Below are positions 1 to 64,000 of a stretch of DNA of 64,000 nucleotides, piece after piece. Numbering within the stretch: the first letter of the stretch is position 1; every line of letters starts with the position of its first letter. The notes under the pieces were generated by a model. That model was not told the origin of the DNA, ran no database searches, and saw only the letters and a program-made list of their open reading frames with translations. Source of the DNA: Eledone cirrhosa (Eukaryota); contig OZ024740.1 in assembly GCA_964016885.1 (NCBI GenBank), forward strand, positions 310,496,001 to 310,560,000, given 5' to 3'. The position numbers and the translations under genes were made by a program.

Positions 1-104
1 ATATATATATATGTATGTATATATATATATATATGTATACATATATATATGTATATATGTATATATATGTATATATATGTATATATATATATATATATAC
101 AATC

Positions 105-158
<54 letters not shown>

Positions 159-285
159 ATACTCATACATATATATAACGTTATATATATATACATATAT
201 ATATATACATACATATATATATACATATATATATAAGGTTATATATATATATATACATTTATATGTGTGTGTGTGTGTGTGTATA
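1..285. repeat. (TA)n/(TG)n microsatellite
   Basis: Nearly pure TA dinucleotide run with a TG tail; the YI-rich ORFs here are artefacts. Confidence 0.97.
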
Positions 286-715
286 TACAATTTTGTTACT
301 TTTTTTGCAAATTAGCATTTGAATGGTTACGTAGATCGTAAATTTAGATAAATAAAAATTAACGTTTGAGTTGTTACGTGACCACAGTTTTACTAAACTA
401 AAATGCAGTGTATACCCTACAATTTTCCAATGTTATAAACTTATTTCTTTTCTGAAAACTTCTATTTTCATCTTATATAGTTCATGAAATAATGAGTAAT
501 GAACTTACAACTATAGAACAATATTTAACATGAATCATAAATTAAATTACGTATACCACATTCGTTCTTAATTTGTCTATTTCGTGTGAGTTAATTAGAT
601 TATAATATTTATAAACATAATTTGATAAATCTTAAAACTAACTGCCTATTTGGAATGCTAAATATATGTACGTAATTCATGACACTTGATTAAATGTAAT
701 TATATATATATTATA

Positions 716-1098
716 TAAGTATGTACACGTACATACATATATGTATACATATATACATACATGCACATATATATATATGTACGTATGGATTCCCCGAACA
801 TTTATTATAATGCTCGGTATGTTTGTAAACAAACATCCCGTAATAAGCCGTAGTCTCTAGCAACCATCGTTGCTCGTTTGTTCAACACTGACAAAAGAAC
901 ACTGTACTAGTTTCAAGCTTATAATAAATGTTCGGTGAATCCATACGTACATATATATATATGTGTGCATGTATGAATATATATATACATACTACTATAC
1001 GTCCGTATACATATATGTATGTACGTGTACATACTTATATTTAACTAACAGCCGTACTAGGAGTGGGAAATGAAATTGTGTTTCATCTTTTCCGTTTA
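716..1098. mobile_element. Fold-back copy of HHR retroelement family A
   Basis: 716-810 is the reverse complement of 921-1040. Homologous to 12854-13372. The minus arm carries the HHR 3' half (AGCTT GAAAC TA GTA CAGTGT) at about 895-920. TA-flanked. Confidence 0.8.
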
Positions 1099-1109
1099 TA
1101 TATATCATA

Positions 1110-1179
<70 letters not shown>

Positions 1180-1182
<3 letters not shown>

Positions 1183-2018
1183 AATAAGGACGCTGCGGAG
1201 TTGCAAATGGGTTACATATGAAAAAAGTTTGTCCTTCATCAGTGGTCTTCCAACCACCATAGGCATTTCATCGCTTTAAAGACCATATACCTCCGGTTGG
1301 CGCGAGCAACGGCTAAAAGAAGTCGTTGGGACACGTAAATAAAAGGGACGCGAGGGTAAACAAACAAAATGGTGAAGCAACAGAAAGTGATGAAGAAAGA
1401 GACAAGTCCCAGGTTTCTATGAATTTAAATTCGGTGAAATCGTGAACGAGAGAATAAAGACCATCAAACCTGGTTGAAATGTGAGCAAGGAAGGAATTTC
1501 GCACAGGTCTAACGGGGGGAAGAAGGGGTCTGATCTGAGAATTCGGTAAACATAAGTTCTGTGAAATCGTAGACGAGAGAGAGAGAGAGAGAAAAAAAAT
1601 TCATACCAGCTTGGCCATGAGTGCGCGAGAAAAGAATTACACACAGGTCAAACGGGAAGAAAGAGGAGGAGGAGAGGTAGTGACAGAGAATGAGTGAGTG
1701 AAGGGTGAGGAAGAGGCTAACAGAGAGAGAGACTGCTAGAAAGAGTAAAGATACATAGAACGAAATAGACGGGTAGCAGCAGAGGAGAAAATATGTGTAA
1801 ATATGATAATAAGGACGCTGCGGAGTTGCAAATGGGTTACATATGAAAAAAGTTTGTCCTTCATCAGTGGTCTTCCAATCATCATAGGCATTTCATCGCT
1901 TTAAAGACCATATACCTCCGGTTGGTGCGAGCAACGGCTAAAAAAAGTCGTTGGGCCACGTAAATAAAGGGGATGCGAAGGTAAACAAACAAAATGGTGA
2001 AGCAACAGAAAGTGATGT
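1180..2018. mobile_element. TA-inserted element with about 215-bp direct repeats (625-bp period), pLTR/retrozyme-like
   Basis: GATAATAAGGACGCTGCGG...GAAAGTGATG at 1180 and 1805; (TA)n on both sides; CTGATGA on the minus strand in each repeat. Confidence 0.65.
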
Positions 2019-2090
<72 letters not shown>

Positions 2091-2225
2091 GTAATTTGAG
2101 TTTTTCAAATATCAATAAAAATATTCGATTCGTTTGCAATTATGCACACAGCTTCATTTAAGCCCTGTCAGTAGAATGAGGCCCTCGTTCTGGCTCTTGT
2201 GTTAAATATTATTAAATATTATTAT

Positions 2226-2420
2226 GGGCGGCGGATTGGCAGTATCGGTAGAGGGTCGGACGCCATGCTTTCCAGCATAGTTACGTCCCTTTACGATCTA
2301 AGTTCAAATCCCGCCGAGGTTGACTTTGCCTTTCATCCTTACGGGGTCGATAAAATAAAGTACCAGTAATGCACTGGGATAATTGCTGGCCTTGTGCCTA
2401 AAGTAGAAACAATTATTATT
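2226..2420 (+). mobile_element. tRNA-derived SINE (dominant family)
   Basis: A-box-like TGGCAGTATCGG, B-box GTTCAAATCCC, core GACTTTGCCTTTCATCCTTACGGGGTCGATAAAATAAAGTACCAG, (ATT)n tail; many copies in the window. Confidence 0.9.
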
Positions 2421-2743
2421 GCTATTCGAAAAACTCAGATTACATTTATTGTATTCAGCCATGTAGAGAGCGATACCCATTTTTTCAGTTATATATATAT
2501 ATATATACTACATATATCTACATATATACATATATATATATATACATATATATGTATTTTAATTATGTCTCATAAAAGTATAATTGGGATTATACTAAGG
2601 TATATCCTAATGTTTGTTGAGTGAGACGGAAGCTGGTTGGAGTATTGCTTAAAGCTTTCTCTGTTAATGTATTAAATATATATATATATATATATATATA
2701 TACACTACATATATATACACTACATATATATACATAAATATAT

Positions 2744-2796
<53 letters not shown>

Positions 2797-3772
2797 CATA
2801 CATATATGTCTGTATGAATATATGTAGGCAGGTAGGCATAATATACATATATATATAGATATATATATACCTGCCTACATATATACATACCTGCTGGCTG
2901 CGCTTTGAATTGCCATAACATGATCCGTTGCTCACCCATGGGGGGCACCAATATGATTTTTGTTATCCCTGCCAAGTACTTACATCCATTTTTGCATATG
3001 TTATAGCGATAAACGTTATTCACAGTTTGGTTTCCTGTTTTGGATTGCTGAGTTTTCAAAGACGTTGGATTCCAGCGATCGAGGCACAATATTTTGCATA
3101 CTCCTGAGAGAAAGATATGGCAGAAACCATAATCGACAATATTTTAAACATAGTTTCTGTGATGACGTCCAAGACCTGCCTTACTGAGGCAAACCCGGTC
3201 ACACTCAATGCCCACAAAGTCATTTTGAGCAAAAGAAGATTGTGAAGTTAAGTAATTAGGTAAAACATTGTACTGTAGTTTAATGTCTAAAGACGAATCT
3301 AATTTAATATTCTAAGGAAAGTTTTAGATATTTTATGCCTATAAGTACATCATTGTATAGATATATCTGGCCCACTCTCTTTACAACTTGAAATTGTTTT
3401 GGGTAGGCGCTTATATTGCTAACTAGATGAAAGGAAAAGTAACTATTGTTGTAGAAGTAAGAATGTTGCAGGAGAATAACAAAGGTACATCTGATATTAC
3501 TGATCACATTTTGAGAGGTAATTTTAAAAAGGATGTGTGTTCATACAGTAGAAAAATTATTACAGTTGACTGGTATTGTCTTTTTTTCAATAAGAATAAT
3601 AAGAAGCGTAACTTTATAAATTCATCCTTACCTCGTTGCAATGAAGGTTTTAACCTTGGTTACAATTACCCCTTCTTACATTCCTAATATATACTTAGAC
3701 TTTTGTAAAAATTTTATCTGCCATTTGAAATAAATTTTCTCCCGTGCATCTCATCCGGTTATGTAGACAAAC

Positions 3773-3823
<51 letters not shown>

Positions 3824-4014
3824 AATATATATGTGTGTATGGGTGTGTGTGCGTGTGTGTGCGTTTCGCGCGCGCGTATGTGTGATGATTTCCTTCAAAT
3901 GAAACAGTTCTAGTCCTGTAGAAGCCATTTCTATATTAAATGTGTTGTATACACTACACTAACGTATAGAGTACCTTACTGTGATTACCCCCATTTGAAC
4001 CCGGGACTCACACG

Positions 4015-4094
<80 letters not shown>

Positions 4095-4324
4095 GACACA
4101 CCCACACACCCACACACACATATATATATATATATGTTTACATTCCAACGCAAGTGCAAGAATGAGGGGCTCATTCTACTGACATGGCTTAAAAGAGTGT
4201 GTTTGCATAATTGCAAACGAATAGATTATTATTATTAATATTCGAAAAACTTATTTGTTGTATTCAGCAATGTAGAGCGATAACCTTTTGTTAGTTATTA
4301 TATATATATATTTATATATATATA

Positions 4325-4526
4325 TATCCAGGGAGTGTAATATGGAGTTACTGTAGGTATACCCGGGTGAGAACTCGATGTTTAGGTTCACTTCAGTGTC
4401 GAGGTGTAGAGCTATACAGAGTGTATTATAGATCGATACAGATCGAACCTTGAGCTGGTCAGTGGCGAAACGCGCGTCAATAACCAATAAACGTAATGAG
4501 TAACCAATCGTCCTTGTTATCTTATT

Positions 4527-4532
<6 letters not shown>
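4325..4532 (+). mobile_element. TA-flanked PLE 3'-end remnant with HHR 3' half
   Basis: GAAAC GCGC GTC (palindromic stem III plus GUC site) at 4467-4478; island between TA runs. Confidence 0.5.
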
Positions 4533-4573
<41 letters not shown>

Positions 4574-4997
4574 AAATGATGACATCTTGGAAATAATACA
4601 TAGTTCTTTCCATCGTTTTTGGTGGTTACATCTACTCAAAATGTTCAAGAGTTATGATTTACTAGTGGTTGGTTTCAAAGCACACATATAAATTCTGCAG
4701 GGCACCTGCATGGCTTCTGGGTAATATTCTAGGATATTTAATTTACTATATGACAAGCATCTATTTTATCAATCCCAGTAGAATTTTTAATATAGACAAT
4801 AATATTGATCAATATAGACAACCTGATATATTTGTTTATTTTTTATTCCGAGACTACTGTTCTTTTTCAATCTCTATTGTCGTCCTCTAATCTCGGTATA
4901 TAACTCTTTGATTAATAGAGTTAAATATTTTTCTGTTTTTCTTTGCATCAGTATCAAGTGGTATATAGAGAATTATATATTCTTAGATACCATAGAT

Positions 4998-5272
4998 GAG
5001 TAACGCACTGGGGTCGATTTAATCGAATTACCCCTCTCCTAAAGATTGTTCGCTTTTCGCCTCTATCACAAACTATTATTACCGTTATTTGGCAGTATCG
5101 GTAGAGGGTCGGACGCCATGCTTAGACACATAGAGTTACGGTTCTTGCCATTCTGAGTTCAAATCCCGCCGACGTTAACTTTGCCTTTCATCCTTACGGG
5201 GTCGATAAAATAAAATACCAGCAATGCACTGGTTAATTGCTGGCCTTGTGCCAAAAGTAGAAACAATTATTA
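4998..5272 (+). mobile_element. SINE: 3' fragment followed by a near-full copy
   Basis: Same SINE motifs; near-full copy at 5089-5272. Confidence 0.88.
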
Positions 5273-7074
5273 TCATTTTTGTTGTTATTGATGATTATGA
5301 TGTTCTTGCTGTTGAGCTCCTAGAAACGAAGTACACATTGTTCATCGTTTCTTTACCTGTTTCTAAAACATTTTCGTTTGAACATTATATATTGTTTGGC
5401 AGCATCAGCAACACAAATAACAGCAATACAACAAATCTGCATGAGACACATACAAGGGTAAATTCCCGCTTTTATAAACTGTTACACCTTCGTTACATTT
5501 CCAAGAAAAACAAACACAACAAAACAAATCATCACTAACACGAACACTGTCACAACCACCAACACCATCACCACAACCACCACTTCCACTGCTACAACAA
5601 AAAACGTAAGAGAACTAGACATTAAAATAATAGTAACGCAAGCAACAACGGCAACACACACGGCAACTTCCATAACAACAATAACAACAGTTAAATCAAT
5701 TACAAGACATTTGCAGTAACGGCAGCCACATTAATAATTAACATAGACTTAACAGACAAAGATACTTGTTCCACATGAATTGTCAAACTTCGGCCGATGT
5801 ATCAGTCCCGCCTGATATTTTGGCAGCAACCGCCAAGAGAACTTTGAACACCGATGTATTTCGGCAACAACCATACAGCTAGAGGCAGCATCCCTTTGGA
5901 GAGTGTGAAAGAGCTTTCAAGGACATGTTGCCGGACATCACGTACATTGCAAAATCCAGGCAGTTTAAGTCAATTGGTTAAACATTATCGCCAAATAATC
6001 TGGATATAGAATATACCCAGTGTATTTGGGGAGATTGGCCGTGAAAGTCAACATTTCGCGAATCCTGCTAATGTTATATATCAGGTGGATGCTGGCCGCC
6101 TCGGTCCTGGAGGGCAGTGACATCCTCCTCGGGTGACAACATCAGATAGGATAACATTGGTCTGGAATCAGCGTGGAGGTGCTCTTACGCATCACATTAT
6201 GATGAAATAGCTACAATTGGAGTGGAGTTGTATATGTTGGTTGAGGCTCATTGCCAACTGTCTGGGGAAATAGTTCAGCTGAGAGCTCTCCGCTCTCAAC
6301 AGAAGATAGTGAACTACATGAAGTCGATACCACCTACATCAGAGCCCAACAGCCCCAACACCAACGGCGTGCAAAAATAATGCCACCACCAGCTCCAGGG
6401 GCAGCAGCAACTTCAAAAGCGGGGATAGAGAAACCACTAACAGCAAAAATAAAACGGCAACAACAATAACAACAACAGCAACGGCAAGAGAAATAGCAAC
6501 AGCTGCAGCAAGAAGAGCGACAACGTCAACAACAGCAACCACGGCAACAACAACAAAAGCAACTTAACATGAAAAACATATATGACAAAATTCACCATCA
6601 ACACAACCAAAACATATATATATATATATTCATTAATGAAATGAACACAGCAAAAAAAACACTACCGCAAATATTAACACCGCCACTACCACCACCAACT
6701 CCACCTCCACAACAACAATTACCTAATGTAACAGAAACAACAAAAATAACAGCAACATAGACAATAATTACAGCACACATGGCAACAACAATAACAGCAG
6801 CATGAATAAGAATAGAAGAATAGCAACAACAACATCATTAACAAAAATAACGATAACAATACATTTGCTGCAAACATTTGACATAAGCAGCCAAACCAAT
6901 AAATATATTAAAAGTATTGGCCGATGTGAGCACTCCCCCTCTCACCGGAAATGTTGGCAGCAACGAAAGAAAGAATAACCTAATATATTTCCACAAAGAC
7001 GAGATTGCTGGAGCCAGCCACACGGGCCGAAATGGAAAGAGCACCGAATGGCATAATTCCCGACATAGACCAAA

Positions 7075-7320
7075 TTGCAAGTGCCAAACAGCATTCGGAT
7101 TTTTCAGTGCTTTTTAAGGGTGAATCTATTCCCTTCATATTTAGAAAGTGATACCCTCGTGGAAAAAATAGACAGGAGAGAAGACTTAATATGCATTTCT
7201 AGCGGGATGGATCTGCCTGGTGTCGTTAATGGCAAAAAGCCACGTTGCCATGTATGTGGCGAAATGGACCTCTTGAAAGCTTTTTACCCCCAACGAAAGA
7301 CGGGGAGCTACCGTAACCTA
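7075..7320 (+). pseudogene. Decayed LINE ORF1-like zinc-knuckle fragment (Tx1/L1-like)
   Basis: VVNGKKPRCHVCGEMDLLKAFYP resembles a degraded G-x-P-x-x-C-x2-CG-x3-H-x4-CP knuckle. Confidence 0.4.
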
Positions 7321-7536
7321 TTGCTGCCACAACACGAACCCAACAACAAAAACAAGGACTACGCCAGCAGCGGACAGCAGAGTGGTGGCATCAGAGAGAG
7401 ATGGAGACGATGACAGTGGGAGTTCGGCTGTTCTTTCATATTTACTTAGGTTACTATTTTCTATGAGATCTCTGTATTGTTATGTTGTCTCATCGGTACC
7501 AACAAACAACATTATACAATATAATTTATTAACACA

Positions 7537-7730
7537 AGGGCGGTTGATTTGCAGTATCGGTAGAGGGTCGGACGCCATGCTTTGCAGCATAGAGTTACGG
7601 CACTTTATGATCTGAGTTCAAATCCCGCCGAGGTTAACTTTGCCTTTCATCCTTACGGGGTCGATAAAATGAAGTACCAGTAATATACTGGGTATTGCTG
7701 GCCTTGTGCCAAAAGTAGAAACAATTATTT
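7537..7730 (+). mobile_element. tRNA-derived SINE
   Basis: Full-length copy of the dominant family. Confidence 0.9.
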
Positions 7731-7899
7731 ATTAACACAAGTAGCAACAGATAAATCAAGAGCGGCAAGCTCACCAACAATAACACCACAGACAACAGTA
7801 TCAGAAGAATCAGCACCACCAGATCCAACAAAACCACTAAAATCTGCAAAATAACAACCAACACCACTATCAAAAGCAACTGCAAGAAACTTTAAAATA

Positions 7900-8860
7900 T
7901 CCAACTTTTCAAAATAATGAATACGTTACTTGTAAAAGGTTCTCAATATATAAAAAATCATTTTTTTAATCGTATTTACTATATAGAGAGAGAGGAAGTG
8001 GGAGAAGAATTAGGAAGTAGTGGAACAAACCGGGAAGAAGGGAGGGGTAAAGATGGAAGGATTCCTCAATCAGTTTTGATTCGTAGACTTGATGTTGTCA
8101 ATTTACAGTGTAGGAAGTTAAAGAGAATTAAATCGTTTATAGTGAGAGGGAGAGAGAGAGGGTAGAGAGAGAGGGGAGAGAGAGAGACAGAGAGATAAAT
8201 ATATATATATAAAAAAGAGGGAAGAGAACAAAAAAAGAGAGAGAAGAAAAGAAGAAAACGAAAAAAGACAAAAGGAATGAGGGAGGAGAGAGTGACATAA
8301 GTATTGGTTACTGTGGGTAATTAAAGGGGTTAGATTCAAAAATAGGGTAGAAAGTCTAAGTATATGCAGTTTGTCAGGTGGTAGTAGGAGGTTAAGGGTT
8401 CGATTTTCTCTTGTAGTGCGAACATTTTTCTTTAAGTCTTTGGTTGCAATAAATTGATCTTTCGATTTTATTGTTGAGTAACTTATTCTTCGAACTCAAA
8501 ATGTGAAACAATTCAAGGTCACATAAACGACGGCTTCTCACATCACTCCGATATGCAGGCGCGTTCGATAGTTTCTTCCACTTCAGGGTGTATTGATGGT
8601 TACTTTCCCTCAGTTGCCAGGTCTTGTTCGCAAGGGTAGTTACATAACGATGCGGGTGGATGTTTCATTGCGTAACGATGTGTATACCAACGAGCTTTAA
8701 ATGTATTCCCAGTCACTCCGATGTAATACCATTTCTGGTTGTCTGATTCCACTGTGCATTGGTAAACCAGGTTAGACTGCATACATTCATTATGCAATGG
8801 ACAGGTTTCAGGTAGGTGGCAGTTACAATTCTTGTAATTCGAATCCCCACTCTCCCTAAT
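7900..8860 (-). mobile_element. PLE 3' fragment (GIY-YIG domain plus pyrimidine-rich 3' UTR)
   Basis: CNCHLPETCPLHNECMQSNLVYQCTV...YIGVTGNTFKARWYTH, then a frameshifted C-terminus (W..LSNAPAY...LC..E...LLN). Confidence 0.8.
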
Positions 8861-8879
8861 TAAATCCGTTCCAGCAGCA

Positions 8880-10343
8880 TATCCCTAGGATCTCCCGCCT
8901 CTCGTCTAACCGACAAATCTTCGAGGAATACGCGGATTACTAGAATACCGCACTAGATAAGGCAGGCCACCTAGATAGAGTAGAATATATAGATGAAAGC
9001 CTCCGAAAATCACACACAAATAGGTATAACACAAATTCCAGAAATACACGCACACACGCATTTACGCATAGAACTACCAATTATACTGAAAATAGAAATA
9101 CAACATCAAAATCAAACAGGTCTCGCAATAGAAAATCTATTTGGTATAACCCCATATTTAACACCTCTATTGGTACCAACATACCCTCTACCTTCTTTAG
9201 AATAATAAATAAGCACTTTCCAGATTCACATAAATACAGCAGAATCCTTAAAACTAAATCTATCAGACTATCTTACTCCACCGCACCAAATAATAGAGGC
9301 ACACATTAAGATGCTTAACGCTAAAAAGATACGTAACAACACCGGAGCACAAACTTATAACATTAACAATACAACTACACTTTCGGGCCACATATGGGAC
9401 CTTCAAGATAACAACATAACATACAATCTTACTTGGAGCTTACTGTCCAGGGCTAACTCCTACACGGGAGGACGTCGTCCGTGTAACTTATGCTCGAAGG
9501 AAACAATACAAATGCTGTTTACGAAGGACCAACTCCTAAACAAAAAAGACGAACTTGTAACTGCATGTAAACACCGATTGCATAGGACTTACATCGCCCT
9601 CAAACCGTCTCATGACCCGGATGGGTGAACATGGCTGCAGCATCCTTCTTTTCCCTACATGCCGAACAAGATAGAGGAAAACCCAGCTTACATAGGTAGA
9701 TGTACTTCTTTTCTTTTTCCCTTTAACTCTTCTTTTCACTTCCTTCCACCCCCTTTTCCCTTTCCTCTTTCGCCTACCCTGAGGCAGCCCGTCGGGCTTT
9801 TGTAGCCTTATAACCCCCCCCCCCCAGTAAATTCAATATAGCATTGGCCGAAAACGCACACCAGCTAAAAATATAGCAGCTGCTTTAGACTCTAGAGATT
9901 TTAATTATTTGTTACTATTTAATTTTTTTATTATTTTTTATTTTATTTTATTTTAATCTCAATCTATTAACCATTTAATTTTACAGCTGTATAGAATTCA
10001 CTTTCAACGCTCGACCGGGTCCACCCACTCCTTCATTGTTCTACAGGCAAGTTCAGCCACCCCCACCTCCTATCTACCACCATGAAAGGCTTAATTGTGT
10101 TTACAAGAAATGTTGACCAATCCTTTTGAAAACTACAAACTTCCCATATAAGGAATTAAACCTTGAAAAGTTCGGCTATTTATTACCACGCTACAAATTC
10201 TAATTTAGTCCAGAAATAGCCGTCGAAACGGCTTGAGCTCTGCCGTCGGTGTTAAACATGTTCCTATTACCCACTCTACTACCCTAAGTATTGAGTACTC
10301 TGGTGCGTTATGGTCCATCTGGTTCCTTACCACACTTCCTTCG

Positions 10344-10345
<2 letters not shown>
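8880..10345 (+). mobile_element. PLE 3' portion (Naiad-like, inferred) with terminal pLTR and HHR (family B)
   Basis: IYWYNPIF, LSGHIWDLQDNNITYNLTWSLLSRANSY...CNLC..E...LLNKKDELVTACKH; HHR variant at 10156-10255; ends in (TA)n. Confidence 0.85.
10156..10255 (+). ncRNA. Type I hammerhead-like ribozyme, variant core TTGAAAA
   Basis: Stem I TTAAACC/GGTGTTAA; core TTGAAAA 10163-69; stem II CGGCTATTT/AAATAGCCG; GAAAC 10225; stem III ACGGC/GCCGT; GUC site 10245-47. Confidence 0.65.
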
Positions 10346-10407
<62 letters not shown>

Positions 10408-10603
10408 GTATATCTGTTTGACCCGTAATAGGAGATCGAATCTTCGCTGTGTGGATAATCAGTTTACCCACCATCTCAGTGTGTTTGGCCTTTAACGTAA
10501 GTTGTAAGCTCTAATTCTTTTGAATTATTGAGCACTTGCCTCACAATTCGAAAGTGGTTTTTCGTTATTTCATATGCTGAAATTCGATTCTCGCTAATTT
10601 TTA

Positions 10604-11071
10604 CTTATATATAAAATTAAGTATGTGTGTGTGGCTGTGTATCTGTGTGTCTGTGTATTACCTATAGGGGCCTACATCTTACAACCGATTTTCATAAAAC
10701 TTTACAGGCTCATAGATTAGTCATAGCGGAGTTTTTTCTATATATCAGCGTATCGTCTTTTTATTCCGGGGTCATTCTGCAGATAAAAATCGATAGGGGA
10801 TTCACCATTTTTTAGGTATCGAAAAATAAGATTTTTGGCTCTAGCTCCCACATCTTTCAACCAATTTCGTTCAAATTCGAAACTCCCTCCCCCAGCATGC
10901 CCCTTCTTCAATGAACCGCGTTTCTCAGTGATAGATGTCATCACTACCCTCCCCCGCATGGGTTGTGTGTGGCCATAGATGAGTCATCGAGAAGCAGTCG
11001 CTAAGATCAACACCTTTTCATCAAAGCAAATATTATTTTACCTACACAGGCAACGCTGGGTACTGCTGCTA

Positions 11072-11073
<2 letters not shown>
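10604..11073 (+). mobile_element. Non-autonomous Helitron-like element
   Basis: 5' CTTATATATAAAA plus GT-rich tract and ACCGATTTTCATAAAACTTT; 3' hairpin CAGGCAACGCTGGG followed by CTAG|T. Confidence 0.7.
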
Positions 11074-11136
<63 letters not shown>

Positions 11137-11410
11137 CGTACACTGTTAGAGTGGTTGGTCTACATTATTAATATTTGAAGCGACCATTATGTAACGTGGA
11201 AATAGAATAGCCAAGTATATGATGTCTATTTTTATGGGTAATGTATTTCAGTAAATATTCCGTGATGAGTGCCAAGCATAATATTGATAATTACATTACC
11301 ATCTATACACAAACGCCCGCATATATTCATACACCTACTCAAATACACACAGATACATAAAAATACCAACAAGAATATGCACACAGAAGTGCGTGTATGT
11401 CTTTCTATGT

Positions 11411-11470
<60 letters not shown>

Positions 11471-11708
11471 CTCTAAGTGCGGGTCTATGTCTGTGTTAAT
11501 TTACATCTACTTGATCATAGTCGATAATAGAATTATCAGTATTATGCTTGTTAATCATATATACATGTATACTTAAACACACTCACACAAGTATATATAA
11601 TGTATATATATATATACAGTATATATGTGTGTGTATGTGTGTGTGAGTGTGTGTGTGTGTGTCTGTCTGTATATATATATATCTGTATATACGTATATAA
11701 TCTATGTG

Positions 11709-11781
<73 letters not shown>

Positions 11782-12419
11782 GTGCGTGGGGGGGGGGGGA
11801 TTTGTGGGTGTCTATATAGATAAGAGATTGCGGCAGTTTGCTTGAAGCATTATGGAATATGAAATGATTTGGAAGCTACTATAATGCAGACAGTGTTGAA
11901 TATATTGAGGGAGCAAAATCGAATGAGGAGGGATGTGAGATTGAGTACAAAGAAGGGACAGAAAAAAAGCGAGAGAACAGATTATCTTACCCGATATATT
12001 TCGATTCTATCCAATTCAATTCTATCCAATTTCAAGATGTCTGGTTAGAATCTTAGAGACTACCAGAACAGACCTCTGGCTGGCTTGTGTTGAAATTATA
12101 ACTTAACAAAGTAAACATTAAATCATTCTGTGTTAAATCACTGGAAGGTTTTGACATGATCTAATTCTAAACGAAACCGCAAACTATGATGGTATATTAA
12201 TATATTTCAATACTGTACTTTGGTTATTTATAAATACATTAAGTGTAAAGAATGCTAGTAGCATATGTTTTAAAGCACTTTGGTCGTATTCAATGCTTTA
12301 AATATCACAAATAACGACAGTGTTAGAGTCTAACGCGTGGACCAGGAAAACTATTGGTGTTTAGTTAATATTATTCACTGGCCCAGAAGGCAAGTGGGTA
12401 ATACAGCTGGGAATATCCC

Positions 12420-12800
12420 TCGTTCTCTCCTTCGAAATATGTTCTTCCCTCTATGTGCTGGACGTATGCTTCAATGACTGGATACATCGTTTCATGTCAG
12501 CTGTCAGAGTCCAATTCTCACACACATACAAAGGGATCGAAGGCACCAATAACTTGTATAGCTTAAGCTTCGTTGGAAAAGTGATGGAGTTGCTTTTCCA
12601 TATGGTATTCAGCATTACGATGGCAGAAACTTGTCAGCATCTCCTATAGAGATTTACAGTCTTTGTTCAGAATGGATCCTAGGTACTTGAATGTGTTCAC
12701 TTCTTCAAGTCTTCTATCGTCAGCATGATCATGGTTGCTATATTCTGATAATTACTAGTAACCAGAATCTTGCTCTTTTCTTAGCTGATTTGTATTATGC
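12420..12800 (-). mobile_element. RTE-type LINE RT fragment
   Basis: Minus-strand translation LNTIWKSNSITFPTKLKLYKLLVPSIPLYVCENWTLT, preceded by FKYLG. Confidence 0.75.
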
Positions 12801-12853
12801 ATGCTCCTAATATACATACACACACACACACACACACAAACATAACATATATA

Positions 12854-13372
12854 TACGTACATATATAAATGTGTGCATGTATGTATATATATATATACAT
12901 ACTACTGTACGTCTGTATACATATATGTATGTACGTGTACATACTTATATTTAAGTAACAGCCGTACTAAGAGTGGGAAATGAAATTTCGTTTCATTTTC
13001 TCCGTTTATCGTTTTCGATGCACCCGGCCGATTAACCCACTCGATATGCAAATTGGGCTACTCAGCCGTTAATATGCATAAGGTAAGTATATACGTTCAA
13101 CAATCTGGCAGGAAGGTATACGTTGCTGATGATAGCTAATAAGCTTGAAACTAGTACAGCGTTCCTTTGTCAGTGTTGAACAAACGAACAATGATGGTTG
13201 CTGGACACTACGGCTTAATACGGGATGTTTGTTTACGAACACACCGAGCATTATAATAAATGTTCGGTGAATCCATACGTACATATATATATGTGTGCAT
13301 GTATGTATATATATATATATATATACTACTGTACGTCTGTATACATATATGTATGTACGTGTACATACTTAT
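12854..13372 (+). mobile_element. Retrozyme-like non-coding element, family A (about 422-nt period)
   Basis: TACGTACATAT...CATACTTAT repeats at 12854 and 13276; one HHR per unit; no ORF; ends in (TA)n. Confidence 0.78.
13120..13162 (+). ncRNA. Minimal type I hammerhead ribozyme
   Basis: ACGTTG-CTGATGA-T AGCT AATA AGCT T-GAAAC TA GTA-CAGCGT; palindromic stem III. Confidence 0.85.
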
Positions 13373-13543
13373 TATATATATATATATATATATATATAAA
13401 GAAAAAGAGATGAAATCGAAAATGCAACTGGAGTCTTGTTTTTTTTTTAAATATATATATTTATTTGGTTCCTTTACCGGTTTCGTAGTTCTTCTGCTTT
13501 TCAAAAGGTGAGTTGAGATGGAGGGTCTGTGGTTTTTCTCACA

Positions 13544-13589
<46 letters not shown>

Positions 13590-13593
<4 letters not shown>

Positions 13594-13897
13594 AAGTTTG
13601 CTTGAAGCATTGTGGAACAATAAGTAAATATTTATAAGTCGTTTGGAAGCCTCGACAATGCAAATGGGTAAATCTCCGGGTAACAGGGTCCGGTGTAGGA
13701 GAGAGAGAGATATGTAAGTGGGTGTACGTTGAGATGCGTGGTGTGTATAAGATGTGTGAGATGTGTAGAATGAAGGGAAGAGTGAAAGGGTAAAAATAAT
13801 AATAACAACACAAGAGAGAGAGAGTTACCTTGGGAGAGATTTAATAGTCCCTATATATTTCGGATTCACATCCATCAACTGGGGTTTTTTCCGGGGT
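13590..13897 (-). mobile_element. TA-flanked PLE pLTR remnant with decayed HHR (13849-13884)
   Basis: Minus strand: CCC-CAGTTGAT-GGAT GTGA ATCC-GAAAT AT ATA-GGG; related decayed copy at about 11820-12010. Confidence 0.55.
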
Positions 13898-14124
13898 ATA
13901 TATGTGTATATATATATATATGAATAAACACACGCTCGCCTCCTTCAGTTGACACTGTATTAAACGTGAAATGTTCTTTTGAAGTACTGGGCTGAATATT
14001 CTTGATACAAAATTGATTCTCTCTATTTCTCTATTTAAACGAAACGGGCGCAAACCGGCCAGCCGACCGACGCTCGAACGTCGAGTCCGACGCCAACGCT
14101 ACAGCCCCGTACCGGTTGACTGCT

Positions 14125-14310
14125 TTTGACAGTATCGGTTAGAGGGTCGGACACCATGCTTTGCAGCGAACAGTTACGGCCCTGTATGGTCTGAGTTCAA
14201 ATCCCGCCGAGGTTAACTTTGCTTTTCATCCTTACGGGGTCGATAAAATAAAGTACCAGTAATACACTTGGATAATTATTGGCCTTGTGCCAAAAGTAGA
14301 AACAATTATA
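14125..14310 (+). mobile_element. tRNA-derived SINE
   Basis: Dominant-family motifs. Confidence 0.88.
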
Positions 14311-14381
14311 TATATAAATACATATATATATATATATACATATATATATTTATACACACATATACACCACACACACACATA

Positions 14382-14441
<60 letters not shown>

Positions 14442-14470
14442 GCTGTATTTCCATGTATATATATATAAAA

Positions 14471-14580
<110 letters not shown>

Positions 14581-17500
14581 CATAAGATTTTTTTTTTCTG
14601 TTAGTATGTTTGTGTTTGTGTATGCAAATATATGTATTAATGAAATATTTGTATGGATGAGATGAAATGAAAAGAGACTAGTTTTATAAGCTCTTGTTGA
14701 CCTTTGATGCGTATATTTCTTTTCAGATTAAATTGGAATACATCAATAGAATTAATGAGTTAATCGTAAGATATCGGAATGGAAATTATATTTAGTCAGT
14801 TGCTATAGCAACTTTATATGTAAAATCCTTTTGCAATCATTTGAAATACATTGAACCGTACACAAAGAGAGGAAAAACAAAGTGCATTGGAATGTTGCAT
14901 GTTTCATTTCATTAATTGTTAATTGTTTTCACTATTAAGTGATTTTTCCTTTCTTTTGTTCCATATATGTTATCGCATTCATGGAATCATTAATTTATGT
15001 ATACACAATTTTATTTATTCTATAACAGCGTTCCCAAATCTATTCCGTCACTATTTCAAATAAATACTGTTTTAGTTAAATTGTAAGATATTGTCAGTAT
15101 TTTAGTTATCGTCAGGGAAACTGAGAAAATTAAATCCATTTCATCCAACGACAGCAGGATTGATGGTTAGTCAATGTATGCTTTCAAATAGTTAATTGTC
15201 ATTCCTATCTAAACCCACCGCATTTACAAACTTCCTGTGATTTTATTATCGTTTTACTGGCAATTTCACGTAGCATCCTTTATTTGATATTTCTTCCTTT
15301 CATGTCCACCCATAACTAGTGAATTAACATTAACCAACGCATTGAAAACCCGAAATACTTAATCCACCCATAGTATATTCTTTCATTGTATTGTCTTGAT
15401 TCCTTTTCCTTTCAATTTCACCGCAAGGAAATAGCCAGGGATCTTATTTCCTTAACCGGAACAACAGCTTATTTTATCTTCTTTGCTTCTGTTTTATTCT
15501 AAACGTCAATATGTATTCAAATTCTATTTTCCCTTCTAGTTACTTTATAAATGTTATTTATTTATTGTTTACTAGTACTTCTACTCAATCCTCATCTTTT
15601 CCCTCCTCTTTATATTTTCATACTCTTTAATTGTTTTCCTTAAACCACTATATGTGTATCTATTCTATTCTTCTCTCGCTCTCTTGATCTCTCACAGGTT
15701 CTAACTAACTTTCCCTAAGGTTAGCGCAACAAACCGATGCAAAATGGGAGTGAGGTTCACTTTGTTGCAAGTGTTAGCTACAAATCAAGAGCCGAGGTAA
15801 TATTTTCAATATTACTTTCCAGATTTTGACACATTGTTTTTCAGAACCTACAAGGGAAATGAACTTCTAATCAGAGATCTACTAAAATGTCTGTCAAGCC
15901 AAGGCGGTAACACCACAGGAAATACCTCAATCTTGTAGCGCATAAGCGGACATGATTTTCTTCACATATTCTGAAAAGTGTATCAGTTACAACTGATTTG
16001 CATATGCATTATTTGCAGGAACATACGTAGCTTTCACAAACAATCCATAGGTATTTGAGCGTTACTTCACCATGTCAGCTCCAAATAGGTACATAGCCAT
16101 ATAAATGGTAAGTACTCTGAGTGTATTCAGTATTTTGCAGATTCAATCCCGCTTGGGTTTTTCTCAAAAATTTATACTAAAATAGATGAGCTGCTATTTG
16201 GAAGCTAGAAATAGCAGCTAAGTTTACATTGAAGTACGCGCCAACGTATATAATAAAGAACATACACTCTAGAACTTGCAAATTTTACTGAGTGGTCAGA
16301 GTTCGAATGATGCTCCAAAACGATAGCCACAAAGTGTTCGATCAGTCTACTAGAAATATAATCTAAATTACATTGTATCATATGCTGTCGTCTTGAAAAA
16401 GACATATTTTATAATGCATCCTCAACAGAAAAATATATTGATGAGCAGGGTTGTAGAACATTTGATCATACGATTATTCAATATTGGACGACATGAAATT
16501 AAGCATACATTTCCTATGACATATTAATCCATAATCCTCTATTTATAGCCCACATTTGTCGACTAGGTAATCAATATAAGCGAACTTTTGTCTGAAATAT
16601 GATGAAGAATTCACGTCCGCTGGAATTTGAATATTTTCCCCTGGTTTCCGCACAGACATTTTCAGTTATGTTTACTGAAAATGAATAGACTACAGGATGA
16701 GCTGTTACCGCGCCTTCAAAAGGCGACATGTTACACGTCGTGCGTTCAGGATATCTATTTCAATTCACGTTTGTCTGAATAAGTACCATTGTGATTTCTG
16801 TCCTTGCTAAAGTAAGGGACATAACAGTTGTATCCCTTACTTTAGCAAGGACAGAATTGGCCCATATCAATGTGGTAAAAAAATTAGCAAGCAGGAGTTT
16901 TAAAGAAGAAAAAATTAAACTAATAACAAATGTCTTGCGGATCCAAAACAGAGAAAGCAAGGCTTGCTAACATCAATTCTTTATGCATGTTGTAAAGATC
17001 CTTTATATATATATATATATATATACCAGGTGCCCTTTTCAAACCCTTTTTTATAATTTTCCTTGTATAACATGAACTGTATAGAACATTTTCCAAAGTC
17101 CACACTATTATTTCACAATATATAATAATCTAAATTACATTGAATCATATGCTGTCGTCTTGAAAAAGACATATTTTTTAATATCATGATTGATAAAGAT
17201 ATATTTTATTCTGATGTTCGGAATATCTGTACATAGAATTACATCTGTTGTGACTGAAACAAATCTATTATTAATTTCAAGAGTTTAATCCTATTATGCC
17301 TGGGTGTGCAAAACTTTTGAATGGAGCAGATTTTCTTTGAAGTTTGGTGAATTTTCTTAAACTTTAACCTCGTATCTGATCCCATTACTGATTTTGAAAG
17401 ACTTGTTGTCATGGAAACGGCAGGATTTAAACAGTGGTTATAAAATTGCGATATTCTTTTTACTTGTTGCAACATTTGATTATATAGCAGTGCCCGAGCA

Positions 17501-17700
17501 TGGCTTCAAGCTGTTGACTGGAACGCTAATAAAGTAATAGAGCCTTTGTACCCAAAACAACATCACCAATCTAATGTATGAGTTTTGAGTTGCATGACAA
17601 CGGTTGCTCCAGCAACCATTTCATTTCCATAGCAACCATGTGGATACCATTGCAAACGTTTTCTATCCATTTTGTAAAATGTTTGACATTGCATTATTAG

Positions 17701-18078
17701 TGGATTGGCAGTATCGGTAGAGGGCCGGATGCCATGCTTTGCAGCAAAGAGTTACGGCCCTTCATAATCTGAGTTCAAATCCCACCGAGGTTAACTTTGC
17801 CTTTCAACCTTACGGAGTCGATAAAATAAAGTACCAGTAATACACTGGGATATTTGCTGGCCTTGCGCCAAAAGTAGAAACAATTATTGGATTGGCAGTA
17901 TCGGTAGCGGGTCGGACGCCATGATTTGCAGCATAGAGTTACGGCCCTTTACTGGCTGAGTTCAGATCCCGCCGAAGTTAACTTTACCTTTTATCCTTAC
18001 GGGGTTGATAAGATAAAGCACCAGTAATGCACTAGGATAATTGCTGGCCTTGTTCCAAAAGTGGATACAATTATTATT
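17701..18078 (+). mobile_element. Head-to-tail SINE dimer
   Basis: Copies at 17701-17888 and 17889-18078, joined at an ATT tail. Confidence 0.9.
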
Positions 18079-18579
18079 GTTTTATTTAGTTGCAAACTTG
18101 CCAAAGAGAAGGTACATCACAGTGCCTATCGGTAGAATATAGATACTGCCTTCATCGCTGAAAATTTGCTGAACATAACCGTAGTAGAAAAAAACATTAT
18201 AAAAGTATTACATTTTAACACATCTGGGTAGAAATGATGACGCCAGCAATAGTTTTCTAATGTAGAAATGTATTCACATCGATTGTATATACATGTGCTA
18301 ACTCTCAGTGCCATAGCATTAGTGTTTCTGGAATAAATGATTGCGGATCTGTCATACTCCACCCCAGGCTTCCAGAGTCCCTAAGCGCCCCAGGATGTAT
18401 AGGGTTAAATGAATATCAGTATTATATTAAGCCATACATAAAGTCTTTCAAATTGAATGAATATAATATTTGCGTTTGTTTAACGAAAATAAAGACTTTA
18501 ATTTTTTAAAATATTGTTTTCTTTCTAAATATTACAATCGTATGTTACAATATGGTTTGTGCCTATGTGATTAAGAATC

Positions 18580-19598
18580 GGTCAGGTAGGCGGCCTAGAC
18601 CTCCGGTCCCCGATCTAACTAGCTTTGCCGGTGTATCTTTCGTCGGTAACCTCGTGCCGCGTCCTCGTCAGCAGGGTTCTTCAAAACACAACAGAACCCT
18701 CTGTGTTCAGAGAACGTGAGGCCGCCTGTGAGATGTGGGACCGGCTGGGACTTAGCCCAGTAGACGTCCCTCCTCCTTCTCCCCCTGTTGACGTCAAGTC
18801 CCCCCAACACACTTGGGATGCGATCCAGTGCAGCCTGGCCTCAGACAGGCTCACGCGCCAGCTCGACCAGCACCGCCTTGCTTGTTTTCATGCGGCCTCC
18901 AAATCCCACAGTGGTGCCTGGCTCCATGCTCTACCCTCCTTCTCCACTGGCACGCAGCTAGACTACCATAGCCTGCGAATCGGCGTTTCCCTGAGGCTCG
19001 GCCTCCGGATCTGCCAGCCACACCAATGTCATTGCGGTTACACCGTGAACTCTTTCGGCCTCCACCCGCTTTCCTGTCGCCACAGTGCCGGCCGTATTCC
19101 ACGCCATACTGCCCTCAACGAGGTCATTAAGCATGGCTTGGACGCTGCAGGCTTCCCTTCCCAGCTCGAGCCGGTGGGGCTGGATCGAGGGGACGCAAAA
19201 GGCCAGATGGCATGACCATCTTGCCGTTCCGCGGTGGCAAACCCCTCGTCTGGGATGCCACCTGCACCAACACTTTCTGTAGCCGCAACCTGGTGCAGTC
19301 TGCAACTGACCCAGGTTCTGCTGCACGTCAGGCTGAGGGGGCCAAACTCCTCAAATACCGGTCGCTCTCCGACAGGTTTGCGGTCGTTCCCCTGGCAGTG
19401 GAAACTTCTGGTGTACTCGGCCCCAGAGCTACCTCCTTATTCACCACCATAGGCGCTGAGCTGGCCAGCCGTAGGTGTGAGCCCCGCGAGTTGGAGTGGC
19501 TTTTCCAGCGCGTCTCCCTTGCCGTCTTCCGGGGAAACGCCTTCTCCATTCTATCCGCCGGGGTTGTGGATGGGCCCCATCGCGTACCATTACATTAG
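18580..19598 (+). mobile_element. CRE-clade non-LTR retrotransposon, 5'-truncated (zinc finger plus restriction-like endonuclease)
   Basis: SGAWLHALP...LRLG...CHCG...GLHPLSC...RHTALNEVI...RPDG...LVWDATC...KY...PLAVETSG...QRVSLAVFRGNA; one frameshift at about 19196; GC-rich. Confidence 0.9.
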
Positions 19599-21399
19599 TT
19601 AAATACCATTCTTTCATCTCATACATATATATACTGTCTAGTATGTAAGACTCTAATGTCATGTCAACCTTTCAAGCCAATCCCATGTCCAGCCACATGT
19701 AGCCATTTTTGAAAGTGACTATCACCACAACAGATTGCTACCACACCTATCCCCTATCACAAAATGTATATAGTATGAGATTGTTTCATTTTTTATGTTC
19801 AACATAGATACAATCGATTTGAAAATTCATAAATACACTGAACACACAAGTATCCTACATAATATATGAAACCCTTCTTTTCAATTCTCCTTAACAACTC
19901 AGTTTAAAAACTTGCGCAATCTCTCAAAGTATCCTTCATATTAAATAGACCATCACTAATATCAGTCTCCTCGAATCAATTAGTTCCTTCTTCATCTCTC
20001 CGTCTTTAACATAACTCGAATAAATCATGACCTAAATATACAATCACTTCATTGGAAATAAAATATTAATGTTGCTGCTCAACACAGTGAATTATTCATG
20101 ATCATTCACACAGAAATTGTAACTAATTCTCAAGTGATATTCCTCTGAAAAGACGTATATTTCGTGATAGTGTACAGTCTATGATTTGACTTTATTAACA
20201 TATTTGATCAAACAAAGCATATCACATGGAATTCATGAAGTAACTCGCAGCATAATTGTAGCAGTCCTAAGTATAAAATCGAAATTTCTATTGGGAAGTA
20301 ATAATTATCGAATCTCTGATATAGATCAAATAGGCTTTGCTGTGTTATATAACATCTCGCAGAAAAAATTATAATAACAATGCCTGTACGACTGATTCTG
20401 AGTGAAATCATTCCTCCAGACAGTTATAAGGCTAGTAAAATATGATTTTGCTATAAACTAGAAGAGATTATTTCTGGAAGACTTTCCGGATATAAATCTC
20501 TTAATGACCGTCTGCAATGAATATTAAACGTCTTTATATAACAAGCATTTCAGGTTATATGGCATAAATATTGACGTTAAATACTGAATATCTACGTGCT
20601 CTAAATATATACAAAAAGTATATATTATTATATATACACGTAAGCATAAAATTCTCTGAAATCCCCGTTGTTTCCTTAATGATTTTCAGATTTAAATACT
20701 TTGATTTTGTTTTCTTTAAACAATGAGTGTTTCTCGCAGAAAGAACGGTGAATAATATCCAATTTTCAAACTGGTATATTTCAAGTGCGTCAACACTTAT
20801 TATCTACTATTCTGGCTGCAAATAGTTGATGATGATATAATAGAAATGTGAGACACAGAAACCAAATCCCATTGTAATGTTTCTTCGATCCGATTTCTCT
20901 GGTTTAACGTGGCTGAAAATCGTTAAAAGATATTTCCAGATAACGTTCAATCTATGTATATTCACTGGTTAGAAAAAAGATAATGGGGTATTTTTACTAA
21001 CTGTAGAATTTAAGACAATAGGCCTATATGATAATGCGGAGATAACAACAAACGATTCGTCCGTATTTACATATCGATGCGCGTCGAAATCTTTATGTGA
21101 TGATAAGTAAATTATCACGACAAATGTTTAATGAGATCAGTTGTCACTAATCCTGATCTTCAATGTTTCATCTGTGATAGTATAAGTGAGTATGTAGGCT
21201 CTTAAGTGGACAGAGATGTTTATTTGTTGAAAATCTGAACATGAATTCAATGCTATTCTTCCACTCACACTATAAACAGAAACTATAGATAGTATGAGAC
21301 AATGAATAACTTTACCTGGTTTCTTTTATTTATGACAGATATACACACCCCCGTCCATCCATACATATATATACATACAATCATAATACATACACTATA

Positions 21400-24300
21400 A
21401 ATCGTACTTTTCTTGGAGATACGAACTTAATAACGACATAATTGTTATAAAATGGCAAATAAAGATCCATCTGTCGCCTATATGAACAGAATGAAACTAT
21501 ATTGTGACAGAATTAAATCACTTAACAGTTAAGCAATTACACCAACGATTGAACGTTAAAATAACATAAACATTTTTCAAAACACTAATGAAACTGTGAA
21601 ACCTCTACAAATAACAACACTAAATCAGCAGTTTTCCAAACCAAACTTGCAAACACATGCACCAGGCCGCCTTGTTAGTAGGCGTTCTAGTAGTCAGGCC
21701 GACCCTCAACAAACAACAGCAATACACAATCAGTCTCTTGAAACAGATATGTCGGTGAAGAATTTGACACCACATATATAAAATATTTTTACTTCGACTG
21801 TTATTGTATTTCGCAAACACGTTGATCATCACCATCCATCAACATATTGTGAATAATACTCCGTCTGCCATTATCTCGGAAGCTCAAGAGTATAAACAGT
21901 TCAAATATACCCTTAATGAAACTTTCCAGAGGGAAATGAATTCATGTATAAATGTTTCTCTTGCAGAAGGGCATAAAATAACAATGATAAAAAAAAAAAA
22001 AATGAAAATGAAATCATGCGTGCTATTGGCGATATTGGAAGTGAATATTTAAGTCACATTAAAGCCCCCACATTTTCACAAATCAACTTCTGCCTATATG
22101 CACTAGTCATGACAGGGAAACACTATCTTTCTGATAATAGAGATATTAACAGAAACGAAACACATAAAATGTCATCATATATTACAAAAATAGAAAAAAG
22201 ATGTTTGCCCTAGGGAAAACTATAGGATATACGACAATGTTCTCCATACGCAAACAAAAATATACACTTCTCACCACTAAAGAGCGGAAAATGGCATAGA
22301 AATGATGTTTCTAGACAATACCAGCAGAACACTTCAATATAAGTTGATCATCCTGAAACAGATGAGGGTAGTCAAAAGAAAAATAATTAATAAAACATTC
22401 AGCTGAAACAAAACATCAGTCTATAGTGATTTGTGGGGAAAATCAGTAAATGTCACAACGGCACCACCTGAGGAAGACAGATTTCTTCTGGAGAAAGATA
22501 TGGAGTGAGAAAAAGAAATTCAACCAAGATGCTGAGTGATCGAAAGAGATCCAAACGAACTATTTCCCCTGTATTACAACAGAAACATACAGCATCTATG
22601 ATGATATTCTTGAGACTGTGATAGGAAAACTCTAAGATCAGAAAGCATCAGGAAGAGACCTGATTGTCGGTTAGTGGTACAAACAACTGATATTCTCTCC
22701 CATTTATCTCATCAACCTCAACGAGAAAGCTCTCAAAGAATATGCACAGGGTGGTTGTCATTAACAGAAACACAATTAGGCCCCCAAAACAAAGACACGC
22801 ACTTGGCAAAAAATACCCACCCATTGCATGCCAGAACATAAAGTATAGAATGTATATAGCCTTCATAAACCTATTTCTCAATGACCACTATGACGATAAT
22901 AATATCATCAGAGATGATTAAGCAGCTGAGAAGAAAGGCGTTGGGTGGGCTCTGCAACACCTAATAAACAAAACCATAATGTCAGTTTCAGTGACATAAG
23001 GGGATAATGGGTTTATTACGGCTGGACTACGTGAAAGCATTCGATTCTGTTCCCCACTCTTATGTGATAGAGGCTCTCCATCTTGCAAACCTCCCGGGCA
23101 CCATTATTAGAGCCATAGAGAACCTATCTTCTTCTTGGGCTACTAACCAAAAGTTGAATACAGAGAAGGAGGACTCTATTTGCACTAATAATATGGATTA
23201 TCGCAGGAGTATATTTCATGGAGACAGTATCTCTCTGTTACTACTTATATTGTCATTAAACCCCGTATCCTTTCTGCTGAAGAAATATGAAAGAGGTAAT
23301 ATTTTTATTATATTTTTCCTGTTGCAAACCATAAAACTTTAAGCTGAGAACATAAATAGGATGACGAAGAACCTTTATCAGGTTACGACGTTCTCAAAGG
23401 ATATACGAATAGCGTTTGGCCAGTATAAGTCTAGAAACATTTCTATCAATGGCCTTACTGTTTCTCCGATATCCCAGCAGGAAGGATCTAGATATTAAGT
23501 TATATATCCCATGATGGTATTTGTAACAAGGAGCACGTAACCAGGGAATATAACACCCAAATAAAAAATATATGGTCTTCCGTACTCTCTGAGTACATTA
23601 AATCCTCAACACAATGTGTTTGTTGTGTCTCTTGTGACACAAACATTTGGAGTACTTGATTAGCTACTCAAAATCCGTATCAGATTAAGAGTCGTAAAAA
23701 ACACCGGAAAGTTCCACATTAAGCATGACAGAAACCGTAAACAAGGAGGCAGAAGCTTAACAACATAGACAGGATTTGAGTGCTGCATCATATCTCTCCG
23801 ACAACATCTACGAACCACCAAGCGTAGGGGCGCATTTATTGAATAAATCTGTCTACATGAGACAGATAATATCATGAGAGATGGGTAGGAGCTCCATGAG
23901 AACTACTCCCTGAATGATAACCAATAATTCACAACCAGAGAAATTGCAGAGTTATGATTCAATGAATGCATGAATTAAAAGCTACATGCGTATTAACAAA
24001 ATCATGTATGGCTATGTTCCCAGAAAGCTTCATAGTTAGAGATAAGCAAAGCAGTCTATATTGAAACAATAACCGTTATATTGACTGAATGTGAAGGATA
24101 TGCATTTGCAATACAAGAATAGGAAATAACTTCAACAAACCTGATTCACAAAAGAGACAGGGATGCAAGCATAATAACTAGATATGACAGCAGATGCAAA
24201 CTCTGCGGAATTAATATCGAAGATGTCATCCATATTATAAACAGCTGTCCAAAGATGTCAAAATGGTATTATCTACCTTTGAGGCATGATGTAATAGCCA

Positions 24301-24950
24301 AAGCACTATACAATGCAATCTGTAGAAAGTATAGCACCGAAAATAAACATAAAATGTCACAGCAATAGAGGACGCATACATACGTAATATGGAAGTGATA
24401 TTGTTGGAATGTTCCAGTCAAAGCTCCGATAAAATGCAAACACAACAAACCAAGCATATTGGGCAGAGAAACTAAGGCACCCGCAGTAGTAGAAGTCACC
24501 TGCCCAACATATGTCAATATGAAGTGAAAAGATAAACAGTTATGCTGAAATATTGATGAATCTGTTGATACTTCACCCTTACTATACCTTTAGATTTTTA
24601 CCTGTAGTCCTTGGGGTTCTTGTGTACTAACTGCATTAGTAGAAATCTTGAAAGGCTGGGCATCACAGAACGAGAAAGCACGCGTCTAGTTAGGAAGTTG
24701 CAAGAACAGTCTATTACTAGAACAGTAATAATATGCAAAACATTCCAGAAAATTAGCATGTATAAACACAGATGCATATTCATGTATGCAGGTATAACTC
24801 AGAACATGCAGATCCACACATACAATAGCATCCATACATGCATATACACATCACACACATAAAAGCATACTGACATATTTACGTATTTACCTAGTTGATG
24901 TCTAAAGTAAAATGAGTCATGTGCCTATGCACAATAAAACCTAAAGAACA
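21400..24950 (+). mobile_element. Decayed R4/Dong-like RLE LINE, near full length
   Basis: DYVKAFDSVPH, IFHGDSISLLL, CKLCG...EDVIHIINSCP...LRHDVIAK, HNKP, VEVTCP; many stops; bounded by (TACA)-type repeats. Confidence 0.85.
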
Positions 24951-24955
24951 TACAT

Positions 24956-24986
<31 letters not shown>

Positions 24987-25929
24987 TACACACAGTGGCG
25001 GACTGGGTCTGAAAATATTTGTTGCCAGGAGATTAAAAGTGCCCTCCTACATATAGAAGGCTATATTTTTGTAACTGTCTCGGCTGCCTAGTTGGAGGAA
25101 TCATAGACGCTGGTTAACTTCGTCTGAAGTTCGTTCATGGTCAGGGTATGGTTCCCGGTAAACCTTTTCAGTTTTTTTCTATGGAATATAAAATAAAAAC
25201 TGAGAAAGATTACATGTACTTCTTGACCAGGATTCAACCCCAAGCCAGAATCTCCACCGCCTCTAGTACCTACCGCTAGTCCACTAAAGAAACTACGAAA
25301 TTCTTATGAAATTCATACTTATAAACCTACTTTCAATGTTTTCTAAACAAAATCATGTGGTGTTGTTCATGTTTTTCTTCATGTTATTGCTCCTACTTAA
25401 GGTTGACTTCTAAATCAATTGGGTGTTCCATAAAGTACATCCTCGTTTTGTTTCTCATCTATCTAGACCAAAGGTTCTCAACGGGGGGCATATGCACCCC
25501 CAGGGGGCGTTTTGGAACTCCAGCGGGGCGTTTGGGAGCAAGGGGGCATTAGGGGGGCGTTTGGAGCTTTGGAGTGCACTGGAAGGCTCTTTACTTTGGT
25601 AAGTTTTATAAGCCATATTTGTATGTCTTTGAGACAGCCAGTGTGAATGCATTTGAATGAGCATGCAGACAGCATAACTATAGTATGGCCGCAGCTGTGA
25701 GCAGGTGTGCAGGCGTGTTTAGACATTACCCGGCAATTGAGATCCTAACAATGGAAAAACCCACAGTCAACAGCCAGTTAGAATCTTGTCTTTCCTTCAC
25801 CGATAACAATGTATTTCATGTCTGAAATTATTGACTCAACCGTAACGAGTTAACACTATGTAGATCTATTTTATTTCCTATTGTATAAATAATATTACAA
25901 ATAAAAAAAATTTAAAAAAATCCCAGAAG

Positions 25930-26325
25930 CGGGTAGCACACACATCTAGGACCCCATACAACACATAATCAGATAATACACACATCTAGGACCACATACA
26001 ACACATAAGCAGGTAATACACACATCTAGGACCACATGCAACACCTAAGGAGGTAGCACACACATCTAAGACCACATACAACACACAGGCAAGTAATACA
26101 TACATTTAGGACCACATACAACACATAAGCAGGTAATACAAACATCTAGGACCACATACAACACATAATCAGGTAATACAAACATCTAGGACCTCATACA
26201 ACACATAATCAGGTAATACATACATCTAGGACCACATGCAATACATAACAGGTAATACATACATCTAGGACTACCTACAACACACAGGCAGGTAATACGT
26301 ACATCTAGGACCAAATACAACACAC
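25930..26325 (+). repeat. About 40-bp minisatellite, about 10 copies
   Basis: Unit approximately AGGTAATACACACATCTAGGACCACATACAACACATAAGC. Confidence 0.93.
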
Positions 26326-26327
26326 TT

Positions 26328-27410
26328 TGTATCATGTGCTACGGACGACGCAAGAGCAATGGTCGGCCAACATAAGGGTTTCGTCACTCTTTTGAAGAGA
26401 AACAATCTATATGTATTTGTTGTTCATTGTGTCATTTATCGACAACACTTGGCTGTGAAGAAACTCAGCAAGCCACTGAGCAAGTTCTTGCAGGTAGCCC
26501 CTAATGTCATCAATTTTATCAAACGGCATTCCCTCAATGAACGAATTTTCCGGCAACTGTGCCAAGATAATGACGAAGAATTCGTCAAGTTGCTCCTTCA
26601 TAATGAAGTGGGGTGGCTTTCAAAGGGCAAGTGCCTTACTCACTTCTTTGAACTGTTCGACTCTATCATTGAGTTTGTGCAAGGACGCAACACAGAACTG
26701 TACAAGAAAACCCTCGATATGAGGCTAAACTGCGCCTACCTCACCGACATCGTTGACAAATGCATTAGCGTTATTTTGGCTTTGCAGGGGAAGAAGATCA
26801 CCTTGCTTAAACAAGGAATGCTGTGAAAACATTCCTGGCCAAATTGAATGTCATCGAAAGGAATCTTTGTTGATGGGAATTCTATAATTTTCCTAGTGTC
26901 GCCAATGTTCAAAACATTGTGAGTGATGACCAACTCCAAATGTATACCGCTCACCTTCTTGCGCTACAAGACAACATGAGAGAACGGTTTGTCAACCTTT
27001 TGCCGATGGACATCCCAATGTGGGTAGCAGATCCCTTCATAGCTAACGTCGATGATTTGGACGTTATATTTCAGGAAGAATTCATTGAACTTCAAGCAGA
27101 TGACATGATCAAAATTAGATTTCCCAAAATAGGTGAACCCCTTTTTTGGATGCAAGAGGAAATTCAGCGTCGATTTCCACACCTTCATGCAGAGACTAAG
27201 AGATTTGCTCTGCCTTTTCCAAGCTCATACTTAGTCAAGGGGAGGTTTGGCGCTGTTTCCAGACTGCACAGTAAGGCTCGCAACCGCTACAATGTAATTA
27301 CATGTGGAGATTTCCGGCTACATCTTACGAAAATCCAGCCTGACGTCAAAGAGTTAGCTACACTCCATGAAGTTCAAGGGTCCCATCGAAATGAGGTCAA
27401 AGTAAGTTGA
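26328..27410 (+). pseudogene. hAT transposase C-terminal part (ZBED8/SCAND3-like family)
   Basis: SCATDDARAM.G, HCVIYRQHLA, LLLHNEVGWLSKG, LPFPSSYLVKGRF, QGSH; frameshifted at about 26820-26880. Confidence 0.9.
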
Positions 27411-28967
27411 TTTATCTGTAAACTTAGATATGCTATTGTTACAAAGAAAACTAACAATTTTTTTTATTTGTAGTTGCTGTCTGACTGGACTGGAAACCAT
27501 CTACTACAATTCACTTACTCATTTGTTGTATATATTTTACCATTTACTAATAAATATACCCTCCCGCGTGGTCATGAAAACCCTCTTCCGTGGTCTCTAA
27601 GCTCACAAAGTAGAGTGGACATCAAGTTAGATATCAACATTTATTCTGTCCATTTCATTAAAGGGAAAATTGTAAAGCTTTGAAATGATATAATTGCCAC
27701 TTTCTTCCAGATAAGAGCACTCTTTGGATAGAGTTGCTCTTGTATAAAGGTTCAAAATAGCTCGTATCGCCTGGTGGGAATATAACAAATTCAACTGGTC
27801 CTTATTCATAAAAAAGAACATTTATGTTCCTTTTTTTGAAATTTATATATTTCCTTTCAAGGAATGTATTTATACTCTCAGCTGCCTGCAATGGTATCTT
27901 TGGAATATTGTTAATCAATTTTTTAGTAATCTACAGATATCAAAATCAGTAGTATATTGAAAAATGGAAAAATAGGGTAGGGGGCGTTTGGCCTAAATGA
28001 GTTGAGAACCTGTGATCTAGACTATATTTTAACCTGTAATTCATGTTTCATTTCTGTTGCACATCATTTACCCCCCCCCCCTTCTCTCTGTAATATTTGC
28101 ATCTACTATGATTTGGGCATATTTATTCATATATATATATATATGTTTTTGCATGTCAGACTCAAACTTACAATGATTGGCATTATATATATATATATAT
28201 ATTATTTGTTTGATGAAATAATCAAATTAAATTAATTCAATAGTTAAGCACACATAGGAGTAAAAGGGTTGTTACCAAAGAGCAAGAGGTTTGACAAGTC
28301 GACCCTAAATATGACTAATAGCTCTAGGAAAGCCATGAACGACACCAATTTTTAACTTTGATTTTGAAAGTAGGTTTATAATTATTAGTTTTCATTATAC
28401 TATTGTAGCTGTCTCGGTGGCCTAACTGGAGGAATCATAGACGCTAGTTATCCTGGTCTGAAATTCGTTCATGGGCAGGGTATGGTTCCCGGTAAATCTT
28501 TTTAGTTTTTTTTCTATGGAATATAAAATAAAAACTGAAAAAGATTACATGTACTTCTTGACCAGGATTAAGCCCAAGGCCAGAATCTCCACCGTCTCTA
28601 GTACCTACCGCTAGTCCACACAAACAACTAAGAAAATCTTATGAAAATTCATACTTATAAACCTACTTTCAAAATGTTCAAAACAAAATCATGTCTTCCT
28701 TAATGTTATTGCTCCTACTTAAGCTCGACTTCTAAATCATTTGGGTGTTCCCTAAACTACATCCTCGTTTTGTTTCTCATCTATCTAGGCTGTATTTTAA
28801 CCTGTAATTCATGTTTCATTTCTGTTGCACCCCATTTCTCCCGCTCTCTCTCTCTTTCTCTCTATGATATTTGAATCTACTATGATTTGGGCTCACGTTA
28901 TTCATATATATACAATATATATGTTTTTGCATGTCAGTTAGATTCAAAGTTACACTGATTGGCATTA

Positions 28968-29014
<47 letters not shown>

Positions 29015-29020
29015 ATAATA

Positions 29021-29180
29021 ATAATGAATTTGAAGACTAAAATCCAAAGAGGGCTCGATAAGGATAAATATATCAAATATATTCACTTCTGCGTTCACAG
29101 ATTGACTTTGTTAGTTTCAGAAGATCCTGTTAAGGGTGAAAGCAGCGATTCTTTGCTTAAACTTTAATCTGTTATTTTAA
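29021..29180 (+). mobile_element. TA-flanked 160-bp island with decayed HHR core
   Basis: CAGAAGA TCCTGTTAAGGGT GAAAG at 29118-29142, similar in layout to the 42366 HHR. Confidence 0.4.
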
Positions 29181-29192
29181 TATATGTATATA

Positions 29193-29233
<41 letters not shown>

Positions 29234-29448
29234 GTAATGCCAATCATATATATATATATATACAGTAGCGGACTGCGTCTAAAAATATTGGTTGCCAGGA
29301 GAAGAAGGGGGACCACCTACAAATAGAATGCTATCATTTAATTTCTATAATGAGTAAATAACATTTTCAAAAAACAAATAAGTGGAAACAAAACAGTGCA
29401 ATGAAACTTTTGCGGAAAATTATTATGTATTTTGCGAAATCCAGAGAG

Positions 29449-29585
29449 TACTTTATTTTATCGACCCCGTAAGGATGAAAGGCAAAGTTAACCTCGGCGG
29501 GATTTGAACTCAGATCATAAAGGGTCGTAAGTCTTTGATGCAAAGCATGGCGTCCGACTCTCTACCTATACTGCCAATCCACCAC
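29449..29585 (-). mobile_element. SINE, 3' part missing
   Basis: Reverse complement of the SINE head and core. Confidence 0.85.
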
Positions 29586-29932
29586 CAGAGAGTTTCAATA
29601 ATGACCTTTGGTCTTTCAATTTACACTATATATATATATATATATATATTATAAATCATGTCCTTAGAATTATTAGATAAAATATATACCATTTCCTCTC
29701 CCAATTAGCATAATTAACCATATAAAAAATCAATTAGACCAGGCTATAAGAGTAAAGGCTCCTATGAAGAAATATTTGATAAATAACCGAAAGCGGCCTC
29801 TTCGCGGTGAGTACAATAGAGTATTTACCCAACATTTCAACAGCTTGTAGAAACTGGCTAAATATACCGTCAACCATACACAATTAGGTGTAAATTTAAA
29901 CATAGAAGAAACGTGTACATACCGTAATTACA

Positions 29933-30010
29933 TCTCTACCATGGATTCGTTCGTATTTTGAGATATCCTATTATTAAGGACGAATCTAGAGTAACGAACT
30001 CATCAGGAGA
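29933..30010 (-). ncRNA. Hammerhead ribozyme copy (GAAA changed to GAAT)
   Basis: Reverse complement of the 30355 HHR with a core substitution. Confidence 0.75.
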
Positions 30011-30354
30011 CAGACTCAATCGGACAGTTAATTTTCCAAAGCGATCGCGCCAGAAATAGATTTAAAAAATGGCTAAGAATCGTGACGTGGCAGTGGTCAA
30101 GTTAGAAAGAATGAGATTAATTGCTTACGGCGAGTGGCTGGTTGCTAGAAAGCGCAGCCCAATATCGCCCAATTGCATCTCAACCCCACGGGAGATTATT
30201 AAATATAAAGATTTACATATACATAAAGTCACAGATATATATGTGGCAACCGGTCACGATGTGGCTCAATGAAGAATTAATAAATTAAATAATCAGAGCA
30301 ATATATCATAAATCATGTCCTTAGATTGGAAAATTAACTGTCCGATTGACTCTG

Positions 30355-30432
30355 TCTCCTGATGAGTTCGTTACACTAGATTCGTCCATTATAATACGAT
30401 ATCTCAAAATACGAACGAAACCATGGTAGAGA
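30355..30432 (+). ncRNA. Type I hammerhead ribozyme, intact core
   Basis: TCTC-CTGATGA-GTTCGT(39-nt loop)ACGAAC-GAAAC CATG GTA-GAGA. Confidence 0.92.
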
Positions 30433-30999
30433 TGTAATTACGGTATGTACACGTTTCTTCTAAGTTTAAATTTACACCTAATTGTGTATGGTTGACGGTA
30501 TATTTAGTCAGTTTCTAATTGCTGTTGAAATGTTGGGTAAATACTCTATTGTGGTCACCGCGAAGAGGCCGCTTTCGGTTATTTATCAAATATTTCTTCA
30601 TAGGAGACTTTATTCTTATAGCCTGGTCTAATTGATTTTTTATATGGTTAATTATGCTAATTGGGAGAGGAAATGGTATATATTTTATCTAATAATTCTA
30701 AGGACATGATTTATGATATATTGCTCTGATTATTTAATTTATTAATTCTTCATTGAGCTACATCGTGACCGTTTGCCCCATATATATGTGTGACTTTATG
30801 TATATGTAAATCTTTATATTTAATAATCTCCCGTTGGGTTTAGATGCAATTGTGCGATATTGGGCTGCGCTTTCTAGCAACCAGCCTACTCGCCGTAGGC
30901 AACTAATCATATTCTTTCTAACTTGACCACTGCCACGTCACGATTCTTAGCCATTTCTGGCGCGATCGCTTTGGAAAATTAACTGTCCGATTGAGTCTG

Positions 31000-31077
31000 T
31001 CTCCTGATGAATTCGTTACTCTAGATTCGTCCATTATAATAGGATATCTCAAAATACGAACGAAACCATGGTAGAGA
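31000..31077 (+). ncRNA. Hammerhead ribozyme copy (G10.1 changed to A)
   Basis: Same fold, 645 nt downstream. Confidence 0.82.
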
Positions 31078-31241
31078 TGTAATTACGGTATGTACACGTT
31101 TCTTCTAAGTTTAAATTTACACCTAATTGTGTAAGGACATGATTTATGATATATTGCTCTGATTATTTAATTCTTCATTGAGCCACATCGTGACCGGTTG
31201 CCACATATATATCTGTAACTTTATGTATATGTAAATCTTTA

Positions 31242-31286
<45 letters not shown>

Positions 31287-31315
31287 GTGGTTACACAACA
31301 GTTAGTTCACCATAC

Positions 31316-31353
31316 CGTGAACAATTATTTCACCTTAGCGGATCCTCAGCTCG
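31316..31353 (-). ncRNA. Minimal HHR in the PLE 3' end
   Basis: CGAG-CTGAGGA-TCC GCTAA GGT-GAAAT AATT GTT-CACG; the more intact version is at 42366-42403. Confidence 0.75.
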
Positions 31354-31519
31354 TAATGGGCATGGTTATACGGAACAGGAAGGACAACCGTACGAACGCG
31401 CATGCGCAGACACCGTTCCCTTCACACAGGCGATACTGAAATGCGTTCGAGATGTGTAAGGGAGATAACTGCGAAAGTCCGAAAAGTTTTTAGTTGATAA
31501 GAAAATATATTGATGTTGT

Positions 31520-33631
31520 TACAATAATTCATTCAATCCGGAGCTTTGTAGTTATACAATAGGTGTTTAGACAACGTGTAAACAATTCATTTCTCGTGTT
31601 TAAGCAATCACTATTGCATAATCTCTTTAGAATATTTATTCATATGGTCAATACACGGTCTACACGACGGATTTCCCCTTGCGTATGGCTTGGACGTAGT
31701 TATGGCTTTCCATTGATTTGAGTAGTTTACACTTGAGTCTTTCAGGGACATACGTGGCTCGCGAATTTTGTGGATGAACGTCTGTCCGGGTACCTAAAGG
31801 TCGACTGATGGTTCAGGAAACGTTCCTTAAATCGGCCCCCCGCCATCCCCACATAGGATTTGGCCTCCTGTGGTTGGTTTGGTCGGTTGGAAGTGACGAC
31901 AGCTTCATAAATTACAGCTGGTGTGTTGCATTGGTGTTGAAGGGGGCAAGCTTCGGGCTTACGGCAAGAGCACCCTGGTGGGGTGTTGCTCATATGGCTG
32001 CTGGTGATGTGGGCCTTCATGTTCCTAGTGCAGGAATATCCTAGTTTAACTTTGTGTCGGTTAAAGATGGAGCGGTATTTATGACCTATGGGAAACTGTC
32101 TATCTAAGAGGGCTAGAAATCTTTTGACAACATTGGTTTTAACGTTGTGTGAGAAGGCAGGAGAGAACCAGATAGTTTGTCTATTGTTGCGCTTTCTTTT
32201 CTTATTGCTGTTGTTGATAGTGGGAGAGTAAGTGATAGGTTGTGAGAAGCCACTGTTAGCCAACGCCGTGTTATAGTAGGGTGTCGCCCTGTCAAACATG
32301 GCCTTATTAGAGGAGAGGTTTGAGATTCTAGTACTGATATTATTTACGAAGTTTCTAAAAACAGTGGGAGGGTGGCATGAGTCCCTGTGAATGTAATTGA
32401 GTTTTTCGTTTAGCTTATGGAAGGGCCTGTGGGTGTGTGTGCGAAGGTCTAAGTTAATGTCTAAGAAATCTATGCTAGAGAGGTTGGTAGCTACTGTTAT
32501 CCTAAGTCCTAACTCATTGAAGGTAGAAGCTAAGTCTTTTTTAAACCGGTCGAGGTTGTGACCACTTTTATGGCTCGAGAAGATCAGTCCATCGTCGCGG
32601 TATATTCCCGTGTGGAAGTCCGGGAATCTAACACGTAATATGTCTAAAATAAATAGGCCAACCAAGTCACATACGTCAGCACTGTCAAACGATCCCATGG
32701 AGACGTCGAATAGGTCTGAAGTTGTAGACTTCTTTGCCCAGGCTACTCCGTCGTTGAAGAGGAGGGTTTTCCGGTAGTGAGCGATGGTTTCCCTATCTAA
32801 ACCATCGACGGTGGTGAAAGTGGTAGCGAAGTCCAACGCTTTGTTTAACAGGGTCTCTGAGATCGACTGATAAAAATCGACAATGTCAAACTGTGTGAAC
32901 TTCGTTTTTTTTTATTTTAAGGAGTTAAACCACTTAATTACGGAGTCGCTGTTCTCCCACTGGGGCAGGTTGAACTTGGTCCTAATGGTCTTAACTATGT
33001 TTCTAAGTATGGCCTTACTGACTAGTCCCATATCTGTGCGTGCCGGGTTTATTAGTCTACATGTGGGGTTAGAAGTAAAGTCTACCTTGTGATCTTTCAG
33101 GGTGAGGAACGCCTCCCGCTTAGCTAGAGATTGTAGCTTCTTATCTACCTTAAGGGCGGCGACAAGTTCTTTGGCTTCTGTATTAATGTGGTGGTAGGCC
33201 ATAGGGTTAGCTTTCTTATATTTGGAAGTAATGCGGTTATGGGCCAGGTGGCGGAAAGTGGTGTTGTCGACTTCGTAAATATTATTAGTTTTGTCGGAAA
33301 GAACGAAGGTGTTATTAGAAGACATACATTTCTTAATATCATTTCTGAGTTTAGTTTGAAAGGTGTTAGTGTGTTTGCGAAAGGAAATGTTAGCGACTAA
33401 GTCATGAAGGTCCGTCTCGAAAGGAGCAAGTTCTGTTACCTTAGGAGGGTAGGCTCTCGATTTCAGGTTGAAGGTGTTATTGGTGCCTGTAATTTTGCCG
33501 TCAAAAGCTAGGGCTCGCCATCTTAAGGGCCTGACGACATATTCCGCTTTTTGTAGGAGAAGCTTTTGGTAAACATGGTTGGAGGGAGTTGGAATGTTCT
33601 TCAGGGTGTAATCCAGTTCGTATAAATCCAT
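31520..33631 (-). pseudogene. PLE reverse transcriptase/GIY-YIG endonuclease
   Basis: TLKDHK...CRLINPA, QFDIVDFYQSISE, MGSFDSADVCDLVG, GIYRDDGL, DFLDINLDL, CSCR...CPL...VIYEA...YVG...FKERF; frameshifts at about 32905 and 31750. Confidence 0.92.
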
Positions 33632-33758
33632 ACTGACGTTGATGAGACACAAAATTGTGTAGGACACGAGGATATAGAAAGCGCTCTCAGGGTAGTAAGC
33701 CAAACACTCATGGACTGAGTGCTCTACCACTACGAGTTTTACCTTCCAGAGTTCTACC

Positions 33759-33820
<62 letters not shown>

Positions 33821-33874
33821 TATTTATATGTATATAGATGTATATATGTAAATATGTATATATATATGTATATC

Positions 33875-33937
<63 letters not shown>

Positions 33938-33938
33938 C

Positions 33939-33988
<50 letters not shown>

Positions 33989-34122
33989 AGTGCGTATATA
34001 TGTGTGCATTTACATGTGTATATATATATATACGTGTGCGTTGGTGTATATATATATACGTATATGTATAAATATGTATGTGTGTCTGTGTATATATATG
34101 TGTGCGTGTGTGTATGTATGTG

Positions 34123-34169
<47 letters not shown>

Positions 34170-34253
34170 TTAAGGATACTATTTATCGTTATGTATACAG
34201 TAAAACCTTTTATAGTTATATATATTTTAAACCCTAAACAGTGAAAGACAGTA

Positions 34254-34297
<44 letters not shown>

Positions 34298-34300
<3 letters not shown>

Positions 34301-34648
34301 CGTTGAACTAAAACCTGTTGAGAAAGTGGCTTCCTTGTTCAATCATCTTACCAGAAGCCTGACATTATTTATGTAAGCGGATGGTACTTGATTTAGGAGC
34401 CGCAGAAACCCAAATACTGGATTTTACCAACCTTCCAGGGGTGCGGGTAAATTTTTCAATACCCGAATTACTTGATCGGTTTTTTTTTTGGCTATGCGAA
34501 TGATTGTTTAACCATCGTCTCAGTGTGTTTGGCCTTTAACGTTTGTTATAGCTCTGGTTCATCTGAATCATTGAGCACTTGCCAAACATCTCGGAGATTG
34601 TTTTTCGTTATTTCGTGGGCCGAAATGCGAATCTCCATAATTTATGTT

Positions 34649-34655
<7 letters not shown>
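34298..34655 (+). mobile_element. TA-flanked PLE pLTR-like remnant
   Basis: 3' part homologous to 10470-10595; TTGAGAA...GTGGCTTCCT/AGGAGCCGC...GAAAC is HHR-like. Confidence 0.5.
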
Positions 34656-34740
<85 letters not shown>

Positions 34741-35225
34741 CTTGTTTGTGTGTGTCTATATATGTATGTTTGCATGCATATATACACTAAGCTTTAGATT
34801 TAGTAGAATGTACAACCACTGATACCAGCTATTTGCACTATCATATATTTTGGTTTCTATTCGTTCCCCGGGGAATTGGTTGACCAAATGCTTTGCTTAA
34901 TTGTTTTATTTATTTATTTTTTTTATTTTATTCTTTCTCTTAGACTTCAGGTATTTTTGGAAAGGTAAGCATTGACCCTTAAAATATTTCAGTGGGCCCT
35001 GCAATGCTACTGTGAGCTCCCGCAATGCTACCGTGGGCCCCATGGTGCCCCCTTGCCATTGCGCAACCTGGCAACCTGGCCAGTCCGCCACTGTACGTAC
35101 ATACCCACCATGAACCGCTCATATGCACTAAGACATATTTAAGATCTACATCGCAAAATAGAATTCAGATGTTTAGTGAAATACATATTTTAGCGAAGAA
35201 GAATAGTTTAACGAAGTATAATTAA

Positions 35226-35335
35226 ATAATTGTTTCTACTTTAGGCACAAGGCCAGCAATAACCCAGTGCATTACTGGTACTTTATTTTATGGACCCCGT
35301 AAGGATGAAAGGCAAAGTCAACCTCGGCGGGATTT
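35226..35335 (-). mobile_element. SINE 3' part
   Basis: Reverse complement of the SINE core and tail. Confidence 0.85.
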
Positions 35336-37169
35336 ATAATACAATTTGTTTTGTAATTAAATAATACAATTTGTTTTGTAATCCACTAACCCTATTTCTC
35401 TTCTCTATCAACGTTTTATAGTTTGTGTAAATATATTCCTCCGAGAATATTACCAGGTACAAGTCGGTAGACAAATGGAAGTTGAGGAGGGTGATGCACA
35501 ATCTTTGCTAAATAAAATTGTGACGTTTGAATTAATGTGCAAACATGCTCGGAAGTATTGCAGCAGTGTGCTTTGTCTCAAATAGATTCGTATTTTTCTC
35601 ACTCGTAGTTTATGCAATTACAGCATGACATAGCTAGTGCCGCTGAAACGTCAGCAACGACTCGCAATTCAGCAATATAGTCCTGATATATTGGGATTTG
35701 CCGTTGATTTTAAGTTTTATTGCACTTATAAAAACAACATTATATCAATTGTCACACATTACCACCCATATACTATTCCAATCATGTGCTAGAAATACCT
35801 ACGTAGGGACGAGAATTGAATATACAATAATAGTTTGAATGAAATAAGTTTGCCGAAATAAATGTATACCAGAACTTTACAAGAGCGACTGCTAAATCTG
35901 TCTTCTACAAAACATTATCACACAATGGATGAGAAATGTGACAGACCTATAGAGGAAAACCAATCCAAAGATGTTAGAACTGACAAGAACCTGACAGTAA
36001 ATTGAAAATACTACGGAAACAATGGTGTCGCAGTCTCAATATTAGATAACTGTCTTTTTGGACATGGGGACATTATATCACGACACTGTTTAAATGTTAT
36101 ATTTATGCAACGCAGAAGCAAGTTTTATTTATAAAAAGGGTATTTAACATAGTATTTAGTGCATCGAAATGCAAATGAAAATGTTAAATCAGATTTCAGT
36201 GAAAGATAGCACGCACATGAGACCAACTACACCAAAAAGGTCATTACGTCAATACCTTCCATGAAGCTTTTTCAAAAATGAGATATAGAATGTTATTTTC
36301 TTAGCATGAATTGGCATCAGGCAATCTTTTGAACTGGATTTTCGGGCAAAGAAATAACCAGTTAATTCGCGCTTTATAAAGGTGAACTGTCTGTAAGAGC
36401 ATAGAAAATATGTAAGACTTTTCTAAAATTCAACATGTAGCTATTCACCGATTTAATTAACTACATTGCAGTGATGGATCTTGGTTTTTATCTTAAAAAT
36501 CAAATACTTCTGCATGATAAATATTTAATTACATAATAAATTTACAAAGATACAAAATGTTCAATATGGGATTACTTTTAGGTTCGATTAGTAGGCTCAC
36601 TCTGTTACAGAAATACGAACCACGTCACCGCTTTCTGAATGCTTTCTCTCTCTCCAAAGTATCGAATGGCCAGAAAACTGCTATGAATACTGCTGTTCCT
36701 CTTGTCTAAGCGATAGGAAAGTTGTAAGCACATCTTTAACAGCAATAAATATGCTGCGTCGTATTTTGCAATATACATCATAGATATTGCTGATTTTATT
36801 GTCTGAAGATATAGATATACATATGTAGATAAGTTTAAATAGCCGTTGTCATACGACTGACTACATTGCAGTAACAAAGACTTAGACACACTGTCACATC
36901 TATATATACACATACACACGCACACTCATGTATTTATATGTACCTATAGAAAGAGAGACGTGCGGAGAGAGAAGTGGGGGGGGGGATAAATAGATAGGCA
37001 CATACACAGATCGGGAGTGAACAGCTGAGACTAATAAAACGAGTGTTCATCTTTATAGTCGATACTTAAAAATGTTGCATATATATATATATATATATAT
37101 TAATATATATTTGCATTGCTTTATTGTGCTACAATAAAACTCACCTCTACACATATTAATATATATATA

Positions 37170-37231
<62 letters not shown>

Positions 37232-37235
<4 letters not shown>

Positions 37236-37422
37236 AACGAGTAGGCCCCCGACGGCTGAGCTCAACCCGTTTCGACGGCTAATTCTGGACGGAATTAGCC
37301 GTCGAAACGGCTTGAGCTCAGCCGTCGGGGTCCTACTCGTTCATATTACCCACTCTACTATCCTAAGTATTGAGTACTTTGGTGCGTTATGGTCCACCTG
37401 GTTCCTTACCATATTTCATTCG

Positions 37423-37425
<3 letters not shown>
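37232..37425. mobile_element. Fold-back mini-element of PLE family B
   Basis: About 54-bp inverted arms plus 80-nt tail; homologous to 10205-10345; (TA)n on both sides. Confidence 0.88.
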
Positions 37426-37504
<79 letters not shown>

Positions 37505-37808
37505 ATAGATTAACGGAGGCATAGGCCCTCGCTATTCCCTGTAAATAATGTGCTCAAAAGAGAAGAAATCCTGAGCTCTTTAAAATTCAATATGTTGAAA
37601 AGGTAACACACCAGAGAGAGATATACAGTGCGCTATCAATAAAACAGGGAGAAAAACCACCAGTGTATGGAAACTATAACCTATGAAAGGCACACTATAG
37701 ACACGATAATTAAAAATATAAATTAAAGCGTAAATAAATACCTCTCCCACGTATAGCTGGACAGTCACTTTTAAAATTCTCTAAGTGTTGTCTGGAATGT
37801 ATAGCCTT

Positions 37809-37902
37809 ACACTGGCTGATGAACCGAGGCTAACCCATTTCTTTCAATAAATTACTGGTGAAACAGATCTTTGGATGAGTATCTTTGGATTTGTACGTGT
37901 GT
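37809..37902 (+). ncRNA. Type I HHR with extended stem III
   Basis: CTGATGA-ACC...GGT-GAAAC; stem III ACAGATC/GATTTGT; GUA site; stem I weakened in this copy. Confidence 0.7.
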
Positions 37903-38363
37903 TATATAGTTATAGAGGTATTTATTTACGCTTTAATTTATATTTTTAATTATCGTGTCTATAGGCTGCCTTTCATAGGTTATAGATTCCATACACTGGT
38001 GGTTTTTTTCCCTGTTTTATTGATAGCGGACTGTATATCTCTCTCTGGTGTGTTACCTTTTCAACATATTGTATTTTAAAGAGCTCAGGATTTCTTCTCC
38101 TTTGAGCACATTATTTACAGGGAATAGCGAGGGCCTATGCTTCCGTTAATTTATCGCGATATTTCGCTCATAATAACAGTCTTTCCTATCTCTGTTTGGT
38201 TGAGCACACTTCTCTGAGTGGCTTTGGGCTTCCCTTTCTAGCAGTTCGTCCCTCAGAGGCCACAGGTTCACTGCCCTTAAACACGCTGTGACTTCTCTCT
38301 CCCACGTGTAGCTGGAGAGTCACTTTTAAAATTCTCTTAGTGTTGTCTGAAATGTATAGCCAT

Positions 38364-38457
38364 ACACACGCTGATGAACCGAGGCTAACCTATTTCTTTC
38401 AACAAATTACTGGTCAAACCTATCTTTGGATTAGTATCTTTGGATTTGTACGTGTGT
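38364..38457 (+). ncRNA. HHR copy (perfect stem I, GAAA changed to CAAA)
   Basis: ACACACG-CTGATGA...GTA-CGTGTGT. Confidence 0.65.
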
Positions 38458-38635
38458 CATATAGTTATAGAGGTATTTATTTACGCTTTAATTTATATTT
38501 TTAATTATCGTGTCTATAGTCTGCCTTTCATAGGTTATAGATTCCATACACTGGTGGGTTTTTTCCCTGTTTTATTGATAGCGCACTGTATATCTCTCTC
38601 TGGTGTGTTACCTTTTCAACATATTATATAAATAT

Positions 38636-38760
38636 ATAACAAAGATAATGCACCAGAGTACTCGATACTCAGAGTAGTAGAATAGGTAATAGGAAAAGAC
38701 TCAGGATCCGACGACTGAGCTGCGAACTTTTGACAGCTAGATCGGATCTAGCTGTCTTAT
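38636..38760 (-). mobile_element. Diverged family-B pLTR remnant
   Basis: Similar to 55300-55400; contains the hairpin GACAGCTAGATCGGATCTAGCTGTC. Confidence 0.55.
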
Positions 38761-38764
38761 TCCT

Positions 38765-38990
38765 GAGAGAGTCATGGGGTCTGAGTTCTCAAACCCTGCT
38801 TCCAGCGTGCCATGTCAGAAATAATCGTCTTCATGCTCAAGCGTAACCAGACAAGCTTATGGAAGATATCCAACCATTTTGCTCGGAATCTACCCCTGGG
38901 TCTCCTGCCGGTTGGGTTTGCCAGTAAAATATTTCCTGAGACATTCTAACCATATGCCTATAGCATCAGAGCTGTGATCGCTCAATTGGG
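38765..38990 (-). mobile_element. RTE LINE 3' fragment
   Basis: Minus strand LANPTGRRPRGRFRAKWLD...DMARWK. Confidence 0.65.
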
Positions 38991-39149
38991 AGAAGTAGCG
39001 GCTCTACCGGGAGTGACTCTCTGATGTCCGAGCTTTAATATATTCCTCACTTCCTATGTATCTCTCTCATAAACAAGGTAGGGTTCGCATGACATTTCCT
39101 TCCATAACTTGAGGGGAAACAACACACACACACACACATATATATATAA

Positions 39150-39199
<50 letters not shown>

Positions 39200-39603
39200 C
39201 ATAACATACATACATATGCGTATGTATGTATATTCTATACGAAGTGAGGTTATAGTTGCTATTGAGAGACACTTGCAACGAAAGTGTAGATTTTATCAAT
39301 CTAGAGGAAAGAAAATATGAGCGTTTAAATGCTCTAAGGTGTTCTATAAATTAATACCACTTCAAATTTACGCTAAGTAATTATTTTGGATATTACTATA
39401 ACATTTCTGTAACCCATGCATATTTGTTCAATATTTTTAAAGATATTGACAAAAGTCGATATTTTTCGTTTCTAAATTTAGGTTATTCTCAATCGATTCA
39501 ATTTAATTAAAATTCTTTCGCCCGCTACTTATACATATAATCAATTAAATAATGCCCAACGTTGCTTAGTCTCAAAACAATGCCATTTCATCAAACTACT
39601 ACT

Positions 39604-39943
39604 TTATCCCTTTAACAATTACATTACTCTACTACTGTATTTTCGCGGCAAAGGCGTTATCTCACATAATTATATTATCCCGCTGAGGTTGACTTTGCCT
39701 TTCATCTTTACGGGGTCGATAAAATAAAGTACCAGTAATGCACTGGGTAATTGCTGGCCTTGTGCCTAAAGTAGAAACAATAATTATATTATACAATATC
39801 CAATCTACGAGATTTTGATGATGTTATTTATTTTGTGAACAATACCCTAACGTGAGTATCAGTGGCCGGTTATGGTCGGTTTGAACAGAAAGAGGTGACA
39901 GCATTCTGGCTGGATATAGCCGGTTTAAATGCTAAAGGGTTAA
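39604..39943. mobile_element. piggyBac-like MITE with nested SINE fragment (39677-39787)
   Basis: Right end AATGCTAAAGGG|TTAA; degenerate left end TTAT|CCCTTTAACAAT. Confidence 0.55.
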
Positions 39944-40559
39944 TAGTCATAATATTACAAGAGGGGGAGAATAGACACTCCTGAGGCAGACGGGAAGGAA
40001 ATTCGAGACCCACATGATTCAAGTTTGCTTACCACTAGAGTGTTCAGGCAGATTGCAATGCTTGCTACCTTTTGTTTGTTGTGAAGACAAACTAATTTAG
40101 GTTTAATTTAAGAGGGAGAAGGAGAGAGAAGAGGTGAGAGAGGATAGCAGCAAGGGAAGAGAAAAGAGACAGGTCACAGCGAAGAAGGGAGCTTATGTGA
40201 ATAAAAATGACGAACTGTGGGGTTTCAATTAAGTATAATGAAAAATAATATATATATATACAATAAAAAAGTTGATGTGAATCCATTCAAGAACTCAACG
40301 TACATTTCCGTATAGGGATGACGGAGTATTTATAGAATAATGAAATACAATGTAGTTCAGTTATTAAAATTCCTTTACTGAAAGGCCGTTATATATGTTT
40401 CGATGACAGCAGAGGCCACGTAATTCCGTGTTAAATCCAATGCCATGATCTCATCAGACAGCTTCTTACATAATAAGGTTACTTTTAGTCGGCAATCCAC
40501 CTTGGAAGTGACAAGGGAACGGAAGAACACGACGTTTTTTAAACGATCGTCCGGCTGTC

Positions 40560-41780
40560 CTCCACCTTGAATAGTCAGAGAGTTCATGCTAGACATCTTT
40601 ATTGGTGTTTCAGGCTATTTGGGACATATATAAATGTCACAAACTACACAAACTCTGCATAACTGGAAAATTTGGTGAGTGGCTGCATGATTTATTAAAT
40701 GACAAAGGCCAGACATTTGCAGCCAATAGAGCCCTCTCAAAGGACAAATCAGTAACAAGTGGAGCGCCCCAGGGCACTCTTAATACAACTACTCTTTTGG
40801 TGGTCTCTCAGACATGCCCTCTGTAGTACATACAACATCTCTCACTAGCTATACTGATGACACAAAGGTAGCACAGGCAATAAAAAATCCAGGCTGGTGC
40901 TGCCCTTTTACAACAAGATCTGGATGCCATATACAAATGGGCTGAGGACAACAACATGCAGTTTAATGCTGGGAAATTTCAAGCCGTACGATACCAACCT
41001 GCAAACACAAAGACAGTACAACACCGGACCAGGAGGGTTCGAAATCCCCTTGTCGAAATCGATACGAGACCTGGGGATAGACATGATCGACGATGCATCT
41101 TTTTCTTCGCACACCACGAGGGTGACATCAATGTGCAGATGACAGGCTAGCTGGAACTTGAGGACTTTCCGGACAAGAGACCGAGAGACAATGTTGATAT
41201 TATGGAGGACATTTGTCCTAAGCTGACTGGATCACCCCATAGTATCAAACTAACCACGGGGCTTGAGGCAATTCAACGAAGCTACACCAAGAGAATTGCT
41301 ACGATGAAGGAGATGGGTTACTAGGAGAGGTTAAAGGAACTGAAACTTTACTCCTTGTAACGAAGATGGGAGAGATACGCAGTCATATACATATGGAAAA
41401 TCCTGGAGGAACTAGCACCAAAATTTGGCATTGAGACCTGGACCAACCCCCGAACAGGACGTCACTGTGTGGTGACAAAGGTCACATATATAATAAGGAG
41501 CAGATATTGCAATAGCCTGGGATTCAAAGGCCCTAACTCTTCAACAAGCTGCCAAGAAATTTGAGAGATCCGCATGGTGTGGACATGGATGTTTTCAAGA
41601 AACATCTTGACACTCTGCTACCCACTATCCTGGATGAGCCCACAGCACAGTACGAAAGTAATCTAAGGATAGCAGCAACGAACTCCCTCTTACACTAATG
41701 GCCAGCCAATACAGGTTGGAGATAGAACGCGTAGCAACAACAAGGGTGGTGCCCCAAAATGGTCTCAGCGTTAACCTAAT
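40560..41780 (+). mobile_element. CR1/Jockey-group LINE 3' fragment
   Basis: VTSGAPQGT, YTDDTKV, IYKWAEDNNMQFNAGKFQ, IRDLGIDM, LEAIQRSYTKRI; disrupted. Confidence 0.85.
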
Positions 41781-41868
41781 ATATCCCTTCCATATACTGT
41801 ACCGATTGGGTTAACGCTGAGGCCATGTTGGGGCACCACCCTTGTTGCTACGCGTTCTCTCTCTCTCG

Positions 41869-41912
<44 letters not shown>

Positions 41913-41916
<4 letters not shown>

Positions 41917-42282
41917 GTTATATAGTAAGGTGTATTATTGGTTTTGTAAAACGCTCCAATAAATTTATGTTAACAATATTAAGTTCTCCACGCTTTTGTA
42001 TATCTCCAATTCCATTCAAGGGAACATCTAGATGATGTAAAACGGAGTATAAATATCAAAATAAAATACCGAAGGCAGGGTAAAATTCCAATCATTTAAT
42101 CACGACACACGTTTCAATGAGAGATAGATCGATCGTGAAGCCATGAATTTGAAGACAATTCATTTTCACCTGATGAGATCAGTGATAATCGATCATGGTT
42201 TCGCGATCGATCTATCTCTTATTGAAACATGTGTCGTGATTAAATGATTGGAATTTTACCTTGCCTTCGGATTTTCATTTTG

Positions 42283-42286
<4 letters not shown>
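41913..42286. mobile_element. Fold-back HHR element, family F
   Basis: Inverted arms about 42053-42146 / 42194-42286; HHR on the plus strand; TA-flanked. Confidence 0.8.
42166..42239 (+). ncRNA. Type I HHR
   Basis: TCAC-CTGATGA-GAT...ATT-GAAAC ATGT GTC-GTGA. Confidence 0.7.
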
Positions 42287-42331
<45 letters not shown>

Positions 42332-42336
<5 letters not shown>

Positions 42337-42525
42337 GTGGTTACACAACAGTTAGTCCACCATACCGAGAACAATTGTTTCACCTTAGCGGATCCTCAGC
42401 TCGTAAAAGATCCGCTAAGGTGAAACAATTGTTCTCGGTATAGTGAACTAACTGTTGTGTAACCACTTCTACCTAACTCGTCCCATGGACTAAGTGCTCT
42501 ACCACTACGGATATTACCTTCCACT
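42332..42525. mobile_element. Fold-back mini-derivative of PLE family D, with intact HHR (42366-42403, minus strand)
   Basis: Left end matches 31283-31355; inverted copy at 42409-42471; right tail matches 33709-33748. Confidence 0.9.
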
Positions 42526-42803
42526 ATATATATATTGTGGATTCTCACGTCGTAAACGAGCAATGATATTTTTAATAGAAAAGAAAAGAAAAAAAAAAGA
42601 AAAAAATGGAAAAAAACTCTATAACGGGTCATTGGATAAATCATCAGCTGTATCTATTCGGTATTTTGCGTTTGTTCACATCTCGCGGATGTTGACTTTT
42701 CCTATACTAATTCCAAGGTCAATATAATAAAGTAACAGTGAAGTAATGCATCGAATTTCTCTTTCCAATAAATGTGCTGGCTCTGTGGCAAAATTACAAG
42801 AAT

Positions 42804-43016
42804 AATGATTTCTAGTATAGGCACAAGGCCAGTAATTTGGCGGGATTGAAGTCGAGTAAATCGACCTCAGTATTTCACTGGTGCTATTTTTTATCGACCC
42901 CGTAAGGATGAAAGGCAAAGTTAACCTCGGCGGGATTTGAACTCAGACCGTAAAGGACCATAACTCTATGCCGCAAAGCATGGTGTCCGACGCGCTACCG
43001 ATACTGCCAATCCACC
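42804..43016 (-). mobile_element. tRNA-derived SINE (long variant)
   Basis: Reverse complement of a full copy. Confidence 0.9.
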
Positions 43017-43606
43017 AAAATTACTATAATAATGGTAACATCTTTGAGTTGATTATATATATCGTTTTAATTCTTGATTTTGTTTTGTTTGTATGTTTGT
43101 TTTTAACTGTAAGAGCTATTTTAGTAAAATTGTTTACTAGTAAAGGGCCGCTACATGAACCTTTTGGCTTCATTCATTATATCTAGACTGTATCACTGTA
43201 TATTACCCGCAATCCACACAAGCAATAGGTTGCAAAACGGAATTCCTGTTTCCTTTCTGCTTTACATGCGACTGTTAGAAATAGAAGCTCGTATCATATC
43301 TTTATATATGTATATATACATATCAAATAGAAATTGATTGACATATATATATATATTTAAAATAAACACATCAAACAATCACAGGGGATAATTTGTAAAG
43401 TGTGTAAACACACACAGCTAGGTAGGTAACTAATTAAAATTTAACTAGATCTTCAAATATTACCTTTTAAGAAATATATATTTGTGTGTGTGTCAGTGTG
43501 TCATCTTTCTTTTGATGAATATAATGATTTTGTTGTTTCGTATTAATCATAAATCACCAACACATTCACACGAACTTACACATAATATATATATATATAC
43601 ACGCAC

Positions 43607-43666
<60 letters not shown>

Positions 43667-43706
43667 AATGACCACACAGTAAATATTTATGGGAACACTT
43701 TAATCA

Positions 43707-46700
43707 GTGAACAAGAACAACAAATCCTGCAGCTCGCCACCAAAATTTGAAATCTACAAAAAGATTAACCCTATTGAGTGCAAAACGGAGCTGGAAAAGT
43801 GTTTCACAAAAATACGTTGGAATGCAAAAGTAAACAACAACAACAACAATAATAACGGTAGTAATAATATAAACAATAACTCTGAGTATAGAAATAACAG
43901 CCATAACAATAACAATAGCAGGAGAGTGAGAAATAGTAATAATGGTAATAATACTAACGATAGACAGAACAACAACAACAACAACCACAATAATAATAAT
44001 AATAGAAACATTAACCACAGACACAGCAGCAGCGACCACGGTAATAATAACGGTAACAATACGAACAACAACATGGAAATAATACATGTAGCAACATTAA
44101 TGATAGACACAACAAAAACAAGAAACATAATAAAAGTAACAACCACAATGGTAGAAATAACAGTAACAACAACAATAACGGTGAAGTAAACAACAATACG
44201 TCTAGCAATAATAACAATAATAATAATGGCAATGATAGGAACAATAACAACCACATGATAACAATAATAGCAACGCACACAACTATGACGATAGATATAA
44301 TGACAACCTCTTAGAGAAACTATTTTTCAACCCAGCTGACAAAACATATAAGATGGGTAATATCTATCCTACGAGGCTACCCTTTAATAAAAGAGTTTGC
44401 ATACCACAACAAATAGATGACGAGACAGAGGCACAGTTCACCATAGCTAGAAATGAGATTAGACAAATGGTAGACCGGTATACTAAGAGACAGAGCAGAC
44501 CAGAGGCCCAACAACTTGGGAGGAAACCTGTAGAAGGCTTGGTTAGCCTCAAGCAGCACACAAGGGATGGTGAGGTAGTATGTCTACCCACGGATAGGTC
44601 TGGTAGGATGTCAATAGATAGCATGCCAAACTACATCAAGGCTATGCAACCCCACATCACCAACACGAGCGAAATTGCACAGCAAACACATGATGGGAGA
44701 GAGAAAATCCTCAACGCTCACATGATGATGCGGACTGACATCCTAAAGCCAAGCAGACGCACTGCCAACAACTTCCAGGCGTCTAACAATGGCATACCAC
44801 ACTTGTATGGGCTCCGCAAAGACCACAAGACAGTTGACGACCCGACAACAGGACCACCAACAAGACCCGTATGCGGAGCTAATATAGCTAGTAACTACAG
44901 GATCTCCTACTTCCTCTCAATGGTTATACACCCCATACTCAAGATGTCCCCAGATATATGTGACAGTACAGAGAACCTCCTCAGCAGAATCAGTGAGTGC
45001 AACAAAAACAGGAACCTATCCAACTGCATAATAGGCAGCATGGATGTGGTATCACTGTACCCATCCATTAACATTGATTTTGCTGCGGAAAAATGTGTGG
45101 AGATGATCATTGAGAGTGAGGTGGAGTTCTGCGATGTCGACACAGACGAACTGGGCCCCCTATTAGACTTAGCTACGACACTGACTACCTAGACAGCCAT
45201 GACCTTAGACGTTTCTGCCCTAGTAGACCCATAAGAGGTAGACCCCCCACCATAACCTCAATGGCAAAAAAGACTCCCATGGGAAGGTGGATTGGGTGGA
45301 CCAAAGCTATAAGGACCCCCCAAAACAATGATCAGGTAAGAAAAATGGTCGCACATGCAATAGGGGCTAGTATTAAAACTACCCTAAAGGGCCACATATT
45401 CAAGTTCAACGAGAAGATCTACACCCAAAATGAGGGAGAAGCCATTGGCGTCAGCATAGCTGGTGATGTTGCCAACCTTTTCATGGTATGGTGGGAAAGG
45501 AGTCTTAAAGATCTCCTTAATGAGAGCTCCATAGACCTCATCATGTACTCTCGTTACGGAGACGATATCAATATAGTTATAAGAACATCGCCACTAGAGA
45601 GCACTAACAAGTTTGATTTAGAACGTAGCACAATGGAAATCATCCAGCAGATAGCTAATTCCATACACCATTGTATAATTGTAACTATAGACTTCCCTTC
45701 CAAACACCCTAACAATAGGCTACCTGTATTATACACGGAACTCTGGATTAACACTATAGACGAGAGAGCCCAAATTCTCCACTCACACTATGCTAAACCC
45801 ATGGCCTCCAAATACCTGATACTCAAAAACTCAGCAATGTCCAGTAGTGCTAAGTTTAATATTCTGATCGCAGATTTGGTACGAGTGATGAAGAATGTGT
45901 CCCGCATGTGCGACCCAACAGAAATGGAAAGACACATCCAACACTTCATCAACCGCATGCAGTTCTCTGGCTGCAAACAAAGAGACAGAGTCAGAGTATA
46001 CGATGGAGCCATGGAGAAGTATAAGGCCCTCATAGAACTGGACATGAAAGGAATTTGCCCATTATACAGGAGCAAATCATGGAATAGCTTAGATAGGGCT
46101 AGACATAAGATAGGGAAAGCCACCTCATGGTACGACAACCAGAGATACCAGAGTGTCATGTTTGTGGACGCTACCCCTGGAGGTAAATTAGCTAACCAGT
46201 GTAGAAAGGCCCTGAGAAAGACCCACTTAAAGATTAAGGTGGTAGAAAAGCCAGGAACCACCATAAAATCCCTGATCAGCAAAACCTACCCTTTTAAGAA
46301 AACCCACTGTACTAATAGGAAATGTATCATATGTAAGGTAAACCCCCGGATAAACTGTAAAACTAGAAACGTAGTCTATAGCATAAGATGTACAGAGGCT
46401 ACTTGCAGAAACATGACAACAACATACATAGGCGAGACAGCCCGTAGCATAGGTGAAAGGATAGGCCATCACTGGGGGAACTAAAAGGACGAAATAACGG
46501 TTCAGTACTATACGAACATGCCAGACAACAACACGATGGTAACATAGACAACATAGAAATTAGAATAATATCTAAACATAGAAATGACCCAGCAGATAGG
46601 CAAATCAGAGAGGCCAGTGAAATAGAACTTAGAAGGCCAAGACTAAACAGAAAGATTGAATGGAATAACAACAACACCCAAAGAAACAACACTGACCTAA
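43707..46700 (+). pseudogene. PLE RT-GIY-YIG protein with Asn-rich N-terminal tract
   Basis: LYGLRKDHK...TRPVCGA, GSMDVVSLYPSI, GEAIGVSIAG, RYGDDI, FVDATPGG, C..C..C....CKTRNVVYSIRC...YIGETARS; frameshifts at about 44075, 45160 and 46475. Confidence 0.9.
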
Positions 46701-46995
46701 GAGAAGTATAAATAAATAAATAAATAAATAGATAAATAAATAAATAAATACATACACAAGCGCAATAACAACAAACACATATAAACACACACTAGTAAAG
46801 ATAGAACACATTAACCGATACACAGTCACCCAATCACGAACACACATCAAACAAAACACTATACACACACGCAAACGCATGCGCAAAGAAGACAACATAA
46901 AATAAACAAACAAACAAATAAATAAACAAATATATATATAGACAGACTAAATAAAAATGGCGTAGACATACAATGTAACGGGAGGAAACAATAGC

Positions 46996-47038
46996 ACCAC
47001 TGACGATGTTGCAGATGTGCAACGAAAGAACTTTGATA
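46996..47038 (+). ncRNA. Minimal HHR in the PLE 3' UTR
   Basis: CTGACGA-T-GTTGCA GATG TGCAAC-GAAAG AA CTT; stem I partly decayed. Confidence 0.7.
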
Positions 47039-47238
47039 AACTATATATATGTGTTTGTGTCTATATTGTATCTGTATTATTTTTGACCGCCCGTCAGTCA
47101 ATGGCAAAATTGAGGACCGAATAAATTAGATTACCGATATAAAAGACGCAGAAGCGAAAAGCGAAAACCAACCAAACAGTGAGTGTGTTCTGTTATTAAT
47201 TCTGGCAATATTACACAAATATGACCCTCCCCACGTAT

Positions 47239-47297
<59 letters not shown>

Positions 47298-47299
<2 letters not shown>

Positions 47300-47612
47300 A
47301 CCCCATTTGGTCACGAATGACCATGGGATTTGCACCTAGAAGTTCCCCACCAAGGCAGGATTGTTTGTGGAAGACCAGCAGTCGCCCACGCATACCAGTC
47401 TCACCTCTCCACGTTACCGATGTTGCCCAAGGGAAAGGCAAATGTCGGTACAACTTGGCACCAGTAACGTCGAAACTTATTTCTGCAGCTGAGTCAAACA
47501 TGAAATAAAGTGTCTTGCCCAAGAACGCAACACACAGCCCCGTCAGAGGAACGAACTCCTCACAACCTCACGATTATAAGCCCGGCGCTCTAACGACTAA
47601 ACGATGCCTTCA
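47298..47612 (-). mobile_element. Second tRNA-derived SINE family with RTE-like tail
   Basis: Minus strand: tRNA-like head (TTAGTCGTTAGAGCG...GAGTTCGTTCC), GGGCAAGACACTT core, CTTCTAGGTGCAAATCCCATGGTC tail. Confidence 0.7.
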
Positions 47613-47631
47613 CCCCACCAACACACACATA

Positions 47632-47683
<52 letters not shown>

Positions 47684-48540
47684 TATATGAATGTATTTAT
47701 GTAAACAATCCCATACGCACAAAACACACGTATATATCAAACAAACCTATTCCCCATATATATATATATGTATATGTGGTGGGTGGGTGTGTGGGCGTAT
47801 GTGTGTGTATACATATATATTTATGGATAGTCTCCTGCGAAGTACATTTAAAAAAAAAAATTAATAACAGTATTTCCATAGAACTCAAATGTTTTTATCC
47901 CTGTTATTTCTCTGCAATTATCCTAAGAAGGAATCTTGTCTTTTCTGATAAGAAAATAACAAATATTGATGACTGAAATTGACATAGTATTTTAGTATTT
48001 GAAATCCTTTTACGGTAAGTAATATTTCTTTTTGTTTTTCTTGTTTTATATTTAAAATATTCATCTTTTACATTTGATTTTTGCATACCTACCAATAACA
48101 ATATCTACATTTCACGACCATGAACCTTTAAGTATGCTTTCAAGAAATATCATTGAAAGGCGTCATGCTGTAACCGAAATTATGTTTCATGTATTACTCA
48201 CAAGATGTATCACACTATCGGTTTGAAGAAGAATATCTTTTTATAAATATTTTTTCCTCGTGTTAGAAAAAATAAAACTTCGATGTAAACCTAATATCTT
48301 TAAAAAAACCCAGACAATTATGATAGTGATATATCGAAAAATAGACATTGACAAATGCAATAAAATTTCGGTTTCTTCTTATATGCTGTATGTTCGAATT
48401 TCTCAGTTTCTCGAATTTCTCATCTGAATAATTAAAAGTAATATATGCTGGATATTCGATGTCTACCATTGCACTATAAACATTGGATTATCAGAAGCTA
48501 GCAAATGTTAATTGCTATGAAGTATTTTTTACACACCATT

Positions 48541-48651
48541 CGCCGAGGTTAACTTTGCCTTTCATCCTTACGGGGTCGATAAAATAAAGTACCAGTAATG
48601 CAATGCACTGGGTAATTGCTGGCCTTGTGCCAAAAAGTAGAAACAATTATT
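48541..48651 (+). mobile_element. SINE 3' part
   Basis: Core plus tail. Confidence 0.85.
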
Positions 48652-49603
48652 ATATGCACTAAATAACGGAAAACGGAACAATTCATTTTGTCGTATAACG
48701 GAAAACCGTTTAAAATTATCAGTTATTTTATTTATGAAACTAAAGTTTAATAGAAGAAGAAGAAGAAGAAGAATGTTGGTGATGGTATGACGATTATTCA
48801 GAACAATTATGCAATTATGCACATGATAATATGAGGATATTTTTGATCATCCATTTGCTTTTACATACGTAGTCATGACAAAATCGATGCTATGATGGTC
48901 ACGCTATTCTGAACCGAGCATTTAAAAAATCAATTTGTAGCTAATGCAATAGTAACAATCACACTATAATATTTTTTATTTGCAGCATTGTAAAGAAAAA
49001 TGTAGTACAATCTCAATATATTGCTAGGTGAGCTAGCAGCACTTACCAGATAACACTAAGGGTAATGATTAAGAAAATATACGTGCGCCAGATTCAGAAA
49101 ATATTATACTAAGGACATCTGGACAGCATTGACTCATTCGTTTCTAGATAAATATATTATCTCACAAACATATCAAATGTCATTGCACATTATCACTTCA
49201 AAACCTTTAAGGAGGGGCATGATAACGAAAATGTTAATGAATTATATTTAGATATTTTTGCGTTTGTCTTCAAAGATATTAAGCACAGCTGAATTTCCTC
49301 TCTTAAACGTTTTTGTTAAAGCAAATATATGCGAATGGCTTCTATGAATTAAACTAACAACAGCTGGTAATTCTCCAGTAACACACATATAAGCATAATC
49401 TCCATCATTTCTATTACCTCCAAATATATTTCTCATCATCCTCTTCATCATCAGTGGTATTGTCATTATAATATTTCTGTTTCTTTTAATTCTAATCTTA
49501 TATGCGTTGAGAGGCTTCTAGCTTCCACAAAACTAACGGTCATATAATCGACTAACATCACCGATGAAACCTGTTGCTTTGGGCCAAAAAATCAGAAACC
49601 ACT

Positions 49604-50025
49604 GTGGATTGACTCTCGGTAGAAGGTCGGACACGATGCTTTGCAACATAGAGTTACGCCCCTTTACGGTGTGCGTTCAAATCCCGCCGAATGTTAACTT
49701 TGTCTTTCATCCTTACGTGGTCGATAACATAAAGTACCAGTAACATACTGGGGTCGATTTAATCGACTTTCCCCTCTCCACAAATTACTGGCATTGTGCC
49801 TATACTAGAAATCATTATTATTATTATTATTAGAGGAGTGGATTGGCAGAATCTGTAGAGCGTCACACACTATGCTTCACAGCATAGAGTTCAAATTCCG
49901 CCGAGGTTAGTTTTGCCTTTCATTCTCACGGGGCCGATAAAATAAAGTACCAGTCACGCATTGGGGTCGATTTAATCGACTTTCCCCTCTCCCTAAAATT
50001 GCTGGCCTTGTTCCCATTATATAAA

Positions 50026-50058
<33 letters not shown>
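49604..50058 (+). mobile_element. Second head-to-tail SINE dimer (long variant)
   Basis: Copies at 49604-49832 and 49838-50058, each with an (ATT)n tail. Confidence 0.88.
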
Positions 50059-50059
<1 letters not shown>

Positions 50060-51675
50060 GAAGTATGAGTTGGGGAGGCAGATACATGCCGTTCAACAAC
50101 GTGGTCGGGCGCATGACGGACTGATCGGATAAATGGGCCGAAAGGAATCTATTCCTGAAAGGTCGGCAACCGTGAAGAAGGCATACATCATACCCATCAT
50201 CTACTACCACCGGACTGTTTAGCCTTGTTTATGTCCACATTTTCTCTTGTGTATTTTCTTTTGTGCCTTTTGTGGAAGGGATGTGTTCTACTGGTCAGAT
50301 AGTCCATTTGCAGCTAATAATCGCTGCCTTGGGGACTGGGTACGCCATTGTTGATGATTTGCAAGCATGTGCTCGGGTTACAACATATCCAAACTTTCCT
50401 TGACAGTGAACAATTGTGATCACGGTTTGCTAAACGCATATTTCCCCATCTCGAATTGTGTTTGCTTAAAGGTTTCTATCCCTGAAACGTTGAGCAGAGG
50501 TAACGAACGTGTAGATCCTTATGACGTCTCCTGGTCTATATCTCTCTACACTGGAGAAGTTGCTCCTTCCCTTTTTTGTGGTAGGGACATGTTCCAATGG
50601 TCAGCCGGCGCATTTGCTCTTAATAGCTGCTGTGAGGATGACGTAGCATGCAGGAATTGATGACTAAAAAGTAAGCAACGTCCTCTCAAGTTTTCAATGA
50701 AGGTGAACAGGTGTGGTCGTCGTTTGCTAGAAGAGCGTTATTTCCCAACACATCTAGTTGAAAAAACTACAGCTATGAGTCATGCAAAAACCGACAAGGG
50801 TCATTTGGAATCTTGTATGTCTTCAGGCGCACACAGTCCTCAGTCAGTCGAGCAATCTGATCGATGGAAACGTCAGCTTGCGTTCTATAGAGGCTTAGTG
50901 GTGGATAATAACGGCAACATTCTTGGAGATACTATAAACGTTGACGAAAATAAACTAGCCAGACTTATCTTTAGCATTTTCTGTACAGGGTCCTTGGATA
51001 ATCTACAAATATCTCTGGAATGGCATTGCTACAATGACGTTATCAGTTCCAGATAAACTCTACAGGCAAGGAAGTGCCAGTACAGTCAGCCGGGCTTGTC
51101 CGGTATGCTTACAAGGTGACGAAACCGTCGGACAGGCATATTTCCAATGTCCGAGCATTACTGATGAGGGCTTATCGTACACCTGCTACGACGATTTGGA
51201 AGGATGCGGGTATCAGTGAGTCCAGAGTGAAGAGTGCCACTCTGCTTTCCTTTAACCGGGAGGGATAGGTAGGTTTTATCTGCCTGAAGACGAGCACTTT
51301 CCTCTTTGCCAAAGCCCTGATTAATTTTTCAGGTTTCATAGAAGAGAGGGCAATGCTCCCTTTCAAGGAGTTTGTTAAAATGTGGGGGAGTGTGGCGAGC
51401 ATTACTCTAAAGAATGGGAATGCTTTGAGTGTGTGCCTATAGATTGGAGGTGTACAACTTGGAGGAGGCACTTTCACTAGCCGCCAGAGTAACCGTTGTT
51501 ATTTTTTTAGGGCTTTCTCCAAGGTAAATATTCGGAAGTGCCTTTATTGGGGAATTTTCTGTTGTTCGAATTTTTCCTTTTCTTTATTTCCGTTTTAATC
51601 CAATATCTATAGTACTCTGCCATTCTATGCCATCTTCAATGTTTCCTTAATGAATCCCGTGAAGCTAATAAAGTA
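50060..51675 (+). mobile_element. Decayed Tx1/L1-like LINE 3' region
   Basis: FYRGLV...SLEWHCY...DKLYRQG...ACPVCLQGDETVGQAYFQCP (CCHC knuckle); AATAAA at about 51667. Confidence 0.65.
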
Positions 51676-51929
51676 ATTACTAATAAAAATTAGGAGATCG
51701 ACAGCATCACTAGGGTGTCGGAAAAATGTATTGCGATATTCAGGTAGGGCTGTTCTCAGTTCAAGTCACACAGAAAAAAATCGCACTTGAAAATAATAAG
51801 ATATGTGAATATGATAAAATATGTGAATATCATAATCTTTGCCCTCCCCCAAATTGCTCGACCTGTATCAATGTTAAAAATTGGTTGAATTGGTGCAATC
51901 AGACGAAATACATTACCGCATTTGTTTAC

Positions 51930-52085
51930 GAATTTTCCGTTATGATTTCAAATACCAGCGAACTCAACTTTGTATTTCATCCTTCCGCCGAAAAAATAAG
52001 GAATGGTCTCGACTTAATCGATGACCCCATCTCTCAAACTGCTGGACTTGGGCAAATGGTAAACATAATTATTATCATTATTACT
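51930..52085 (+). mobile_element. Old diverged SINE
   Basis: TTCAAATACC...AACTTTGTATTTCATCCTT...TTGCTGG-like segment...ATT tail. Confidence 0.6.
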
Positions 52086-55000
52086 ATCACAATACCTGAG
52101 TTACAATGCTCTCTTTGCTGGATTACTTTGAGAGATACTTCTGAAACCTGGGCGAAATTTTCTGTGTCTGGTCATTCAAGTCATCTAGATGACAAAAGAG
52201 AATTTTACAGAATTACTTGTCCAAGAGCGAACAAGGAGTAAGCATACTTTTCCCTATCTCACAGAAATGAGGAAGGCAAGTCTGAAAATTCTCTTTGGGT
52301 GACCACGTTTCGATATTACAAGTGGCAGGGTCGCAGATAAAAGCAAGCAAAAGGTGTGAAGAAAAAAACAATCGCTCTCCATGAAACATTAAAATACACA
52401 GTCCTTTACACACGTAAGGGAGTGCTACTGGGAGGCTTAAAGTATATTCACGGATAAAGTCATTTCGGAAGAAGTTCAAACGAGGTTGTTGGTTTCGATT
52501 ATGCATATCCGGCGAAATTCACGAATTTAATAAATACTGCGAAACAATGCAAAAACGTTATGTAGACTATACTCGCAAGGAACGTACCGAAGCCAAAAAC
52601 ATTCAAAGTCTTTGGAATAAGAAAAACAATGGTTAATGACGGGAATTAGATTTATTAGGAGCCATACTTTAATTCAGATGAATATCCCTCATATGTGTAT
52701 GGATGAAATAGTAAATGATTTAGACATTTTTTTTAATGTAATTGTATCTTGTTTTAAAAATTGGTTGCTTTATTTTATGTAATATATATTGTGTTCTTTA
52801 AGTTACCACTATATACACCTTTTATCTCTTCCATTCCTGATTTTATATAACATTGTCGCGTTCAACTCAAATGTTTTCTACCCCTCTCCCAAATTGAAAA
52901 TGTATTTTTATGTACATCTGTATGTTTGTATGTACAAATGAATGTATCAGCAATTCTAAAGTATGTATTTTTAGAGCAATAGGTGGCCAAGTGTGTATAC
53001 AATATCAATTCATTTTATATACCTTCCAGTTCTGTTAAAGTCGTCTCTTCCTTTGCACAGGTTGCAGTGAATAAATTACTTATAAGACACAATGTTTAAT
53101 AGATTCAATTAAATACACAGTTCCTATCATATGTTTGCCCTCGTGACACTTAACAATTAATTTATTTCTATTGTTGGTTTAGATGATGTCATTGCAATTG
53201 TTACAAACTTAAATTAATGGAGAGGTGATAAGCGAAAAACTGCATTCTAAATCGAAGCAGTTTTAGATTTCTTACGCTAATATTGCTCCCAATTAACTAC
53301 GAAAATGTAAGAAATTTCGATCTTCTCTCAACTTGTCTAAGGCCATTAACAATCAAAAAGGTCTGAAACAAAAACAACCATCTCAACTTATGAAGATATT
53401 GATGCAAACATATTTCCTTTCCCACAATCTATACGCAATACACTTTGTCAACATGCTTATAACGGACCCTTCAACACCTATTTAAAACTGATACACAAAA
53501 GTTCACATGTTTCAGTTACGATTTATTCTTCTTTAATTATCTTGCTATTGACACCAACGCCACCTTACAAACGAGGTCCAAACCTAAGAATTGTGAGTTG
53601 TAACTAAGCTGTGTACCGTTTATATAGGAATTTTTGCTGGATGATTCTATAATACGTTTGGTACATTTCAATCCACTTTATGCTATAAATCTTTCCTTTG
53701 TCACATTTCGAACTACGATATCAACTGTATTATATGCAATGAAATAAATGATTGTTTTCTTTAGCCGAAACAATGTTTTGATGCCAAATATTTTAACAAA
53801 TATATTTGTATTGATCATTCCGCAAAAAAATAACAATTATTCACAAATGAATAAACAAATAAGTTTATTGTACTTATAGACATTTGCAAAATAACAAACA
53901 TTCAACCTTTATTTTTCAGAAATGTCGTAGTTAATTATGTTTTAATAATAGTCACGTTGTTGATTCAGATCTTGCTAGACGGCATGAAATATCGATACGA
54001 AATTTCTCAGCAGATTTAAATAGGTCAGGGAAACAATTATTTCATCGCTCCATTTGTAAATATAGCGTTCTTCCTAATAACTGAAGTCTTTAATTTATTT
54101 GTGATTACGTGAAGTGTGAAATCCTTCTGGATATCAACACGAATTTTATATATGAAAACATTTTGACTTAATGAATATTTCTTGTCATGTTTTCTTCAAC
54201 AGCACGATTATTCAAGGATTAGAGTTTAATTGCTAAGTAGAAAATCATTGCTGAAACTTATATTATTTATGGAATATTTTTCTCCCAGATACGGATTTTC
54301 AAATTACGAAAAATAAAAACTGAATTATACATATATTTTTGTTTTTTATTTGTACACCAATGGTGTTAATAACTTTTTATCTGTATATATTCAGTACAGA
54401 CTTAACCTGTACAGCGTAAATATATGCAGGGTGGGCCAGAATTCATTACTCATTTGATTATTTATAGATCTATTAACACAAAATGTTATAAAACAAGTTA
54501 AGGAATATAATACCATATACAGGCATAAGATCATGAACAAGATGGTAAGTACACGTACATATAAATTAAAACAATAAAATAGCAATAAAATAAGCATGTT
54601 AAGAAATATAACTAACAAGCGACTCATGAATTATTGTCTAACCTGTATATAAATTTGCAAATTCAACATTTAGACATGCACGTATGAAAGGCGTTACGAA
54701 TCTCCATGTAAGTAGAAAAATAATATATATTGTTAAACTTTTTTGTGGTACTCATCAGGGGATATGTACCCGGGAATGAATGTCTGCTTTAGAAAGTAGG
54801 GTGATACACCGGAACGACTGGGGACAGTATGTAAGGTAGCGATGCAACATATTTGAGAAACATGGGACGTGCATTTGGATTCTTATTCGAAAGCAGGTTC
54901 CACTATATACATGTCTCTACTCATACTCAAACATGAAAAGCATAGGAAGGCACAAACAGACAGGTATAAAAACCTAAACAAGCACACACACACACCCACG

Positions 55001-55276
55001 GAAAAATCACACATGAGAAACACAAAGACACATACACAGGCACAGACGCACACAGAGAAACGCCAGAGGGAGTAAATTAAATTATACCATTAGCTACAGA
55101 GAAAAACAAATAGCCATTCAGAAGATCACAGTATATGAGATGAAAGGATGAAAGAACAACTTTCACGAACTAACTGATGACTAATAATAAAGCCGAAGTT
55201 AAAAATCAAATAGTGCGGGTTTGAATGTTGGCAACATGACCATCCCGAAATATAATTAATATATATATATATATAT

Positions 55277-55481
55277 AACGATGGAAATGCGGTAAGGAAC
55301 CAGATAGACCATAACGCACCAAAGTACTCAATACTTAGGGTAGTAGAGTGGGTAATAGGAACAAGTATGACTCCGACGGCAGAGCTCAAGCCGTTTCGAC
55401 GGCTAATTCTGGACTCAATTATGTCCAGAATTAGCCGTCAAAACGGCTTGAGCTCTGCCGCCGGGGTCGTACTTGTTCCTA
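55277..55481. mobile_element. Fold-back mini-element of PLE family B (tail on the left)
   Basis: About 58-bp inverted arms around TCAATTAT; homologous to 37232-37425 and 10205-10345. Confidence 0.88.
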
Positions 55482-56043
55482 TATATATATATATGTGTGT
55501 GTGTGTTAAATGACCGAGAAGTTTTTTAAAACCCGCTACAATTCGATAGAACATACGAAGGCCAAATGATGGTAAATGAAACAAAACAAAACAAAGTACT
55601 GTTTTACTCAGTGTGTTACACTCTTGTTATATCCGTTGTTAAAACAGTACAATATAAAACAAACGAACAATTTGAGTTTTCTTTTCTAACTGATCCTGTG
55701 TTGCCAAAATGTATATGCATGCACGGTCTTGCTACAGTAACTATTCCACCTCGTGCTTCTGTGACCCATTATTTATTTCTGACTTTAATCCGCTAATGAA
55801 AATGGCTTCCTTAATTCTTAAATTTACCGTATTCATTTCACACGCATCTATGGTGACTTCAATGACTTGGTCGCGGCATCTACCAAATAGATTTTGATGG
55901 AAGAATCTCTCATTGTCACATGTTCCTTAATCTGTATGTCTAGTGTCTTTATTGTACTCCCGATGTATGCGGAGTTGCAGTTTGTCCGTGTGCTAACCTC
56001 ATTAAATTCTTCCTAAGAGTTTGTGATTTGCATCTATTCTATA

Positions 56044-56129
<86 letters not shown>

Positions 56130-58309
56130 GGGGGGGTATGTGTGTGGGTATGTGTGTGTGTGTGTAATATATATATATATATATATATATATAATCATCT
56201 GTCACTGGCTAAAATGCAAAACGAATACATACTACGTAATAGTATATGGTATACTCTATTTACTAATATACAACTAAGTATACATTAGTAGATATGTCTT
56301 TTCTGTGAACTATTTCATAATTGCTTATTCCACAATTTAAATGCCTCTCATTACGTTTTAAATTTAAAATTACAACATATTGTTAAATAATAGACCTACT
56401 CCCGGAGATTGATAAGATCTCCAGACTGATAATTACTTTTCGTATTTCTTGAAGTGATGCTGAAACTTCAATGTTTTCCCTAATCTCCATGATATAAATA
56501 GCCACAAGTTAAAATAAAATATTATTCTGTGCGCGGTGGAGTCACGTTATACAATAAACGTATTGCATGAATAATGTTGGAACAACTATACTTTTGCATG
56601 AACTTTTTGACTGTTTTAGATTCTACTTTCAGTTTGAATCGTGACTTGAATTCAGATTTCGCCAATACTTCCTTGTTTTCATATTACTTACTCTACCTAT
56701 CTCATATTCTCAATAAGACAATATATTGCGCAATTCACCATGTATTAGGAGACAGAATCGAATGATATATGATCTTTTCAATGAGGGGTTGTCAAACATA
56801 TAGCATTTATCTAAAGTTTTTCTGAAACCAATTTCTTTTTAAGTTTTAACTTTTCTTCAGTAATTTTTACTCATATTATATCAAGATGGAATTTTCTTTA
56901 TCTATATTATTTAAAGATATATTTTGTTTAGCTGTGAATAGTTTCCATGGTTGCGGAGCAATAAACTCGAAGAACAGCCAACTCATGTTTTATGGCTAAT
57001 ATATGCATTTAAAACACTACATAGTTGACTATATAAAGATATATGCGTAAAAAGTAAAATTAAATACCAAAAATAAAAATGAAGTGCATTGAGTGGGTAT
57101 CAAATTATTCAGATATTTATTGTAGATATATGTTACCTTAGTTGTAGTTCGACTCTCAGTAAAATGAAATCACTGTCATACTCTGTGAAGTATGTCTCAT
57201 ATGATTAATGTTTTAAAACTATTTTCATATAAACCAAATATCATGCTTTACTCTAATAGTTTAGATAATCTCTATAATCGTATACCCATCCTAGCTGTGA
57301 TGATTCAATAAATTCAACTTAAATTAATATTTTCAACTATAATCGATATCCTACTTTACCATCAAAGTCACACAAAAAACATAATCTATATACGAGAGAT
57401 ACACACACCATCAATATCATGACAATAAATTCCGTCACTATCACCACTGTCACTCCAGTTAATTATATTGTTTCTGTCGCTTTGTCATTACTACTTTCAC
57501 CCGCTCGAATATCTACCATCATCATTAGCAGCATAATTCTCATCTTCATTCTTACCATCTTTCCTATCCTCCTCCTCCGTTTCGTTCTGCTTCTAATCTT
57601 CTGCCTCTTCATCATCATCAACATCACATACTTCCAGAGAGATTCCATAGAAGTGATGAAATTACTTCCCTGTTCACACTAAAACCATAACCACTGAAAC
57701 TTAGCTTTTCTATTTATATTTGAATCATATTGGAGACAATCTTCTTAAACATGTTTGTCTGGTTGGATGAGGTTACTAGATTATATCTTTCATTCTTCTA
57801 AGTTTCTAACTACGTCTGGATATGTTTCATCTACGCATTTTTCAAAGTGAGTGGTGAGCGTCCACTTTTCTCAGCCATATACAAGACTTGCTAAAACTAC
57901 CATCAATATTTAAAAAAACACCTTTATTATTCCCCTTATATATTTGATTTTCTTGTTTTCACTTCTCTGTGTTTTCTTCTCCAGCTTATTTTCTACCTTT
58001 CCTACCTCTCATACTTTAGATTCTTCTTCTTATTCTCCTCATCTTCAATATGTATTTGATTACTAACTTTTCCCATTCTGCTTTATATTTTGTTTTGGAC
58101 TTTAACTAATAGTGGGGGTGAAATTAATTATATTTATATCTCCTATAAAATCAATCAATCATTGAGAATTGAAGGCAGACATGTCATGAACTTTTGACTC
58201 AAATGAAGCGATTAACATTTATTTCAAAATGCACCAACTTCTGATACACTTACTGATGCATTTGATCATCGGAAAACAGACCAATTCAATATGGTGAATT
58301 AATCAATAT

Positions 58310-58769
58310 ATGAATACATATATATATACGTATATATATATATATTATATATATATATATTATATATACATATATATATATTATATATACATATATATAT
58401 ATATATTATATATATATATACATATATATATATATTATATATATATATATATCTACATATATATTATATATATATACATATATATACATATATTATATAT
58501 ATATATATAATATACATATATTATATATATATATATATATAATATACATATATTATATATATATATATATAATATACATATATTATATATATATATATAT
58601 AATATACATATATTATATATATATATATAATATGCATATATTATATATATATATATAATATACATATATTATATATATATATATATAATATACATATATT
58701 ATATATATATAACGTACATATATATATATATATATGTATATATACAATCTACATATATATATATATATA

Positions 58770-58813
<44 letters not shown>

Positions 58814-58820
58814 CATATAT

Positions 58821-58859
<39 letters not shown>

Positions 58860-58882
58860 CATATATTATGTATATATATATA

Positions 58883-58939
<57 letters not shown>

Positions 58940-58967
58940 ATATACATATATTATGTATATATATATA

Positions 58968-59018
<51 letters not shown>

Positions 59019-59051
59019 CATATATATATATATAATATACATATATTATGT

Positions 59052-59104
<53 letters not shown>

Positions 59105-59127
59105 CATATATTATGTATATATATATA

Positions 59128-59200
<73 letters not shown>

Positions 59201-59224
59201 ATATACATATATTATGTATACATA

Positions 59225-59256
<32 letters not shown>

Positions 59257-59284
59257 ATATACATATATTATGTATATATATATA

Positions 59285-59355
<71 letters not shown>

Positions 59356-59383
59356 ATATACATATATTATGTATATATATATA

Positions 59384-59438
<55 letters not shown>

Positions 59439-59455
59439 ATATACATATAGTATGT

Positions 59456-59512
<57 letters not shown>

Positions 59513-59519
59513 CATATAT

Positions 59520-59565
<46 letters not shown>

Positions 59566-59593
59566 ATATACATATATTATGTATATATATATA

Positions 59594-59650
<57 letters not shown>

Positions 59651-59670
59651 ATATACATATATTATGTATA

Positions 59671-59702
<32 letters not shown>

Positions 59703-59730
59703 ATATACATATATTATGTATATATATATA

Positions 59731-59787
<57 letters not shown>

Positions 59788-59815
59788 ATATACATATATT
59801 ATGTATATATATATA

Positions 59816-59870
<55 letters not shown>

Positions 59871-59898
59871 ATATACATATATTATGTATATATATATA

Positions 59899-59929
<31 letters not shown>

Positions 59930-60308
59930 CACATATATATACATATATATATATAATATACATATATTATATATATATATATAATATATACATATTATAT
60001 ATATATATATAATATATACATATATTATATATATATATATATAATATACATATATTATACATATATTATATATATATATATAATATATACATATTATATA
60101 TATATATATAATATATACATATATTATATATATATATATATAATATACATATATTATATATATTTAATATATATATATATATATACGATATATACATACA
60201 CATATATATATATAGATAGATAGATATAAATATTTTTGCGCATGTGTGTGTATGTATAAATAAATATATATGTGTGTCTATATATATATATATGTGCGTG
60301 TGTGTATA

Positions 60309-60363
<55 letters not shown>

Positions 60364-60479
60364 GATATATACATACACATATATATATATAGATAGATAG
60401 ATATAAATATTTTTGCGTATGTGTGTGTATGTATAAATAAATATATATGTGTGTCTATATATATATATATATATATGTG

Positions 60480-60521
<42 letters not shown>

Positions 60522-60620
60522 CACGCACATATATATACATTTGCAGAGTGAGAAAGAGAGTGATATATATATATACATTCATACATGCTTATATATATAT
60601 ATACATACATATATGAGGGG
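58310..60620. repeat. Complex (TA)n-derived satellite
   Basis: Recurring TATAATATACATATATTATG punctuation; about 180-bp duplication at 60180/60360. Confidence 0.95.
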
Positions 60621-60995
60621 GGGGGGGGTCTCTGATTGTGTCCATGTGTGTGTTTGTGAGTGTTTAGTTATATATCGTAATTTATCTTTTCCTCCTGTCT
60701 TTCTATGACCTTTGTATTGATGGCATTCACTGCCGGTACATTCTACTAAAATGAAGCCTTCAATATTACCGCAGGATAGCAATCACTAATGTAATTATTT
60801 AAAATGGATGTCCTGCGCAATCGATTACAGGAGAAATCAATTACTGAGCCAACATTCCCCACTTTGTAACCATTCATTTGGCAATGGAATTAATATTATA
60901 TCAATAGAATATTAAATATATAATTTATATTCTAAATATAAATACATGTGGCAGCAGTGGTATAGATATTTACAGTTATATGTGTATATGTTTTG

Positions 60996-61004
<9 letters not shown>

Positions 61005-61048
<44 letters not shown>

Positions 61049-61845
61049 TATATAATTATATATATATATAATTATATATATATATAATTATATATATATA
61101 ATTATATATATATAATTATATATATATAATTATATATATATAATTATATATATATATAATTATATATATATATAATTATATATATATATAATTATATATA
61201 TATATAATTATATATATATATAATTATATATATATATAATTATATATATATATAATTATATATATATATAATTATATATATATATATAATTATATATATA
61301 TATATAAGTATATATATATATATATAAGTATATATATATATATATATATAATTATATATATATATATATATATAATTATATATATATATATATATATAAT
61401 TATATATATATATATATATATAATTATATATATATATATAATTATATATATATATATATATATAATTATATATATATATATATATATAATTATATATATA
61501 TATATATATATAATTATATATATATATATAATTATATATATATATATAATTATATATATATATATATATATATAATTATATATATATATATATATAATTA
61601 TATATATATATATATATATATAATTATATATATATATATAATTATATATATAATTATATATATTTATAATTATATATATATATATATATATATAATTATA
61701 TATATATATATATATATATAATTATATATATATATATATATATATATAATTATATATATATATAATTATATATATAATTATATATATTTATAATTATATA
61801 TATATATATATATATATAATTAGATATATATATATATATATATAG
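61005..61845. repeat. (TA)n array with regular AATT phase shifts
   Basis: Repeated TATAATTATA units. Confidence 0.95.
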
Positions 61846-62829
61846 GGACACAGATAGGGGGGGAGAGATAGTCAGACAGATGAGCGGATATGGTATGTGT
61901 AGATCTGTGCCTGGGGGTTTATAGATTGCATGAATATTCATAAAATATATATGGGAATCAATTTCTGGAGCATAAAGGATATATAAATATACATAAACAT
62001 ATGGATATAAATGATTGGGCATACACACATACACGTGTCTGTGGATATGTGCGTGCGTAATAAATATCTATCATTTCTGACCAAATTATGAAAAATCTCA
62101 TATCTTAATATATGTAAATGCTATTTATAGTGTATTCAAATAAAAGTATTAATTGTTTGTGTGTTCTCAATGTATATATTTAAGTTATATTAAAAACTAT
62201 ATGCAAACAAGAATCGTATTTTGTTACCGTAATGTTGTATACTTATAAATTATGTATTTACTTACACCGTGCTTCAAAATTTCATATTTTGCTCTCTTTC
62301 AGTGTTTGGTTTTATGTATTCGCTTATTCAGCACAACGAAACCTATGAGGTATTCCTGTACCATTGTGTTATAACTAAAATGTTACCGTTTCAACTTGAA
62401 AGATCGAACCAATTCAAGTAGGAAATTATTCGTATAAGTAGAGAAATTTATATTCCTAATACAAGTATTCTATATTTAGTGAAAGAAAACATTACATAAT
62501 TCAGATCAGCATAACATTCTATTTATTAACATTTACATTGAATTAATTCTAACAATAGCACAGTAACCTTGTTCATTTCCGTTATATGTGAAATTTTATT
62601 CGCATTTCTCATACACAAAGACATGTTTTCATTTCAAAGCTTCTATTTCTTTATTCTGGTGATTTAAATCCTCACCTAAATCTACTCACTACATTTAATA
62701 CACCAAACAGTGTTGTATATCAAATTGAAATATAAAATCATGACTATGTAGTAGACACTAACGAACAAGGACAAACAAAACAAGGCCGATATGAAGTAAT
62801 ATATCCATGACCATGCATATATGTGTGAT

Positions 62830-62965
<136 letters not shown>

Positions 62966-63269
62966 AGAGACGGTTTTATTCGTGCATCCTCACTGTATTC
63001 GTTATACGCATTTCCAAGATGTAATGTAGTTATATAATAATCCCCTTACACGTTCTCTTCAGACCAATATACAAACGAGATGCAATTTTCCACTACGGAC
63101 GTGCTAGTCAACTATATATATATATATATATGGGGAGGGGGCAGCTTACAGCGTAAGATATTTGTTTCTTGTTTCTACGTTCTCTCTACAAATCCCGCTC
63201 GTGTCAAATTTGCTTTATATCATTTAAGCTTCGATAAAGAAGTCATTACCAGCCCAGTACTGGTGTAGA

Positions 63270-63720
63270 CTTCAACATCTCCGGCTCTCACATCCTGGTT
63301 GATCCTCTGGATGAAAGGAAGAATATAGGTAGAGGTTAGCATGTATACTGAATTGACAATAGCGAGTTTGGCTTTTACGCCTACCTTCTTCTGATTACCG
63401 AATGCTGAAGCTGGCGCATTACTGCACCAGCTCCTGCAATTCTTGCACCTAATTTAGCCTTTTGCCTTCCATCACTTGTGAACAGGTCCCTCAGATACTT
63501 GAAATTCTCTACCTGCTTCAGTGGAACTCTATTCACATGTAGAGTACACTGCACAGGCGTGCTTGAGGGAACAGTTTTCGTAGTTTTCCATAGTTGTCGT
63601 ACCACTGATTTTCATTCCAGCCATGCAGTACTCGGCATCAAACCTATCAAATGCAAATCGGAACCACCTTCTGTTGAGTTAAGTAACACAATGTCGTCTG
63701 CAAATTCCAGCGACTAACTT
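63270..63720 (-). mobile_element. RTE LINE RT fragment
   Basis: EFADDIVLL...LHVNRVPLKQVENFKYLRDLFTSDG...RIAGAGAVMRQL...AKLAIVNSVY. Confidence 0.8.
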
Positions 63721-64000
63721 TATACCCGCCAGTTAGGAATAGCACTTACAACCCGGCGGCGCATGTTAATCCTGTTCATTTAAATAATGATCAGAAGAGG
63801 TGAAAGTACACACCCCTGGCGGAGTCCGACTCCCACATTGAATGGTGTCGATTTAACACCATTTCTCCGCACATATAATGAATTAATCTATATTTTAGAT
63901 CTATTTTCAGCAGTGTGTGAAACATTTTAAAATTATAGTATCTATTCATTGAAAAACAATATTTAATGACCATCAATTTCAAAGTTATTGTAATTTATTA

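Follow-up and report, generated by a model that had tools for sequence, protein, structure and literature searches.

The stretch of DNA analysed (64,000 nt of the Eledone cirrhosa genome, contig OZ024740.1, positions 310,496,001 to 310,560,000 of the forward strand; hereafter the window) carries what is, judging from its motifs, a defunct copy of a Penelope-like element (PLE) of the Hydra clade. A long arm and a 57-nt arm lie back to back in it, a layout that is common among the thousands of relatives in the family. A mini-copy of the family lies further along the window. Unit positions are counted from the last A of AACCACTTCTA (site A), taken as 0, in a 2557-nt unit derived from locus L006, a natural partial tandem in which site B, where the tail finishes, is at +69, the ATG lies at +221 and the predicted ribozyme cut falls after -38. 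The features, in window coordinates, are:

31246 to 31281: left (TA)n target flank
31282 to 33705, minus strand: long arm (2424 nt, unit positions +148 to 0), the 5′-truncated body of the element, ending at site A
31282 to 31292, minus strand: site A, AACCACTTCTA, the first of the two 3′ ends of the family, bordering (TA)n
31310 to 31359, minus strand: predicted minimal type I hammerhead motif, with a stem I arm (31350 to 31359), CUGAGGA (31343 to 31349) and GAAA..GUU (31320 to 31331)
between 31320 and 31319, minus strand: predicted hammerhead cut
31533 (approximately) to 33631, minus strand: broken ORF for a reverse transcriptase (RT) with C-terminal GIY-YIG, ATG at 33631
33632 to 33655, minus strand: pyrimidine tract and AG directly ahead of the ATG, a predicted 3′ splice site
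33706 to 33708, strand not applicable: 3-nt filler ACT at the head-to-head joint
33709 to 33765, plus strand: short arm in inverted orientation, covering +13 to +69 of the tail, with its end (site B) in (TA)n
from 33766: right (TA)n flank
42332 to 42406, minus strand: left arm of the mini-copy, -74 to 0, with a site A end
42409 to 42527, plus strand: right arm of the mini-copy, from -62 into the tail, with a shortened tail end

The window copy holds positions +148 to 0, the filler, and then +13 to +69 in reverse; positions +1 to +12 and +70 to +147 (90 nt) are absent. Its arms do not overlap, have no sequence in common and together cover 2467 of the 2557 nt; the copy amounts to less than one unit, and nowhere in it is site A joined to the tail in sense. 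The tail carries private substitutions, and both flanks are (TA)n, in which a target-site duplication is unreadable. The original prediction had described a full-length copy, one permuted monomer with only a tail of about 50 nt inverted. Much of this description was borne out: the minus-strand ORF and the hammerhead motif stop at AACCACTTCTA (31282–31292) in (TA)n; the same motif in the mini-copy (42461–42471, plus strand) is followed, 12 nt on, by CATGGACT (42484); and the tail at 33709–33748, with 36 of 40 nt identical to 42484–42523 (E 3e-9 within the window), is on the strand that does not carry the ORF, 3 nt from the long arm. The inversion stood, but not the size of the inverted piece, which is 57 nt (33709–33765) of a native 69-nt tail; nor is the copy full-length or a whole permuted monomer, since 90 of 2557 nt are missing. 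The right arm of the mini-copy displays the native order, site A and then the tail.

The ACT filler is possibly a snap-back copy of the neighbouring tail, with which, on inspection of the sequence, it fits a 6-bp hairpin. Its derivation from a deletion of the type found in L013 gained no support, this deletion being seen in none of 29 other loci checked. Two further long arms (L020 and L236) are truncated at +146, 2 nt from the window's break, and share an identical joint; they are probably duplicates of a single event.

Other elements surround the copy. The PLE sits in (TA)n at the right end of a head-to-tail array (29644–31247) whose unit of about 430–450 nt includes a part in inverted orientation and a core resembling a hammerhead (CTGATGA at 30360 and 30995); the array looks like a retrozyme family. 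On the plus strand, two ORFs at 44353–46484 with RT motifs, a CxxxCxxC linker and VVYSI..YIGET look like another PLE, of a different clade; Pfam returned no match for five other ORFs of the window, these included. A repeat of about 135 nt, SINE-like by size, is dispersed in the window (29448–29586, 42881–43017 and some ten more places).

The ORF of the window copy shows the motifs RWR, DKT, YRDD, CxCx5C, VIYE..YVG and CxxC. It is interrupted by a nonsense codon (32910–32912) and by small indels near 31750, 31645 and 31571, and its CxH has been destroyed by a lesion; the Pfam match to RVT_1 was weak and below the cut-off (E 0.011). Among 30 long copies, SDK[TS] was present in 27, RW[KR]A (read as RWR) in 16, CxCx5C in 18, CxxC in 21 and CxH in 26. 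The family has a 2557-nt unit with a single ORF encoding an RT followed by a C-terminal GIY-YIG, (TA)n flanks in the window and at other loci, and, to judge by motif anatomy and the pattern of variation, a hammerhead near its 3′ end. The core of the latter varied by 1.9% over about 110 arms, with 50% at the free core position; the window motif has two substitutions relative to most copies, and read-through variants at the cleavage base were mostly A or C, and G once. Rfam searches with gathering and E-value thresholds found no hammerhead, the matches obtained being hairpins to miRNA models, and single-strand folding of the ribozyme region gave an energy no better than that of shuffled sequences (z about 0). 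The family hammerhead is a predicted ribozyme, based on motif anatomy and variation among copies.

Hydra-clade elements are C-terminal EN+ PLEs shorter than 3 kb with one ORF as well as a GIY-YIG at the C-terminus, in which DKT replaces DKG and which have RW[K/R], a CxCx5C linker, CxxC and CxH at the EN end and a (TA)n target (Craig et al. 2021, PMC8557442). The present family shares the size, the single ORF, the motifs and the target, and its ribozyme motif has the same layout and near-3′-end location as the Hydra ribozymes in File S2 of that paper. The sequence of its ribozyme, however, differs from every Hydra entry in File S2, Hydra-1_Obim included, so the family appears to be distinct, and its tail measures 69 nt, versus the 30–40 bp given for the clade. 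On these sequence criteria it appears to be a separate family within the known Hydra clade, with an insertion layout that was already known.

A single 25-mer near the 3′ end had 5375 exact matches in the 3.0-Gb genome. The long arm of the window was 91.5–94.3% identical to three long copies (L002, L006 and L010). Among the best 29 other long copies, 18 extend to the position at which the window copy breaks off on its 5′ side. All but one of them (17) carry on in sense across a 78-nt spacer, and 16 go on well into the tail; the exception is L020, the copy truncated at +146. The order that had been predicted (hammerhead, AACCACTTCTA, tail, 5′-UTR, ATG) was found in 17 of 18 copies, in sense and with the spacer between tail and 5′-UTR; since the tail follows AACCACTTCTA in sense in the relatives, the tail of the window copy is inverted. 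The window's joint occurred once in the genome at up to one mismatch. Between +14 and +223, as seen in L006 and L010, the tail has ATG GAC TGA, after which the frame stays open through the spacer to the main ATG; this might be a very small upstream ORF, or else what remains of a former start.

The structure of two-armed insertions was examined in 122 mapped loci, including 79 chosen by position only (the first 100 matches of the 25-mer, with duplicates dropped). Almost all 3′ ends of the arms lay at either 0 or +69. A site A end was paired with a site B end (AB) in 46 of 67 head-to-head junctions; two were AA, two BB and 17 unclassifiable, and the AB excess (46 of the 50 classifiable) had a binomial p of 4e-10. 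A second set of 212 loci, with the window among them and a slight overlap with the first set, gave 85 AB, two AA, no BB and 50 unclassifiable among 137 junctions (AB in 85 of 87 classifiable). The family therefore has two discrete 3′ ends, 69 nt apart, used one each per two-armed insertion, with a head-to-head geometry in which both arms are 5′-truncated; site A would be a start of reverse transcription. The window follows this rule, as does the mini-copy, its shortened tail end aside. Three repeats of a two-armed mini-copy with microsatellite flanks, plus an inverted fourth, were seen in L153 (2025–2977; G000:C4:27397524-27398476) and are attributed to DNA-level amplification or an assembly effect.

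An inverted truncated copy at the 5′ end together with a one-sided tail is typical of PLE insertions (PMC8557442, legend to Figure 2; PMC3846280), and the window shows this layout. Head-to-head arms, one-sided tail and partial tandems are common to the family and to the complex insertions described there; in contrast to those, the inverted copy of the window is shorter than the tail and thus lacks pLTR sequence. The window copy is a standard head-to-head insertion, in which the short arm is a second arm of its own that happens to be very short. The long arm had been proposed to be a copy made nearly once around a circular or tandem template, a reading that the sequence does not imply, as the long arm is 5′-truncated and the short arm independent of it.

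Tail-only arms were present at ten other loci (L030, L065, L091, L108, L184, L188, L201, L206, L222 and L332), where they start at -1 to +23 and have partners of 65 nt (L091) up to more than one unit (L030, L184, L188 and L222). Six arms, those of the window, L201, L118, L065, L134 and L005, start at +12 to +17, around the palindrome CCATGG. Of 63 arms examined, 45 bearing the ORF were chosen for holding the spacer, their far ends being lower bounds: three stop at +70 or above, ten within the tail and 32 at or past site A, and 25 extend past -120. One turn is therefore no barrier to long arms, and having run nearly once around is not special in the window copy. Long arms did stop between +70 and -10 more often (12 of 43) than the stopping hazard seen in shorter arms would give (5.5 expected; p 0.007 in a post hoc test), a zone outside which the window's stop at +148 falls. 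Four loci (L201, L004, L010 and L025) are near unit length, L201 being an almost exact permuted monomer with an inverted tail; no array of two full units was seen among the loci fetched.

Direct repeats within one arm differed at 221 of 3533 positions (6.3%, versus 10.2% between loci) and inverted arms at 395 of 7692 (5.1%, versus 9.9%); six loci with all three segments had 90, 99 and 79 mismatches over 1289 positions. Direct repeats are thus about as alike as inverted arms, which indicates that the 3′ end often serves to re-make the upstream repeat. This would follow equally from a circle, from a template jump or from a young linear tandem.

In 35 unselected A/B pairs, 41 of the 70 arm ends lay at -100 to -61, and none at -40 to -37, where they would pile up at the predicted ribozyme cut. 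The arm ends of short pairs were within 10 nt of each other in 14 of the 35 (7.7 by permutation), while arm lengths showed no significant rank correlation (rho 0.17). Leader-only copies starting near +200 stop at -74, -75, -94 and -95 (L192, L180, L248 and L177). The ends at -100 to -61 and these stops suggest a fixed RNA 5′ end or a block there; a fixed end would fit a linear transcript starting in the pLTR. When matches were sampled, 11 of 30 at -37, nine of 30 at -38 and three of 30 at -36 were scored as true arm starts (genome-wide estimates of about 68, 46 and 30); by eye, nine, 8–10 and 1–3 were counted. Starts at the predicted cut may be over-used two- to threefold, a weak excess that concerns about 2% of arms. 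In L271/L272 (G000:C2:17171060-17171107), both arms begin exactly at the predicted cut, with no filler between them.

Among about 105 loci with leader sequence, a few sister copies contain repeated joints. L154 (2859–3445; G000:C1:167718858-167719444) is a two-armed A/B insertion built from a 245-nt leader unit (-24 to +221), whose joint appears three times, twice in one arm and with both arms involved, and nowhere else in the genome; any two of the three copies show 4 differences over 79 positions, which speaks against a recent duplication of any of them. In L112 (2782–3138; G000:C1:64490781-64491137), a 257-nt leader unit goes through 1.4 turns, and its private joint is present twice. The L112 and L154 joints were considered as families and rejected as such, each being restricted genome-wide to its own locus. 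In L220 (2856–3155; G000:C2:391536955-391537254), both arms connect +219/220, at the AG(T) ahead of the ATG, with the predicted ribozyme cut; in L227 (2911–3165) this connection is made via a 19-nt filler, and L217 ends at +219/220. Joints or ends at +214 to +221 recur in L112, L154, L192, L217, L220, L227 and L248, and similar but variable joints were seen in L197, L165, L204, L206 and L246. Five matches to the L220-type end comprised one true locus, two point mutants and two unrelated sequences. The recurrent RNA end, an AG that follows a pyrimidine tract by the ATG, looks like a 3′ splice site, and 5′-UTR introns are known in Penelope (PMC2377424).

The repeated joints of these few copies likely derive from short RNAs copied more than once around. 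Their identity favours closed circles, the alternatives being jumps from end to end of a single linear RNA, or a tandem source locus that has since been lost. The short units of L112, L154 and L220 lack the ribozyme core; since the 245–257-nt units include no whole ribozyme, they are neither retrozymes nor the ribozyme-made monomer circles proposed in PMC4209133. Identity of the element as a non-LTR retrozyme was likewise discarded, as it is coding and its short repeated units lack the core. No description of such leader units was found in the openly accessible literature searched.

The window copy is probably best explained, on a mechanism read from genomic scars, as a single insertion of a Hydra-clade PLE, twin-primed at sites A and B on (TA)n. 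The A/B pairing, the tail-only arms, the arm starts around CCATGG and the in vitro activity of a PLE protein (PMC11167929) speak for it. Both cut strands of a (TA)n site would each prime reverse transcription on element RNA, one at site A and the other at site B. The copy from site A would run for 2424 nt and stop 147 nt short of a full unit, that from site B would halt after 57 nt at the palindrome CCATGG, and the two cDNA ends would be joined by the 3-nt filler; the template could be either a linear partial-tandem RNA or a circle. Insertions that combine a long A arm with a short B arm (the window, L002, L004, L018 and L108) cannot have been produced by fold-back copying of the B arm. Several results weigh against twin priming: most B arms run past site A, so that strand displacement or a second RNA is needed; the excess of long-arm stops between +70 and -10 is what a collision after one turn predicts; L201 comes near to an exact permuted monomer; and the matched ends of short pairs (14 of 35 within 10 nt) are also predicted by fold-back.

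A broader and tentative reading, which we regard as doubtful, is that the family records the copying of covalently closed RNAs by the PLE enzyme in vivo, from a monomer circle and from a leader circle of 245–257 nt, the window included. The monomer circle would regenerate pseudo-LTRs. The leader RNA would be a 5′-UTR intron after excision, or what is left of one, reaching from the ribozyme cut as far as the AG ahead of the ATG and including both start sites; closed into a circle, it would have been inserted for more than one turn on both arms (L220, L154 and L112). On this reading the window copy would represent a turn of the monomer circle that was twin-primed and nearly complete. The circular-RNA link drawn in the original prediction is not shown by the window copy itself, which contains no read-through joint and not more than one unit; linear partial-tandem RNA accounts for it equally well. 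Some family-level data (repeated private joints, matched direct repeats and extra tail-zone stops) do lean towards that prediction, from other loci.

It is unlikely that both primers worked on one ribozyme-made monomer circle, with the copy from site A going nearly all the way round, that from site B nearly getting to site A, and each copy stopping near the other's start, a model proposed for PLEs in PMC4209133. The non-overlapping window arms (2467 of 2557 nt covered), the four near-unit-length loci and extra tail-zone stops, the regular re-making of the upstream repeat (6.3% versus 10.2%) and the possible over-use of starts at the predicted cut agree with it. However, of 45 long arms 32 go beyond site A and 25 beyond -120, the long arm of the window copy stops 78 nt too early, at +148, the partners of tail-only arms can have any length, and arrays of two full units are absent among the loci fetched. 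A religated circle would moreover be scarless, so a linear tandem RNA yields the same sequence, and ribozyme cleavage is dispensable in vitro in the system of PMC11167929.

Two separate events (a solo tail beside a 5′-truncated copy) or a later inversion with deletion would be in line with the solo tail fragments L134 and L135, with a family that targets (TA)n and has thousands of ends, and with the private substitutions of the window tail. This is nonetheless quite improbable: the arms are not separated by (TA)n, the end of the short arm falls exactly on site B and abuts (TA)n, and the geometry and A/B pairing match more than 100 other junctions. Snap-back of a single cDNA, folded on itself and copied into the second arm, resembles the self-priming proposed in PMC3846280, and the filler hairpin and the matched ends of short pairs are compatible with it; since the window arms share no sequence, fold-back is excluded for them, and the process, very hard to credit here, explains at most the 3-nt filler. 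A subfamily natively carrying the tail antisense before the ORF, which the original prediction had named as evidence that would count against it, deserves next to no credence, as no support for it was found: at up to one mismatch in 25 nt the joint is unique, and 17 of 18 copies continue natively in sense at the break.

In LINE-1, twin-priming inversions have non-overlapping arms, a 5′-to-5′ joint and a small loss at the break. The window copy is alike in all three respects, whereas in the family the second start site is fixed and most arms overlap. The family provides numbers that can be tested: one A and one B end per insertion, direct repeats as alike as inverted arms, and private joints that recur inside single insertions, in one case exactly where the ribozyme cut is predicted. 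These bear on a direct test for circles. The rebuilding of pseudo-LTRs in PLEs, for which the cited account sees no obvious mechanism (PMC2377424), is left unsettled by the window copy. RNA circles have been shown for retrozymes and, in the sources cited, are only proposed for PLEs (PMC4209133, PMC7229834, bioRxiv 10.64898/2026.07.22.740005). The family has in common with the circular-RNA model of PLEs and with animal non-LTR retrozymes a type I ribozyme and more-than-unit copies (PMC4209133, PMC7229834); the retrozymes consist of non-coding tandem units that each have a whole type I ribozyme, unlike the 245–257-nt units found here. In vitro, the protein of the Poseidon PLE PAc cuts and extends both strands, starting at two sites that delimit the tail (Frangieh et al. 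2024, PMC11167929). A pair of internal starts around the tail, an AT-rich target and the extension of both strands are shared with our family; in the PAc results cited the strands do not differ in start site, whereas the family uses one A and one B per insertion.
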